The notes beneath the pieces were generated by a model, which was not told the origin of the DNA, ran no database searches, and was given only the letters and a program-made list of their open reading frames with translations. The translations under genes and the position numbers were made by a program. Below, one piece after another: positions 1 to 64,000 of a stretch of 64,000 nucleotides of DNA. The number at the start of each line of letters is the position of its first letter. Within the stretch, counting starts at the first letter, position 1. Source of the DNA: Terriglobia bacterium (GTDB lineage Bacteria; Acidobacteriota; Terriglobia; Terriglobales; Acidobacteriaceae). The stretch spans positions 12,544-76,543 of the forward strand of contig CAWJAA010000045.1 of assembly GCA_963840615.1 (NCBI GenBank), in the 5' to 3' direction.

Positions 1-229
1 GCGAGCCATGGGAGCGCAAGTGGAGGAACTGGAAGACGGCTTGAAGATTCCCGGTGGACAAAACCTGCGCGGCGCGGAGATTGATTCCCTCGGCGATCAC
101 CGCATCGCCATGGCCTTCGCCATCGCCGCTCTACGCGCCCAGGGCCAGACCCTCATTCACGGAGCCAACGCAGCCGTTATCTCCTATCCAGGTTTTTTCG
201 ACGCACTCGAAAGCGTAGCCCGGCGCTGA
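1..229 (+). CDS. aroA: 3-phosphoshikimate 1-carboxyvinyltransferase (EPSP synthase), C-terminal fragment running off the left edge
   Basis: Frame is open to position 1. The tail ..[36 protein letters not shown] carries the conserved AroA C-terminal GDHRxAM block. Stop TGA at 227-229. Confidence 0.85.
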
Positions 230-264
230 AAACGAGCGCGGGGCGCCGCAGCGCGGATCGCAGA

Positions 265-311
265 GGGGAGGACGGTCTGGCTTTACCGTCCGTCCCCGGC
301 GACCTGTTTTT
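265..311 (+). terminator. hairpin between convergent aroA and the 318..921 gene, possible terminator
   Basis: GGGGAGGACGG (265-275) pairs with CCGTCCGTCCCC (286-297): 11 bp with one bulge and a 10-nt loop. The T5 run at 306-310 is somewhat distant from the stem. Confidence 0.35.
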
Positions 312-317
312 CGCGGC

Positions 318-921
318 CTAATTCAGCTTCTGGCTCTTTCCGTCATACTTCACATCGCCGGTTGCCTGATTGAACCGGTCGATGTCGGCATTAGTGTAAG
401 TCCGCGAAGCCTTCTTCGCCGGTCCCGCGCTGGCCATCAGCCGGGTTACACTCTGGCCGCTCTCGAACCATGCGATGCCCACGTCCACGTGCCGCATGCG
501 TTCCTCGTGCATCGCCCCGGGTTCGCGCATCCCGCCGTGCATCTCTATCTCTATTTCCGCGCTCGTGGCGAATTTCCATCGCAGCTCCGTGGTGCGCACC
601 GGGCTTGGGGCCGTACCATACCGGCACCGTATAAACTCCCACTGGAGGCGGCGTCATGATCTCCAGGGTGGAGTTTCTCGCTCCTGCCACATTTCCAAAG
701 GTTGCATTGCTTGCACCCACCGACGCAGGCGACACCGCCTCCAGCGAAACTTCAGGCGTCACCACCAGGGGGACAAACGGAGCGGCATAGACTCCGTAGG
801 GCGGTGCCCAATTGCTGGCATATCCGCCAATCGTGGTGGCTTGCGCCGCGGCAAAACCGGTGAGCAGGAGAACCAGAGAGAGAGACTTCAGTGGACCCAT
901 ACTTCCTCCTAGAACCTTCAA
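318..921 (-). pseudogene. secreted hypothetical protein, apparently split by a 1-nt frameshift (ORFs 391..921 and 318..599)
   Basis: The 5' ORF has a Sec signal (MGPLKSLSLVLLLTGFAAAQA) and a plausible mature region up to ..VPVWYGP, then turns Arg/Asp-rich. The overlapping frame continues plausibly (..RTTELRWKFATSAEIEIEMHGG..KYDGKSQKLN). The switch maps near the G4/C4 run at 607-610. Confidence 0.4.
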
Positions 922-1070
922 GGAAAACTTGAGAGTCGAGGGTTGTCACGCAGCACGCCCTCCGCGACCGGAAGAGAAATCTGGATCAGGAGGGAAGGGG
1001 CCCTGGGTGAACTTCCCTGGCGACTACGATGGCATCTTACACCCGAAAAGCCTTGTCTGGCGCGGGTTTT

Positions 1071-2096
1071 CTAGCTTCCTACGTAGCGGGCGTAGAGACT
1101 TCGGGCCACGGCGGTGTCGGTTGTACCCTTAATAATCGCTCGGCCATCGGGAAATAGCGTCATTTCATAGGGTTCGTGCCAGAACTTCAGTACAAAATCA
1201 TTGTGGCGCACGCGGCCATGAGGCTTCAGCCGTGCTTCCATTTCGGCAAGGTCGAGGGGCCGGTGCTGTTCGTGGATCTGCACCGAGTTTCGTCCGCATA
1301 AGGTGATATGCGGACGCCCTTGGCCGGCGAGATGCACAAAGTCCCGTTCCGCGCACGCCCGGCAGCCCGTCCTGGGATGGTCCGCCGCCACCTCGGCGCG
1401 CTCGTTCCGCCACACGTCAAACGACAGGAGCGTCCTTCTCAAACAGTCCTCAGCGCCCACCAACAGCTTCAAAGCTTCCGTCGTCGCAATCGAAGCGGCC
1501 AGGTTCACGGCTGAATTCAGAATGCCCGAGGTTTCGCAGGTTTCCACGGCCCCCCGCGGGGCATCCGGGAAGATGCACGCCAGGCAAGCGGTCCGCCCCG
1601 GCAGTACATTCAGGGTGACTCCGTAGCTTCCCACCGCCGCCGTATAGATCCACGGCAGCGAGTGCTGCACCGCGAAATCGTTGATCAGATAGCGGGTCTC
1701 GAAGTTGTCGGTGCCGTCCAGCACCAGTTCCATTCCGGCGAGCAGCGCTTCAATATTGTCCGGGGTAAGATCCGCGACCTGCGGTTCCACCACGATCTGC
1801 GAGTTGAACGCTGCAATCTTCCGCGCCGCCGCGATCGCCTTGGGCATTGATTCCTTCGCGTCAGCCTCGTCGAACAGCGATTGCCGCTGCAGATTACTGG
1901 GCTCAACGTAGTCGCGATCGATAATCCTGAGGGTGCCGGCCCCAGCTCTGCCCAGCAGGGAAGCGATCGCCGACCCGGTCGCGCCGCAGCCGACCACGGC
2001 CACCCGTGCCGACCCGAGCCGTCGCTGTCCTTCCCGACCGATGCCCGGGAACAGCACCTGCCGCGAATAACGTTCATCACCTGCCAAAGAGATCAC
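1071..2096 (-). CDS. ThiF/MoeB/HesA-family E1-like adenylyltransferase with a C-terminal extension
   Basis: N-terminal RYSRQ..FPGIG..GQ..L..ARVAVVGCGATGS Rossmann/ATP motif, DRDYVEPSNLQRQ block and CxxC pairs (CLAC, CRAC), all typical of ThiF/MoeB. About 90 extra C-terminal residues. Confidence 0.85.
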   Translation of the reverse strand: MISLAGDERYSRQVLFPGIGREGQRRLGSARVAVVGCGATGSAIASLLGRAGAGTLRIIDRDYVEPSNLQRQSLFDEADAKESMPKAIAAARKIAAFNSQIVVEPQVADLTPDNIEALLAGMELVLDGTDNFETRYLINDFAVQHSLPWIYTAAVGSYGVTLNVLPGRTACLACIFPDAPRGAVETCETSGILNSAVNLAASIATTEALKLLVGAEDCLRRTLLSFDVWRNERAEVAADHPRTGCRACAERDFVHLAGQGRPHITLCGRNSVQIHEQHRPLDLAEMEARLKPHGRVRHNDFVLKFWHEPYEMTLFPDGRAIIKGTTDTAVARSLYARYVGS

Positions 2097-2248
2097 CAGT
2101 TCCGCTCCAAACCTTTATTATAGGTGCGGCCCGATTCCGCCAGGAGGAAGAAGGCGCAGCGACAGGAATCGGTCCGCACAAGACAACATTGCCCTACAAC
2201 CGTTCATCGAAACCATTAAGCGTACACGAACGCCTCAAGGGAGCCCGT

Positions 2249-5200
2249 TTGCGAGCAGGGGGAGTACTGTTGATCGCTCTGGCTGGGCTGAGCCTCGTGC
2301 CGGCCGCTCATTCGCAAGCCCCGCCGTCCCCCGTCCCCGCTCAGAAAAATGTGGAACAGTTCCCTTCGGCCTCCGGGCCATCGTCATATCAGGGGCTCAC
2401 GGTTCACGAGATTCGCTTTCCCGGGCTTTCCGACAGCGATCAGAAACTGATGGAGGAGTTGATTCCCCAGAAGTCCGGAGAACCTTTCGACCGCGACAAA
2501 CTCCGCCAGAGCATGCAGGTTCTGCACGGCACCGGGCGCTATGCCGACATTCGCGTCGAAGCCGACCGTACTTTCGAGGGTGACGTGTCTCTCGCCTTTG
2601 TCACCGAACCCAACTACTTTGTCGGCGACATTCGCGTCCAGGGAAATCCGGGCCGCCCGACCGCGAACCAGACGGTCAACGCCTCCAAGCTGCAACTGGG
2701 AGAGCCGTTCAGCAAAGAAAAGCTGGATCGTGCTCATACCAACATTCAGCGGCTGATGCAGGAAAACGGCTACTACAAGTCTACGGTTACCGATGACGAG
2801 CGCCGGAATGCCGAGACCCAGCAGGTGGCCATTCTTTTTCGCCTCCGGCCCGGTCCCCAGGCTCACGTGGGACGCGTCAATGTGACCGGGAGCCCAACCT
2901 ACTCCGAAGGACAGGTTCAAGATATTGCCAAGCTGCACCCGGGCGACACCGTCTCGGCCCAGCGCGTCAGCAATGCTCTCGACCGTCTGCGTAAGAAATT
3001 TCAGAAAAAGAATCGCTTGCTGGCGCAAGTGGCCATCACCAACCGCATTTACCACCCGGATAGCAACGCCGTCGATTACACCCTCAGCGTCGAGCCCGGT
3101 CCTACCGTCGACATCGTGGTCGAAGGCGCCAAGGTCAGCCGCGGCCAGCTGAAACGAAGCATCCCCGTCTACGAGGAGAACGCCCTCGACGATGACCTGC
3201 TCAACGAAGGCCGCCGCAATCTGCTGAACTACCTTCAGACCCAGGGTTATTTCGACGCCAAGGTGGGATTCAAGAAACACACGGATGCCCAGGACAATGA
3301 ACTCCGTGTCACCTACATCGTCGATCAAGGTGCCAGCCACAAGCTGATGAAGGTCCAAATCAGCGGGAACAAGTATTTCGGCAATGATGTGCTCCTTCCC
3401 CGCATGTTGGTGCAGCCTGCCAGCCGCCTGTTTTCTCACGGCCGGTACAACCAGAGGTTGCTCAGCAACGACGTTAGCGGTCTCGAGAACCTGTACCGCA
3501 CCAACGGTTTCCAGCAGGTGAAGGTTTCCAGCAACGTGCTCGACAACTATAACGGCCAGCCCAATGCGCTGGCGGTCGAAATCAAGATCGACGAAGGTGC
3601 GCAGACCCTGGTGGGAGCCCTACATATCGAAGGCGATCAGGCCGTGCCGGAAGATCAGTTCCCGCCTCTGAACACCTCGCCGGGCCAGCCTTTCTCCGAG
3701 TCGAACGTGGCGTCGGATCGAGACATTCTCCTGAACTTCTATTTCAACAACGGCTTCCCCAACGCCACCTTTGACGCTACCGCCAAACCCGCGCCCGACC
3801 CACCCAATCATATGGATGTCACCTACAACCTGCATGAAGGCGAACGCATATTCGTCAGCAAGGTCCTGATCTCGGGCCTGTACTATACGAAGCCTTTCGT
3901 CATCGAGCGCGAAGTGAAGGTGAAGGACGGGGCCCCTCTCAGCCAACTCCGGATGCTCAAAACGCAACAGAGTCTGTATGACCTGGGTATCTTCAGTCAG
4001 GTGGATACGGCGGTGCAGAATCCCGACGGCAAGGAGCCGAAAAAAAATGTCCTGGTCGATGTGCAGGAAGCCAAGCGATACACCTTCAACTACGGTATTG
4101 GACTGGAATTCCAGACCGGAACTCCGAACGTGGGCACCACTGAACCCCAGGGCGCCATGGGCGTCAGCCCCCGAGTTTCACTGGATGTGACCCGGCTCAA
4201 CTTTCGCGGCCTCGACCACACCGTCACCTTCAAGGGGCACGTCGGACGCTTGCAGCAGCGCGCACTGGTCAGCTACGACGCGCCGCGCTGGTTTAATAAT
4301 CCCGATTGGCGCCTGACCCTCACCGCCTTCTATGACAACACGCTCGACGTAACCACTTTTACTTCGCAGCGACTGGAAGGCTCGGTGCAAGCGGGCGAGA
4401 CCCTTAGCAAGGCCAGTACCATGTTCTACCGCTTCACCTATCGCCGGGTGAAAGCTACCAACATCGAGGTCACCCAGGACCTTATTCCCTTATTCTCACT
4501 GCCCACCCGCGTGGGTATGCCCGGCTTTACCTATATTCGTGACAAGCGCGACAATCCACTTGAATCCACCAAGGGGAACTACACCACCATCGACGGCGGC
4601 GTGGCCTCCGGGATATTCGGCTCCGAAGCCGATTTCAGTCGCGCGCTCATTCAAAACACCACTTACCACGCATTCGGCAAAAATCGTCCTCTGGAGAAGA
4701 AGTTCGTTTTCGCTCGCTCGACCCGCATTGGCGTGGAAAACAATCTCGGAAATACCTACATCCTGAATCCCGGGGAGCCCTGTCCTCACGGACTGACCAG
4801 TTGCGCCGTTATCCCTTTGCCGGAACGATTCTTCTCCGGCGGCGGCAATACCAATCGCGGGTTCGGACTGAACCAGGCCGGTCCCCGTGACCCGACCACC
4901 GGCTTTCCCCTGGGCGGGGCAGCCGTCTTCGTGAACAATCTGGAACTGCGTTTCCCGCCGGCCAACTTGCCTTATTTCCAGGATAATCTCAGCTTTGCCA
5001 TTTTCGAGGATGCGGGCAACGTGTTTACCGCGGGACACGACATGATCCACAGCCTGCTGCAGTGGTCGCAGCCCAACTCGGGGCTGTGCCGTCAGGCCAG
5101 CACTCGAAACCAGTGCGACTATAACTACATTTCCCACGCCATCGGCGTCGGGGTGCGTTACAAAACACCGATTGGCCCGGTCCGCTTCGATTTCGGATAC

Positions 5201-5353
5201 AATCTCAATCCGCCATATTTTCCCAGTTGTCAGTCGACGGCGCCCGAAAGCAATTCGCAGACGACTTGGTTTTGTCCGACGAGTACTCCGTACTTTAACG
5301 GGCAACGCGTGGGCCATTTCAACGTGTACTTTAGTATTGGGCAGACTTTCTGA
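2249..5353 (+). CDS. bamA: outer membrane protein assembly factor BamA (POTRA repeats plus Omp85 barrel)
   Basis: Signal peptide RAGGVLLIALAGLSLVPAAHS, repeated POTRA-like segments, and a C-terminal barrel with GGxxxxRGF and a terminal aromatic (..FSIGQTF). The track ORF starts at 2006. I place the start at TTG 2249, after a GGGAG RBS; this start is uncertain. Confidence 0.85.
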   Translation: MRAGGVLLIALAGLSLVPAAHSQAPPSPVPAQKNVEQFPSASGPSSYQGLTVHEIRFPGLSDSDQKLMEELIPQKSGEPFDRDKLRQSMQVLHGTGRYADIRVEADRTFEGDVSLAFVTEPNYFVGDIRVQGNPGRPTANQTVNASKLQLGEPFSKEKLDRAHTNIQRLMQENGYYKSTVTDDERRNAETQQVAILFRLRPGPQAHVGRVNVTGSPTYSEGQVQDIAKLHPGDTVSAQRVSNALDRLRKKFQKKNRLLAQVAITNRIYHPDSNAVDYTLSVEPGPTVDIVVEGAKVSRGQLKRSIPVYEENALDDDLLNEGRRNLLNYLQTQGYFDAKVGFKKHTDAQDNELRVTYIVDQGASHKLMKVQISGNKYFGNDVLLPRMLVQPASRLFSHGRYNQRLLSNDVSGLENLYRTNGFQQVKVSSNVLDNYNGQPNALAVEIKIDEGAQTLVGALHIEGDQAVPEDQFPPLNTSPGQPFSESNVASDRDILLNFYFNNGFPNATFDATAKPAPDPPNHMDVTYNLHEGERIFVSKVLISGLYYTKPFVIEREVKVKDGAPLSQLRMLKTQQSLYDLGIFSQVDTAVQNPDGKEPKKNVLVDVQEAKRYTFNYGIGLEFQTGTPNVGTTEPQGAMGVSPRVSLDVTRLNFRGLDHTVTFKGHVGRLQQRALVSYDAPRWFNNPDWRLTLTAFYDNTLDVTTFTSQRLEGSVQAGETLSKASTMFYRFTYRRVKATNIEVTQDLIPLFSLPTRVGMPGFTYIRDKRDNPLESTKGNYTTIDGGVASGIFGSEADFSRALIQNTTYHAFGKNRPLEKKFVFARSTRIGVENNLGNTYILNPGEPCPHGLTSCAVIPLPERFFSGGGNTNRGFGLNQAGPRDPTTGFPLGGAAVFVNNLELRFPPANLPYFQDNLSFAIFEDAGNVFTAGHDMIHSLLQWSQPNSGLCRQASTRNQCDYNYISHAIGVGVRYKTPIGPVRFDFGYNLNPPYFPSCQSTAPESNSQTTWFCPTSTPYFNGQRVGHFNVYFSIGQTF

Positions 5354-6044
5354 TGCGGCGAAGATTTTCCATCCTTACGTGTCTGGCGGCGCTGCTGACT
5401 TCGCCGCCTGGCCGGCGTTGGCCGGCGAAATCGTCGATCGCATTGTCGCCACCGTCAACGGTCATGTCATTCTCCAAAGTGACTGGGAAGACGCTCTCTG
5501 CTATGAAGCCTTCGTCGCCGGACGCCCCCTCGACCAGATCACCGCGGAAGACCGGAAAGGCGCGCTCGACCGTCTGATTGACCAGGAATTGCTGCGCGAG
5601 CAGATGCAATCTTCCGATTTTCAGCATGCCACGGTCCCGCAAGTCGAATCTCGCATCGCCGAGGTTCGCAACCAGTATCCCGAAGCTGGAACCAATTCGG
5701 CCTGGCAGGCCCTGCTGGTGCGTTACGGGCTTACCGAGAGCGAACTGAAAAACCGAGTCGGGCTCGAACTCGATCTTCTGCGGTTGGTCGATGCCCGGCT
5801 GCGTCCTTCGGTGCAGATCGATTCAAACAGCATCGAGAGCTATTACAACCGGGAATTGCTGCCCCAGCTTCGTGAAAAAGGGGCGCGCGAGGCTCCCTTG
5901 TCCGAAGTCACCCCCAAAATTCGCGAACTGCTTACCCAGCAGAAGATGAATCAACTGCTGACCGCCTGGCTGCAGAATCTTCGCGCCAGCAGTGAAATCC
6001 GAACGCAGGCTCCCTGGCCCTCCTCCACCCCGCAGGCCCGATGA
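5353..6044 (+). CDS. SurA N-terminal-domain-like periplasmic chaperone; the 5' end is possibly frameshifted
   Basis: The body (EIVDRIVATVNGHVILQSDWE...LLTQQKMNQLLTAWLQNLRASSEI) resembles the SurA/PpiD N-terminal chaperone domain. A good signal peptide (MRRRFSILTCLAALLTSP, ATG 5353) lies in a different frame from the body. The in-frame alternative start is GTG 5379, which has no signal peptide. Confidence 0.6.
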
Positions 6045-9000
6045 TGGACTCCGGCGCCAAGCCGAAACCCCGGAAGCTTTGGCGGTATCTGCTTGTCGCC
6101 GCTGGCATGGCTTGCCTCCTGGTCGGAACTGCCGCCTGGTACGTCACCACCGATTCCTTTCAGCAGATGGTGCGCCGGCGCCTGGTCGTCGAACTCGAAC
6201 GCATTACCGGAGGGCGCGTCGATCTGGGGAGCATTCATACCATTCCCATGCAGTTCCGAGTCGACGTTCGTGACCTCACGATTCATGGCACCGAGGGACC
6301 CAGCCAGGTGCCTTATGTTCACCTCGACCGCATGCTCGCACAGGTCAAAGTGATCTCCATCCTGGGAACCGAGTTCGGTTTCGATTCGCTGATCATCGAA
6401 CACCCGGTGGTTCACATCATCCTTTATCCAGACGGCTCTACCAACCAACCGGAACCCAGGCAAAAATCCACCGCGATAGAGAATCCCGTCGAGCGTCTTT
6501 TTGCCATCTCCATCAATCGTCTCGAAGTACGACGCGGGGAATTTCTGTGGAACGACCAGAAGTACCCCGTGGAGTTTGTCGTGAACGACATTTCTTCCGA
6601 CATGACCTACTCCTTTCTTCACCGGCGTTACGAGACCAACGTCCTGCTGGGGAAAGCCGACACTTGGCTGCCCGACTATCGCCCTATCTCCTGGACCGCC
6701 GAAGCTCATTTCACCCTCAGCAAGAACAGCGTCGAAGTGAAGTCTTTGAAGGCCACTTCGGGACGCTCGCATTTGCTCGCCAGCGGCCGCGTGGATGACT
6801 TCCACCAGCCCCGGCTCGATGCCAACTACGACGCCAGCATTGACCTCATGGAAGCCGGCGCCATCCTCCGCCAGCCCCAACTTCGCCGCGGCGCGCTGCA
6901 GACGACCGGGCACGGGACCTGGTCGTTTTCCAACTTCGGTTCAACCGGAAAGCTGCTGCTCAAGGACTTCGACTGGAAAAACGAACCCGTCGATCTGCGC
7001 AACGCATCCGTCACTACCCAGTACTCGATCACTCCGCAGCGGCTCACTCTCACGCAGATTGACGCTCGCCTGCTTGGCGGCAGCGCCATCGGCGACGTCG
7101 ACGTCACCAACTGGCTCAATGCCGCTCCTGCAGGCGAAGCTTCCGAAAGGGAAAAAACCGGAAGAACAGCAGGGAATCCTCCGCCTTCGTTGGCGAAGCA
7201 TTTCCGCGAAAGAACTGGCGGCCGTGTTTTCCACGCGCAAACATCCTCTGAACCGGCTGAACCTCGCAGGCGCCGCCGCGGGTACGATCGAAACTCGCTG
7301 GAAGGGCTCTCTGCGCAACGCGGAAAGCAGCTTCGCGATCGATCTCTCGTCACCCGCCATCGTGGGTCCGCAGGAAATGCCGGTGAAGGCCCATGCTCGC
7401 GGCGTCTACCGCGCGCTGTCGGGCGAGCTCGAGATGGCGGAATTCAACGCCAACACGCGCGCTACCCAGGTTCAGGCCAGCGGTGTGCTCTCCTCGCGGG
7501 CCGCTCTCAAGTTTTCAGTGAATACCACCGACCTCGCGGAGTGGCAGCCCATGCTCGTGGCCCTGGGCAGCGATACCCGAATTCCCATCACTCTCCAGGG
7601 ACGCGCCGCCTTCAACGGCACTGCCACGGGAAAGCTCACGGACCCCACCGTGGCGGGCGAACTTCAAGTCGAAGACTTCAACACCCGGCTGCCGGCCGCG
7701 GCACACCGTCCCGAGCAAACCGTTCATTGGGAATTTGCGAAGGCCGATCTGGTGTTTTCGCAACGCGGCGTTTCCGCTCGCAATGGGCTGTTGCACCACG
7801 GCGAGACCTTTGTCCGTTTCGATGGCAGCGCCAATTTGCAGCGGGGAGAGTTTACCGATTCCAGCCCGTTTAATGCCCGTATCAACCTGCACAAGGTAGA
7901 TGTTGCCGAGATACTGGCCCTCACCGGCTACGACTATCCCGCCCGGGGCGCCATGAATCTCTCCATATTGGCTGGGGGGACGCGGGGCGAGCCCCACGCC
8001 GAGGGCCACGTGCAACTCACCGACGCCGTCATTTACGGCGAGCCGGTCGAGCACTTTGAAGCCGACCTGCACTACAGTGGCGGCGAAGCCCAGTTCAACA
8101 ATATTCAACTTGCCCATTACGACGCCCGCGTGACCGGAGGCGCAACCTACAATCCCTCCAGTCGCGCCTTTCACTTCAATCTCACCGGCACCAACTTCGA
8201 CCTCACCCGCATCCCGCTTCTGGAGATTACGCGCGTCAAGGTTGAGGGCCGTGCCGACTTCACCGCCGCCGGTTCGGGAACGATCGCGGAACCTGTAGTC
8301 AACGCCACTTTCCACATTCGTGACCTCACGCTCGACCACGAGCGCGCCGGCAACTTCACCATCGAGTGCGTCACGCAGGGCGCTGATCTTGCTCTTAAAG
8401 GACAATCCCAGTTCGAACACGCCGAACTCCACATCGACGGCAAGGTGCATCTTCGCGAAGATTGGTCCTCCTCCATCGCTTTGCACTTCGATCATCTCGA
8501 CGTCGACTCGCTGCTGCGCACCTACCTCCATGGCCGCATCATCGGTCACTCCGCCACCGCCGGCGACGTACAACTGCAGGGCCCGCTGCGCAAGCCGCAG
8601 GAAATCGGCGTCACCGGCAATTTGACCGACCTTTACGCCGACATCGAGAACATCGAGATTCGCAACGACGGTCCGGTGCGCTTTTCTTTCAACCGCCAGC
8701 AGTTCAAGCTCGATCAGTTCCACCTGGTCGGGGAGGGAACCGATGTCTCCGCTACCGGTTCCATCGAACTGGCTGCCGACCGCCACCTCGACCTGCGCGC
8801 GCAAGGCAAAGTGAATCTGCACCTCATCGAAACTTTCAACCCCGACTTCACCTCCTCGGGCGTGGTGGCCGTCGACGCCAGCATCGGAGGTACTCTGTCC
8901 AAGCCGGTGACTCAGGGGAAGGTGCAGATCACCAGCGGTTCGATCGCCTACATTGGTCTTCCCAGCGCACTCAGCGAGATCAACGGGTCTTTGCTGTTTA

Positions 9001-10083
9001 GCCAGAACCGGCTGCAGATCGAAACCCTTACGGCTCACACCGGCGGCGGATTGGTCACTTTTGGCGGCTACGCCACTTCCTACAACCGCCAGGTTAATTT
9101 CGATCTCACCGTCTCCGGGCAGGGAGTTCGGCTGCGCTATCCGCCCGGCATCAGTTCTACCGCCGATGCCGAGCTGCATTGGGTAGGCAGTAACCTAGCT
9201 TCCTTGCTTTCTGGCGACATCACCGTCAACAAGCTGTCCATCACCCCCGGATTCGACTTCGGCGCCGCTCTCGAAAGCTCTTCGCAGCAGGCGGCCTTGC
9301 CGCAAACCAACCCCGTGCTGAACCGCATTCGGCTCGACCTGCGCATTGTCACCGCTCCCGAATTGCAGATGCAGACGGCCAGTGTCCGGCTTTCCGGAGA
9401 TGCCGACCTGCGTCTTCGCGGCTCTGCCGCCAAACCAGTCCTCCTGGGACGTGCCGACATTCTCGAAGGCGAAGCCTATTTCAACGGCTCCAAGTACCGC
9501 CTGGAACGCGGAGACGTCACGTTCACCAGTCCGGTGGCGACCACCCCCGTCCTCGACCTTCAGGCTTCCACCCGCATCCGCGATTATGATGTCACGCTTT
9601 CCATTAATGGCGATCCCACCAAACCCAACGGCTTGCATGTAACCTACCGCTCCGAGCCTCCGCTGCCGGAAGCCGACATCATTACTTTGCTCGCGTTAGG
9701 CCGCACCCAGGAAGAAGCCGCCCAGTTGCAACAGTCCGGGACAGTCCTCGCTGGGCCAGGAAGCGTCCAGTGCCATCATCGCTGAAGCGCTCAACGCTAC
9801 CGTCAGCAATCGCGTGCAGCGCCTGTTCGGCGTCAGTCGTATCAAAATCGATCCCCAGGGTCTGAGCACAACCGAAACCAACCTCGCCCGCGGGCCGCAA
9901 GTCACCATCGAACAGCAGGTGACTAACAACTTGACTCTCACCTACAGCACCAGCGTCTCGCAGACCACGCAACAGATCATCCAGGCGGAATACAACGTCA
10001 CCCGCAACGTATCCATCGTTGCCATCCGCGATCAGAACGGCGTCGTCAGCATCGATGTCCGCTTCCGCACCCGCCGCAAGTAG
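6041..10083 (+). pseudogene. tamB: TamB/AsmA-like translocation-and-assembly-module protein, read as three consecutive ORFs (6041.., ..9785, 9814..10083) with two frame changes
   Basis: N-terminal membrane anchor (WRYLLVAAGMACLLVGTAAWY), then a long beta-rich repetitive body. The last ORF holds the typical DUF490/TamB C-terminus (..VTIEQQVTNNLTLTYSTSVSQ..NVSIVAIRDQNGVVSIDVRFR). Sensible translation changes frame near 7110-7160 and near 9735-9750. Confidence 0.7.
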
Positions 10084-10219
10084 GAAGGTGTGGGGAGAGG
10101 CGGCCTCGCCCGTCCCGGTGTTCTTGGGTGCGGCGACAGCCCTTCAGGAACCGGCGTATTCTGAGCTTCACGTGGCCGTCAATCCCAAGCCTGATGCCTT
10201 CGCTGTTGATCGCCACCGC

Positions 10220-10840
10220 ATGGTCGAAACCCAGCTCCGCGCCCGCGGCATACGCGACGTTCGCGTGCTTGACGCCATGGACCGTGTCCCTCGTCATCTA
10301 TTCGTGCCCGAGAACTACCGCGCCCAGGCCTACGAAGATCACCCTATTCCCATCGGTGAGAACCAGACCATCTCTCAACCCCTGATCGTCGCCATCACGC
10401 TCGATGCTCTGGCTCTGGCTCCCGGCGACACCGTACTGGAGATCGGCACCGGCTCGGGATATCAAACCGCTCTGCTTGCCGGAATTGTTCGCCGCGTCTA
10501 CTCCATCGAACGTCACGCCTCTCTCGCTGGGCAAGCAGAAAAGACGCTGCTTCGACTCGGCTTCCGCAACGTTACAGTGGTCACCGGAGACGGCAGCCAT
10601 GGGCTCGCCGACTATGCCCCCTTCGACGCGATCGCAGTATCCGCCGCCGCCCCGCAAATCCCCACCTCGCTGTTTCAACAGCTGAAGGAGGATGGCCGCA
10701 TGGTGATTCCTATCGGTCCAGAAGCAGCCCAGCAGTTACAGTTGGTGCGCAAGACGCAAGGCGTTCCGGCAATTACGGTCCTGGAACCCTGCCGATTCGT
10801 CCCCCTGATCGGCACCGAAGCCTACCCCTCGGGCTGGTAG
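10220..10840 (+). CDS. pcm: protein-L-isoaspartate O-methyltransferase
   Basis: VPRHLFVP....AYED.PIPIGENQTISQP, the SAM motif VLEIGTGSGYQTALLA, and GDG..G....PFDAI all match Pcm. Start taken at ATG 10220 (206 aa). GTG 10088 is an alternative start. Confidence 0.85.
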   Translation: MVETQLRARGIRDVRVLDAMDRVPRHLFVPENYRAQAYEDHPIPIGENQTISQPLIVAITLDALALAPGDTVLEIGTGSGYQTALLAGIVRRVYSIERHASLAGQAEKTLLRLGFRNVTVVTGDGSHGLADYAPFDAIAVSAAAPQIPTSLFQQLKEDGRMVIPIGPEAAQQLQLVRKTQGVPAITVLEPCRFVPLIGTEAYPSGW

Positions 10841-10996
10841 CGAAAGCTCCAAAAGTAGCGCCGGCCAGCCCAGCCATGTGCCCCGCAGCTGTTCTCCGCG
10901 GCTTCAGCGTTGATAAGATTCTCCGCGCGCTTTGTCGTTCAGCGCTCTTGATGTTCCCCGAAGGCTGAAGCCCGAAGCCTCGTTTACAATCTTCTC

Positions 10997-11860
10997 GTGC
11001 CCCTCCTTCACAACCTCCGTACCACGTTAGAGATGATCAAGTGGGAGCACTCCGTCTTCGCCCTGCCGTTTGCACTGTGCGGCGCCATGTTGGCTGCCAA
11101 CGGATGGCCCACTGCCCATCAACTGGCCTGGATCATCGTCGCCATGGTTTCGGCTCGCTCCGCCGCCATGGCCTTCAACCGGCTCGCCGACGCCTCCATC
11201 GACGCCGCGAACCCGCGCACCCAAACCCGTGCCCTGCCTGCCGGAACCTTGACTCCGGCATTCGTGACCACGTTCGTCCTCGTCTGCTGCGCCGTCTTCG
11301 TCCTCTCGGCCTCGCAACTCAATCGCCTCACCTTCTGGCTCTCCCCGGTCGCGCTCGCGATTCTGCTGCTCTACTCCTACACCAAGCGCTTCACCCGCTG
11401 GTCGCATCTCGTCCTCGGATTCGCCCTCGGCATCGCCCCCTCCGCCGCCTGGATCGCCATCCGCGGCTCTTACGATCTGCGCATGCTCCTGCTTACCGCC
11501 GCGGTCACCTTCTGGGTAGGAGGCTTCGACGTTCTCTACGCCTGCCAGGATCATGACTTCGACAAGGAAGCCGGCCTGCATTCGATCCCTCGCTACGTCG
11601 GAATCCCCAGTGCGCTCTGGATCGCCCGCGGTTTTCACTTGCTGATGTTGTTACTGCTGGTAAGCCTGGTAGGAGCGTTTGGACTGGGAAAGTTAGCGAT
11701 GGCAGGAGTGGCAGTGGTTGCTATGCTCCTGGCCTACGAACATTCACTGGTCAAACCCAGCGATCTATCGAACCTCAATGCCGCATTCTTCACTATGAAC
11801 GGCGTAATCTCGGTTGTGTTCTTCCTTTTCGTAGCCGCCGACCTGCTAGTCCGCCACTAG
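10997..11860 (+). CDS. mqnP: UbiA-family aromatic prenyltransferase, likely the futalosine-pathway prenyltransferase
   Basis: MIKWEHSVFALPFAL..., the NRLADASIDAANPRT Asp-rich motif, about 8 predicted TM helices and a second D-rich motif (CQDHDFDKEAG). Futalosine-pathway genes lie nearby. Confidence 0.7.
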   Translation: MPLLHNLRTTLEMIKWEHSVFALPFALCGAMLAANGWPTAHQLAWIIVAMVSARSAAMAFNRLADASIDAANPRTQTRALPAGTLTPAFVTTFVLVCCAVFVLSASQLNRLTFWLSPVALAILLLYSYTKRFTRWSHLVLGFALGIAPSAAWIAIRGSYDLRMLLLTAAVTFWVGGFDVLYACQDHDFDKEAGLHSIPRYVGIPSALWIARGFHLLMLLLLVSLVGAFGLGKLAMAGVAVVAMLLAYEHSLVKPSDLSNLNAAFFTMNGVISVVFFLFVAADLLVRH

Positions 11861-11926
11861 AAAGAGCCGTCTCTTGTTCCCCCGGTTTGCGGTTTAAAAG
11901 CCCTTCGCTGATCCGCCCGACTGGTT

Positions 11927-11960
11927 TCTTCGTGACCCTGGCGGTTAAGGCTTGGTGTGG
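11927..11960 (-). repeat. copy of dispersed motif family B (CCTTAACCRCCARGG..CACGAAG)
   Basis: The reverse complement reads CCACACCAAGCCTTAACCGCCAGGGTCACGAAGAA, about 20/23 identical to the core at 40163-40185. Intergenic position. Confidence 0.5.
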
Positions 11961-11962
11961 CG

Positions 11963-13111
11963 CTATGGAAGCTTCTCATGCACCCGATACTCCCGGTAAA
12001 GATCCAGACGGTTAATCACTCCGCGAATAATGTGGCTGTACGCGAAATATTCCCCCAAAGCTTCATCAGAAATGCTCTGCAGCGACCTTCTCCGCGCCTC
12101 TCGAATGATCGCCAAGTCCGCCTCGGTCAGGTTCGCTACCGCACTTTCAATAAACCGGTCCGCTCCGGCCACTCCAAAGAACGGAGGACTCTCCTGCACT
12201 TTCTTGTTCACCTCCGCCTCCAACTGCGGATCGCTGAGCTTCCGCTTCGGAGTCCACTCCGGATGCTGCTTCTCATACTCTTCCTGGCGCTGCATCGCCG
12301 CCCGAAACTCCTGCTCGCTGTGCGGCAGTCGCCCGATGTAGCTCAGCACTTCCTCCCGGCTGAACTTCACCGGCGCCGCGGACGGCCGATACGGCGCATA
12401 GGTCCGGTACGACTGGATCACTTTCTTCGAATCCTCGGGTAAGTCTGCCCACCCGGAAAATGTGCTCAGCGCCTTCAGGCTTTCTTCTGTCATGTTTAAG
12501 GCCAACAGCAGCGCAGCCGTCGCCCGGGCATAGCGCTCTTTGTCGCTCAATGCCGCAACCAGGTAGGAATCCTCTTTCTCCGGAGCCATGCTGCCATACA
12601 ACAGCAACGCCCCCATATCCCGATCCAATTGCATGGCATGCTGCGGAACATAGGTGTCCACTTTGGGGTACTGCAGGTAGCGCCCCGCCAATCGACCAAT
12701 ATCCACGCCTGCATTTGACATCCGCAACAGCAGCCGCAGATATCCCAGGGGCTCAATCTCGGCCATGTCGGCTTTTTCCAGGCTGCTCACCACAACCTTG
12801 GTCGACGCCTCCGACTGGTCCAGGCTGTAGAGCAGGGAAGCCCCATCGAACAGAAAGAAGCCGTCTTGTTTTTCCCCCGTCAGTAGCCGGAGCAAACACT
12901 CGGCGCCGGTTTGTTTGTCTTGCCCGGCCAGACGCCAGAAGGTATCCATCTGAAGCGATTTCGACGGGCGCTCCTTATCGGTGAGCCGGCTGGGCTGGAA
13001 CCCATAAGTCTGGGCTTTCGCCGCGTCCAGCGCAGCACACGGATCCGCTTTCTGTCCCCAAAGCGGCAGACACCACAGCAGCGTCAGAAACAGAAAAGCG
13101 CCATTCTTCAC
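11963..13111 (-). CDS. secreted hypothetical protein
   Basis: 382-aa ORF with a signal peptide (MKNGAFLFLTLLWCLPLWGQ) and normal-looking composition. I recognise no family motif. Confidence 0.6.
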   Translation of the reverse strand: MKNGAFLFLTLLWCLPLWGQKADPCAALDAAKAQTYGFQPSRLTDKERPSKSLQMDTFWRLAGQDKQTGAECLLRLLTGEKQDGFFLFDGASLLYSLDQSEASTKVVVSSLEKADMAEIEPLGYLRLLLRMSNAGVDIGRLAGRYLQYPKVDTYVPQHAMQLDRDMGALLLYGSMAPEKEDSYLVAALSDKERYARATAALLLALNMTEESLKALSTFSGWADLPEDSKKVIQSYRTYAPYRPSAAPVKFSREEVLSYIGRLPHSEQEFRAAMQRQEEYEKQHPEWTPKRKLSDPQLEAEVNKKVQESPPFFGVAGADRFIESAVANLTEADLAIIREARRRSLQSISDEALGEYFAYSHIIRGVINRLDLYREYRVHEKLP

Positions 13112-13320
13112 AGACCCTCCGCAAAGCTGCCCAATTCTAACCCGCTCGCTGTAGCACCTGCGTCCCGCCGCCCCAGCCGCGAGAAGCGGAGCGACTCTTT
13201 GCAGCGGTTTTCCCCGCGCTCAGTTTCCTGAGTGAGCCTTGGTGTTTGGGTGGCTTCTCGCCTCTCTGAGGCCCACTCCCCATGTGACTTGCCCCCAAGT
13301 CCTGCGCTATCATCGACACA

Positions 13321-14448
13321 ATGGCCAACCACCCGTTCCACACCGACGATGCGCGTCTTCACCGCATTGCCGAAAAAGTTTCCGCCGGCACCCGTCTCGA
13401 TGCCGACGACGCCCTGGCTCTCTACCGCACCGGAGACATCCTGGCCGTGGGTTGGCTGGCCAATACCGTCCGCGAGCGGATGCATGGCGACAAGGCGTAC
13501 TTCAACGTGAATCGCCACATCAATCCCACCAACGTCTGCGTGGCCGCCTGCCGCCTCTGCGCCTTTGGACGCAAGAAAGACTCTCCCGGCGCTTACACCA
13601 TGGCGCTTGATGAAGCTTTCGAAACCGCCGCTTCCGGATACACCGAAGCCGTTACCGAATTCCACATCGTCGGAGGCCTGCATCCTGACCTCCCGTTCCA
13701 GTATTTTCTCGATCTCTGCTCGGGGCTGAAGCAGCGCTTTCCGCAAGTGCATCTGAAAGCTTTCACCATGGTGGAAGTGGCTTACCTCTCCAAGCGCGCC
13801 AAGCTTTCGATCCAGGAAACTCTGGAGCAACTGAAAGCCGCCGGCGTCGATTCGCTTCCCGGCGGTGGCGCCGAAATTTTTGCCGACCGCATTCGTCATA
13901 TCATCTGCGACCACAAAATCGACGGCGACCAGTGGCTTGACACCGCCAGGCTGGCCCACCAGATCGGCCTGAAGTCCAACGCCACCATGCTCTACGGCCA
14001 CGTCGAGAACGACGAAGACCGCGTCGACCATCTGCTCAAGCTGCGCGCCCTGCAGGACGAAACCCACGGTTTCCAGACTTTCATCCCGCTGGCCTTCCAT
14101 CCCGACAACACCCCCCTGCAGCACCTGCCGAAAACCACCGGTATGTTGGATATCAAGCAGATTGCCGTCAGCCGCCTGGTGCTCGACAATTTCCCCCACA
14201 TCAAAGCCTACTGGCAGATGATGAGCGCCAAGATCGCCCAAATCGCTCTGCGCTTCGGCGCCGATGACATCGATGGAACGGTGATCGAAGAGAAGATCTA
14301 CCACGACGCCGGCGCCACCACCCCCCAAGGCATGCGCCGCGAGGAACTCATCCGCCTGATCAAAGAGGCCGGTCGCGAACCCATCGAACGCGACACCCTC
14401 TACCGTCCCGTGACCCGCACAGAAACATCCGTAACAGTGGCTGTCTAG
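13321..14448 (+). CDS. mqnE: radical SAM menaquinone (futalosine pathway) enzyme, MqnE-like aminofutalosine synthase (MqnC paralogue not excluded)
   Basis: YFNVNRHINPTNVCVAACRLCAF carries the CX3CX2C cluster motif. LPGGGAEIF, SNATMLYGHVE and GFQTFIPLAFHPDNT blocks are typical of the MqnE/MqnC/CofH fold. Choosing MqnE over MqnC rests on remembered motif flavour only. Confidence 0.7.
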   Translation: MANHPFHTDDARLHRIAEKVSAGTRLDADDALALYRTGDILAVGWLANTVRERMHGDKAYFNVNRHINPTNVCVAACRLCAFGRKKDSPGAYTMALDEAFETAASGYTEAVTEFHIVGGLHPDLPFQYFLDLCSGLKQRFPQVHLKAFTMVEVAYLSKRAKLSIQETLEQLKAAGVDSLPGGGAEIFADRIRHIICDHKIDGDQWLDTARLAHQIGLKSNATMLYGHVENDEDRVDHLLKLRALQDETHGFQTFIPLAFHPDNTPLQHLPKTTGMLDIKQIAVSRLVLDNFPHIKAYWQMMSAKIAQIALRFGADDIDGTVIEEKIYHDAGATTPQGMRREELIRLIKEAGREPIERDTLYRPVTRTETSVTVAV

Positions 14449-14555
14449 AGAAAATCACATGGGGACAGCCGTCTCGGCTGTCCTCCAAGCGAAGCATGGT
14501 GAAACGGCGAACGCGCGCAAACCACGCATCCTGTGCCCGAGTGCACACGCTCGTA

Positions 14556-14590
14556 CCTTTCGCGTCCCTGAATGTCCTCGGTGGTTAAGG
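14556..14590 (-). repeat. copy of dispersed motif family B
   Basis: The reverse complement CCTTAACCACCGAGGACATTCAGGGACGCGAAAGG matches 40163-40197 at 28/35 positions. Intergenic, upstream of the permease gene. Confidence 0.55.
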
Positions 14591-14698
14591 CGTTTCCCCG
14601 CGCCTTCTGTGGGCAAAGGCTTTCGCTGCCCAAACCCGGAAACCAATTTTTTACATCTTCTCTCGCTTACCGTTCCCGTCCCTCTGTGTCAAACTAGT

Positions 14699-15961
14699 AT
14701 GGTTAGGGGATTCATGCGCGCGTTTGCCGACCTTCTCGCCCAGATCTTCCGCAATTTGTGGGCGCACAAAATGCGCTCTTTCCTGACCATGTTCGGCATT
14801 GCCTGGGGCGTGGGCTCGCTGCTTCTGTTGGTTGGACTGGGGGAAGGCTTCCGCGCTGGCAACAAGCGCAATCTCTCGCAGTTCGGCGAAAACATTATGT
14901 TCATTTTCCCCGGCCGCGCTCCCGCGGTGCAGGGCAACATGAGTTCCGCCCGTACCTATCGGCTCACCTACAAGGACTACGCTGACATTCAGACTGACGC
15001 CCCACACGTTCTCGCCGCGACCCCGGTTCTCACCAAGGACGACACCCACGCGGTCAGCGAATTTGCCACCGCCAATGGGCAAGTCACCGGAGCTCTGCCT
15101 CAGTATCGCGGCATCCGTTATCTTCCCCTTCGCGAAGGCCGCTGGCTCGATTGGCTCGACGAAGGCCAGGAACACCACGTGATCGTGCTCGGCGACGAGA
15201 TGCGCCGTAACCTCTTTCCCGGACGCCCCGCCGTCGGTGCCTTCATTTTGATGAACGGCATCCGCTTCCAGGTCGTCGGCACCCTTGATCGTGTCGGCCG
15301 TGGCGACGACAATTCCACCAACATGCGCTGCTATATCCCCTTCTCAGTCATGAGAGATTATTTCCCGCTTCCCGGCGAAGAGTCCCAGGACGCAATCTCC
15401 TTTATCAACTATCAGCCCCGTGTCGCCGAAGAACACTTGATCGCACAAGATGAGATCCGCAAGATTATCGCCCGCAATCATGGCTTTGATTTTCACGACA
15501 CCGACGCCTTCGAAGGTTGGGATACCGTTCAACAGGCGCAGATGATGAGCATGATCTTTGACGCCATGAATACTTTTCTCGGCACCGTGGGCATGGTCAC
15601 GCTCGCCCTGGGCGCCATCGGGGTCATCAATATCATGCTGGTCGCGGTCAGCGACCGCACCCGGGAAATCGGCCTGCGCAAAGCTCTCGGCGCCACCAAC
15701 CGCAGCATTCTGATGCAGTTCTTCCTCGAAGGAGTCCTGATCACCGTGCTCAGCGGATTAATCGGAATGGGATTTGCCGGCGGCCTCATGGCCTTTCTGG
15801 GACAGTTCCAGGGGCCCGGTGGTTTCGATCCCCCCAAACTGGTTCCCGCCACTGCCATCCTGGCCATTGCCAGTCTGGCATTCGCTGGCGTTGTCGCCGG
15901 ACTTTATCCCGCGCGCAAGGCCGCGATGCTGGAGCCGGTCGAAGCCCTGAGACAGGAGTAA
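14699..15961 (+). CDS. ABC transporter permease, MacB/FtsX family
   Basis: N-terminal TM helix (MRSFLTMFGIAWGVGSLLLLVGLGEG), a large periplasmic domain, and a C-terminal FtsX module (..VSDRTREIGLRKALGAT...) with 3 TM helices. Start taken at ATG 14699, not the track's 14459. Confidence 0.85.
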   Translation: MVRGFMRAFADLLAQIFRNLWAHKMRSFLTMFGIAWGVGSLLLLVGLGEGFRAGNKRNLSQFGENIMFIFPGRAPAVQGNMSSARTYRLTYKDYADIQTDAPHVLAATPVLTKDDTHAVSEFATANGQVTGALPQYRGIRYLPLREGRWLDWLDEGQEHHVIVLGDEMRRNLFPGRPAVGAFILMNGIRFQVVGTLDRVGRGDDNSTNMRCYIPFSVMRDYFPLPGEESQDAISFINYQPRVAEEHLIAQDEIRKIIARNHGFDFHDTDAFEGWDTVQQAQMMSMIFDAMNTFLGTVGMVTLALGAIGVINIMLVAVSDRTREIGLRKALGATNRSILMQFFLEGVLITVLSGLIGMGFAGGLMAFLGQFQGPGGFDPPKLVPATAILAIASLAFAGVVAGLYPARKAAMLEPVEALRQE

Positions 15962-15963
15962 GC

Positions 15964-17205
15964 GTGTTCAAGGACCTTTTACGCGAAGCCTACAGCGCCA
16001 TGCGCCACAACTGGCGCCGTACCATGCTCACCATGCTCGGCATGGCGTGGGGCATCGCCACCGTGGTCATGCTGCTGTCCTACGGCAATGGCTTCGGCCA
16101 GGCCTGTGCCAACATCTTCGCCAACTTCGGCACCAAGCTCATGATCCTGGCCCCGGGTCGCAGTTCCATGCAGGCCGGAGGACAGAAGGCCGGTGCGCCC
16201 ATCCGCTTTACCATCGATGACATCGCAACCCTGACCAACAATCTTCCCCAGATCACCCACATCACCCCGGAATGCGGCAAGCAGTGCAATATTCAGTACG
16301 ACACCCGCACTTATCCCATCTACGTCAGCGGAAATTATCCCAACGTCGAGTCTATTCGTGCCTTGGCAGTTGCCCAGGGACGCTTCTATAACGCCGAGGA
16401 CGAAATGCAACACGCCCGCGTCGCCGTCATCGGCTCTGACACCAAAGACAAGCTGTTCTCCGGACGCAACGCCCTCGGCGAACGCATCCGCATCGATGGC
16501 ATCAGCTTCGAAGTGGTCGGCATCCTCGCCCCCAAAATGCAGGCGGGCGACGATAACGTCAACCGCATCATCTACATCCCCTTCACCGCCGTCGGCGATC
16601 TCAAAGACACCCACTATCTCGATTCCATCTGGTTCAACTACGAAACCAACGAATACGCGCGGCTTGAGCAGTCCGTGCGCTACCTCTTGGCTCCGCTTCA
16701 CCAGTTCAATCCGGCCGACCGCCGCGCCCTGTTCGTCTTTAATTTGATGGACCAGGTCCACCAGTTCGAACTGATCACCCTCGGCCTGAAGATTCTTCTC
16801 GGGTTCATCGGCACCCTCACGCTCGGCATCGGCGGAGTCGGTCTCATGAACATCATGCTGGTTTCCGTCACCCAGCGCACCCGCGAAATCGGCCTGGAAA
16901 AATCTCTTGGTGCCCGCGCCCGCGACATCTTCCTGCAATTCCTTGCCGAAGCTCTGACCATCACCTTTCTGGGCGGCGCCCTGGGCGTCATCCTCGCCTA
17001 CACCGTGGCCCTCTCCGTGGGACGCCTCACCCTCTACAGCGCCATCGCCAAACACGCCGAAGCCGGAGACGTCCGCCTCGTCATTGATCCCACGACGCTG
17101 GTCGTCGCCACCATCATTCTCGCCATTGTCGGTCTCCTGAGCGGCATGATCCCCGCTCTTCGCGCCTCCCGCCTCGACCCCATCGAAGCCCTCCGCTACG
17201 AGTAG
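15964..17205 (+). CDS. ABC transporter permease, MacB/FtsX family (second paralogue)
   Basis: Same architecture as the upstream gene (..VTQRTREIGLEKSLGAR..). GTG start lies 2 nt after the upstream stop. No cognate ATPase is present in the window. Confidence 0.85.
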   Translation: MFKDLLREAYSAMRHNWRRTMLTMLGMAWGIATVVMLLSYGNGFGQACANIFANFGTKLMILAPGRSSMQAGGQKAGAPIRFTIDDIATLTNNLPQITHITPECGKQCNIQYDTRTYPIYVSGNYPNVESIRALAVAQGRFYNAEDEMQHARVAVIGSDTKDKLFSGRNALGERIRIDGISFEVVGILAPKMQAGDDNVNRIIYIPFTAVGDLKDTHYLDSIWFNYETNEYARLEQSVRYLLAPLHQFNPADRRALFVFNLMDQVHQFELITLGLKILLGFIGTLTLGIGGVGLMNIMLVSVTQRTREIGLEKSLGARARDIFLQFLAEALTITFLGGALGVILAYTVALSVGRLTLYSAIAKHAEAGDVRLVIDPTTLVVATIILAIVGLLSGMIPALRASRLDPIEALRYE

Positions 17206-17405
17206 CGTCTGTCTGGGGACCCTGCCCACCCAGCCAGGAGCGCGAACTCTTTTGAGTCAAAGCTGCTCCCCTCGTCAAGTACAAGCATCACAATGCCCGC
17301 GCCCGTTCCCCGATTCCTTGCTTCCCCCCGGTTTCTGTGGGTGTAGAATCAAATCGTAGCGACAGAGAGCTTCACGGGATCCGCTCCCCGTTTCCGAGGC
17401 GATGC

Positions 17406-18452
17406 ATGAATGTCCACATCGGCTACAAAGTTCACAAGACTCCCGACATCGAAAAAGAAATCAACCATCACCTCGAAAAGTTACGCAAGCGCCTGCAAGT
17501 CTTTCGCCCTGAACTGGTGCACTTGAAAGCGGCGATTGAGCAGAACTCTCCGCGTGAGGGCTTCATCGTTTCCTTGAACTTGCGCCTGCCCTCCGGACAA
17601 ATGGCCGTCCAGAACTCCGCTTCCACGGCCACCGCCGCGCTGAAGGCCGCCTTCGAAGACCTGCTCCAGCAGCTCAACAAGCACAAAGCGCAACTGCGCA
17701 ATACCCGCAAGTGGCCGCGCTGGCGCGGTGTCGAAAACGAGCGTCCCCAGCCCCAGGTTCCATTCGAAGACACCCTGGCCGCCGTCCGGCCTCCCACCGT
17801 CTCCCAGGATGACGTTCGCACCTACGTCAATGCCAATCTTGGCCGTCTCGAACGCTTTGTCGAACGGGAACTTGTTTACCGCGAAGCCACCGACCAGATC
17901 CCTGCCGATTCCATCTCAAAAGAAGAGGTGATCGACGAAGCGGTCGCGCGGGCGCTAGGCGACGCAGGCGAAAAGCCCGAGCGCCTCGCCCTCGAACCCT
18001 GGCTCTACCGCCTGGCTCTTCACGCCATCGGAGACCTCGCCGCCCGCGATCATGAAGAAATACCCTCGGTGCACCTGGAAGATTCCGTCCGCCGTCAGAA
18101 CGTTCGCGCCAGTGATGAACCCGTCCTGCAATTTCATCAACCGGATGAAACCCTCACCGAGGAAAGCATCATCCCAGACCGGGGCACGGCGACTCCGGAA
18201 GCCATCGCTGACAACGACGAAATGGTGAACCTCGTTCAGTTCGCGCTGCAAGGCCTCGACCGCACCGACCGCGAGGTTTTCCTCCTGCACGGCATCGAAG
18301 GCTTCACCGTCGAGGAAATCTCCGCCATCACCGATCGCAAGCCCGACCAGGTCAGGGCCTCCATCTCTGTCGCCCGCGACCATCTTCGCCACTTCGCTCC
18401 CATCGCCAACCGGTTCAAGGAAAAACTACTTCAGGGGTCCGCCACCGACTAA
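17406..18452 (+). CDS. fusion protein: HPF/RaiA (S30AE) ribosome-hibernation domain plus ECF-type sigma-70 regions 2 and 4
   Basis: Residues 1-100 (MNVHIGYKVHKTPDIEKEINHHLEKL...VSLNLRLPSGQMAVQNSASTATAALKAAFEDLLQQLNKHKAQLRN) follow the HPF/YfiA pattern. The C-terminal half has sigma region 2 (EEVIDEAVARAL..PWLYRLALHAIGDLAAR) and region 4 (LDRTDREVFLLHGIEGFTVEEISAITDRKPDQVRASISVARDHLR). Confidence 0.7.
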   Translation: MNVHIGYKVHKTPDIEKEINHHLEKLRKRLQVFRPELVHLKAAIEQNSPREGFIVSLNLRLPSGQMAVQNSASTATAALKAAFEDLLQQLNKHKAQLRNTRKWPRWRGVENERPQPQVPFEDTLAAVRPPTVSQDDVRTYVNANLGRLERFVERELVYREATDQIPADSISKEEVIDEAVARALGDAGEKPERLALEPWLYRLALHAIGDLAARDHEEIPSVHLEDSVRRQNVRASDEPVLQFHQPDETLTEESIIPDRGTATPEAIADNDEMVNLVQFALQGLDRTDREVFLLHGIEGFTVEEISAITDRKPDQVRASISVARDHLRHFAPIANRFKEKLLQGSATD

Positions 18453-18478
18453 CCAAATACCGCACACAGGAGCATTCG

Positions 18479-19663
18479 ATGATTACCCGCGAAGACATCC
18501 GTGAGCTGGCGCAATTCCAGTTTGATGCCAAAGACAAGGAAGCTTGTGCCCTGAGTTTTTACTTTCAGCCTCGTCCGCCCCAGAACAAGTCCCACCGCGA
18601 AGAGGCCATTCTCGCCAAAGACCTGGTGCGCAATGCCATGCGCGAGGCCGAAAAAAGCGGTAAGAACGGATGTGCCCGCGCCGACCTGCTGCGTATGCTC
18701 AGCGTGGCCGAGACGCTTCACGGTCACCAGACCCACGCCAAAGCCATCTTCGCCTGCGGTGCCCACAATTTCTGGCGCGAGTTCGACCTCCCTCCCGAAC
18801 TCCCCGGAAGCCAGCTCGTCGTCAACCGCCGTTTCCATCTCAAGCCCCTCGCCCTTTTGCTCGGAGCCCAGCGCCGCGTCGGCGTCGCCCTGGTCAACCG
18901 CCAACGCGCCCGGCTCTTCGATCTTCGCTTGGATGAACTGAAGGAAAGGGAGGGCATGTATCATGCCGTCCCGCGCCGCACTCGCAGCGATGGCTACGCC
19001 GGATACAATGCCGGACACCACGAGCGCCACGTAGCCGGAGAAGCTTTACACCACTTCAAAGATGTCGCCGCCCGCCTGAAAGACGAGGCCGAAAAAGGCG
19101 CCTGGGAAAAACTGATCATCGGATGCCAGGATAACCACTGGCCTGAGTTCGAGCCCCAACTTCATCCCTACGTGGTGCAACGCCTGCTCGGACACTTCTC
19201 CATCGACGTCACTACCGCTACCAATGACGAAATCCACCAGCACGCGTCCCGTATCCTGCTCACAAACCGCGATAACCGGCGCAAGAGTCTGATCCGCGAG
19301 GCTCTCAATCAGGCCAAGAGTAATAACCGTGGCGTCACCGGACTACGCCGCGTCCTGCGCTCCCTCGAACTGGGGGAAGTCCAGACCCTGCTGATGGGCG
19401 AGAGCTACTCTGCCCACGCCGTCGAATGCGCCAACTGCGGACATCTCGACGCCCACATCGTGCGCCTTTGCCCGGTCTGCGGACACGACACCCGCGAACT
19501 GGAAAATGTCTGCGACGCCATCATCGCCGCTGCCATCCGCCTCGACATCGAACTGTTTTACGTCAAAGACGACCCGGAGTTCGACAGCGCGGGCAACATC
19601 GCCGCACTCCTCCGCTTCCGTGCCGACCAGACCCGAGGTGCCGGCATCGCCGTAGCCTCCTGA
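18479..19663 (+). CDS. eRF1/Pelota-superfamily protein (bacterial aeRF1-like, baeRF-type) with a Zn-ribbon insert
   Basis: Three-domain pattern: middle-domain start RRVGVALVNRQRARLF, C-domain GVTGLRRVLRSLELGEVQTLLM, terminal ..GNIAALLRF as in eRF1/Pelota. CANCGH..x10..CPVCGH forms a 4-Cys ribbon. No GGQ motif. Confidence 0.65.
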   Translation: MITREDIRELAQFQFDAKDKEACALSFYFQPRPPQNKSHREEAILAKDLVRNAMREAEKSGKNGCARADLLRMLSVAETLHGHQTHAKAIFACGAHNFWREFDLPPELPGSQLVVNRRFHLKPLALLLGAQRRVGVALVNRQRARLFDLRLDELKEREGMYHAVPRRTRSDGYAGYNAGHHERHVAGEALHHFKDVAARLKDEAEKGAWEKLIIGCQDNHWPEFEPQLHPYVVQRLLGHFSIDVTTATNDEIHQHASRILLTNRDNRRKSLIREALNQAKSNNRGVTGLRRVLRSLELGEVQTLLMGESYSAHAVECANCGHLDAHIVRLCPVCGHDTRELENVCDAIIAAAIRLDIELFYVKDDPEFDSAGNIAALLRFRADQTRGAGIAVAS

Positions 19664-19788
19664 ATCTTCTTTGGGAAGGGAAGTGTTGGGATTCCAAGTG
19701 GGGATTAGAAATGCCGGGTTAAGAATGTGGGGGGACGGGCGACCCGCCCCCAACCAACAGCCCAGACATTCCTGTTTGTGCGCCCGCC

Positions 19789-20268
19789 CTACTTCTTCGC
19801 CTTCGCCGGATCATCCTCTGCATTCACGTAATTGATTACGAACGGACCCATTCCGTGCAATTGCAGCACCGTCTCTCCTCGGGCCTTGGCAAAATGCCGC
19901 ATCTCCTTCGGCATTTGTACATACGATCCCGGAGGCAATTCCCCGAGCGCCGCCTCATCGTACTTCTCTCCCATCCCAGCCAGAAACGTCCCCCGCAGCA
20001 CCGTCACGTTCTCGTCTTCCGGATGCCAGTGCGGAGGAATTCTGGTTCCATCCGATAGCCGCAAACGTATCGTATACATTCCTGTTTTGCCGGGATCCCC
20101 CGCCAACACCGTCAGCTCGACTCCTGGCATGAACGGTTCCCACTTGAGCGTCCCCGGCTTTACAATCGTAGGTCCCGAGCCAGTTTGTGCACTCCCCGCC
20201 ACACTAGCCGCAAACCACACCAGAAGAACCACTGCCCATCTGTTCATTCCATCCTCCTTGCACCGCAT
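19789..20268 (-). CDS. secreted cupin-domain protein
   Basis: Signal peptide (MNRWAVVLLVWFAASVAGSAQ) and cupin metal motif (PPHWHPEDENVTVLRG...PKEMRHF). Start is 20268 or 20247. Confidence 0.75.
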   Translation of the reverse strand: MRCKEDGMNRWAVVLLVWFAASVAGSAQTGSGPTIVKPGTLKWEPFMPGVELTVLAGDPGKTGMYTIRLRLSDGTRIPPHWHPEDENVTVLRGTFLAGMGEKYDEAALGELPPGSYVQMPKEMRHFAKARGETVLQLHGMGPFVINYVNAEDDPAKAKK

Positions 20269-20453
20269 GCGCTCCGGCGAACATTAAAACCAACCCATCC
20301 CGCGCGGTCAAGTGCTGCCAGCGTGAATCCTGAGCCTCTCCTGCGCTTAAAGGCTTGGACTCGCATCGTCGCTCTTTGTTCCTGATCTGCTGATACTCCG
20401 GCGACCTCCGTGCTATTCTTCTCGCCGTTCCCACCTCAATCCGGAGCCGCCCC

Positions 20454-21623
20454 ATGTCTTTTTCCCGTCGCGATTTTCTAGCCACCACCGCCCTGGGCTC
20501 TCTCTCATTAGCTTTGAACGCCCAAACCCCGTCATCTTCGGCCAAGCGCCCCATCATGATTTCCGCCTTCAACGGATACGAATATCTCGACGACGCCTTC
20601 ACCATGCTGCACGGCGGCGCTGACACCCTCGATGCCGCTCTGCGCGTCGTCCGCGGCCCGGAAGACGATCCCAATGACGACTCCGTCGGCCTCGGAGGCC
20701 TTCCCAACGAAGAAGGCGTCGTCGAACTCGACTCCTGCTGCATGCACGGACCCACCCGCCGCGCCGGTTCCGTCGGCGGCGTCCGCAATATCAAGAACGT
20801 CTCCCAGGTCGCCAAAGCCGTCATGGACCACACCGGCCACGTCATGCTGGTCGGCGAGGGCGCCGAACGCTTCGCCGTGGCGCAGGGATTCCCCCGCGAG
20901 AATCTGCTCACCGAACATTCCCGCAAACTCTGGCTGCTTTACAAAGAAACTCACTCCGACTGGTGGGGACCCGGTCTCGCCGACCCCAATTGGAAGAAGC
21001 GTAAGCTTCACGGCCCGCCGCAAGCCAGCGAACTCATGCAACACATGCAGCAGGTCGCTGCCGGCATCGGTATCCCCGAAGCCGAGCGCATGGACGCCAT
21101 CCACAAAGTTCTCCGCCCGCCCACCGGCACCATCCATTGCTCCGCGCTCAACGACAAAGGAGAAATTTCCGGCTGCACGACGACCAGCGGTTTGGCCTGG
21201 AAGATTCCCGGACGCGTCGGCGACTCCGCCATCATCGGCGCTGGATGCTACACCGATCAGGACGTGGGTTCCGCCGGAGCCACCGGCAGCGGGGAAGAGA
21301 ACATCAAAGTCGCGGGAGCCCACACCATCGTAGAAAACATGCGCAAAGGCATGTCGCCTCTGGACGCCGGCATGGACGCCCTCAAGCGCATCGTCCGCAA
21401 TTACAACGGCGACATGGAACGCCTGCACTTCATGGACATGACCTATTACATCCTGCGAAAAGACGGAGCCTACGCCGGCGTCTCCCTCTGGGAAGGCTAC
21501 GGCGACTCGGCCAAGCCCCACCAGATCGCCGTCCACGATGGAACGAAACGCGCCGAAAAAACCAAGTTTCTCTTCCCCGGCCTCTCGCAAGAATGGCCCC
21601 CAAGACCCGGCAGTTTTTCGTAG
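20454..21623 (+). CDS. N4-(beta-N-acetylglucosaminyl)-L-asparaginase / isoaspartyl peptidase (Ntn hydrolase, asparaginase-2 family), Tat-exported
   Basis: Twin-arginine signal SRRDFLATTALG. The TTTSGLAWKIPGRVGDSAIIGAGCYTDQDVGSAGATGSGEENIK block closely parallels glycosylasparaginase. Confidence 0.8.
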   Translation: MSFSRRDFLATTALGSLSLALNAQTPSSSAKRPIMISAFNGYEYLDDAFTMLHGGADTLDAALRVVRGPEDDPNDDSVGLGGLPNEEGVVELDSCCMHGPTRRAGSVGGVRNIKNVSQVAKAVMDHTGHVMLVGEGAERFAVAQGFPRENLLTEHSRKLWLLYKETHSDWWGPGLADPNWKKRKLHGPPQASELMQHMQQVAAGIGIPEAERMDAIHKVLRPPTGTIHCSALNDKGEISGCTTTSGLAWKIPGRVGDSAIIGAGCYTDQDVGSAGATGSGEENIKVAGAHTIVENMRKGMSPLDAGMDALKRIVRNYNGDMERLHFMDMTYYILRKDGAYAGVSLWEGYGDSAKPHQIAVHDGTKRAEKTKFLFPGLSQEWPPRPGSFS

Positions 21624-21757
21624 CGTCAAAGTCCCGCGCTCCCCGACGCAATCGTGCGATGGCCCTCAAAGCCCTCGATGACTGCAATCGGGATTTTGCG
21701 CCAACCTGAACTCTTTGAGGATGTAGACTGCTCAAGTCTGGTGAGGATTCGTCCCCT

Positions 21758-22705
21758 ATGAGGATTTCCGACATGTGTTCATCACGGGCGTGCTCTATTT
21801 CGGTGATCTTGTGCGCAGCGCTCGCGGTGGCTGCCTCTGGTCAGAATCTGAGAGTGACGCTCCTGGGCACCGGTTCCCCGCAGCCCCGAATGGATCGTTT
21901 CGGTCCAAGTATCCTGGTCGAAGCTGGCGAAAAGAAGCTGCTATTCGATTGCGGCCGAGGCGCCACACAACGCATTGAGCAAATCAGGATTCCATTCACA
22001 GAGATCGACGCCTTGTTCCTCACGCATTTGCACTCCGATCATGTAGTAGGGATTCCTGATCTGTGGCTGACCGGTTGGGCGCGCGGGCGCAAGGTTCCTC
22101 TCCAAGTGTGGGGCCCGGCTGGAACCAAGGAAATGATGTCGCACATGAAGGAAGCCTTTCAATTTGATATTCAGATCCGCCAGGAAGACGACAAACTGCC
22201 TGCGCGCGGCGTAGATGTTCTGGCGAAGGACATCGAGCAAGGCGTCGTCTATGACAATGCCGGGATCAAAGTGACGGCGTTTACAGTCGACCACGGTCAA
22301 GTCAAGCCAGCGCTGGGCTACCGCATCGACTTTTCAGGGCACTCCGTAGTGTTTTCCGGCGACACGCGATACTCGGAGAATCTCATTCATTTTTCTCAGG
22401 GCACCGATGTTCTGATTCACGAAGTGATTGACCCGGAGGCATTTCGAGCGAAGAATCCCTCGGTGAGTGAAGAACGCTTCCGGGCAATTGCCGGGCACCA
22501 CACCACGGCGGAACAGGCTGGCATGATCTTCTCGCGCGTGAAGCCCAAGCTCGCCGTTTACTCGCACATCGTGCCCGGGGATACCACCAGTTTGCTCCCA
22601 CTCACTCGAAAAACTTACTCAGGTCCGCTGGAAGTGGGAGAAGATTTGATGACCTTTGAGATCGGAGAAGCAGTGGTGGTCCATCGTCCCGCCAAGATCA
22701 ACTGA
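21758..22705 (+). CDS. MBL-fold metallo-hydrolase (RNase Z/arylsulfatase-like), secreted
   Basis: Signal-like N-terminus. LLGTGSP....R..PSILVE followed by the LTHLHSDHVVG (HxHxDH) zinc motif. Confidence 0.8.
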   Translation: MRISDMCSSRACSISVILCAALAVAASGQNLRVTLLGTGSPQPRMDRFGPSILVEAGEKKLLFDCGRGATQRIEQIRIPFTEIDALFLTHLHSDHVVGIPDLWLTGWARGRKVPLQVWGPAGTKEMMSHMKEAFQFDIQIRQEDDKLPARGVDVLAKDIEQGVVYDNAGIKVTAFTVDHGQVKPALGYRIDFSGHSVVFSGDTRYSENLIHFSQGTDVLIHEVIDPEAFRAKNPSVSEERFRAIAGHHTTAEQAGMIFSRVKPKLAVYSHIVPGDTTSLLPLTRKTYSGPLEVGEDLMTFEIGEAVVVHRPAKIN

Positions 22706-22924
22706 CGTAACCCGCGATCTCGCTCATTGACTTTCCGAGCACCTAAGGCCTCCTTATCGCCGAAAACCAAACAGCGCGAGTAGCCAGCACAGCGAATACC
22801 ACGAAGAACCCGCCTCTCAAACGCGGAAGGCCGTTCTCCGCGCTGGCTGCGTTCCAGGATTTTCGTTCGTGCCCGGTGATCGGCCCTTCCTCCGGGCACT
22901 GGCTACCAGGTACTGCGTACTGCC

Positions 22925-23323
22925 TTACCCGTACAATTCCGCCAAAACCGCATACGCCCGCCGCAAATGCGGAATCACAATGCTCCCACCCACCACCAGT
23001 GCCACATTCAACGCCTCTTCCTGCTCCTCCCGCGATGCTCCCAACCGGTACGATTGAATGATGTGATAGTGGATGCAGTCGTCGCAGCGCAATCCCGCCG
23101 ACACCACCAGCCCCATCATCTCTTTGTACTTTGCCGGGATTGCCCCTTCCAGATAGGTATTGTGATCGATGTTGTAAAACCGCTTGACCAGAAAGTTGTC
23201 GGCCTTCTCGACGTTTTCATTCAGTCGCGTCCGCGTCTCCAGAAACCGCCGCGCCAACTCGCTCTTCTCCGCCACCTGCTTCTCGGTAAACAAGTAAACC
23301 GGTTCTTTGCGCTCAGTGTTCAT
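22925..23323 (-). CDS. carboxymuconolactone decarboxylase / AhpD-like family protein
   Basis: 132 aa with an AhpD-type CxxC (RCDDCIHYH) and helical composition. RBS-less ATG at 23323. Confidence 0.7.
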   Translation of the reverse strand: MNTERKEPVYLFTEKQVAEKSELARRFLETRTRLNENVEKADNFLVKRFYNIDHNTYLEGAIPAKYKEMMGLVVSAGLRCDDCIHYHIIQSYRLGASREEQEEALNVALVVGGSIVIPHLRRAYAVLAELYG

Positions 23324-23407
23324 GCCGAAAGGTTATCAAAATCCACGCACCCCCACCGTAGTTCTGAAGAGGCGCACCTCAGCTGCGCCTAAGCCGCGCA
23401 AAAAGTA

Positions 23408-23812
23408 GGCCTCCCGCAAGGGAGGCCACATGACTGCTGACAAACGCCTCCCACCCCGATGACGTCATCCCGAGCGACGCGAGGGATCTGGCGTGGACCA
23501 TCGAGACCCTTGCCACTGCGCCAGATCCTTCGCCCTGGCGGGCTCAGGATGACTTCATCCGAGCATGATGCGGATAGACGAGGGTTTGTCAACAATCTGA
23601 GGCCTCCCGCAAGGGAGGCCACAGACTGCTGACAAACGCCTCCCACCCCGATGACGTCATCCCGAGCGACGCGAGGGATCTGGCGTGGACCATCGAGACC
23701 CTTGCCACTGCGCCAGATCCTTCGCCCTGGCGGGCTCAGGATGACTTCATCCGAGGATGATGCGGATAGACGAGGGTTTGTCAACAATCTGAGGCCTCCC
23801 GCAAGGGAGGCC
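23408..23812. repeat. tandem array (2 full units of 193/192 bp plus a third capping hairpin) of a palindromic intergenic element
   Basis: The perfect hairpin GGCCTCCC-GCAA-GGGAGGCC occurs at 23408, 23601 and 23793. The two intervening units are near-identical, and each is a long imperfect inverted repeat (..GTCATCCCGAGCGACGCGAGGGATCTGGCG / CGCCAGATCCTTCGCC..GCTCAGGATGAC..). Confidence 0.9.
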
Positions 23813-23858
23813 AAATGCTTTCACCAACGACCAATGACCAACGACGAATGTCCAACGA

Positions 23859-24893
23859 CTAAGAAAATCTGATCTTCACATCCGGACCCTTCTCCAGGTG
23901 AATGCTGTCGATGAACCGCACCTTGCCGGTCTGCAGCGTCATGATCACCGACTGCGTCCGCGTGCCCTCGCCAAAGAAGCGCACCCCGCGCATCAAGGCG
24001 CCATCCGTGACTCCGGTCGCTGCAAAGATCATCTGCTTGCCGGGGGCCAGATCTTCCGCTTCGTAAATTCTGTTCTTATCTTTGATCCCCATGCGCGCAA
24101 TCCGCTCTTCCAGTTCCGGGGTGTCGATCACCAGCCGCCCCAGCATGTAGCCATTCAGGCACCGGATCGCCGCCGCCGTAATTACCCCCTCCGGCGCCCC
24201 ACCCGATCCCATCACTGCATGTACGCCGGTGCCAATGACCGCCGACGCGATGCCCGCTGACAGATCACCGTCGCCGATCAACCGGATCCGCGCCCCCGCT
24301 GCCCTTATGTCCGCTATCAATTTCTCGTGTCGCGGACGGTCGAGCACGATCACCACCAGGTCTTCGACATCGCGATCCAGCCGCTTGGCGATGTTTTTCA
24401 GGTTGTCGGCCACCGGAGCATCCATCTCCACCGCGTCCTTGCAGGAAGGACCGACCACGATCTTTTCCATGTAGCAGTCCGGCGCGTTCAGCAACCCACC
24501 TTTTTCCGACGCCGCTAACACCGTAATCGAGCCGGGCGCGCCGGTGGCGCAGAGGTTTGTCCCCTCCAGCGGATCGACCGCAATATCCACCTCCGGCACA
24601 TCCTTGCCGTCAGGAAATTCCGCGCCTACCTTCTCCCCGATGTACAGCATTGGTGCCTCATCCCGCTCGCCTTCGCCAATCACGATCGTCCCGCGCATGG
24701 GCACCGTATCCATCGTGTGCCGCATGGCTTCCGTCGCTACGTGGTCCGAGAGCTTGCGTTCTCCCTGACCCATGGTTCGCGCTGACGCAATCGCCGCGTT
24801 TTCCACCACGCGAATAAACTCGAGCGCCAGATCGGTCTCCAGGTTCTCTCCAAAACACTTCGCAGTCGTTCCGTTTTTGGTTTGTGTAGTCAT
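23859..24893 (-). CDS. glpX: class II fructose-1,6-bisphosphatase
   Basis: [67 protein letters not shown] and GIGGAPEGV-like blocks (here [10 protein letters not shown]) are characteristic of GlpX. Start at ATG 24893, not 25007. Confidence 0.9.
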
Positions 24894-25046
24894 AAGGGCT
24901 CCAAGTAAACCGGCATGTGAATATACCCTCAACCGCGATCCGAAGGAAGTGCTTACATCACAAACAAGCCCATGGCTTTGACGTCGCCTCCCCGGCCATC
25001 TCCGCACTTTTCTCTCCGCCCCGCCGGATGCCTCATGGTTCGCACC

Positions 25047-25622
25047 CTAATAGCCAGAACAAAACTGAAAATGCATTGCATCCCGTCCTCGTCCCTTCCA
25101 CTCCCCGCCCCATTCGAACCCGGCTTCACGAAATATCGCCACGACCCCCAGGTCCATATCCCCCGCCGTTCCCAGCCGGTTAGTTTCCGGATTCAAATCA
25201 ATCGCGATCCCCCAACTATGGGTCGATAATTTCGTCCCGCTCCGCTGCGGCCGATACATGAAACACCCGCCAAAGGTGGTAACTTTCGGCGCCAGTCCCG
25301 CCGCCAGAATCCGTGCAAACACCTCGCCGAAGATTCCCCTCAGCCGCCGGTGACAGCGGAAGGCCGCGATGGTCTTTGAGCGATCCCATGCCAGGAGCAA
25401 AGAAAACGGCAACTCCAACCGCATCAGAGATTTACTTTCCCATCGCGGATCCAGTTCCCCGTCCGCCTCCACGAACTGCCCGATCTCCCCAAACTCACGC
25501 ACAATTCCCGCCAACCCGACCGGCGCCTGCACCCCTGACTCACTCATCCTCCATCCCACCTGCTGCTCCGCAATCATCAGTTCCTCCAGAAGAATCGCCC
25601 GTACACACGTATGGGCAGCCAT
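25047..25622 (-). CDS. M15-family (VanY / hedgehog-type) zinc D,D- or L,D-peptidase
   Basis: LSTHSWGIAIDLNPETN and FEWGGEWKGRGRDAMHFQF match the H-x6-D ... H zinc signature of Peptidase_M15. No signal peptide is evident. Confidence 0.7.
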   Translation of the reverse strand: MAAHTCVRAILLEELMIAEQQVGWRMSESGVQAPVGLAGIVREFGEIGQFVEADGELDPRWESKSLMRLELPFSLLLAWDRSKTIAAFRCHRRLRGIFGEVFARILAAGLAPKVTTFGGCFMYRPQRSGTKLSTHSWGIAIDLNPETNRLGTAGDMDLGVVAIFREAGFEWGGEWKGRGRDAMHFQFCSGY

Positions 25623-25681
25623 CGTGGCTGCCCACTGAAAACTCGACCGCTAACGAATTGAGCGCGCCTTGGTACCCGGTA

Positions 25682-27340
25682 CTAGGTACTGGGCACTGCA
25701 GTGTCCCAATTCTGTCGCTCCACAATCGTCGGGGGTTCGTACGTCACCCCCCGTGCCAACCTCCGCTCCTCGCGCCGCGTAGTCCACAACAACACCGGCC
25801 CCAGGAGATCTGCCACCACCCTCGCCACCACGCCGCACTCTTTCTCCACTTCCCGCCGGACCTCCCCAATCTGCTCGCTCACCTCGCGATTCACGCCGCG
25901 GAACTGCCGTTCCATCGCCCACAGCGCCGCGTTATACGCCATCCCGACTTTTTTCATCTCCCGCGCAAACCGCTCCCGTACCCGCGGATCGGGATAATCC
26001 TTGTACCGCCGGAAACCCTGCAACATGGTCTGGCAAATCCGGTACAAACTCGGACCGTTCCTCTCGAAGTCCCGCCAGAACGCCCAGTCCAGAAAGCGCT
26101 TCGAGTCATCGCGTGAGATGGCCGCATGATGAAAATTGAACTTGAACTGCCCGTGAATGTCCGCAAACTCCACATCGTCGCGCATCCGCCCCTCTTTCGA
26201 CATCTGCGCGTGCAGCGGGGTTCCCGGCACCGGCGTGTACAGCATGAACTGATGGAAATCGGTGTCGTGCTCTACCGCGTGCTCGATTTCGCCCCGAATA
26301 TTGTCGGGCGTGTGATGTTCCAGTCCGATAATGGTCGACCCTTGTACCCGTATCCCGTGTTCGCGCAGTCGCCGCGTCAGTTCCCGCGTGTCCGTTCCCT
26401 GTAATTTGCTGTAACTGGCTTGTGGAGACTCCAGCCCCATCCACAGCCACGACACCCCCAGTTCTACCAGTTCCTCCATGGTGTACTTGCGGATCGCATT
26501 GGCCGAAGCGAACACCGACAACTCCCAGCTTTTGCCCGCAGCCTTCATCAAGGCCAGCAATTCCATCGCCCGCTGCCGGTGCAGCAGAAAGTTCTCATCC
26601 ATCATAAAAAACGACTTCACCTTGAGCGTCTTTTCCATATGGCACATGACGGAAAACAGCTGCTCGCCGCTGTCGTAGAAGTTCACGAACTTCCCCTTCC
26701 CCCCAAAGAAAGCCGAAGTCGTGCAGAAATTGCACCCCATCGGACATCCCACCGACGGAATAATGGTCGCCGCCGTCGCTCCCTTCCGTTCCGGCAAGCG
26801 CACCCCCATGATCCGCGTTCGCAACCCGGAAACAATCGGCGGATGTACAATCGCCGCCCTCACGTCCTCGCCCAGGTAGCTCCGCATCCACGCGATGCCT
26901 TCGCCCTTCACAATGTGGTCGGCATCAATCATGCCTTCAATCCCCGGAATCGCCGCCGCATGCCCGCCCACCACGATCACCGACTTGGGGGACAATTCCC
27001 GCACCATGCGGCACATCTCCTTCAGTTTTTCGAAGTTCACGATGATCGACGAAATCCCCACGATGTCGTACTTGTTTTTCTGCAGTTCGCGCGCAAACCG
27101 TGCCCGCGTCGGGAAGTCCAGCACCGTGCAAGGCGCCGTAATGTTCGCCTGAATCATCAGAATCCCCCACGAACGGTGAAACATGCGCAACGAAAACGCC
27201 CCCTGCGCCCGCGTCACCTGGTTCGCGTAAAGTTCCATGGGGTTGATGCGGCGGCTGCCGAATTCATCGTCCTGGGCGTAGGGGCCGAATACCGAGGTCA
27301 ATAGCACGCGTGCCGTGGTTCCTTTGGGATGAGTCAGCAT
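25682..27340 (-). CDS. B12-binding-domain radical SAM protein (class B), substrate unknown
   Basis: N-terminal Rossmann-like cobalamin domain (YDIVGISSIIVNF...SVIVVGGHAAA), then the CPMGCNFCTT radical-SAM cluster motif and a long helical C-terminal extension. Start at ATG 27340, preceded by GGAGG. Confidence 0.8.
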   Translation of the reverse strand: MLTHPKGTTARVLLTSVFGPYAQDDEFGSRRINPMELYANQVTRAQGAFSLRMFHRSWGILMIQANITAPCTVLDFPTRARFARELQKNKYDIVGISSIIVNFEKLKEMCRMVRELSPKSVIVVGGHAAAIPGIEGMIDADHIVKGEGIAWMRSYLGEDVRAAIVHPPIVSGLRTRIMGVRLPERKGATAATIIPSVGCPMGCNFCTTSAFFGGKGKFVNFYDSGEQLFSVMCHMEKTLKVKSFFMMDENFLLHRQRAMELLALMKAAGKSWELSVFASANAIRKYTMEELVELGVSWLWMGLESPQASYSKLQGTDTRELTRRLREHGIRVQGSTIIGLEHHTPDNIRGEIEHAVEHDTDFHQFMLYTPVPGTPLHAQMSKEGRMRDDVEFADIHGQFKFNFHHAAISRDDSKRFLDWAFWRDFERNGPSLYRICQTMLQGFRRYKDYPDPRVRERFAREMKKVGMAYNAALWAMERQFRGVNREVSEQIGEVRREVEKECGVVARVVADLLGPVLLWTTRREERRLARGVTYEPPTIVERQNWDTAVPST

Positions 27341-27519
27341 GTAGTCCTCCAAGCAAGATCGTAGGCAGTGCGGCCAAATTGCGATGTGATCAGGATCAGA
27401 AAATGCAAGAAAATACAAAAAGATTACAAAGCAACGCGGCGCGCCGGCCCCGGGCTTTTGTAGAGCAGGTCTTAATCCCCCCAATAGGCTCTATAATCGT
27501 CAGTTCCAATGGAGGATGC

Positions 27520-29100
27520 TTGGCCTACGACGATCTACGCGACTGGATTGCCGCCCTCGAGCGCGCTGGTGAACTCAAGAAAATCCGCACGGAAGTTGAT
27601 CCCCATCTCGAAATCGCCGAGATCACGGACCGCGTCAGCAAGTCTCAGGCGGGGACAGCGGCCTCGGCGGTCCGGCCCGGTGGACCGGCTCTCCTGTTCC
27701 AGAACATCAAGGGCCATGCCGGTTCGCAGGTCCTGATCAACCAGTTCGGGTCCGCCCGGCGCATGAACATGGCGCTCGAGGTCGACAACCTCGACCAAGT
27801 GGCCGACCGCATCCGCGCTTTCATGGACGTGAAATCTCCCCAGGGCTTTCTCGACAAAGTCAAAATGCTTCCCATGCTGGCGGAAATGGGCAAGTTCTTT
27901 CCTAAGACGGTCTCCTCTGGCCCCTGCAAGGAAGTCATCCAGCGCGACAATTTCTCTCTCCTGGACTTTCCCATTCTGCAGTGCTGGCCGCAGGACGCCG
28001 GACGCTTCATCACCCTCCCGTGCGTCGTCACCCGCGATCCCAAGACCGGCAAGCGCAACGTCGGCATGTACCGTATGCAGGTGTATGACGAAAAAACTAC
28101 CGGCATGCACTGGCAACGCCAGAAAGTGGGGGCGGAGCATTACCGCGAAGCCCTGCGCGCCGTCGCTTCCACCGAACACGCGGGAAGCCCAGCAGCGGCG
28201 GCCGTCGACATCATGGCTCGCACTTCCGGAGGATCGGTCCTGGCCGACAACGAACGCCCCTCCGGCCGCATGGAAGTCGCCGTCGCCATCGGCACCGACC
28301 CGGCGCTGACTTTTTCCGCTATCGTGCCCGCGCCCCCTGACATCGAGGAATATCTGATTGCCGGGTTCCTTCGGCAGAAGCCGGTCGAACTGGTCAAGTG
28401 CGAAACCGTCGATCTCGAGGTTCCCGCCAACGCCGAGATCGTTCTGGAAGGCCACGTCCATCTCGACGAACTTCGCACCGAGGGACCGTTCGGCGATCAC
28501 ACCGGCTTTTATTCCCTGGAAGATCTTTATCCGGTTTTTCACGTGTCCTGCATCACCCATCGCAAAGATCCCATCTACTCGACCACCATCGTGGGCAAGC
28601 CCCCCATGGAAGACGGATGGATGGGCAAAGCGGTCGAGCGCATCTTCCTGCCGCTGATGAGGCTGACCATTCCAGAACTGGTCGACATCAACCTGCCGCT
28701 GGAAGGTGTCTTTCACAACCTGATGATGGTTTCCATCAGGAAGTCCTATCCCGGACAAGCGCGCAAGGTGATGAACGCCATCTGGTCGCTCGGCCAGGCC
28801 ATGTTCACCAAGTGCGTCATCGTGGTCGATGAAGACGTGAACGTGCAGGACGCTGGTGAAGTTGTGCTCAAAGTTCTTAACCACATTGATCCCGAGCGCG
28901 ACATCCAGTTCACGCTCGGTCCGGTCGACTCGCTCGACCACGCCTCGCGCCTGCCCAATTACGGATCGAAGATGGGCATCGACGCCACCCGCAAATGGGC
29001 GAGCGAAGGCTTCACCCGTCCCTGGCCCGATGAGATTCTCATGGACGCCAAGACCAAGGCAGCCGTCGATAAGAAGTGGAAGGAACTGGGAATCGATTGA
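27520..29100 (+). CDS. UbiD-family (prenyl-FMN dependent) decarboxylase, probably the menaquinone/futalosine-branch enzyme
   Basis: YDDLRDWIAALERAGELKKI N-terminus, then ..GRFITLPCVVTRDPKTGKRNVGMYRMQV.. and ..EGPFGDHTGFYS.. blocks, all typical of UbiD. Start tentatively TTG 27520, after GGAGGA; the track ORF begins at 27310. Confidence 0.8.
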   Translation: MAYDDLRDWIAALERAGELKKIRTEVDPHLEIAEITDRVSKSQAGTAASAVRPGGPALLFQNIKGHAGSQVLINQFGSARRMNMALEVDNLDQVADRIRAFMDVKSPQGFLDKVKMLPMLAEMGKFFPKTVSSGPCKEVIQRDNFSLLDFPILQCWPQDAGRFITLPCVVTRDPKTGKRNVGMYRMQVYDEKTTGMHWQRQKVGAEHYREALRAVASTEHAGSPAAAAVDIMARTSGGSVLADNERPSGRMEVAVAIGTDPALTFSAIVPAPPDIEEYLIAGFLRQKPVELVKCETVDLEVPANAEIVLEGHVHLDELRTEGPFGDHTGFYSLEDLYPVFHVSCITHRKDPIYSTTIVGKPPMEDGWMGKAVERIFLPLMRLTIPELVDINLPLEGVFHNLMMVSIRKSYPGQARKVMNAIWSLGQAMFTKCVIVVDEDVNVQDAGEVVLKVLNHIDPERDIQFTLGPVDSLDHASRLPNYGSKMGIDATRKWASEGFTRPWPDEILMDAKTKAAVDKKWKELGID

Positions 29101-29170
29101 CGATTGTCGATTTTTGATTGTTGATTGAAGATCCTGACTGCCTCCAGCACGATTACTGGTCTCTAAATAC

Positions 29171-29204
29171 AAAAGGCGCTGGCCGGTGGCCAACGCCTTT
29201 TGTG
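29171..29204 (+). terminator. rho-independent terminator after the UbiD-family gene
   Basis: AAAAGGCGCTGGC / GCCAACGCCTTTT stem (12 of 13 positions paired) with a short loop, followed by TTTTGTG. Confidence 0.7.
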
Positions 29205-29207
29205 ACT

Positions 29208-29224
29208 CTATACTTTCAGTATAG
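29208..29224. promoter_or_regulatory. AT-rich perfect inverted repeat CTATACT-TTC-AGTATAG, candidate operator or -10-like element
   Basis: A 7-bp perfect palindrome in a 548-bp intergenic region of a GC-rich genome. Function unknown. Confidence 0.25.
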
Positions 29225-29648
29225 CAAATTGCTTAGGGGGAGTCGGACAAATTAGCAAAAAGATATTCGGGTTGGAATCAGTGTCTTGCGGGGAAACGAG
29301 GGATTTAGGGGGCTTGACAAGAAAAGCCGACGGCGGACCGAAGACCCAGGCGGGTGGCCGAGAATTGCCTTTGTGGGACCCATCCGCCACCGCACCCCTG
29401 CGACAGGCGTCTCCAGGGCACACCCTGGCAGCCCTTGGCTCTCAGCATCTGAGGAGGGACAAGCGGCTGACAATCCCACTTAGTCATCCACAATGCCTCA
29501 TCGGCGTGCCCTGCCTTCCTAAATCTGACAAACAATTTACAACTAGCGCTTGTAGTAGAGGCGGGGGCAACATAAGATCGCGCGCACGTTCCGGCTCCAT
29601 GACCCGGGATGGATGGCTACTCACCCTGAAATGTCTTAAGGAGACAAC

Positions 29649-30725
29649 ATGAAGCAACGGTTGGTTTTTCTCGCGGCGCTGGTCTGTCTGGCCAGTTTAG
29701 CCTTTTCCCAGGATGCGACCAAAGCGAAGGGACGCTTCGTCGCCATGAAGCCTCACGCGTATTTCACCGATGCCCGGCCTCCGGCCGGACAACTGGCGCA
29801 GTGGAATGGCTCATGGATTCACAAGAATGTCCGCTATCCCTTCGTGATGGTGGGGGCGGATCCGCGCAAGAGCAACACGGCGACCACGGTCCCGGTGTAC
29901 CTCATTCCGGTCAAAATGGTGTACGGGTCGAGCAACGGCAACATGACGTTTGATCCCACGCTGAGCACGAATTTTAACGGCATGAGTGCGCAGACGGTGC
30001 TGACCACGTCACCGCTGTTTGCTTCGAACGTGGACTTCGTGCAGGGTGGAACCGACCTGGGCACGACTCAGTACATTGATGCTTACCAGCGCGGCAACTT
30101 CTGGAAGGTGGTCAAGAAAAACACCGGCTACCACGTGCTGCTGGGCACGCCCACGATTCTGGCGACACAGACGATTAACGTGACCGCATCGCAGGGTTCG
30201 GTGATCACCAATCCGTTTCTGGCCGGGCACAAAGTGGGTACGATGGACATCAACGCCTTCGATGTGGCGCTGCAAGGCTTCCTGCACAATTTCCCGCAGA
30301 TCACGCCTGACAGTTTGCCCATCTTCATCAACTACGACGTGTATCTGACTTCGGGCGGATGCTGCATTGGCGGCTATCACAGCGCCAACGGTTCACAGCC
30401 GGCGGGCCAGACGTACGCTTACACCACCCTGGTGGATCAGGGTTCGGGCGTGTTCTCGCAGGACACGGCCGCAGCGGCGCACGAAATCGGCGAGTGGCTG
30501 GATGATCCCTTCGTCGACAACTCGGTCCCGTGCCTGGATAACAGCATCCTCGAGAATGGCGATCCACTGGTGCTCGACGATCATGCCTACACCGTGGGCT
30601 CGTTCACCTATCACCTGCAGGACCTGGTGTTCATCGATTACTTTGGCGCGGGGACTGCGATTCCAGTCAACAGCTGGTTGAGTTTCCAGAACGACGAGAA
30701 GAATACCTGCCCGGGATTACCGTAA
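29649..30725 (+). CDS. secreted hypothetical protein with an HEIGE motif
   Basis: Signal peptide MKQRLVFLAALVCLASLAFSQ and GGAG RBS at 29640. Conserved-looking GGCCIGGYHSA and AAHEIGEWLDDPF segments. I recognise no family. Confidence 0.6.
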   Translation: MKQRLVFLAALVCLASLAFSQDATKAKGRFVAMKPHAYFTDARPPAGQLAQWNGSWIHKNVRYPFVMVGADPRKSNTATTVPVYLIPVKMVYGSSNGNMTFDPTLSTNFNGMSAQTVLTTSPLFASNVDFVQGGTDLGTTQYIDAYQRGNFWKVVKKNTGYHVLLGTPTILATQTINVTASQGSVITNPFLAGHKVGTMDINAFDVALQGFLHNFPQITPDSLPIFINYDVYLTSGGCCIGGYHSANGSQPAGQTYAYTTLVDQGSGVFSQDTAAAAHEIGEWLDDPFVDNSVPCLDNSILENGDPLVLDDHAYTVGSFTYHLQDLVFIDYFGAGTAIPVNSWLSFQNDEKNTCPGLP

Positions 30726-30745
30726 TCTGCCTGGGCGTCTGGGAG

Positions 30746-30778
30746 GGCCCGCTTCCCGGAAGGAGGCGGGCTTTTTTT
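30746..30778 (+). terminator. rho-independent terminator
   Basis: GGCCCGCTTCC / GGAGGCGGGC stem with a short loop, followed by T7. Confidence 0.75.
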
Positions 30779-30883
30779 GTTTGGGGAACTCCCTCTGATC
30801 CGGTCATCGTCAGCAGATAGGATGGCGATAGCGAACTCCGCGGGTGCATTTGGGGCTATAATTTTGCGACGGAGACAGTTTCT

Positions 30884-31228
30884 ATGCGACTCATTCAGGT
30901 AATTTCCGTCGCGCTTCTGGGTTTGGCTTCGGCCAGTGGGGCCTGGGCTGCCGATCCGCGGCCAGCCGAGAACCCGGGGTTGAACGCGGGCGGCGATTCC
31001 AGGGCAATCCTGCCGCTAACCACGACCATGACTGAATGGAACCCATTGTCGGGCAAGGACGATGACCGAGTTTGCTACCGTATGCGCACCTACCGCATTC
31101 GCAAAGATTTGGATCGCGAGAGCGTCATCCGGGTGCGTCCCGATGATGCCACTTTCGATCCGGACAACGTCATCGGGTATTCGACTTGCCAGCGGGCCGG
31201 GAAGTATGGAGTAAGGAGTACTGAGTAG
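30884..31228 (+). CDS. small secreted hypothetical protein
   Basis: 114 aa with signal peptide MRLIQVISVALLGLASASGAWA. A weak hairpin plus T6 follows at 31248-31269. Confidence 0.5.
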   Translation: MRLIQVISVALLGLASASGAWAADPRPAENPGLNAGGDSRAILPLTTTMTEWNPLSGKDDDRVCYRMRTYRIRKDLDRESVIRVRPDDATFDPDNVIGYSTCQRAGKYGVRSTE

Positions 31229-31456
31229 CTAGTACCGAGTTACGACCTCCGCAAGGCGCGGCTTTTTTACAAGGAAGACTTATGACTTACGGGAGAAGCT
31301 GTATCTGGAATTGCTACTACCGGTCATAGTTTTTGTGCTAAATTAGGCGCGCTGGTGCACGCGGCAGACGAGTTTGCGCCGAATCGTCGTTTCCTCCAAC
31401 CGATCGCGCATTTCTTTGCGCGAAGGCCCTCGCAGTGGGATACGAAGGAGCCTGTT

Positions 31457-32710
31457 ATGCAAACGGAAAATTCTTCCGCCGCTGGGCAGCGCAGCCTGAC
31501 GGCTTTTGCTGTGCTGCTGTTGGCCGGACTGGTGCTGATGCTGGGACGGCCTGTGTCCAAGCCCGTCCATGCGCAAACCACGCTGGGTGGTCCCTTGGCT
31601 GGACTGACCAGTGGCCAGTTAAACAATTTTGCGATCGGCATGACGCAATTCGATTTTTCCTGGGACCCGGTTCACGGGTTGGGACCGGTGTACACCAACA
31701 CCAATTGCAACAACTGCCATGCGTTGCCAGTGATTGGAGGTTTCAGCACGACCAAGCGGGTTACGCTGTTCGGGGCGCTCAACAGCGACGGCAGTTTCAA
31801 TCCGCTGACCAACGAAGGCGGGATCGAACTGCAGCCCTTAACCGTGGCCAAGTTCATTGCCGGATGTACGGTGGTGGGTGAATCTCTTCCCAAGGACGCC
31901 ACCATCGTTGGAAAACGTCTGCCTCCGCCGTTATTCGGCGACGGCCTGATCGATAACATCGACGATTCGGCCATCATGGCGAATGCGGTAGACAAAGGGA
32001 TGGGCATTCACGGCATGGTGAACATGGTTTCCGACTGGAACGGCAACCTGCGAGTGGGCCGCTTCGGACAGAAGGCCCAACTGGCGTCGCTGTTGCAAAC
32101 GGCAGCTCTGGCGTTCGGTCACGATCTAGGCATCACCAACCCGGTGGTCACTGCCGAAGATTGTCCCCAGGGTAACTGCACCATTCCACCCAACTGTGAG
32201 AAGAAATCCGAACTGAACGATCCGCAAGGGGTAGAGACGGTCCAGCTTTACAATTTCATGGTTTATCTGGCACCCAATGTGCCAGGGAGCGGGAACTCGA
32301 ACGGGCAGGCCTTGTTTAATTCGATTGGCTGCGCTTTGTGCCACATCCCGAGTTACACGACGGACGCGAACGTGGCGATTCCGGTCGACTTTAAGGGGCA
32401 CGTGAATGGGCCGCCGATCGTGGCGCTGAGCAACCAGCCGGTGAATTTGTATTCGGACCTGCTGGTTCACGATATGGGGCCGGGACTGGCGGACAACATT
32501 CCCATGGGACAGGCAAGCGGCAGCCAATGGCGCACTACGCCGCTGTGGGGCTTGTCGTTCCGCACGGTTTACCTGCATGACGGGCGCACCACGAATCTGA
32601 CGAAAGCCATCCAGTTGCATGGAGGCGAAGCGACCCAGGTGATCCAGCTGTTTAACGGGTTGTCACCGACAGACCAGCAGGCTTTGCTGGCGTTCATCCA
32701 ATCGCTGTAA
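31457..32710 (+). CDS. di-haem cytochrome c peroxidase-like protein (DUF1111 / thiol oxidoreductase family)
   Basis: Two CxxCH haem motifs (CNNCH, CALCH), a signal/anchor segment (LTAFAVLLLAGLVLML), ..RVGRFGQKA.. and ..LWGL..R..YLHDGR..T...AI..HGGEA.. blocks. ATG 31457 follows GAAGGAG. Confidence 0.8.
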   Translation: MQTENSSAAGQRSLTAFAVLLLAGLVLMLGRPVSKPVHAQTTLGGPLAGLTSGQLNNFAIGMTQFDFSWDPVHGLGPVYTNTNCNNCHALPVIGGFSTTKRVTLFGALNSDGSFNPLTNEGGIELQPLTVAKFIAGCTVVGESLPKDATIVGKRLPPPLFGDGLIDNIDDSAIMANAVDKGMGIHGMVNMVSDWNGNLRVGRFGQKAQLASLLQTAALAFGHDLGITNPVVTAEDCPQGNCTIPPNCEKKSELNDPQGVETVQLYNFMVYLAPNVPGSGNSNGQALFNSIGCALCHIPSYTTDANVAIPVDFKGHVNGPPIVALSNQPVNLYSDLLVHDMGPGLADNIPMGQASGSQWRTTPLWGLSFRTVYLHDGRTTNLTKAIQLHGGEATQVIQLFNGLSPTDQQALLAFIQSL

Positions 32711-32785
32711 GAGACCACCGGCCGCATCTTAATTGTGCGGGTCGCGCGGGCTGGAAGGAAGTCTATTTTCCCGGCACTGCCAACT

Positions 32786-32817
32786 GCAGATCCCTCGCTT
32801 CGTTCGGGATGACAAAC
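32786..32817 (+). repeat. copy of dispersed motif family A (AGATCCCTCGCTTCGYTCGGGATGACAA)
   Basis: GCAGATCCCTCGCTTCGTTCGGGATGACAAAC matches the reverse complement of the arm GTCATCCCGAGCGACGCGAGGGATCT in the 23.4-kb array (about 23/26), and also 56293-56322. Confidence 0.55.
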
Positions 32818-33091
32818 CTTAGCGGGACAGTCCTTGTCCGACTCCCGAAGGTATCCCCTTTTTTTGCCGTGGCTGCAGAGGCGCGGCATTTTCGCCAGGC
32901 GTCGGGCCGTCCAAATTTTACACAGATTTACCGGAGCGAAACAAAAATTTAAGCAGCGGAGCGCAAGACGAGTTGCTTGCTGCGTTCATCTAATAAGAGA
33001 AACAGGGAAGCGCTGATCGTACCCGCAGTTCGATCTTCCGCTAGTGCCTCCTCACCGAAACGCACACAGCCCGCGGTCACGGAGGAACGTT

Positions 33092-33505
33092 ATGGACAAG
33101 CAAACAACGGTGTTTTACGTGGACGATAATGCCGCTTCGAGGAAACTGCTTACCGGTGTGTTGGAGACTAGAGGATTCCTGGTGGTTGCTGCGGAGGATC
33201 CGGTCGAGGCACTAGACCGGTCGAGGAAGGTGGCATTCGACGTGGCGCTGCTCGACTATCAAATGCCGGGGATGAGCGGGACACAGCTGGCGCGGGAACT
33301 GAAGCAGATCGATGCGGATTTGCCGGTGGTACTCATTTCCGGCCTGGCGGCGCTGCCCTCCGATGAACTGGCGTTTGTGAATGTTCACTTGGGTAGTGGG
33401 ACCAGGCTGGAGCAACTGCTGGATACGATCCAAATGCTGGCTTATGAGAGACTGCCGGCGCTCGACCATGGGAGCGCGACCACGCGTTGGCATGACTCGA
33501 CGTAG
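33092..33505 (+). CDS. single-domain response regulator (CheY-like receiver)
   Basis: VDDN......L..., the phospho-acceptor context DVALLDYQMPGMSG, and PVVLISG. GGAGGA RBS at 33081. No output domain. Confidence 0.8.
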   Translation: MDKQTTVFYVDDNAASRKLLTGVLETRGFLVVAAEDPVEALDRSRKVAFDVALLDYQMPGMSGTQLARELKQIDADLPVVLISGLAALPSDELAFVNVHLGSGTRLEQLLDTIQMLAYERLPALDHGSATTRWHDST

Positions 33506-33575
33506 TTCTTCGAGTCGGCGGCTTGGCCGGCGGGACGGGCGGAGACGCCCGTCTCTCCGTCTGCATTCAGCGGCT

Positions 33576-33854
33576 CTACTGGGCGGTTTCCGCGGAGTAG
33601 CCCCGCTCGTAGCCGGCCACGAAGGATTGGCGGTCGACAGAGTTGTTCCAGCGTCCAGAGGCTAGATGGTGCCGGGCGCCGCGGGTACGGTCCAGATGTC
33701 CGATAAATAAGCCATCGCGGTAGGCGCCATCGGTGGCCCGGGAACTGAGGTTGGAGATGTGAGCCGGGTGGAGCTGCGAAGCGCCGCCGCGACTGGAAGC
33801 GGCGGTGGCGAGCAGAGCGGCGGCGATGACGATTCCGTAGTGCAGTGGTTTCAT
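33576..33854 (-). CDS. small secreted hypothetical protein
   Basis: 92 aa with signal peptide MKPLHYGIVIAAALLATAASS. No recognisable family. Confidence 0.45.
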   Translation of the reverse strand: MKPLHYGIVIAAALLATAASSRGGASQLHPAHISNLSSRATDGAYRDGLFIGHLDRTRGARHHLASGRWNNSVDRQSFVAGYERGYSAETAQ

Positions 33855-34065
33855 AGCGATCCCCCAATGTGCTGAGGGGACTGTAGCGGGAGACGAAGTG
33901 GGGAAATGTCAGCGCCAGGTCACGGGCGTGCAAAATCAATGCAATTAGGTTGTCAGTGGGGATGCGTGGGTATGGCAGAAGCGAGGCTTGAACAGGGCGT
34001 AAAGTAGCGGCGGAGAGGGCAAGCGTGAACCAGCGTGGGACGAGGGGCGAGCCCGTCCCCGCATT

Positions 34066-35292
34066 TTAGAAGGCTACATAGGGACCGGTGCCGCCGGGGG
34101 TGTTTTTCCCTTCGATGGCCTCGTAGACGTCACGTCCGAAGAAGAAAGGGAGCCCCCAATCGAAGCTATTGGGATTGGATCCGGCAAGGTTGCTGAAGAC
34201 AAAATTATTGGCGTTGTTGAACAACGATTCGGCGTTAGCGACGCTGAAACTCACCGCCTTGCCACCATTCGTAGCCGTCAGGTTCTGAGTGGATGAGGGG
34301 CAGTAAAAGCCGGTGGCGTTGGTGCAATTTGGGATGCCGGTGGTGGTGGAGTCGAGGAAGAAGTATCCGTTGGAGCCGGTGTCAACGAAACTTTGAGGAT
34401 ACGACGTTCCCTTGAAGACGGTGGTAAACAGGCCCGAGGGGGTGAGTGAAATTACGGTGGCTCCGTTCAGGGCATTGTTGGATTGGGTCCCGATACCAAA
34501 GACCAGGGAACCGGTGGCGCTGGGCTGCCCGGAAGACGAGACTGCGGGTAATTCGATGACTACACCGTTGTTATCGGTAGCGAAGGACGCGACCGGATTG
34601 GAAACCTGTTGGGCGAGGGTGGCGTAAGCGGGGACGCATCCGCTGCTGGGGCAACTGTAGTACAGGCCGACCGGAGGAGTGGGGTTGCCGCCGGGCGCGC
34701 AAAAGGCGCCACAATCCTCTGCGAAGACGCCCACGCCCAACACGCCATTGGCGCCAAAATTCGTGAGGCTATTGTCGTTCCTTCCTCCCGCTGAACAACT
34801 GCTGGGGATGGTGGCGAAGGCGGGATCGCCGAAGACGTTCACGGGAATGGACCTGGCGGTCTCGCCGGCGATCTTGATATCGGCAGTGCGCACCGGACCC
34901 CAGAGGAAACTGCCGTCGAGGAACTGCGTGCATTCGGCCAGCGGATGGCTGTTGGAATCGTTCTCTTGAGGAAGCGAGAGTGTGAGTGCGCCGCCCGCGG
35001 TCGAAGAGAGAAGGCGCAAACCGTAGGAACCGGTGTCGACCAGAACGTTGCTGATCGTCTGACAATTGGAGCTGCTCGGGACACAGACCGTGACGCTGGT
35101 GAACACGCCGTTGGCGTAGTTGCCGGTGGCGCCAGAATTGACGGAAAGGGTGGCGACGTTTTGTCCAGTGGACGTAATGTTCTGGTTGGGCTTGCTGCTT
35201 CCCCCGCCGCCACAGCCGAGGGCGAGGGTCAGTCCAGACGCCACTAGCAATGCACCCACCATTCGCAGCATGGACGGATTACCTGATCGCAT
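34066..35292 (-). CDS. DUF3443-family lipoprotein
   Basis: Lipobox LALGCGGGGSS. The Ser/Thr/Gly/Asn-rich body with VDTGS..L and FVDTGSNGYFF motifs (aspartyl-protease-like DTGS) is typical of DUF3443. Confidence 0.65.
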   Translation of the reverse strand: MRSGNPSMLRMVGALLVASGLTLALGCGGGGSSKPNQNITSTGQNVATLSVNSGATGNYANGVFTSVTVCVPSSSNCQTISNVLVDTGSYGLRLLSSTAGGALTLSLPQENDSNSHPLAECTQFLDGSFLWGPVRTADIKIAGETARSIPVNVFGDPAFATIPSSCSAGGRNDNSLTNFGANGVLGVGVFAEDCGAFCAPGGNPTPPVGLYYSCPSSGCVPAYATLAQQVSNPVASFATDNNGVVIELPAVSSSGQPSATGSLVFGIGTQSNNALNGATVISLTPSGLFTTVFKGTSYPQSFVDTGSNGYFFLDSTTTGIPNCTNATGFYCPSSTQNLTATNGGKAVSFSVANAESLFNNANNFVFSNLAGSNPNSFDWGLPFFFGRDVYEAIEGKNTPGGTGPYVAF

Positions 35293-35746
35293 CGGCGGTC
35301 ACCCCCTTGGGCAGCATGTCGGGCACGTAGGCCTTCCCGAAGAATGCCCGCATGTGTCCGCCGGAGTAGAGGACCATGCCGGGCTGTTCGATGACGAGCG
35401 GGCCGGCTCCGCGGCGGTGAGTTTTTCCCGCCTCGGCAAACGCCTGAAAGTAGGTGCCGAGAAGTTGCTGGAAGTCGGGGCGGAAGGAGCCTTGCCAGGC
35501 GACGCCGAAGACCTTTCCCTCAGGCGAAACATACTCGCGCACCAGGTCGCCGGATGGGGCGCGCAGTTCGTGAACGGCGTAGGCCTGGTTCTGCGTGGAG
35601 CGCAGCGTAGCCTGCATGTGAAGCTGGTCATTGGTGACCGAAGTTGCATCTCCACCGAGAGCGGCGAAAGCAGGCAGAGCCAGCAGCAATAAAGCTGGTG
35701 AGACTAGCGTCAAGAAGGTTCGGAGTTTGTGCATCGATTTCGTCAC
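35279..35746 (-). CDS. DUF2844-family secreted protein
   Basis: Signal peptide LLLLALPAFAALG. ..VHEL....G..VREYVSP.GKVFGVAW.G...PD...LLG.YF.. is the pattern I associate with DUF2844. Its stop overlaps the DUF3443 start by 14 nt. Confidence 0.6.
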   Translation of the reverse strand: MTKSMHKLRTFLTLVSPALLLLALPAFAALGGDATSVTNDQLHMQATLRSTQNQAYAVHELRAPSGDLVREYVSPEGKVFGVAWQGSFRPDFQQLLGTYFQAFAEAGKTHRRGAGPLVIEQPGMVLYSGGHMRAFFGKAYVPDMLPKGVTADAIR

Positions 35747-36000
35747 CGTGACTTTCTGTGAGAACCGCCGCGAGCAGGGGGGTGATCAGGAGAGACCCCT
35801 GCATTTTGCTTAGTTTGCTTAGGGAGACCTGACGTATAGAGCTTTCCCTGATTATTAGATGACGGTCGCGGGAGGAGGTTGCTTCCCGAATTGGGTCTCC
35901 GGCGTTCTGCAATTGGGGGCGGCGTAAATAAGGGGGAGGGCCCACCCTTGCGATGCGCTGCAAGGGTGGGGTGCGCACCGGGTTCGTGCGCTGATCGCGG

Positions 36001-36237
36001 TCAACGGGAGCCGGTCAAAAAAGGAATGACTTGGCCTCCGGTTCCGGTCTTTTGTAGAGTGCCCGGAACTTCTCCTGGTTTTCTGGAGGCAGCGGTCTTG
36101 CGTACCATGCGTTTCCGCTTGTCGAGGGCCTCCAGCGCAACGATCGCCCGGTCCAAATGACGACGTTGCCTCTTCAGTTCCAACACGAGATCCCGAATGT
36201 TCAAACGCGGCTCTCCCCGCCCCAAGGGATTTAACAC
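36001..36237 (-). CDS. small basic coiled-coil protein (hypothetical)
   Basis: From GTG 36237 the ORF reads ..EPRLNIRDLVLELKRQRRHLDRAIVALEALDKRKRMVRKTAASRKPG.., resembling small helical proteins common in Acidobacteria. The longer track ORF (to 36345) has an implausible N-terminus. Confidence 0.35.
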   Translation of the reverse strand: MLNPLGRGEPRLNIRDLVLELKRQRRHLDRAIVALEALDKRKRMVRKTAASRKPGEVPGTLQKTGTGGQVIPFLTGSR

Positions 36238-36484
36238 ATTTAACCCGCTGGACGAATTGAGCAGAGGAAGTTTCGGAGTCTTGTCCGGTTTTCGGAACAA
36301 GGATAGAGAAGAATGACTCCACAGGCACGAGCTTGTGAGTTTCACCGGTGGGCGAAGGATGGCGCGCTTGATGGGCAGAAGTATGCCATTCGACTTGGTT
36401 TGAAGCGGTTTAACCCCGGAAGAGATGCCGCTCGACGCGCCGCGCCTGCGCCCGAGCGTGAGCTTCCGCTATACTGGAAAACGT

Positions 36485-37018
36485 ATGCCGATCTTCGAGA
36501 ACATTGCCGCGATCGCCAAGGGCATGAGCATTACCTTCCGGGAGATGTTCCAGCCCACGCAAGTGGAGAATTATCCGGACGGCCCCGGACCCTTAAAGGG
36601 GGCGAAGTTTCAGGAGCGTTTCCGGGGCGTGCATGTGCTGCAGCGGGATGAGAGTGGCCTGGAAAAGTGCGTGGCTTGCTTCCTGTGTGCGGCGGCTTGT
36701 CCTTCGAACTGTATTTACATCGAAGCGGCGGAAAACACCGCGGAGAAAAGGGTGTCGGGCGCGGAGCGCTACGCCAAGGTCTATAACATCGATTACAACC
36801 GGTGCATTTTCTGCGGGTATTGCGTGGAGGCGTGTCCGACGGACGCGATTACCCACGGACACGGATTTGAACTGGCGACGTTCAATGCCAGCAGCCTGGT
36901 GTATCGCAAGGAGCAGATGCTGGCGCCGGCTCCGGCGCATCTGGGAGCGAACGCAGTGTTCAATACGGCGGAAGTACTGGAAGAGCACATGCCGGCCGAG
37001 CCGGTACCGGGAGTGTAA
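36485..37018 (+). CDS. nuoI: NADH-quinone oxidoreductase subunit I-type 2x[4Fe-4S] ferredoxin, stand-alone
   Basis: ..YPDGP..L...FRG.H.L.RD..G.EKCVACFLCAAACPSNCIYIEA and YNIDYNRCIFCGYCVEACPTDAI are the two NuoI cluster motifs. No other nuo genes are in the window. Confidence 0.8.
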   Translation: MPIFENIAAIAKGMSITFREMFQPTQVENYPDGPGPLKGAKFQERFRGVHVLQRDESGLEKCVACFLCAAACPSNCIYIEAAENTAEKRVSGAERYAKVYNIDYNRCIFCGYCVEACPTDAITHGHGFELATFNASSLVYRKEQMLAPAPAHLGANAVFNTAEVLEEHMPAEPVPGV

Positions 37019-37047
37019 GACTTTCGAGATTTCGAATGAGAATGCGC

Positions 37048-37084
37048 GCCGGTCCTCTTTACTTTTGGGGGCCGGCGTTTGTGT
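37048..37084 (+). terminator. putative terminator after nuoI
   Basis: GCCGGTCC (37048-55) pairs with GGGCCGGC (37069-76), including one G-U pair. 13-nt loop, followed by GTTTGTGT. Confidence 0.45.
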
Positions 37085-37094
37085 ATGAAAAGCA

Positions 37095-37183
37095 GTCGTT
37101 GGTGGTTGAGAAAAAACCTTCGCGAACCACCAAGGGCACGAAGGTTTCACCAGGGAAACCGTAGCGGCTAACCACCAACGACC
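37095..37183 (+). repeat. nested inverted repeats containing a family B motif, immediately upstream of metH
   Basis: The outer arms GTCGTTGGTGGTTGAG and CTAACCACCAACGAC enclose AACCTTCG..CGAAGGTT, which flanks GAACCACCAAGGGCACGAAGG. The structure ends 23 nt before the metH ATG. Confidence 0.6.
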
Positions 37184-37205
37184 CAAGACCAGCGACCAGA
37201 GGCCC

Positions 37206-40200
37206 ATGACTGATTTTCTACAGACCGTGCGGGAACGCGTTGTGATTTATGACGGCGCGATGGGGACCAACATCCAGAAGCGGAATCCCAGCCTCGACGA
37301 TTACTGGGGCAAGGAAAATTGCTCGGAAGTGCTGGTACTGAGCCGGCCCGACATTATTCGTGACATCCATGCGGATTTTCTGCGGGTGGGCTGCGATGTG
37401 GTTGAGACCAATACCTTTGGCGGGACGCGGACGGTGTTGACGGAGTTTGACTTGGCTGACCGGGTGCGGGAGATCAACCTGGCGGCGGTGAAATTGGCCC
37501 GGGAAGCAGCGCAGCAGTTTTCCAGCCAGGATCACCCGAGATTTGTGGCGGGATCGATGGGGCCCACCACCAAGCTTCCTTCGCTCGGGCATATCAAGTT
37601 CGACGAGATGGTGGCCGCCTACGAGGAGCAGGCGCTGGCGCTGATCGAGGGTGGCGTGGACGTACTGCTGATCGAAACGGCACAAGATCTGTTACAGGCA
37701 AAGCTGGCGGCCATTGGCGTGAATCAGGCGATGCAGAAGGCGGGGAAGCGTCTGCCGGTTACGGTGCAAGTGACCCTGCAGGAATCGGGGACGATGCTGT
37801 TGGGGACCGAAATCGGCGCCGCGCTGACGGCGCTGGAACCGCTCGACATCGACATCATCGGGCTGAATTGCGCCACTGGCCCGGCGGAGATGAACGATGC
37901 CGTCCGGTATCTGGGGATCAATTCGACCAAGCATATTTCCGTCCTGCCCAACGCCGGGTTGCCGCAGAACGAAGGCGGGCACGCGGTCTATAGGTTGTCT
38001 CCGGAGGAACTGGCGAAGTATCACAAGCATTTTGTGCAGGACTACGGCGTCCGTATCGTCGGCGGCTGTTGTGGAACCGGGCCGGAGCATCTGAAGGCTG
38101 TCGTGGACGCGGTTTCAGGCGTAGAGCCGGCGAGGCGCGAGGTGAAACCGACCGCGGCAGCTTCTAGTGCGTATACCTCGGTTCCGCTGGATCTGGATCC
38201 CAAGCCGTTGATTGTCGCGGAAGAGATGAATACCACTACGCGGGTGGAGCATTTCCGCAATCTGGTGCGCGGCAAGAAATACGACGACATCCTGCAACTG
38301 GCGAAGAAGCTGGTGAACGACGGCTCGCACATGCTGGATTTGTGCTGCGCGATTGTCGGAGAAGACGAGAAGGGATACATCTCGTCGATCCTGGAGCGGA
38401 TTGCGACGCGGGTGCCGGCGCCGATCCTGGTGGATTCGACCGAAGCCGATGTGGTGGAAGAAGCGCTCAAGCGGATTCCGGGGAAAGCGATCATTAATTC
38501 GATCAACCTGGAGGATGGGGAGAAGCGGACCTCGAAAGTGCTGCCCATGGCCAAGCGCTACGGGGCGGGGGTGATCGCGCTGACCATTGACGAAGACGGC
38601 ATGGCGCTGACCGCGGACAAGAAAGTGGCGATCGCGCACCGGATTTTCGATCTGGCCACGAAGCAGTACGGGATCCGTCCGGTGGACATTATTTTTGACG
38701 CGCTGACGCTGCCAATTTCGACTGGGCAGGAAGATTATCGGACGGCGGGCATCGAGACCCTGCAGGCGGTCAAGCGGATCAAGCAGGAACTGCCTGAGGT
38801 GAAGACGATTTTAGGCGTCTCCAATATTTCGTTTGGCCTGGATGCTTATCCGCGACGGGTGTTGAACTCGGTGTTCATGCACGAAGCGGTGGATCATGGG
38901 CTCGACATGGCCATCGTCAACTACACCAAAATCTATCCGTTATACAAGATTCCTCAAGAGGAAGTTGAGCTGGCGAAGAGACTGATTTATCGCCAGGGGG
39001 AGGGCGATCCGCTGCAGAAATACATGCAGCATTTTGCCGGGACCAAGGGCAAGGTGCAGGGATCAACCACGGCGCACGTGGAGACGCTCTCGGTCGAGGA
39101 CAAGCTGAAGTTCGCGATCATCAATGGCGAGAAAGCGGTGGGCGAAGGTGCGCAGCGCAAGACGCTGGAGGATTTGCTGGAGGAGGCGCTGGCGCAATAC
39201 TCGCCCCTGGAGATTATCAACACGGTGTTGCTGGATGGAATGCGCACGGTGGGCGAGCTGTTCGGAGCGCGCAAGATGCAACTGCCGTCGGTGCTCGATT
39301 CGGCAGGGGTGATGAAGCAGGCGGTAGCGTATCTGGAGCCGAAGATGGAGAAAAAGGCTGGCTCGCAGAAGGGCACGATTGTGCTGGCCACGGTGAAGGG
39401 TGACGTTCACGACATTGGCAAGAACCTGGTGGACATAATCCTCACGAACAACGGATACCGGGTGGTCAATCTGGGAATCAAGCAGCCTGGAGACACGATC
39501 ATCAAAGCGGCGCAAGAGCATAAGGCGGACGCGATTGGATTGAGCGGTTTGCTGGTGAAGTCGACGCTGGAGATGAAGTATGTAATCCAGGACTTGCAGC
39601 GGCAGGCGCTGGAATTTCCGGTGATCTGCGGAGGGGCTGCACTGACGCGCAAGTATGTGGAAGACGATTTGCGCCGCGAGTACGCGAACGCGGTGTTCTA
39701 TGCGGACGATGCGTTTGCGGGACTGCACATCATGGAGGACCTGGCGACTCCGAATGGCGGGAAAGAGGCGCGGCTCAAAGAAGGCCGTACGGTGAAGGAG
39801 TACGCCAAGGCTGCGGCGGTGGATGAGGAAACCGGTCCGGTGTTTGCGGAGCGTTCTCCTGTGGTCACGGATGCACCGAATATTCCCGTGCCTCCGTTCT
39901 GGGGAGTGAAGGTAAGAAAAGACTTCGATCTGCGGGAATTGTTTCCTTATATCAACGACACGGCGCTGTTCAAGAACCAGTGGCAGTTGAAGACAGCGTC
40001 GCAGGAAGATTACCTGCGGCTGGTCGAAGAGAAGTTCCGTTCCATCAAGAAGAAGTTGGAGGAAGAAATCATCGCCAGCGGGATCTTCGAGCCCAAGGTG
40101 GTATACGGATATTTTCCGGCGCAGGGTGAAGGCAACGACGTGATCGTGTATGAACCGGACAACCTTAACCACCAAGGACACGAAGGGACACAAAGGGAAA

Positions 40201-40697
40201 TCTTAAGATTCACGTTTCCCAGACAGAAGGAAGGGCGACGGCTTTCCATTGCCGATTTCTTCTCCCCGAAGAGCTCCGGCAGGATGGATGTGATGGGACT
40301 GTCGCTGGTGACGATTGGGTCGAAGGCGTCAGAGGAGACGCAGCGCTTGTTTGAAGGTGGCGAGTACACGCGCTATTTGTATCTGCACGGGTTGAGCGTG
40401 GAAACGGCTGAAGCGCTGGCGGAGTACTTGCACAAGAAGATGCGCGAGGAATTGCGAATTGCCGGAGAAGACTCGCCGCACATTCGGGACCTATTCCATC
40501 AGAAGTATCGTGGATCGCGGTATTCCTTTGGGTATCCGGCGTGTCCGAATTTGGAAGATCAGACGAAGTTGTTTGCCTTGCTCAAGCCGGAAGAGAACGT
40601 TGGAGTGCGGTTGACTTCGGGATTTCTCCTGGAGCCCGAGCAGTCCACTTCGGCGATTGTGGTGCATCATCCGGCGGCGAAGTATTTTGTGGTGTAG
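37206..40697 (+). CDS. metH: cobalamin-dependent methionine synthase
   Basis: 1163 aa with the full Hcy-binding, pterin-binding, B12-cap/B12-binding (..GDVHDIGKNLV..) and AdoMet activation domains in canonical order. Confidence 0.95.
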   Translation: MTDFLQTVRERVVIYDGAMGTNIQKRNPSLDDYWGKENCSEVLVLSRPDIIRDIHADFLRVGCDVVETNTFGGTRTVLTEFDLADRVREINLAAVKLAREAAQQFSSQDHPRFVAGSMGPTTKLPSLGHIKFDEMVAAYEEQALALIEGGVDVLLIETAQDLLQAKLAAIGVNQAMQKAGKRLPVTVQVTLQESGTMLLGTEIGAALTALEPLDIDIIGLNCATGPAEMNDAVRYLGINSTKHISVLPNAGLPQNEGGHAVYRLSPEELAKYHKHFVQDYGVRIVGGCCGTGPEHLKAVVDAVSGVEPARREVKPTAAASSAYTSVPLDLDPKPLIVAEEMNTTTRVEHFRNLVRGKKYDDILQLAKKLVNDGSHMLDLCCAIVGEDEKGYISSILERIATRVPAPILVDSTEADVVEEALKRIPGKAIINSINLEDGEKRTSKVLPMAKRYGAGVIALTIDEDGMALTADKKVAIAHRIFDLATKQYGIRPVDIIFDALTLPISTGQEDYRTAGIETLQAVKRIKQELPEVKTILGVSNISFGLDAYPRRVLNSVFMHEAVDHGLDMAIVNYTKIYPLYKIPQEEVELAKRLIYRQGEGDPLQKYMQHFAGTKGKVQGSTTAHVETLSVEDKLKFAIINGEKAVGEGAQRKTLEDLLEEALAQYSPLEIINTVLLDGMRTVGELFGARKMQLPSVLDSAGVMKQAVAYLEPKMEKKAGSQKGTIVLATVKGDVHDIGKNLVDIILTNNGYRVVNLGIKQPGDTIIKAAQEHKADAIGLSGLLVKSTLEMKYVIQDLQRQALEFPVICGGAALTRKYVEDDLRREYANAVFYADDAFAGLHIMEDLATPNGGKEARLKEGRTVKEYAKAAAVDEETGPVFAERSPVVTDAPNIPVPPFWGVKVRKDFDLRELFPYINDTALFKNQWQLKTASQEDYLRLVEEKFRSIKKKLEEEIIASGIFEPKVVYGYFPAQGEGNDVIVYEPDNLNHQGHEGTQREILRFTFPRQKEGRRLSIADFFSPKSSGRMDVMGLSLVTIGSKASEETQRLFEGGEYTRYLYLHGLSVETAEALAEYLHKKMREELRIAGEDSPHIRDLFHQKYRGSRYSFGYPACPNLEDQTKLFALLKPEENVGVRLTSGFLLEPEQSTSAIVVHHPAAKYFVV
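40163..40197 (+). repeat. family B motif copy lying in-frame inside metH
   Basis: CCTTAACCACCAAGGACACGAAGGGACACAAAGGG is translated as LNHQGHEGTQR. It is 28/35 identical to the intergenic copy at 14556-14590 (reverse complement). Confidence 0.5.
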
Positions 40698-40794
40698 GGC
40701 CAAATTCACCGCCGAGACTCGGAGTACCATCAAATGCGGGTCCGCGCCGGCACCCGTCCCTCTATTTATTTTTCCCTTGCATTCATCTTTTTTC

Positions 40795-42477
40795 CTATTG
40801 CGTTGGCGCCGGCGTGGGTGGGGTCAAGGGTGGAGCGTCCAGGACGCGTTTCAGGTAGGGGAAGACCGGGGTGATCTCGAAGGGAATCTTTTCGCTGGCG
40901 AGACGGACGGGGGCGGGCTTGCCCTTGATGAGTTCGACGCGATCGCTCCAGGGATTGACTTTGATGCGGCTGCCGAGCGGCAGAGCGGAGATCTGGTCGA
41001 CGCGGGTGATGTCGACCTGGGGCGTGGACTTGGTCAGTTCCGCCAGTCGTAGTTCGTCGCCTTCGTTCAAGCTGTTTCCCAGGTGCGGATGAATCAGGTT
41101 GGGCAGTTCCTGGGAGCGGAGCTGCAGTGTTTTCAGGAACAGTCCGGCTTGCGCCAGCTTGTCTTTGTAGGGGGACTTGGCGAGCAGTTGCGCGGCTTTG
41201 CGATTCGCGGCGTCTTCCTGGGCCGGGTCGAGACGGAAATCAAATTTCTGCAGGATCTGTTCGTTGGGGAAAAAGAGGCTGTTCCACGACGCGTATTTGT
41301 CTTCGGAGGAGTGGCCGAGGACGACGTGGGCGAGTTCGTGGGCGAGGATGGCGGCGAGCGTCGCTTCGTCGGGAAGCACATCGAGCAGACCGCGGCTGAC
41401 CACGATCACGTGCCCGAAGGAGAACGATTCCAGCGGCGCGGTGAGCAGGACGCGGCAGCGTACTTCCGGCTTGATATCCAATTCGTTGGTGATGATCAAG
41501 TTGCGGGTGACGGTTTCGAGAACCTGATCGACACCGCCGGTCGGGGCCATGAGTCCGGCGACCTGCAGGCGTTCAATGATGTTGTCTTCGGTGGAGTATT
41601 GGAAGGGGCGAGCGCTGAGGCGGCCGCTCAGGTCGTATCCGGAGTCTTTCTTGCCGCTGGCAGCGGCGGGCGCGGTGTCGGCCAGAGGCTGCGCGTACTC
41701 CCGGAGGTCGCCGGCGTGTTGCAGATCGTATCCCCAGATGCGGGTGAGCGCCTTGTAGCGGATGGCAGGCCCGAGACGGGAGTGCTCGTCCGGTTCCTCG
41801 CTGTAGGAGTAAGCGGGCAACCAGACATGAGGGAGCACATTGAGTCTCCAGGTTTCAAAGTGCACTCCGGCGCGGGCCCCGACGTAGGTGCCGTTCATAC
41901 GGACGATGTGGTAGTCCTGATCTTCCACCCAGATGCGGCCGAGGAAGCGTCCGTTACCGGCATGCGGTCGGGGCTGCACGTCGATCACAAAGCAGCGAAC
42001 TTCTCCTAGCATTTCGCCGCGCACGGGGGCGAAGTTGTAGTGCTTGCGGTCGAGATGCTGAGGATCGAGCAAGATGATGCGGGCGAAGTCCACGCCCGAG
42101 GGTTTGGCGTCAATAATGCCGGTCATGCCGCTCATCATTCTGGAGCGGAAGCCGGACTCTCCCAGATACGAGACCTCACTGAAGCTGCCGTCTTTGAAGC
42201 TGAGTTGGCCGAGAAAATATTCGTCGCGCACGGGGACGGCACCCAGCTTAACGTCGGGCTTGGTGTCCTGAATATAGGTTTCGGCGATGGGATGGAGATT
42301 TCCCATGAGGTGGAAGATGTCGCGTTCGCGTTCGATGACGCGGTCAGTGAACTGATCAAAGGTAAGCGAAAGCGCGGCGGGGCGCGCCGGACTGGCGGCC
42401 GGCGGTGCGGATTGACCGACTGCCGAGGTCAGCAGCAGCAGGAGTACGAGGGGTACGGTGGTGATTGAGACCGGCAT
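40795..42477 (-). CDS. secreted M48-family zinc metallopeptidase with a large N-terminal domain
   Basis: Signal peptide (VPLVLLLLLTSAVGQS). HExxH appears in the context AAILAHELAHVVLGHS, typical of M48 (BepA/Ste24-like). Confidence 0.7.
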   Translation of the reverse strand: MPVSITTVPLVLLLLLTSAVGQSAPPAASPARPAALSLTFDQFTDRVIERERDIFHLMGNLHPIAETYIQDTKPDVKLGAVPVRDEYFLGQLSFKDGSFSEVSYLGESGFRSRMMSGMTGIIDAKPSGVDFARIILLDPQHLDRKHYNFAPVRGEMLGEVRCFVIDVQPRPHAGNGRFLGRIWVEDQDYHIVRMNGTYVGARAGVHFETWRLNVLPHVWLPAYSYSEEPDEHSRLGPAIRYKALTRIWGYDLQHAGDLREYAQPLADTAPAAASGKKDSGYDLSGRLSARPFQYSTEDNIIERLQVAGLMAPTGGVDQVLETVTRNLIITNELDIKPEVRCRVLLTAPLESFSFGHVIVVSRGLLDVLPDEATLAAILAHELAHVVLGHSSEDKYASWNSLFFPNEQILQKFDFRLDPAQEDAANRKAAQLLAKSPYKDKLAQAGLFLKTLQLRSQELPNLIHPHLGNSLNEGDELRLAELTKSTPQVDITRVDQISALPLGSRIKVNPWSDRVELIKGKPAPVRLASEKIPFEITPVFPYLKRVLDAPPLTPPTPAPTQ

Positions 42478-42593
42478 TGGGTTCAGAGCGGCCCCTGCAA
42501 GCGTCGTTATGAGAGACAGTGGATGGCTCTGGGGTTATTGAGATTGTGCTACGAAAGCGAGGCAAAGACAACGTCTTCGTTGGAAGCAGGAGA

Positions 42594-42631
42594 AACCCCG
42601 CGCAGGGCTAGCTGAACGGGGTTCTTTTTAT
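42594..42631 (+). terminator. orphan intrinsic-terminator-like hairpin in the divergent intergenic region
   Basis: AACCCCG (42594-600) pairs with CGGGGTT (42617-23), followed by CTTTTTAT. No upstream plus-strand gene exists for it to terminate. Confidence 0.4.
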
Positions 42632-42859
42632 GCGGTCAGCGCATCGTTGGGGTGTCCAGGCTCCAGGAAAGCCCAGAACATTCAACGGCAGGGAGTGTAG
42701 GCAGACCAAGCGCCGGGTGCAATGAGTTTTACATAACTTTACCGATGGGCACGGAAGATGACTGAGAGCACGACGTCACGGCCTCCGGTCGAGAGGAATT
42801 GGACGGGGCGGCCAGCGGTAGCGTAAGTTGAACGGAGAGAAGGGTAAGGAGAAGTCTCA

Positions 42860-43612
42860 ATGGCGGATCTGATGAGAACGTCGAATCCCGCGCTGAATGC
42901 GAAAGCGTTCCAGGGGGAAGGCGCGGGCTACGGCGAGAGCATGACCATCTCGGGCACCGTGAACAAAGCGGGAATCCTGCTGATCTGCGTGGTGGCGACG
43001 GCGGCCTGGACGTGGAACCAGTTTCTGCATGCGCGGGCTCCGGAAACGGTGATGCCCTGGGTCCTGGTGGGGGGAATTGGCGGATTCATCGTTGCGCTGG
43101 TGACCATTTTCAAGAAGACCTGGGCTCCGGTGACCGCGCCGCTCTACGGGTTGCTGGAAGGCTTGGTACTGGGTGGCATTTCGGCTCTGTTTGAACTGCG
43201 CTTTCCGGGGATTGCCATTCAGGCCGTGGGTCTGACGTTTGGGACGCTGGTGGCCCTGCTGCTGGCGTACCGGTCGGGGTTGATCCGGGTAACGGAGAAG
43301 TTCCGATTGGGTGTGGTGGCGGCGACCGGCGGAATCGCGCTGTTCTACCTGGCGACATTTGTGCTGGGATTCTTTGGAGTGCACCTTACGTCTGTGTATG
43401 GAGCGGGGCCGATTGGGATTGGGTTCAGCGTGTTTGTGGTCATTATCGCGGCGCTGAATCTGGTGCTGGATTTTGATTTCATCGAAAGAGGCGCCCAGGC
43501 CGGTGCCCCGAAGTATATGGAGTGGTATGCGGCATTTGGGTTGATGGTGACCTTGATCTGGTTGTATCTGGAGATTTTGCGGCTGTTGTCGAAGCTGCGC
43601 AGCCGGGACTAG
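42860..43612 (+). CDS. Bax inhibitor-1/YccA-family membrane protein
   Basis: MRTSNPALN..F N-terminus, then about 7 TM helices and an acidic/basic tail. This is the pattern of the BI-1/YccA-like (COG4760) family. Confidence 0.7.
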   Translation: MADLMRTSNPALNAKAFQGEGAGYGESMTISGTVNKAGILLICVVATAAWTWNQFLHARAPETVMPWVLVGGIGGFIVALVTIFKKTWAPVTAPLYGLLEGLVLGGISALFELRFPGIAIQAVGLTFGTLVALLLAYRSGLIRVTEKFRLGVVAATGGIALFYLATFVLGFFGVHLTSVYGAGPIGIGFSVFVVIIAALNLVLDFDFIERGAQAGAPKYMEWYAAFGLMVTLIWLYLEILRLLSKLRSRD

Positions 43613-43750
43613 GGTTTTCGCTTTTCCCACGTTTTCCGCCGCCTCGCGGCTGGTAGGGCCCTGATCTGACGCCGCGGCATCTTGCCTTCGGGGGCGAGGA
43701 TATAATCGGCATTCTTCCAAACTCTTACACTCCTCCAGAGGCTGAGCTAC

Positions 43751-45658
43751 ATGGGTGATCGAGACAACCACGATCGGGCATTGGGGATGGACCGGGCGAT
43801 TACGCGGCGGGATTTTCTGAATGGGGTTGCGATTGGCGTGGGCGGAATGGCGCTTCCGGCATGGACATTTGAAGACGTGGAGTATGCGCCCGAGAAGGCG
43901 TCGTCCTATTATCCGCCGGGGCTGCTGGGGATGCGCGGCAATCACGATGGGACGTTCACCTATGCCCACCGCTTGCGCGACGGAGATTTCTGGGAGGGTG
44001 AGGGAAGTCCCGCGAGCACGGGAGAGGATTACGACCTGATTGTGGTAGGCGGAGGAATCAGCGGGTTGGCGGCGGCGTACTTCTATCGCAAGCATGCGGG
44101 CAAGAGTGCCAAGGTTCTTGTGCTTGATAATCATGACGACTTCGGAGGACATGCCAAGCGTAACGAGTTTCAGGCCGGCGGGCGCATGGTGCTGAGCTAT
44201 GGCGGGACGCAATCGATTGAGAGTCCTTCGGAGTACAGCGCGGTGGCGATCGGGCTGGTGAAAGAGTTGGGCATCGACCCGCAGAAGTTTTACAAAGCGT
44301 ACGACCAGTCGCTGTACTCGTCGATGAAGTTGGGCACGGGGGTGTTCTTCGATAAGGAAACGTTCGGCGAGGACCGGTTCGTGGCGGGCATGGGAACGTT
44401 GCCGTGGAAGGAGTTTCTGGCAAAGACCCCATTGTCGGACGTGGCCAGGCGGGATATTGAGCGGGTCTATACGGAGAAGGTGGATTATCTGCCGGGGCGG
44501 TCGCGGGAGGAAAAGCAGGCGAAGCTGGCGAAAATCAGTTACGCCGATTTTCTGACGAAGATTGTGAAGCTGAGTCCGGAAGTGCTGCCGTTTTTCCAAA
44601 CCAAGACGGATGACTTGTTCGGGGTACACATTGATGCGGTGCCGGCGCTCTATTGCTTTCTCTCGGGTGATGACTACGACCTGCCGTATCCCGGGTTCGA
44701 TGGAATGGGGTTGAAGGAAGGTGAAGGGCGCGGAGCGGAGAAGCCGGATCCCTACATCTTTCATTTTCCTGACGGTAATGCGTCGATTGCGCGCATGCTG
44801 GTGCGATCGCTGATTCCGGGATCGATCCCGGGCAGCACCATGGAAGACGTGGTAACGGCGCGGGCGGATTACAGCAAACTGGATCAGGCGGCGTCAGCGG
44901 TACGCCTCCGGCTGAATTCGACGGTGGTGCAGGCACGCAACGCGAAGGCGGGTGCGGGCGTGGACGTGGCGTACATGCGCGGTGGCAAACTGCTGAGCGT
45001 GCGCGGCAAGGCGGCGGTGCTGGCCTGCTACAACGGCATGATTCCGTATCTCTGTCCGGAGCTGCCGGAGAAGCAGCGGGATGCGCTGGCGTACCTGGTG
45101 AAGACGCCGCTGGTGTACACGCATGTGGCGTTGCGCAACTGGACTTCGTTCCAGAAACTGGGCGTGCGCGACGTGATCGCGCCCGGCAGTTATCACCCGT
45201 ACGTGGCGCTGGATTTTCCGGTGAGCCTGGGGCAGTACGAGTTTCCCAGCAAGCCGGAGGATCCGATGGTGCTGTTCATGTTGCGGACGCCGTGCAAGCC
45301 GGGATTGACCGAGAGGGAGCAGCATCGCGCCGGGAGAGGTGAACTGATGCGGACGCCGCTGACCACGTTCGAACGCAATATTCGTGAACAACTGGCGCGC
45401 ATGCTGGGGCCAGCGGGATTTGATGCGGCAAGAGACATTGAAGGCATCACGGTGAATCGCTGGGCGCACGGGTACGCGTATGGATACAACCCCTTGTTCG
45501 ATCCCGACTGGAAGGAAGGCGAACAGCCGTGGGTAGTGGGACGGAAACCGTTCGGGAGGATTGCGATCGCGAATTCGGATGCGGGCGCGTCGGCGTACAC
45601 GGACGCGGCGATTGACCAGGCGTACCGGGCGGTGCAAGAAGTAGTATCCAGTGCCTAG
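43751..45658 (+). CDS. Tat-exported FAD/NAD(P)-binding amine oxidoreductase (spermidine-dehydrogenase-like)
   Basis: Twin-arginine signal [15 protein letters not shown] and the dinucleotide-binding motif [16 protein letters not shown]. Length and layout resemble SpdH-type enzymes. The long antisense ORF 42857..44764 is a shadow. Confidence 0.65.
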
Positions 45659-45696
45659 CGGTGGTGGGCGCGAAGCGGCCCCTGAGGAGGTGTGTT

Positions 45697-47322
45697 ATGC
45701 GGCAGGCTACCATTCTAGTCATTGGCGTCACCTTGTTCCTGGCAGCCGCATGGGGGGATGACGGGCATCATCACGCGCTGACGGAACAGGAAGTCGGGTC
45801 CGTCCACTTTGCGACATCGTGTTCCAAGGCCGTCGAAAGCAGCTTTAACCACGCGATGGCGTTGCTGCACTCGTTTCAATACGAGGGTGCACGCCAGGCG
45901 TTCCTTGCCATCGCCAGCCAGGATTCCACCTGCGCGATGGCGCAGTGGGGCGTAGCCATGTCCTACTACCACGGACTGTGGAACAACGGCGATATGGTGG
46001 CCGGGCACGAGGCCATGCACAGGGCAGCGCAGGCCGCCGCGGCGAATTCTAAAACTACGGCGCGGGAGAATTCCTACATCGAGGCGCTGGGTGAAATCTA
46101 TAAAGAAGACGGGAAGGACCTGTACTCCCATGCGCAGGCGTACGAGCAAAGAATGGGCGCAGTGCAGGCGGCGTATCCCGGGGACAGTGAAGCGGCTATC
46201 TTCCATGCCCTGGCACTGGATGTGGCGGCGCCCAAAACGGATAAGACGTTTGCGAACCAGAAGAAGTGCGGGGAAATTCTGGAACCGATTTTCGCCAAGC
46301 AGCCGCATCACCCCGGCGTAGCGCACTACCTGATCCACTGCTACGACAACCCGGTGCTGGCGGAGCAAGGGCTGACCGCGGCGCGGGCCTACGCCAAGAT
46401 TGCCCCGGCCTCGGCACATGCCAATCACATGCCGTCGCACATTTTTACCCGCGTCGGCTCGTGGCAGGAGTCCATTCAATCCAACCTCAAGTCTGCGGAC
46501 CTGGCGGCGAAGGCGGAGCCCGGCTCGACGAATGGGGAGGCGCGCGACCAGCGGCTGCACGCGCTGGACTACCTGGAGTATGCCTATCTGCAGAGCGGGC
46601 AGGTCAAGCAGGCAAAGGCAGTGATCGAGCAGATGAACGCCCTGACGGCTGGGCCGAAGCTGACACTCACCGGGGACTATGCGCTGGCGGCCATTCCCGC
46701 GAGGTACGTCCTGGAATTGGGGTACTGGGCGGAAGCAAGCGGGTTACAGGTAAGGAACCATGCGGTGCCCTGGGCGCAGGCCATAACCTGGATGGCGGTG
46801 GGCGTGGGCAGCGCGCGGGCGAATCGTCCAGAGCAGGCCGCGGCGGCAGAGCGAAGGCTCGAGTCTCTGCGCGATGCCACCAGCGCGCAGGGCAACAAAT
46901 ACTGGTCGAACCAGGTGGAAGTGCAAAGGCGCGAGGTGGCGGCCTGGATCGCGGACCAGGCCGGGAAACCCGATGATGCGCTCAAGATGATGCGCTCGGC
47001 GGCGGAACTGGAAGAAAGCATGGACAAGGACGCGGTTACTCCGGGGGCGGTGATTCCGGCGCGGGAGATGCTTGCGGAAGTGCTCTTGCGGCAAAAGAGT
47101 CCGGTGCAGGCGCTGGTGGAATACGAAGCGGTCCTGAAGATCGCCCCGAAGCGGTTCAACGCGTTGTTTGGAGCGGCGAGCGCCGCAGATGTGGCCGGCA
47201 ACGAGGAGGCCGCGGGCCAGTACTATCAAGAGTTGATTGCGGGGTCCGTCGGAGACGAGCGCCCGGAACTGGCGACAGCACGGAAGAAAGTTGGGGCGGG
47301 GAAGGTGGCTGCCGGCCGCTAA
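45697..47322 (+). CDS. secreted helical-repeat (TPR-like) hypothetical protein
   Basis: ATG 45697 follows GAGGAGG. Signal peptide MRQATILVIGVTLFLAAAWG, then an all-helical repetitive body (..ALLHSFQYEGARQAF..). Confidence 0.6.
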   Translation: MRQATILVIGVTLFLAAAWGDDGHHHALTEQEVGSVHFATSCSKAVESSFNHAMALLHSFQYEGARQAFLAIASQDSTCAMAQWGVAMSYYHGLWNNGDMVAGHEAMHRAAQAAAANSKTTARENSYIEALGEIYKEDGKDLYSHAQAYEQRMGAVQAAYPGDSEAAIFHALALDVAAPKTDKTFANQKKCGEILEPIFAKQPHHPGVAHYLIHCYDNPVLAEQGLTAARAYAKIAPASAHANHMPSHIFTRVGSWQESIQSNLKSADLAAKAEPGSTNGEARDQRLHALDYLEYAYLQSGQVKQAKAVIEQMNALTAGPKLTLTGDYALAAIPARYVLELGYWAEASGLQVRNHAVPWAQAITWMAVGVGSARANRPEQAAAAERRLESLRDATSAQGNKYWSNQVEVQRREVAAWIADQAGKPDDALKMMRSAAELEESMDKDAVTPGAVIPAREMLAEVLLRQKSPVQALVEYEAVLKIAPKRFNALFGAASAADVAGNEEAAGQYYQELIAGSVGDERPELATARKKVGAGKVAAGR

Positions 47323-47389
47323 TTATTGGCCGGATTCCCGGCGCGCACCGGAACGGCAGACTCAATTGTCGGGTGGGACGTTCAATATC

Positions 47390-47665
47390 ATGACTCGACG
47401 GATCGTGGTCGCCGCTGTGATTTGCTTTCTTGTCTTATACGGCGTGGACGATGCGCTGGTGCGCTTTCGAATTCCCAAGGGCCGCGAACCTTTCGGGACC
47501 GTGATGGTGCGGCGCTATTACGCGATCCAGCAGAAGGCGAATCGGGTGGAGTACGTGTTTGACAAAGAAGAAAACCAGAGGTGCGTGCGGGCGTTGTTTC
47601 CGCACCTGGGGTATGTGCCTTGCTGGTATTTGAGCCGGCACCCGGAGCAGCGCGTCGACATTTGA
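47390..47665 (+). CDS. small membrane-anchored hypothetical protein
   Basis: 91 aa with one N-terminal TM helix (RRIVVAAVICFLVLYGV) and normal composition. Confidence 0.45.
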   Translation: MTRRIVVAAVICFLVLYGVDDALVRFRIPKGREPFGTVMVRRYYAIQQKANRVEYVFDKEENQRCVRALFPHLGYVPCWYLSRHPEQRVDI

Positions 47666-47721
47666 GTCAGTCGAGCGCGGCCCCGGGGTGTGGCAAATCA
47701 GTTTCAGCGAAGACCCCGCAA

Positions 47722-49290
47722 TCACTCCGGATCGGTGGGGTCGTTAAACAAGATGGTCAACTTGATGCTGCCGTGCCCGAACTGGGGGAAGTTAGGCTGA
47801 CTGGGATCCCCGGGATCCAGGGTTGAAGCGGTATCGTCCGGGGGAAACAACACCAGCGAGTTGAGGAACGAGAGCAGGGCAGAGGAGTCGTTCGGCTTCA
47901 GCGCCGCGAAGGCATCCCGCGCCGCCTGGGCTTCTCCGCCATGGCGGAGGATGACAGCATTGAGACTGATGCTGCGGCCGTCATGTCCGTAAGGAGCGGT
48001 AGTGCCAACACCCCAGAGAGAACGGGTGATGAATTGGGTCTGCAGGGTTCCGTCCCAGTTGCGCTCGTAGAAATTGCTGCCCAGGTCATGCCGCTTGAAA
48101 TCCGTGAAAATATCCTGCACTACGAAACTGCCGCCCAGGGGCAACTTGAGGTCGGGGTATCCGCTGCCGTCGTTGATGTCCTGGTATAGGGTTGAGGCCG
48201 TGGAAAACAAGCTGTTGAAAATACCCTTGACGGGGTCGTAACTGGTTTCCACGTCGGCCACGCGACGGTCGTGGTTGATGGCGAGATTGGGAACATGGCA
48301 CGAGGCACATCCGATTTTCGCGAATACCTTGCGGCCGTGATCGGTAGTGCTGGTCTGTAGGTCGTGTCCGGGCTTGAAGTAGTTGAGGAGGTAGAACTCG
48401 AGGTGGTCCGAGATCGCGGGATCGATCTCGTTTCCATTCTCAGGATCGGGAAGGGGCGGCGGACTGATGGTGTCTTTGGAGCCGTCCAGCACCATCCCGG
48501 AAGGTGTGACCACACGGCCTCCCTGGCTGGCTGCCAGTATGTCCGGGTCCGAGGAAGCTTCCAGCCCCATTTCATTATGGAAGGCTCCCACGAAGAATTG
48601 GCGGATGGAGAAAACCGAGCCTTCGGCGAAAAAGGGTTTCACTCGTAAGTCGGTGTCGACGCCTTCGACTTTGGAGGTGTCCAGGGTTCCGTCGGGGTTG
48701 GCCCTGATCGAACCGAAACTGATGCCCTTGCTGGCAAGTTTCATGGTGATCGAATGATGGGACTGGGCGGCCTTAGCCAGGGCGAGATCGCGGGTGGCGC
48801 GCAGGTCGGTGGTGATTTCATCACCCAGCATCTCTCTGAGGCCGAGTCCGAACAGGTGGGGAGTGTCGCGGCTGTCGGGACGAGTGGCCACATCTCCGCC
48901 AATACCGGCGGAGCCGCGCGGACGGCCGTGGCAGGAAGCGCAGCTATCGGACAGGCCGGCGCCAATGGCGATGTCAGTGTTCAGATCGCCGATACCATCG
49001 CCCTCGCCCGTACCCTGTCCCTGCAGGCGCGTGAACTTGCGCTGGAACACTTGCCGGCCGCGGCGGATCGAGCGAAAGGGGTCGCGATTGATGATGAAAA
49101 TCGAGGAATTGACGGTAGTCAGATTCCCCCTCCCGGCTCCGACCTCGTCGGTTAAAGACTTGTTGATGCCAGCCTTGGCGTTGCTGGTGGCCTGGGTGTT
49201 ATCGATCATTTGGGCAGAGGCGGAGACGGCTAGAAACCACAACAGTGTTACCGTACAACCACGAGCGACGACAGTACGCAATGTTTTCAT
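47722..49290 (-). CDS. di-haem cytochrome c peroxidase-like protein (DUF1111 family), second paralogue
   Basis: Signal peptide, two CxxCH motifs (CASCHGRP, CASCHVP), ..SLWGVGTTAPYGHDGR..L..VILRHGGEA.. as in 31457..32710. Confidence 0.8.
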   Translation of the reverse strand: MKTLRTVVARGCTVTLLWFLAVSASAQMIDNTQATSNAKAGINKSLTDEVGAGRGNLTTVNSSIFIINRDPFRSIRRGRQVFQRKFTRLQGQGTGEGDGIGDLNTDIAIGAGLSDSCASCHGRPRGSAGIGGDVATRPDSRDTPHLFGLGLREMLGDEITTDLRATRDLALAKAAQSHHSITMKLASKGISFGSIRANPDGTLDTSKVEGVDTDLRVKPFFAEGSVFSIRQFFVGAFHNEMGLEASSDPDILAASQGGRVVTPSGMVLDGSKDTISPPPLPDPENGNEIDPAISDHLEFYLLNYFKPGHDLQTSTTDHGRKVFAKIGCASCHVPNLAINHDRRVADVETSYDPVKGIFNSLFSTASTLYQDINDGSGYPDLKLPLGGSFVVQDIFTDFKRHDLGSNFYERNWDGTLQTQFITRSLWGVGTTAPYGHDGRSISLNAVILRHGGEAQAARDAFAALKPNDSSALLSFLNSLVLFPPDDTASTLDPGDPSQPNFPQFGHGSIKLTILFNDPTDPE

Positions 49291-49441
49291 GAAATGGAGT
49301 CCTCCCCCGGCCTCAAATGCGAGTCCACATCGGTGCGCGCAGTTCCCGTTGCGGGGCCGCGCGCAAACGTCCTACTACAGTTATCGAAAACGGGGGGCAA
49401 AAGACGACAAAGTTTCGCGGGGGAGGGGGGAGGGGCAAGGT

Positions 49442-52207
49442 TTAGCGGGTGTGGTCCCCCGCCAGTTGACGGAGGATAAAGGAGTTGTTGGGGAGTTTTT
49501 GGTTCCAGGCGCGCCAGAGGTCCAGGCGGCGGGTTTCGACGGCTTCCGCTTTGGCAGTCTGGCCAGTGCGGCGATAAGCCTGGGCGAGAGCCTCATAGAG
49601 GCGTGAGAGCCTGGGTGCATCGCGCAAATCACTGGACGGCGGTGGGTTGGCTGCCGTCACTTGGTCAAGCAATTGCTCGTAGAGTTGCACGGCGCGACTG
49701 GGAGTGCCCTGTTCGGTCTCATAATCAGACAGTGCACAGGAGACGATGTAGACGTCGCTGTCAAGTTTGATGCGTTCGGCGGGGTAGTCTTTCGTATCTT
49801 TGAGGATCGCCAGGGCTTCATCAATGCGGTGTTTGGCCTCAGAAGGCCGGTGCAGGCGGAGCAAGGCGTAGGCAGAGTTTGCCAGCAGAACCGTCTGGTC
49901 ACGCCTTGCCGGCAAACTGTTCCGAATCTCGCCAATCCGTCTCAAGGCCAGGTCGTAGACGACGAGGGCGGCTTGGGGATCGCGCTGGCGCACGATATTG
50001 CCCAAGGCAATTCCGGAGTTTGCCACGCGGCCACGACTAGTGGCGTCATTCGGATCCTTCTGGGCTGCCTCCTCGGCCAGGTTGAAAGCCCGCTGGAGGG
50101 CTTCGATGGCATCGGCGGGCCGGCCCAGATTGACGCCGCCATCCTCGCCAAGAATGAGACCTTCGCGGAGGAAGATGCCGTACTCGTCGATCATGCGCAC
50201 AGTCTGGTTCTGGTAAGCCGACTGCTCTGCTATGGTTCGTGCTTGCTGAATGGCTTGCAGCGCCCCGTCCAAATCCCCCTGGTAGCGCCTTGCATTGGCC
50301 AACAAACTGAGTCCTTGAGCCACCCGGTATTGAGCAGCAGGAATGGGTCGCACGATCTCTACGGTTCGTTCCGCGTAGGGGACCGCATCCGCGTACATGT
50401 GCATGTTCAGATAAGCCAGGGCGATGTTTCCGTAGCGTCCTGCAGCCTCAATCCGTTCAGACTCGGGAGCGTCTCCCAGGCGCAGGAATGCATCAATGCG
50501 CTGGGCCGACTTCTGCGCATATGTCAATGCATCGCCGTTACGGTGCTCCTGTTGCGCCAGGATCATGCGATCGTTGGCGATGCTGGCTGCGCGTAGGAGT
50601 GCCCTTCGGTTCTGGGGTTGGGACGCCAGCACCGTCTCGATGAGTTCGTCTGCTTTTTTCAAACTGACATCGGCTTTCGCGGGCTCACCGAGGTTGAGTT
50701 CCGCAGGCACGCCCTGAACGCGGCCAACGCGCCAGTATCCTTCGGCGATCTCCAGAGAGAGGTTCAGATCGCCGCGAGCAGCAGGAGCCAGGCCATCCAG
50801 ATATTCCAGCGCAACCGAGACCAGACGGTGGCGGGCCTGGGTGGAGCCCGGCAGATCTCGAATTTCGTGGTCCAAGTCAAAGATACGGTTGGACAGTTGC
50901 CGGAGTTGTGTGAATCGGTGTTCGGCAACCGCCCGCTCACGGTTCGCTACATAAAGGCCGGTGGAGAGACTGGCGATCACCAGGATCGAGGCCGCTACTG
51001 GAAGCCAGTGGCGCCGCAGGAACTTGGTTGCCCGATAGGCGATCGTGTCGGGCCGAGCGCTGATGGGCAGGTGTCTGAGATAGCGGTGCAGGTCATCAGC
51101 GAACAGGGAAACCGAGCGGTAGCGTTCCTGCGGGTCCTTCCGTAATGACTTGGCGATGATGGTATCGAGATCGCCGTGGAGGCGTCGCCGAAGCTTTTCA
51201 GGCGTGGTGGCGCGTGTGGCAGCGTGGTGGAGGGCGGTCTTACCTTCGGAAGCGTCCCGCTCCACGATGTCGGACATACGCGGGGGTTCGGTCTCGACGA
51301 TGGCTTTGACCAGGCTCGCGGTGGATTGAGTATGAGAGCCCGCCGGGTGTTGCCCGGTGAGCAGCACGAAGAGGAGCAGGCCCAGTTCATAGACATCGGT
51401 GGCGGTGGTTATGGGGCCGCCGGTCACTTGTTCGGGTGCGGCATAGACCGGGGTCAGCGCCGATGCGCCATCGCGTGTAAGCAGGGTCGACGCACCGGGA
51501 TGAGTTTCGTCTTCGAGCAGCTTGGCAATTCCGAAATCCAGGAGTTTCACCTGCCCGGCGGTTGTGACCAGCACATTGGAAGGCTTGATGTCGCGGTGAA
51601 CGATGAGATTGGCGTGAGCGTGGGCCACTGCCGACAGCACATCGAGGAACAGGCGGATGCGGGCATCGGCGTCGAGCGTGTGCCGGTCGCAGTATTGATC
51701 GATGTGCTCACCGTCCACGTATTCGAGAACCAGATAGGGCTGTCCAGCGGGGGAGACGCCGGCGTCGAGGAGTTCGGCGATGTGGGGGTCGGCGAGCCTG
51801 CCTAGAATCCTGCCCTCGCGTTTGAAACGCTGTTCCGCCCCGCGTCCGGCGAAACCGATGCTCAGGAACTTGACGGCAGCCTGCCGCTCAAAGCGCCCAT
51901 CATTACGCTCCGCGAGCCAGACGGTGCTCATGCCACCCGCACCGATGGGCGACACGAGTGTATAAGCGCCGATGCGTTGGCCTGCCAGCGCCGGCGGGCT
52001 GGGCAGTGGGAAAGGGGAGTGTTCGAGGAAACCCTCCTGCGCCAGGGCTGAGTGTTCTTCCAAAAGAGTATGCAGAAGGTCAGCCATGGCGGGATGCTGG
52101 CCGCGCAGCGAGGCCAGCCAGGCGGCGCGCTCCTCCTCCGGCAGGGCGAGAGCCTGGTCCAGGTAAGGACTTACATCGCGCCAGCGATCGGGGTTGAGGG
52201 TGGGCAT
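49442..52207 (-). CDS. Ser/Thr protein kinase with a TM segment and a C-terminal TPR array
   Basis: Hanks kinase motifs (GAGGMSTVW, AVK, HRDIKPSNVL, DFGIAK, APE), one TM helix (WLPVAASILVIASLSTGLYV), then TPR-like repeats. Start at ATG 52207, 7 nt after the sigma gene stop. Confidence 0.9.
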   Translation of the reverse strand: MPTLNPDRWRDVSPYLDQALALPEEERAAWLASLRGQHPAMADLLHTLLEEHSALAQEGFLEHSPFPLPSPPALAGQRIGAYTLVSPIGAGGMSTVWLAERNDGRFERQAAVKFLSIGFAGRGAEQRFKREGRILGRLADPHIAELLDAGVSPAGQPYLVLEYVDGEHIDQYCDRHTLDADARIRLFLDVLSAVAHAHANLIVHRDIKPSNVLVTTAGQVKLLDFGIAKLLEDETHPGASTLLTRDGASALTPVYAAPEQVTGGPITTATDVYELGLLLFVLLTGQHPAGSHTQSTASLVKAIVETEPPRMSDIVERDASEGKTALHHAATRATTPEKLRRRLHGDLDTIIAKSLRKDPQERYRSVSLFADDLHRYLRHLPISARPDTIAYRATKFLRRHWLPVAASILVIASLSTGLYVANRERAVAEHRFTQLRQLSNRIFDLDHEIRDLPGSTQARHRLVSVALEYLDGLAPAARGDLNLSLEIAEGYWRVGRVQGVPAELNLGEPAKADVSLKKADELIETVLASQPQNRRALLRAASIANDRMILAQQEHRNGDALTYAQKSAQRIDAFLRLGDAPESERIEAAGRYGNIALAYLNMHMYADAVPYAERTVEIVRPIPAAQYRVAQGLSLLANARRYQGDLDGALQAIQQARTIAEQSAYQNQTVRMIDEYGIFLREGLILGEDGGVNLGRPADAIEALQRAFNLAEEAAQKDPNDATSRGRVANSGIALGNIVRQRDPQAALVVYDLALRRIGEIRNSLPARRDQTVLLANSAYALLRLHRPSEAKHRIDEALAILKDTKDYPAERIKLDSDVYIVSCALSDYETEQGTPSRAVQLYEQLLDQVTAANPPPSSDLRDAPRLSRLYEALAQAYRRTGQTAKAEAVETRRLDLWRAWNQKLPNNSFILRQLAGDHTR

Positions 52208-52214
52208 GGGTACC

Positions 52215-52832
52215 TCAGAGAGAGAGTTCCCCGCGAAGGTTTTGGTGGAGATAAATGCGGGCTTTCTCCCAATTCCGCTGTACGGTGCGCTCCGATACAT
52301 CTCGCATGGCGGCGATTTCGGCGAAGGAGAAGCCGCAAAAGAATTTCAGATCCACAATCTCGGCGAGCCCGGGGTCCACCTTGGCAAGCTCATCGAGAGC
52401 GTCGCCGATGCGCTTCAGTTCGCGGTCGTCGACGGAGTTCTCCGGAACTTCGGTACCGAGCGAAGTGATCTCGAATTGGCCGCCGCGCTTCTGGGCCCGC
52501 CGGTTGCGAGCATGATCGATGATGAGTCCGCGCATGACACGCGCTGTATAACCCATGAATCGCGCGCGGTCGGGAAACGAGGAGCCCTCGCGTTCGGCCA
52601 TGTCGAGGTAAGCCTGGTGCAGGAGAGTAGTCGCGCTCAAGCTGACAGCAACTCCGTGGCGCGCCAGCTCGCGCTTGGCCAGCCGGTGCAGTTCGGCGTA
52701 GAGCACCCCGAAAAGCGCATCGGCGGCGGAAGCGTCCCCTTGCTCGATTGCGAGGATGAGCGATGCGACCACGGGGTCATTCGAATTCTCCATGCCCCTG
52801 CCCCCGTGCGCGACAGCCTCTCGTATTTCCAC
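52215..52832 (-). CDS. ECF-type RNA polymerase sigma factor (Sigma70_ECF / kinase-associated ECF group)
   Basis: ..ILAIEQGDASAADALFGVLYAELHRLAKREL.. and ..TTLLHQAYLDM.. N-terminal pattern, region 4 ..FFCGFSFAEIAAMRDVSERTVQRNWEKARIYL. Alternative start at ATG 52793. Confidence 0.85.
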   Translation of the reverse strand: MEIREAVAHGGRGMENSNDPVVASLILAIEQGDASAADALFGVLYAELHRLAKRELARHGVAVSLSATTLLHQAYLDMAEREGSSFPDRARFMGYTARVMRGLIIDHARNRRAQKRGGQFEITSLGTEVPENSVDDRELKRIGDALDELAKVDPGLAEIVDLKFFCGFSFAEIAAMRDVSERTVQRNWEKARIYLHQNLRGELSL

Positions 52833-52981
52833 TGATTAGTCAAGCTTGGGGCGATGGTACTGGGCGACCGCTGGCGGCGGGTAACCGCGCATTTCTCCGC
52901 CTAATCCCCGCCTTTTGATGGTGGTGGAGGACGGCATCTATACCAGTGGAATCGTCATCTAATGCATTGAGGATGATAAAT

Positions 52982-54019
52982 ATGAGGCTTTCATGGATGA
53001 AAGCAACGCTGGGGATTTTTCTGAGCATGGTTTTCTCGGTGTCACTGTGGGGTGACACCCACGGCGCAAATGCCGCGCTTCCGGGGACGCTTAACTATGT
53101 GGAGGGGCAGGCCTCGATCGGGGCGGAAACACTGAACTCGAAGTCGATCGGTTCGGCGGAACTGCAGAAGGGGCAGACGCTGAGCACGGATGATGGGAAG
53201 GCTGAGATCCTGCTGACGCCGGGCGTGTTTTTGCGGCTTGATGCCCATAGTTCGGTTGCCATGGTCTCTCCTAACTTGACCGATACGCAGGTCGAGATCC
53301 GGCAGGGGCGGGCGATGATCGAGGTTGCGCAACTTTACAAAGAGAACGACATACGGATTCTCGAAAACAGCACAATCACCCAGCTGGAGAAACCCGGCCT
53401 GTACGATTTTGACGCTGGGCAGAATCAGATTCGCGTGTTTGATGGCAAGGCGCTGGTGCGCGACGGGGATCGCACAGTGACCCTGAAGGGCGGACGCGAA
53501 GTGTCGCTGGATTCAGGAACTGCCTTCAAGGCCAGCAAGTTCGGGAAGAAGACGTATGAGGCCAGCGATCTGTATCGCTTCAGCAGCTTGCGGTCTTCGT
53601 ATCTGGCGGAAGCCAATGTGGATCAGGCGAGCGCATACGTCGCCGGGTTTGGCTATGGTCCGGGGTGGTACGGCGCGGGCTGGTATTGGGATCCATGGTT
53701 TAGTGCGTATACGTTCATTCCCGGAGATGGGATCTTCTACAGCCCGTTTGGTTATGGCTTCTATTCCCCGCTCTGGGCCTACCAGGCTCCCTATTACTGG
53801 GGCGGAGGCTACTACGGGAATGGGAATTATGGTTCCAGATACGGACATCCGATTGCGCGTCCGGGGTACGCGGGATACGGGCATACAGCCGTCATGCGGG
53901 GAGGGATCGGCGGCTTCCATGGCGGCTCCATGGGTGGCTTTCATGGGGGATCGATGGGTGGGTTCCATGGAGGTTCCACGGGTGGTTTCCACGGCGGCAG
54001 TGTCGGAGGCCGACGGTAG
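52982..54019 (+). CDS. FecR-domain protein with an aromatic/glycine-rich tail ending in GGFHGGSx repeats
   Basis: Signal/anchor segment, then a FecR-like beta domain (..GKAEILLTPGVFLRLDAHSSV...IRVFDGKALV..). The C-terminal 130 aa are rich in G/Y/W/F and end in four 8-aa repeats. Confidence 0.65.
   Translation: MRLSWMKATLGIFLSMVFSVSLWGDTHGANAALPGTLNYVEGQASIGAETLNSKSIGSAELQKGQTLSTDDGKAEILLTPGVFLRLDAHSSVAMVSPNLTDTQVEIRQGRAMIEVAQLYKENDIRILENSTITQLEKPGLYDFDAGQNQIRVFDGKALVRDGDRTVTLKGGREVSLDSGTAFKASKFGKKTYEASDLYRFSSLRSSYLAEANVDQASAYVAGFGYGPGWYGAGWYWDPWFSAYTFIPGDGIFYSPFGYGFYSPLWAYQAPYYWGGGYYGNGNYGSRYGHPIARPGYAGYGHTAVMRGGIGGFHGGSMGGFHGGSMGGFHGGSTGGFHGGSVGGRR
53909..54010 (+). repeat. four tandem 24-bp coding repeats (GGFHGGS[M/T/V])
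   Basis: The units at 53909, 53933, 53957 and 53981 differ mostly at synonymous positions while the peptide repeat is conserved. Confidence 0.85.
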
Positions 54020-54038
54020 GATTGAGTCTGGTAAGCGA

Positions 54039-54068
54039 ACGGGCGCTGCGGCGCCCGTCTTTTTTTTT
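54039..54068 (+). terminator. rho-independent terminator
   Basis: ACGGGCGC / GCGCCCGT stem with a 4-nt loop, followed by a CT then T8 run. Confidence 0.8.
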
Positions 54069-54200
54069 GCGTAGGGCGAGGTCATGGCTTCAGCCACCGG
54101 GGCAGACGGAAGCAGCCGCTCGCTTGACCGTGGAGGTCTACGTTACGGGCGCGCAGGTTTCCGCGGTTCCAGCGTCTAAACTTCCCCTCGAAACCAGCCG

Positions 54201-56156
54201 ATGTTGTACTTGCAGGATTACGGCCTGCCGTCGGTGACCCTTATGATGCCCGGGCCTTCAGTTGCGGTGCTGATGATTTCGCATCCGCCGGTGCCGACCG
54301 ACGGTGGACTTTGGCCCGTGCATCTTGAGGCTTGGAGCGGCTGGCTGGTGGGGATTCTGGTGGCTCTGCTGGCGTACCAGCAGTGGCGGCTCTACCGCTT
54401 TCGCCGGGAGGCGGCGAAGAGAGAGGAACTGTTTCGCATTGTCGCGGAGAATGCGGCGGACATGATCGCTTTAGTCGATGTGAAGGGAAGGCGTCTGTAC
54501 AACAGTCCGGCGTACGAGAAAGTGCTGGGCTACTCGCTGGCGGAACTGGCCAAGACGTCGTCGTTCGAACAGATTCACCAGGACGATCGCTACCGGGTGC
54601 TGGAGGCGGCGCGAGAGGCGCGTCGAAGCGGAGTGGGGAAGAAGCTGGAATACCGCATACGGCACAAGAATGGAAGCTGGAGAGTGTTGGAGTCGACGGC
54701 GAGCACGATCAAAAACCGGCAGGGAGAAGTCGAGAAACTCGTCATCGTCAATCGCGACGTCACCGACCGCAAGCGGGCGGAAGAACAACTGGAACACAAT
54801 TCCTTTCACGATGCTTTGACCGGACTGCCGAACCGGCGACTATTTCTCGATCGCTTGCAGCATTGCCGCGAGCGGGCGCAACGGAATTCGGATTATGAGT
54901 ACGCGGTCCTGTTGCTGGACGTGGACGGCTTTAGCCGGTTCAACGACACCATGGGACAAGCTGCGGGCGATCGCATGATCATCGAAATTGGCAAGCGACT
55001 GGAAGCGTGCTTGCGCCAGGACGACACGGAGGCGCATTCACAGGGCCGGCTTCCTATTCCCGACCCGCTGCTCTCCAGACTGGGTGGCGACGAGTTCACG
55101 ATTCTGCTGGAAGGGATTGCTGATCCGAGCGATGCCATGCGCGTTGGCAAGCGAATTCAGGATGCGTTAGCGGCGCCCTGGACGGCCGAGGGCCAGCAAC
55201 TGCTGGCGACGGCGAGCATAGGAGTCGCGCTGACCGCATCGGTCGAGGATCGGACCGAAGATCTGCTGCAGGATGCCGATACCGCCATGCGCCGGGCGAA
55301 GGCGCTGGGCGGATCACGGTGTGAAGTATTTGACCAAGGCATGCACACCCGCGCCATGAACCGGCTGCGCCTGGAAGCGGAATTACGGACCGCTCTCGAT
55401 CAACATCAATTCCAGCTGTATTACCAGCCGATTGTCCATTTGCCGACGAAACAAATCAGCGGATTTGAGGCGCTGCTGCGGTGGAGGCATCCGCAACAAG
55501 GCGTGATCGCCGCGGATAAGTTCATTGAAGTGGCCGAGGATGTTGGGCTGATTGTTGCGGCAGGGAAATGGGTGCTGGGAGAAGCCTGCCGCCAGATAAA
55601 GACATGGCAGGCTCGATATCCATCCGCTGCCGATTTGACCATGACGGTCAACCTTTCGGCCCGGCAACTGGCGCACGCCCACCTGGTGGAGGACATCAAG
55701 GCGGCGGTGCACCAGACTCAACTCGATCCGGGAAGGCTGCAGGTGGAGATGAGGGAAAGCGTGGCCATGACGGACGCTAAATTGACATATGAGGTTCTGA
55801 CCCAGCTCAAGTACCTGGGAGTTCGCATCAGCCTGGGCGATTTTGGCGTAGGGTATTCCTCGCTGAGCTGGTTGCGGCGTTTGCCACTCGACGAACTGAA
55901 AATTGACCGCTCGCTGACCAACAGTGCGCTGACCGACCGTCACGGCAGCGACATGGTGAAACTGATTGTCACCCTGGCGCGTGGATTGAAACTGAAGATT
56001 GTCGCGGAAGGAGTCGAGAGTGCGGTGCAGTTGAACCTGCTGGAGGGGCTGGGCTGCGACTTGGGGCAAGGCTATTTGTTTTCGCGTCCGGTGGAGGCAG
56101 GGCGAGTAGAGCAGTTACTGCAATCCGGGTTCAGGATGGGTGCGGCAGGTAAGTAA
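54201..56156 (+). CDS. membrane-anchored PAS-GGDEF-EAL signalling protein (c-di-GMP turnover)
   Basis: TM helix, a PAS segment (..IVAENAADMIALVDVKGRRLYNSPAYE..), a GGDEF domain (RLGGDEFTILL) and an EAL domain (FEALLRW, ..DELKIDRS.., ..VAEGVES..). The start codon is uncertain (54201 or 54246). Confidence 0.9.
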   Translation: MLYLQDYGLPSVTLMMPGPSVAVLMISHPPVPTDGGLWPVHLEAWSGWLVGILVALLAYQQWRLYRFRREAAKREELFRIVAENAADMIALVDVKGRRLYNSPAYEKVLGYSLAELAKTSSFEQIHQDDRYRVLEAAREARRSGVGKKLEYRIRHKNGSWRVLESTASTIKNRQGEVEKLVIVNRDVTDRKRAEEQLEHNSFHDALTGLPNRRLFLDRLQHCRERAQRNSDYEYAVLLLDVDGFSRFNDTMGQAAGDRMIIEIGKRLEACLRQDDTEAHSQGRLPIPDPLLSRLGGDEFTILLEGIADPSDAMRVGKRIQDALAAPWTAEGQQLLATASIGVALTASVEDRTEDLLQDADTAMRRAKALGGSRCEVFDQGMHTRAMNRLRLEAELRTALDQHQFQLYYQPIVHLPTKQISGFEALLRWRHPQQGVIAADKFIEVAEDVGLIVAAGKWVLGEACRQIKTWQARYPSAADLTMTVNLSARQLAHAHLVEDIKAAVHQTQLDPGRLQVEMRESVAMTDAKLTYEVLTQLKYLGVRISLGDFGVGYSSLSWLRRLPLDELKIDRSLTNSALTDRHGSDMVKLIVTLARGLKLKIVAEGVESAVQLNLLEGLGCDLGQGYLFSRPVEAGRVEQLLQSGFRMGAAGK

Positions 56157-56158
56157 AA

Positions 56159-56248
56159 TGGCGGAGAGGGTGGGATTTGAACCCACGATACCCGTTAAGG
56201 TATGTCCGCTTTCGAGGCGGATCGTTTCAACCGCTCACGCACCTCTCC
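56159..56248 (-). tRNA. tRNA-Ser (anticodon CGA), CCA encoded
   Basis: The reverse complement GGAGAGGTGCGTGAGCGGTTGAAACGATCCGCCTCGAAAGCGGACATACC..GGGTTCAAATCCCACCCTCTCCGCCA folds with a 7-bp acceptor stem, U8, a 3-bp D stem, anticodon loop CU-CGA-AA, a long variable arm, a TPsiC arm and discriminator G. Confidence 0.9.
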
Positions 56249-56292
56249 GCAACAAACAGTCTTCAGTCGTCGGTCTTCAGTCGTCAGGCAAA

Positions 56293-56322
56293 GCAGATTC
56301 GCTTCGCTCGGAATGATAACAA
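56293..56322 (+). repeat. copy of dispersed motif family A
   Basis: GCAGATTCGCTTCGCTCGGAATGATAACAA is a degenerate copy of the motif at 32786. It is preceded by a short direct repeat, GTCTTCAGTCGTC x2 (56262-56287). Confidence 0.45.
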
Positions 56323-56341
56323 CCTGTGGACAACGACTTTT

Positions 56342-56836
56342 CTAACGACGGCTTTTAAAGAACGATTGCAGTAAATCCGCGCAACGGCCAGCCAAGACGC
56401 CTCCGCGGACTTCCATCTGGTGGTTGAGCCTGGGGTGGTTCAGCACCCCCAGCACCGAGTGGACCGCGCCCGCTTTGGGGTCGTCGGCTCCGTACACCAG
56501 GCGTTTGATTCTCGAGTGAATCAGGGCGCCGGCGCACATGGCGCACGGTTCAATTGTAGCAAACAGCTCACAGTCTTCCAGGCGGTAGTTCCCCATGGCG
56601 GAGCCGGCGTGGCGCAGAGCTACGATTTCGGCGTGGGCTGTGGGATCGGAATCGGTAAGGCTGCGGTTCCATCCGCGGGCAATGATGTTGCCTTGATGGA
56701 CGACGACGGCGCCGACCGGGACCTCTCCGGCGTCGAGGGCGCGCTGGGCGGCGCGGAGAGCTTCCTCCATGAATAATTCGTCGGAGGCGGTCGTGGTTTT
56801 TTGGTCGTCGGTCAATGGGATTCGGGAGCCGGCCAC
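56342..56836 (-). CDS. tadA: tRNA adenosine(34) deaminase
   Basis: EVPVGAVVV....I..G.N, HAEIVALR and PCAMCAGAL zinc motifs of the CDA-fold TadA. The N-terminal 20 aa may be an over-extension. Confidence 0.9.
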   Translation of the reverse strand: MAGSRIPLTDDQKTTTASDELFMEEALRAAQRALDAGEVPVGAVVVHQGNIIARGWNRSLTDSDPTAHAEIVALRHAGSAMGNYRLEDCELFATIEPCAMCAGALIHSRIKRLVYGADDPKAGAVHSVLGVLNHPRLNHQMEVRGGVLAGRCADLLQSFFKSRR

Positions 56837-57009
56837 CAGAGCTGGGTGCCGGGGTCGATTCCAGTAAAGCCTGAGGCGGCGTTTGCGGTCAACTGGGGGG
56901 TAGAGAAGGGACGGGGAACCGGGTCAGAGAAGGTCCAGGAGGTCAAGCGTCAGGGCGCGCCGGCGCTACTTAGGGGGAAGCTCGCGCTTCCCCCTTCGAA
57001 GCGCGCGAT

Positions 57010-58509
<1,500 letters not shown>

Positions 58510-58816
58510 GTCTTCCTCCTCAGTGTAGACGTAGGGCACGGAAGGGAACGGTGATCACAATGGTTGGAATGGCACAGGAGCGGAACCCGGCGTCGGGCAG
58601 TGCGCCACTCTCAACGATGGGGGGAATTGTAACGCTTTTCCTGGTGGCCGGCACGAGCCGCGCAGAATTTTCTGCCTGATCGCCGGGGGGACGACGTGCT
58701 TCGGTTGTGCGGTAAACGGCGTCAGGCGGCTTTCTTCGGAACCCTCGCACCCTGCTTGCGAGCCTTGCGGCGCCGGCGCCCGGTTTTGTGGCGGAAGAGT
58801 ACGATGTCGAACAGTC

Positions 58817-59179
58817 ATGGAACCGATTGTCTTGAAGCAAAATCTTGCCAAAGAATTCTTGACGCCTGAGCGTTGTTTTATCTTCGAGAGTTTGAACGCC
58901 GGCAACGATTGTCTGTCGGTGGCGCGGGCGCGCGTGCAGCCGAAAGTCACAACCAAGTGGCATTCTGTGGAGGGTACGGAGGAACGCTACATCATCGCCG
59001 AGGGGCACGGGCGAGTCGAGGTCGGCGACTTGAAACCGGAAGAGGTTGGGCCGGGAGACGTGGTCCTGATTCCCGCAGGCGTGCGACAAAGAATCGCGAA
59101 CATCGGGGATGGGGATTTGATTTTCTATTGTGTGTGCACGCCGCCGTTTGAGCAGGCGAGGTACCGCGAACTGGAGTAG
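58817..59179 (+). CDS. cupin-domain protein
   Basis: 120 aa with ..KWHSVEGTEERYIIAEGHGRVEVGD......GDVVLIPAGVRQRI.N.G, the classic two-motif cupin barrel. Confidence 0.75.
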   Translation: MEPIVLKQNLAKEFLTPERCFIFESLNAGNDCLSVARARVQPKVTTKWHSVEGTEERYIIAEGHGRVEVGDLKPEEVGPGDVVLIPAGVRQRIANIGDGDLIFYCVCTPPFEQARYRELE

Positions 59180-59200
59180 GCCGGGAAAATTCTGAGAGGT

Positions 59201-59545
59201 TCAGGGGCGGCGCGCTGGCGCCGGTCCGGGCGGCAGGATCTCAGGCTCGCGAGCGGAGAGCCGCTGATGGGTGACAAAAAGAACCGCGGCGGTCCAGGTG
59301 GGGAACAGGTCGAAGCCGGGGAGAAGTTCGGCGAAGAACGAAGGCAGAAAGGCCCAGTGCCATCCCAGCAACCGGATCAGCACTGCACCCACGATGAAAT
59401 CCACAACTACGTCGGCGGGTGACAGGCCTCCGGCGGCGAAAAGCGGGAGGGCCGCGATCTGCAGGGTGTCGGCGGCCAGGGCTACGATCCAGGCGGTGCG
59501 CAGCTCCGGAGATTTGAGCGACCTGAAATAGTCGAGGAACTTCAT
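59201..59545 (-). CDS. small integral membrane hypothetical protein
   Basis: 114 aa with 3 predicted TM helices (..WIVALAADTLQIAALPLFAAG.., ..VVDFIVGAVLIRLLGW..). Confidence 0.5.
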   Translation of the reverse strand: MKFLDYFRSLKSPELRTAWIVALAADTLQIAALPLFAAGGLSPADVVVDFIVGAVLIRLLGWHWAFLPSFFAELLPGFDLFPTWTAAVLFVTHQRLSAREPEILPPGPAPARRP

Positions 59546-59724
59546 CGAGGGCTTTCCCCTCGTAAAATCTTAGTCTCTAATTTGGATGCCCACAATCGCG
59601 GGCCGTAGGGACCTGTTCTGACGACATTACCGGGCGGGGTTTGGGTAGCATAGACAAACTACCCCTGAAGCAAATACTCTCAGTTCCCGGTGAAACCGGC
59701 AGTTCTGGTTTCCCCCGCGACACC

Positions 59725-61140
59725 ATGGGAGCAGCAGACCAACTAACTGCGCAGCCGGTCCGGCAGCCACGGGCATTGCAGGCCTTGGCCATCGGCGGAT
59801 TGCTGGTGTTTGTGGCCGGTGGGCTGCTCCCGGTCCTGCTCTCTCCACATTCATGGATGACGGCGGTGCGTTGGGCTGGGCTGGCGGCGCTGTTGGCGTC
59901 CAGCGTGGGACGGCGTTCGCTGACTCGCTGGATCCTGGTGGCGATGCTGGTGGGTGGGGAGATTGGACTGGATCGCCCGCAGTTCGCCGAACACCTGCGG
60001 GTGTTCAGCGACATTTTTCTGCGCCTGATCAAGACGATTGTGGCTCCACTCATCTTTGGCACGCTGGTGACGGGAGTCGCGGGGCATGGCGACTTACGAG
60101 GGGTGGGACGGATCGGGCTGAAGAGCCTGATCTACTTTGAGCTGGTGACGACCGTGGCTCTGTTCCTCGGCGTCGGTGCGATCAATCTGAGCCGGGCGGG
60201 CGAGTCACTGCGGGGGATTCAAGTTATCGCGGCGCCTGTTCCGAACACCGCTCCGCTGCACTGGGACGATTTTCTGGTGCACATCTTTCCAGAGAACATT
60301 GCCAAGTCGGTGGCGGAGGGACAGATCCTGCAAGTCTCGGTGTTCGCCATTCTGTTCGGAATTGCCCTGGCGCGCATTCCCGAAGCCAAGCGCGCGGCCC
60401 TGCTCAAGTTCGCGGAGTCGCTGACCGAGACCATGTTCGCCTTCACCAATCTGGTGATGTACTACGCTCCGGTGGCCATTGGAGCGGCGATAGCGTACAC
60501 GGTCGGACACATGGGGATTTCGGTGCTGCTGCCGCTGGGGCGGTTGCTGCTGACTGGCTATTCGGCGCTGGCGGCCTTCTTGCTGCTGGTGTTGTTGCCG
60601 ATTGTCCTGATGACGCGGGTGCCACTGCTGCGGTTTTTGCGGGCCGTCGCGGAACCGGCGACGATTGCGTTCGCGACCAGTACTTCCGAAGCCGCGCTGC
60701 CTCGCGCCATGGAAGCCATGGAGGCATTCGGGGTTCCACGACGCATCGTGGCGTTCGTCATTCCCGCGGGCTACAGCTTCAACCTGGATGGATCGACCCT
60801 CTACCTGGCGCTGGCCTCGATTTTTGTAGCGCAAGCGGCGGGGATTCACATGACCTGGTCGCACCAGTTGTTCATGGTGTTCACGCTGATGATTACCAGT
60901 AAGGGCATTGCCGGCGTGCCACGCTCGACGCTGGTTGTGCTGATGGCGATGGCGGCCACGTTCCAACTGCCGGCGGAACCTATTTACATCATTCTAGGTA
61001 TTGATGCGCTTATGGATATGGCAAGGACTTCGGTGAACGTGATTGGAAATTGTCTGGCGTGTGCCGTAATCGCACGCTGGGAGGGAGAACTGGACACGAG
61101 TTCGGCGGTGTTGAGGATTCCCGAGGGCGGCACGCTGTAA
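59725..61140 (+). CDS. dicarboxylate/amino acid:cation symporter (DAACS family)
   Basis: ..FLRLIKTIVAPLIFGTLVTGVAG.., ..ATSTSEAALP.., ..IPAGYSFNLDGSTLY.. and ..DMARTSVNVIGN.. are hallmark GltP/DctA motifs. The start is uncertain (59641 or 59725). Confidence 0.85.
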   Translation: MGAADQLTAQPVRQPRALQALAIGGLLVFVAGGLLPVLLSPHSWMTAVRWAGLAALLASSVGRRSLTRWILVAMLVGGEIGLDRPQFAEHLRVFSDIFLRLIKTIVAPLIFGTLVTGVAGHGDLRGVGRIGLKSLIYFELVTTVALFLGVGAINLSRAGESLRGIQVIAAPVPNTAPLHWDDFLVHIFPENIAKSVAEGQILQVSVFAILFGIALARIPEAKRAALLKFAESLTETMFAFTNLVMYYAPVAIGAAIAYTVGHMGISVLLPLGRLLLTGYSALAAFLLLVLLPIVLMTRVPLLRFLRAVAEPATIAFATSTSEAALPRAMEAMEAFGVPRRIVAFVIPAGYSFNLDGSTLYLALASIFVAQAAGIHMTWSHQLFMVFTLMITSKGIAGVPRSTLVVLMAMAATFQLPAEPIYIILGIDALMDMARTSVNVIGNCLACAVIARWEGELDTSSAVLRIPEGGTL

Positions 61141-61238
61141 GGAAAAAGAGAGCATGGTCTTCACTCCGCCGCGGATGGGGAACGTCAAGAATCTGCCTTT
61201 TTCCACTAAACTAGTCAACAGAGTGGGGATCTGCCAAA

Positions 61239-64000
61239 TTGCACAAATCCAAGTGGTGTAGGCTCGGTCGCGCGCTTCTGATTTCTGGTCTGCTGATCGC
61301 GGTATCAGCGTTTGCCCAATCGCTTCCTGCGGACTATCTCAACGGGCTGAAATGGAGGTTGGTCGGGCCTTTTCGCGGGGGCCGAGCCGTGGCCGTTGCC
61401 GGCGTCGCGGGTGACTCGACCACTTTCTATTTCGGCTCGGTGAATGGTGGCGTCTGGAAAACCACTGACGCCGGCGTAGTCTGGAAGCCGATTTTCGGTG
61501 GCCAGGGCGCCGCTTCGATCGGCGCGCTCGCCGTCGCTCCGTCTGACCCAAAGACCATCTATGGGGGTACCGGCGAGAGCGATATCCGTTCGAGCCTGTC
61601 TTCGGGCAACGGTGTGTACAAATCCAATGATGGTGGGCAGACGTGGACGCACGTCGGGCTCGATGACACCCGCCAGATCAGTCGCATCGTGATCGACCCA
61701 CAAGATGCGAACGTCGTCTATGTCGGGGCCTTGGGGCACGCGTACGGGCCGAACCAGCAGCGCGGGGTGTTCAAGTCGGTGGACGGTGGAGCGCATTGGA
61801 CGAAGGTTCTGGATCAGGGACCGGAGACCGGAGTCTCGGACCTGGCGATTTGTTCGGGAAATCCGCAACTGTTGTTCGCGGCTACCTGGCACACGCGGCG
61901 TCCTCCGTGGAGCACATACGCGCCCATTGATGGGCCTGGTGGGGGCATTTATCGCAGCGAAGACGGCGGCACGACGTGGTCGAAACGGGAGGGCCACGGC
62001 TTGCCGGAAGGCGATTGGGGACGGGTTGGAGTAGCGGCAGCAGCGGATGGCCAGCGGGTTTATGCCCTCATCCAGGCAAAGGCTTCCGGACTCTACCGTT
62101 CGGACGATGGGGGCAACACCTGGATGCTGGAGAATGCCGATCCGCGGCTGACCAGCCGCGCCTGGTATTTCGGCAGCATTACGATTGATCCGCGCAACCG
62201 CGACGTGATCTACGTTCCGAATGTCGCTCTCTATCGCTCCGAGGACGGAGGGAAGACGATGTCGGTGGTACGCGGTGCGCCCGGTGGAGACGACTATCAC
62301 CAGATCTGGGTCGATCCCGGGAATTCGTCGAGCATGGTGCTGGGAACGGACCAGGGAACCACGATCAGCCTGAATCGCGGTCAGACGTGGAGTACCTGGT
62401 ACAACCAGCCCACGGCGCAGTTCTACCACGTAACCACTGACAATCAATTTCCCTACGTTCTCTATGGCACGCAGCAGGACAGCGGCAGCGCTGCGGTGCC
62501 GAGTCGCACCGACCACGCGCAGATTACGCCGCGGGATTGGTTTCCGGCGGGAGCCAGCGAAAGCGGATACATGGTGGTGGATCCGAACGATGCCAACATT
62601 ATTTATCTGACCAGCAGTTACGGCGGCGTCTCCCGCTTCAACCGGCGCACCGGGTTCAGTCAAGACGTGAGTCCGTGGCCGGTGGTGAGCTTCGGCAGCG
62701 AGATCAATGAACGCAAATATCGCGCGCCCTGGGCTCCGGTTCTGGTGCTTTCTCCGGCAGACTCCAAAACGCTTTATTTTGGGACACAGTACGTGATGAA
62801 GACCCTCGATGGCGGTTTGCACTGGGAGACGATCAGTCCGGACCTGACGGGAGCGGTTCGGCACAACGAGGATCAGAAAGGGCAAGGGACACCATCGCTC
62901 GAGAAGGCAAAGCGGGATGGCTATGGAGTTCTACTCACGATCGCGCCGTCTCCACTCAAGCAGGACGTGATCTGGGGCGGCAGCGATACCGGGTTGATTC
63001 ACATCACCCGGGATGGGGGGAAGACCTGGAAAGACGTGACGCCCCCGGGGCTGAGCGCTTGGAGCAGGATTGCGCTGATCGAGGCTTCGCATTTCGATCC
63101 GGCAGTTGCGTATGCAGCGGTGGAGCGCAGCCGCCTGGATGATCAAGCGCCGTATCTCTACCGCACGCGCGACTACGGCGCCAGTTGGGAGTTGATTACC
63201 AACGGAATTGCCGTCCCCGCGTTCTTACGCGCCGTTCGCGAGGATCCGCAGACGAGAGAGTTGCTGTTTGCCGGGACCGAATCTGGGGTGTATGCCTCGT
63301 TCGACGATGGCGATCACTGGCAATCGTTGCAATTGAATCTGCCGGTGACTTCGATTCGGGACCTGGTCATTCACGGGGACGATCTGGCCGTCGCGACCCA
63401 CGGGCGTGCTTTCTGGATTCTCGACAACATCACGCCGTTGCGTCAGGCGTCTGAGGCTCAGAAAGCGGAGGCTGTGTTGCTGTACCGTCCCGCGGTCGCA
63501 GTTCGCATTGATAACGACCTCTTCACGGGTACGCCGCTGCCGCCGGAGGAGTCGACTGCGGAAAATCCCGCAGATGGCGCTGTGATTGATTACTTGCTCA
63601 AGGCTCCTGCGCGCAACCTCACGTTGGAATTCTTTGACGCGGAGCAGCACCTGATCCGGCGGTTCAGTTCCGAGGATAAAGGGGCGGGAAAGCATGTGGC
63701 ACTTCCGGTCGCAGAGCGTTGGTTTCCCAAGCCGGAAGTGCTGCGGACGACCCCCGGCGTACATCGTTTCGTGTGGAATCTTAAGTGGAGCAGTTCGGGA
63801 GGCCCCAGCGCCGATGAAGATGCGGACTGGCGCAATCCCAGCGGCCCCAAGGTGGTGCCGGGAAATTATCAAGTTCGACTCACGGTGGATGGCAAAGCGC
63901 AGAATCAATGGTTAAAAGTCATCATGGATCCGCGCTCGGCGGCGACTCCAGAGATCCTGAAACAGCAACTGGAGTTGAGCCTGAAAATCTTTGAAGAAGC
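61239..64000 (+). CDS. secreted BNR/Asp-box repeat (sortilin/VPS10- or GH74-like beta-propeller) protein, 3' end beyond the window
   Basis: Not in the ORF track, because no stop occurs before the window edge. Frame is open from 61215. TTG 61239 gives the signal peptide HKSKWCRLGRALLISGLLIAVSAFAQS. Repeated S-x-D-x-G-x-T-W boxes (KSNDGGQTW, KSVDGGAHW, RSEDGGTTW, RSDDGGNTW, RSEDGGKTM, TRDGGKTW, FDDGDHW). Confidence 0.85.
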   Translation, partial: MHKSKWCRLGRALLISGLLIAVSAFAQSLPADYLNGLKWRLVGPFRGGRAVAVAGVAGDSTTFYFGSVNGGVWKTTDAGVVWKPIFGGQGAASIGALAVAPSDPKTIYGGTGESDIRSSLSSGNGVYKSNDGGQTWTHVGLDDTRQISRIVIDPQDANVVYVGALGHAYGPNQQRGVFKSVDGGAHWTKVLDQGPETGVSDLAICSGNPQLLFAATWHTRRPPWSTYAPIDGPGGGIYRSEDGGTTWSKREGHGLPEGDWGRVGVAAAADGQRVYALIQAKASGLYRSDDGGNTWMLENADPRLTSRAWYFGSITIDPRNRDVIYVPNVALYRSEDGGKTMSVVRGAPGGDDYHQIWVDPGNSSSMVLGTDQGTTISLNRGQTWSTWYNQPTAQFYHVTTDNQFPYVLYGTQQDSGSAAVPSRTDHAQITPRDWFPAGASESGYMVVDPNDANIIYLTSSYGGVSRFNRRTGFSQDVSPWPVVSFGSEINERKYRAPWAPVLVLSPADSKTLYFGTQYVMKTLDGGLHWETISPDLTGAVRHNEDQKGQGTPSLEKAKRDGYGVLLTIAPSPLKQDVIWGGSDTGLIHITRDGGKTWKDVTPPGLSAWSRIALIEASHFDPAVAYAAVERSRLDDQAPYLYRTRDYGASWELITNGIAVPAFLRAVREDPQTRELLFAGTESGVYASFDDGDHWQSLQLNLPVTSIRDLVIHGDDLAVATHGRAFWILDNITPLRQASEAQKAEAVLLYRPAVAVRIDNDLFTGTPLPPEESTAENPADGAVIDYLLKAPARNLTLEFFDAEQHLIRRFSSEDKGAGKHVALPVAERWFPKPEVLRTTPGVHRFVWNLKWSSSGGPSADEDADWRNPSGPKVVPGNYQVRLTVDGKAQNQWLKVIMDPRSAATPEILKQQLELSLKIFEE

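Follow-up and report, generated by a model that had tools for sequence, protein, structure and literature searches.

Two genes lie in tandem on the + strand of the window, the whole 64-kb stretch of Terriglobia DNA analysed here: ORF1 at 17406–18452, which joins an HPF/RaiA domain to a sigma-like tail, and ORF2 at 18479–19663, which encodes a predicted Balon-family protein. The locus comprises the following features:

17340–17349, + strand: promoter-like element GGTGTAGAAT, with a −10-like TAGAAT at 17344–17349, conserved upstream of orthologues.
17374–17391, + strand: 5′-UTR hairpin with stem ACGGG / CCCGT, just 5′ of the Shine-Dalgarno sequence GAGG (17396–17399).
17406–18452, + strand: ORF1, 348 aa, ATG at 17406, stop at 18450–18452.
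17406–17705, + strand: HPF/RaiA (S30AE) domain, ORF1 aa 1–100, by Pfam PF02482, hhalign, AF2 and Foldseek.
17706–17801, + strand: basic, low-confidence linker (RKWPRWR...), ORF1 aa 101–132, AF2 pLDDT <50, more variable than the domains.
17802–18044, + strand: diverged sigma2-like domain, ORF1 aa 133–213, with equivalents of regions 2.1–2.4 and the motif WLYRLA, by hhalign to RpoE.
18045–18215, + strand: acidic linker, predicted to be disordered, ORF1 aa 214–270, AF2 pLDDT <50, family motif LQFHQPDExLTxE.
18216–18392, + strand: sigma4 (region 4.2 helix-turn-helix), ORF1 aa 271–329, by Pfam PF08281.
18453–18478, + strand: intergenic spacer of 26 nt, with AGGAG at 18468–18472, 6 nt before the ORF2 ATG.
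18479–19663, + strand: ORF2, 394 aa, ATG at 18479, stop at 19661–19663, a Balon-family (baeRF_family10) aeRF1-like protein and predicted hibernation factor.
19427–19480, + strand: CxxC...CxxC zinc-ribbon insertion in the C-domain, ORF2 aa 317–334, with four invariant Cys.

No terminator-like site was found in the spacer between ORF1 and ORF2, and the pair is a conserved unit. In species-representative genomes, ORF2 follows directly 3′ of ORF1 at 78 of 80 Terriglobia/Acidobacteriota loci, with a gap of 21–94 nt wherever both matches begin at residue 1 (77 loci), and the pair occupies a syntenic chromosomal position across Acidobacteriota loci. The architecture of ORF1 (~348 aa) is the same in more than 100 orthologue clusters of 341–353 aa drawn from independent sources. 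More broadly, the HPF–sigma fusion recurs across hundreds of sequence clusters, with full-length relatives down to 25% identity, and at least 580 of 600 candidate stretches from species-representative genomes encode a relative. Complete plasmids of isolates also encode full-length relatives of ORF1. Relatives are found in stress-related settings, some in grpE–dnaJ–clpB operons and others in tLST/LHR heat-resistance islands. The distant paralogues and the tLST copies have no Balon neighbour, so the fusion can exist independently of Balon.

The region upstream of ORF1 is conserved as well. Among 81 upstream regions, the GGTGTAGAAT element sits at a fixed distance of 63–71 nt before the ORF1 ATG, with GGTGTA present in 79 and TAGAAT in 71, and this element does not match an ECF-type GGAAC...CGT promoter. 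A minority of leaders do contain GGAAC (GGAACCGGAA in 23 of the 81), but it is absent from the window. The leader hairpin recurs at the equivalent position of 57 distinct leaders from orthologues, and its stems differ by compensatory changes (CACGGAA/TTCCGTG, ACGGGT/ACCCGT, AGGGGA/TCCCCT, CGAGA/TCTCG and others). Its mean minimum free energy is −8.8 kcal/mol versus −5.3 (sd 2.7) for shuffled sequences; RNAalifold on a MAFFT alignment of the leaders recovered only three pairs.

At its N terminus, ORF1 carries the HPF domain that the first-pass annotation had read there. Residues 8–98 match Pfam Ribosomal_S30AE (PF02482) at 34.7 bits against a cut-off of 23.7, and the family profile aligns to residues 1–94 of E. 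coli HPF with an hhalign probability of 95.8%, the QL-KHK-L motif included. The AF2 model shows a confident β-α-β-β-β-α HPF fold over residues 1–101 (E2–7, H13–32, E39–48, E52–61, E64–72 and H75–101; pLDDT 80–90), and Foldseek places it at TMt 0.7–0.85 to solved HPF, YfiA and RaiA structures (4hei, 2rql, 8rd8_D and 4y4o). The score against the HPF/YfiA equivalog TIGR00741 is 25.4 bits, below the cut-off of 40.9, and the domain is a divergent HPF/RaiA member. ORF1 thus shares its N-terminal fold and helix motif with the long HPFs of Gram-positive bacteria and Thermus and with short HPF/YfiA. In long HPF, however, a C-terminal dimerisation domain drives 100S formation, whereas ORF1 has a sigma-like extension of ~250 aa at that place and gives no Pfam match to the dimerisation domain at E≤1. 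Within the 64-kb window there is no second S30AE-like sequence.

The ‘complete-looking’ ECF sigma factor of the first-pass annotation stands in its sigma4 half and in its likeness to RpoE, but not in region 2. Residues 277–327 match Sigma70_r4_2 (PF08281) at 34.1 bits against a cut-off of 25.7, AF2 models sigma4 (residues 271–329) with confidence, and a PDB profile search matches this domain to σE (1or7_A, E 1.2e-7). Foldseek likewise matches the ORF1 tail to the ECF sigma factors σH and σE. By contrast, Pfam Sigma70_r2 (PF04542) finds no match in ORF1 even at E≤1, and among 41 diverse family members it matches one at E≤0.01, against 37 for sigma4 and 37 for S30AE; a few distant paralogues do match it. 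Over residues 150–329, ORF1 scores 41.3 bits against the sigma70-ECF model TIGR02937, 1.6 bits short of the cut-off of 42.9. The family profile nevertheless aligns to residues 45–185 of E. coli RpoE with an hhalign probability of 97.6%, a homology that for regions 2.1–2.4 is remote and visible solely in profile–profile comparison. The linker between the HPF and sigma2-like domains, put earlier at ~80 aa, comes to ~30 aa (residues 101–132) if sigma2 is taken to begin with the helix at residues 134–163; a further linker, ~55 aa long and strongly conserved, lies between sigma2 and sigma4.

Orthologues vary little in the sigma2-like domain (mean column entropy 0.68), and both it and sigma4 are under strong purifying selection. 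WLYRLA, kept in orthologues, differs from the RpoE region-2.3 motif WLYRIA by a single Leu-for-Ile change. Sigma-70 region 2.2 carries the conserved core-binding motif DxxQE; the ORF1 equivalent, E174-V-I-D177-E178, reads ExxDE. Of the 41 diverse members, 36 have Asp in place of the Gln, as do 114 of 119 orthologues. The acidic linker is near-invariant in orthologues despite pLDDT <50 and carries a net charge of −9, and its [FY]xQPD[ED] motif can still be read in members of 25–30% identity and in tLST orf11. The most variable positions of sigma4, in contrast, are R317, A318, S321 and V322, which align to the recognition helix of σE and vary even between orthologues that are 65–85% identical. 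Their σE counterparts are R171, S172, F175 and R176, which we take to be DNA contacts in the σE/−35 structure. This variability could be surface noise. Strong constraint is seen in the acidic QPDE linker and in the helix that resembles region 2.2, but not at the DNA-reading positions. The tail of ORF1 is a diverged sigma-like module rather than a clear ECF sigma factor, and most likely serves as a protein-interaction module, not as a promoter-specific sigma factor.

ORF2 has the properties first read from it: it begins 26 nt downstream of ORF1, has a three-domain eRF1-like architecture with CxxC..CxxC in the C-domain, and lacks GGQ. NIKS is likewise absent from its 394 aa. It had been taken for an uncharacterised baeRF or stalled-ribosome factor, which no longer holds. 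ORF2 matches Pfam baeRF_family10 (PF18854) at 82.6 bits against a cut-off of 27.1, a model that also matches the experimentally verified Balon Msmeg1130 (E 4.5e-36, with the Msmeg1130 sequence rebuilt from a PDB alignment), and Balon has been characterised as a ribosome hibernation factor, with Msmeg1130 and Rv2629 as mycobacterial cases (PMC10901736). In a phmmer search of the PDB, Balon (8v9j_z) ranks first for ORF2 (E 1.7e-5, residues 23–379). The AF2 model (pLDDT 77) has a three-domain aeRF1-like fold, for which the best Foldseek matches are ribosome-bound Balon 8v9j_z/8v9l_z (E 3e-22, TM 0.72–0.78); the Balon structures 8rdv, 8rdw and 8rd8 follow at TM 0.65–0.70, versus TM ≤0.51 for aRF1/eRF1 and ≤0.40 for Pelota. 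These sequence and model comparisons place ORF2 in the Balon family, a group of ribosome hibernation factors.

Within that superfamily, ORF2 represents a distinct lineage, because its scores fall far below the cut-offs of the named NCBIfam Balon equivalogs (50.1 against 480 bits for MSMEG_1130, 37.7 against 320 for Rv2629 and 36.3 against 330 for AOC03_06830). Its identity to Msmeg1130 is about 18%. An HP motif in the Balon N-domain contacts the decoding centre, although no residue numbers are given for it (PMC10901736). This motif is not clearly kept in ORF2: F-I-H-P-L of Msmeg1130 aligns to F119-H-L-K-P123-L, in which homologues never vary at F119, L121 or P123 and at least 90% of them keep H120 and K122, and the position of the motif is itself uncertain. 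A further difference from Balon is the zinc ribbon, C317xxC320...C331xxC334, a set of four Cys kept without exception in 48 homologues. The ribbon aligns to a part of the Msmeg1130 C-domain that has no Cys and that we take to be the EF-Tu-binding β-hairpin of Balon; archaeal aRF1 (4af1) has CxxC at the aligned place.

The locus resembles known systems in part. Balon and RaiA share ribosomes in Psychrobacter urativorans, and Balon genes most often adjoin raiA/hpf (Nature 2024, PMC10901736); here, too, the neighbour of an HPF/RaiA-family gene encodes an aeRF1-like protein that lacks GGQ and NIKS, but the HPF partner bears a sigma-like tail. The first-pass annotation knew of no HPF–sigma fusion with an eRF1-like partner, yet a bioRxiv preprint (10.1101/2025.11.04.686544) already reports HPF–SigE chimeras, often adjoining Balon and including a copy on plasmid pEc78. 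That account is a computational one, given for the family as a whole, and ORF1 is alike in having an HPF N-domain, an RpoE-like module in place of the dimerisation domain and a gene outside the canonical hpf operon, beside Balon; a canonical HPF elsewhere in the genome is a further trait of that class. To the accessible text of that account our analysis adds a Terriglobales subfamily that is paired almost obligately with a zinc-ribbon Balon and in which both sigma2 and the recognition helix are degenerate. In Proteobacteria, orf11 of the tLST/LHR islands is a full-length homologue (hhalign probability 99.8% over 332 columns, including an FYQPD motif), at 21% identity to the family profile in the same hhalign comparison; Pfam detects neither domain in it. 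However, orf11 is a plasmid-borne, horizontally spread gene of stress islands, with hdeD and trx (Klebsiella) or clpK-like and hdeD (Brucella) and not Balon as neighbours, whereas the Acidobacteriota locus is syntenic and chromosomal. With RpoE, ORF1 shares the two-domain sigma2–sigma4 layout and a sigma4 that Pfam recognises, but it differs in its Pfam-invisible sigma2, its ExxDE and its long, conserved acidic sigma2–sigma4 linker.

We propose that the locus, which is conserved in soil Acidobacteria, is a bicistronic ribosome-hibernation operon in which the sigma-like tail of ORF1 acts as a protein-interaction module, a reading that we consider probable. Upon starvation or stress, a single ribosome would be bound by both proteins. 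Like HPF and RaiA, ORF1 would place its HPF domain in the 30S decoding channel, and ORF2 would fill the A site and the peptidyl-transferase side, probably together with EF-Tu–GDP held by the zinc-ribbon hairpin. In this way the pair would silence and protect the ribosome. The earlier label of a translation-stress module is right in this general sense, as the domain assignments hold and the two genes are adjacent in 78 of the 80 loci surveyed. For the RpoE-like module that stands in place of the long-HPF dimerisation domain, the obvious candidate partner would be the RNA polymerase core. For example, the tail could bind core through its region-2.2-like helix and QPDE linker, having lost promoter reading, and thereby couple hibernating ribosomes to RNA polymerase; alternatively, the ribosome could serve as an ‘anti-sigma’ that gates a still-active sigma factor. 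This further step, in either form, is a tentative suggestion that we regard as possible but doubtful.

Different readings of ORF1 place the weight elsewhere. The first-pass annotation had imagined a sigma factor that is tethered to the ribosome or senses its state, an idea that the data neither back nor refute. On this reading ORF1 could be a genuine ECF-type sigma factor whose HPF domain is regulatory, such that idle ribosomes sequester or release the sigma factor and Balon is a co-expressed effector. Because the sigma2-like and sigma4 domains are under purifying selection and homology to RpoE is clear (97.6%), a working sigma factor retains some plausibility: both folds are present, TIGR02937 is missed by only 1.6 bits, WLYRLA is conserved within a strongly constrained sigma2-like domain, and a few distant paralogues match Sigma70_r2. 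Against this, Sigma70_r2 is missing in 40 of the 41 diverse members, the region-2.2 Gln is replaced by Asp family-wide, and orthologues with 65–85% identity differ from one another at the −35 recognition-helix positions. Moreover, unlike typical loci of ECF sigma factors, this one has neither an ECF-type promoter, since the conserved upstream element of the operon is not ECF-like, nor an anti-sigma gene nearby; ORF1 is followed by Balon, and metabolic genes lie on either side. Taken together, these features make a genuine sigma factor unlikely. The module might instead mimic PhyR, with a change in the state of the HPF domain causing it to bind an anti-sigma factor and free the true sigma factor in a ribosome-gated partner switch. 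The PhyR_sigma-like Pfam model (PF22233) matches 29 of the 41 members (best E 2e-10), the PDB profile search with ORF1 also returns the PhyR-like proteins 9by5 and 9cb6, and such mimicry would be in keeping with a sigma2 that has shed its canonical features and with DNA-reading positions that are no longer conserved. ORF1 itself, however, scores 21.3 bits against PF22233, below the cut-off of 27, its σE matches are stronger than those to PhyR, it has no receiver domain and no conserved NepR-like gene lies nearby, so we judge this mechanism very improbable.

A similarly low standing attaches to the idea that ORF2 is an aeRF1/Pelota-like release or rescue factor acting on stalled ribosomes rather than a hibernation factor. 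Its three-domain aeRF1 fold and the profile-search matches to aRF1 and Pelota would suit such an activity, but the absence of GGQ leaves it with no motif for peptidyl-tRNA hydrolysis, NIKS is missing too, the score against TIGR03676 (37.9 bits) is below the cut-off of 234.7, the modelled fold is far closer to Balon than to aRF1/eRF1 or Pelota, the Pfam family is the one that includes a verified Balon, and the operon partner is an HPF domain; we consider this role improbable. Finally, the fusion might be an assembly or indel artefact that joined separate hpf and sigma genes, and frameshifted genes do occur in related long-read MAG loci (L068 and L070). The same architecture in more than 100 independent orthologue clusters, in relatives down to 25% identity and on complete isolate plasmids leads us to reject this origin, which we regard as vanishingly improbable. 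The checks proposed with the first-pass annotation thus favour the fusion and its pairing: S30AE, Sigma70_r4_2 and baeRF_family10 score above their cut-offs while Sigma70_r2 has no match, AF2 and Foldseek find structural counterparts for the HPF, sigma4 and Balon-like parts, and adjacency extends across the Acidobacteriota loci surveyed.

[quoted passage not shown] The interest of the sigma-like tail would depend on its role: as a mere scaffold it would be an ordinary variant, whereas a direct link between the ribosome and RNA polymerase in dormancy would be of general interest. Such coupling, if true, could mean co-hibernation or sequestration of RNA polymerase, or competition with other sigma factors, and the same mechanism might then hold for orf11 in the tLST/LHR stress islands, which are of clinical relevance.

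The best-supported reading of the locus is a two-protein ribosome-hibernation module in which ORF1, an HPF–sigma-like fusion, and ORF2, a Balon-type protein, would act jointly as a ribosome-hibernation pair. The two genes lie on one strand, 26 nt apart, at the positions that the first-pass annotation assigned to them. Features of the locus are listed here in window coordinates.

17340–17349, + strand: promoter-like element GGTGTAGAAT, from comparison of 81 upstream regions
17374–17391: leader hairpin, at the same position in the best 80 related loci (L001–L080), its stem varying by compensatory changes
17406 (ATG) to 18450–18452 (stop), + strand: ORF1, 348 aa
18453–18478, + strand: ORF1–ORF2 gap, containing AGGAG
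18479 (ATG) to 19661–19663 (stop), + strand: ORF2, 394 aa
19789–20268, − strand: Cupin_7 (ChrR cupin-like) gene, convergent to ORF2

An alternative ORF1 start at GTG 17337 was discarded, as MNVH is the N-terminus of nearly all homologues and both the −10-like element and the Shine–Dalgarno sequence lie downstream of that GTG. A single homologue, P0004, has an N-terminal extension, which is without counterpart in the others.

The concern that an indel had created the fusion can be set aside: an artefactual origin is excluded by conservation of the architecture in more than 100 orthologue clusters (341–353 aa). Full-length relatives reach down to 25% identity, a library clustered at 50% identity holds 426 clusters at E ≤ 1e-10, and a relative is encoded in at least 580 of the 600 stretches picked out as candidates in species-representative genomes. 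Among the best 80 of these stretches, all from Terriglobia/Acidobacteriota MAGs, a Balon-like gene follows the fusion on the same strand in 78; the gap is 21–94 nt in the 77 loci where both matches begin at residue 1. In two Balon-carrying loci, L068 and L070, tblastn matches to Balon and asparaginase are split between frames, and in L070 so are those to the radical-SAM gene, which suggests assembly frameshifts. The Balon-like gene is missing from L069 and L077, and in L077 its loss leaves the asparaginase gene directly after the fusion. The locus is syntenic, with an MqnC/CofH-like radical-SAM gene upstream in 67 of the 80 loci and asparaginase downstream in 57. The window and its four closest relatives (L001, L002, L003 and L005) alone have a MacB/FtsX-type ABC permease pair (14459–17205 in the window) between the radical-SAM and HPF–sigma genes; in the remaining loci checked, the radical-SAM gene ends ~150–1,000 nt before the HPF–sigma gene.

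Several lines of evidence uphold the HPF assignment for the N-terminal part of ORF1. Pfam Ribosomal_S30AE matches residues 8–98 with 34.7 bits (cut-off 23.7), and the family profile aligns over the full length of E. coli HPF with 95.8% probability, an alignment that takes in the QL-KHK-L helix motif. The AF2 model of this part adopts a beta-alpha-beta-beta-beta-alpha fold (pLDDT 80–90) and, in Foldseek, matches solved HPF/YfiA/RaiA structures with TMt values of 0.7–0.85, among them 8rd8_D, the RaiA bound alongside Balon to the Psychrobacter ribosome. ORF1 does not reach the cut-off of the HPF/YfiA equivalog TIGR00741 (25.4 versus 40.9 bits), and the dimerisation domain of long HPFs is absent from it.

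ORF2 belongs with Balon. It matches Pfam baeRF_family10 (82.6 bits), as does the mycobacterial Balon Msmeg1130 itself (E 4.5e-36), which is also the top PDB sequence match of ORF2 (8v9j_z, E 1.7e-5, residues 23–379). NCBIfam returns the MSMEG_1130, Rv2629 and AOC03_06830 families, all far under their equivalog cut-offs; these families now carry the name ‘ribosome hibernation factor’. The best match of the ORF2 AF2 model (pLDDT 77) is ribosome-bound Msmeg1130 (E 3e-22, TM 0.72–0.78), followed by Psychrobacter urativorans Balon (TM 0.65–0.70), with TM ≤0.51 against aRF1/eRF1 and ≤0.40 against Pelota. The earlier description of an eRF1-like protein without GGQ and with a four-cysteine motif is borne out: neither GGQ nor NIKS was found in the ORF2 sequence, and the four cysteines are invariant. 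They form an insertion whose aligned stretch in the Msmeg1130 C-domain is free of cysteine; in an archaeal aRF1, a CxxC occupies the corresponding position. FHLKPL of ORF2 aligns to FIHPL of Msmeg1130, an alignment in which the position of the Balon ‘HP motif’ itself is not confidently assignable. Cryo-EM places Balon in the A site of hibernating ribosomes with RaiA and EF-Tu–GDP, mycobacterial Balon homologues inhibit translation, and Balon genes ‘most frequently’ adjoin raiA, with alternative sigma-70 factors also among their neighbours (PMC10901736). A function of ORF2 as a rescue factor has lower probability.

The sigma-like module of ORF1 had been described as a complete-looking ECF sigma factor, which is only partly right. 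Its sigma4 part is clear (PF08281, 34.1 bits, cut-off 25.7; sigmaE chain 1or7_A, E 1.2e-7). A profile built from 41 diverse full-length members aligns with 97.6% probability to residues 45–185, spanning regions 2.1–2.4 and sigma4, of E. coli RpoE (whose segments are consistent with PDB alignments), and Foldseek aligns ~200 columns of ORF1 to sigmaH and sigmaE holoenzyme chains. Pfam detects S30AE and sigma4 each in 37 of the 41 members; Sigma70_r2 is matched in one of them and not in the window ORF1. The region-2.2 motif D-x-x-Q-E is conserved in sigma-70 factors and contacts core RNAP; the aligned positions in ORF1 read E174-x-x-D177-E178, and Asp takes the place of that Gln in 36 of the 41 diverse members and in 114 of 119 orthologues. 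Across these orthologues (65–100% identical), variability within the domain peaks at the positions aligned to sigmaE R171, S172, F175 and R176 in the −35 recognition helix, unlike the highly conserved region-2.2-like helix and WLYRLA, and the scaffold residues (REvF.L, EGF, EI, ITDR, AR.HLR) are nearly invariant. The acidic, predicted disordered linker between sigma2 and sigma4, in which the motif LQFHQPDExLTxE lies, is likewise highly conserved.

The module derives from an RpoE-like sigma and retains constrained protein surfaces without the hallmarks of DNA reading. An interaction module, rather than a promoter-specific sigma, is the most likely role of the sigma-like tail. A true ribosome-gated sigma factor, which the sigma4 match and RpoE homology would suit and the absent Sigma70_r2 match, altered D-x-x-Q-E and variable recognition helix would not, is less probable, as is a PhyR-like mimic built from the same tail. 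The convergent Cupin_7 gene was rejected as an anti-sigma: its product lacks an anti-sigma domain and begins with a signal-peptide-like stretch, and the gene occurs in only 5 of 80 loci. Our literature search found no experiments on the sigma-like part, and the ECF classification in PMC7826278 makes no mention of a ribosome- or HPF-related N-terminal extension.

The leader runs from the promoter-like element through the short hairpin to a GAGG Shine–Dalgarno sequence. Scanning 17000–20000 by simple methods for sigma-70 promoters and intrinsic terminators returned no matches, and GGTGTAGAAT was detected only by comparing the 81 upstream regions, where GGTGTA occurs in 79 and TAGAAT in 71, 63–71 nt before the ATG. 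There is no convincing −35 upstream of TAGAAT; a conserved ATTT(GC) block was rejected as one because, at ~23 nt upstream, its distance exceeds that of a standard spacer. A minority of loci have GGAAC in their leaders (GGAACCGGAA in 23 of 81), and the window has none there. From its sequence, the upstream element does not resemble the promoter of an autoregulated ECF gene. RNAalifold on the MAFFT leader alignment gave only a 3-pair consensus because the 3′ arm is misaligned; folding each sequence separately showed the hairpin. The ORF2–cupin intergenic region folds no better than shuffles (z 0.32), and we therefore claim no terminator after ORF2.

Rfam, at gathering thresholds over the whole window, matched a single 87-nt tRNA (56162–56248, − strand) and neither a raiA motif nor any known RNA at the leader. 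Elsewhere in the window, a 192-bp tandem duplication (23407–23817; 2.1 copies, 98% identical) between carboxymuconolactone-decarboxylase-like and glpX-like ORFs creates an ORF whose peptide contains an internal repeat, and a 24/48-bp imperfect tandem repeat occupies 53892–53998. GC skew switches from negative on the left to positive on the right at ~29000–31000; no DnaA-like or origin genes were recognised there, and the large flanking ORFs (27535–29193, − strand; 29649–30725, + strand) have no Pfam match.

Outside this subfamily the fusion is found without Balon. In other Acidobacteriota it stands alone or beside BON and grpE-dnaJ-merR-clpB; for example, two contigs (L084:3349-9134 and L085) carry a distant paralogue flanked on one side by a BON-domain gene and on the other by grpE-dnaJ-merR(hspR-like)-clpB, with a conserved 36-aa ORF overlapping the paralogue’s stop codon in both. 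On proteobacterial plasmids it lies inside heat-resistance islands, in the order ftsH, clpK-like, fusion, hdeD, then yfdX. Brucella and Sphingobium plasmid copies are just upstream of hdeD; the Brucella copy has a clpK-like AAA ATPase gene on its other side. Family members on plasmids include the following.

L082:4938-6110: plasmid copy of the family
L081:4956-6098: plasmid copy of the family
L088:4575-5720: tLST/LHR heat-resistance-island gene orf11 of Klebsiella pneumoniae pKPN-262, full-length family homologue

The tLST literature describes Orf11 as a protein of unknown function. In Klebsiella, orf11 lies between hdeD-GI and trx-GI; Pfam finds no match in this hypothetical protein itself, and hhalign aligns it full-length to the family profile with 99.8% probability. 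It shares with ORF1 the LQFHQPDExLTxE-type linker motif, which is also retained in relatives at 25–30% identity.

The first-pass interpretation of a translation-stress module is partly supported: the observation stands, and the claim that an HPF–sigma fusion with an eRF1-like partner was undescribed is outdated. The kind has been described: a November 2025 preprint (bioRxiv 10.1101/2025.11.04.686544) reports HPF variants in which Csp, SigE or CBS domains stand where the dimerisation domain would be. Within that kind, ORF1–ORF2 represents a separate lineage from Acidobacteriota whose Balon carries a zinc ribbon. The role of a sigma-derived domain on a hibernation factor, a feature common to orf11 of the tLST, merits experimental attention.
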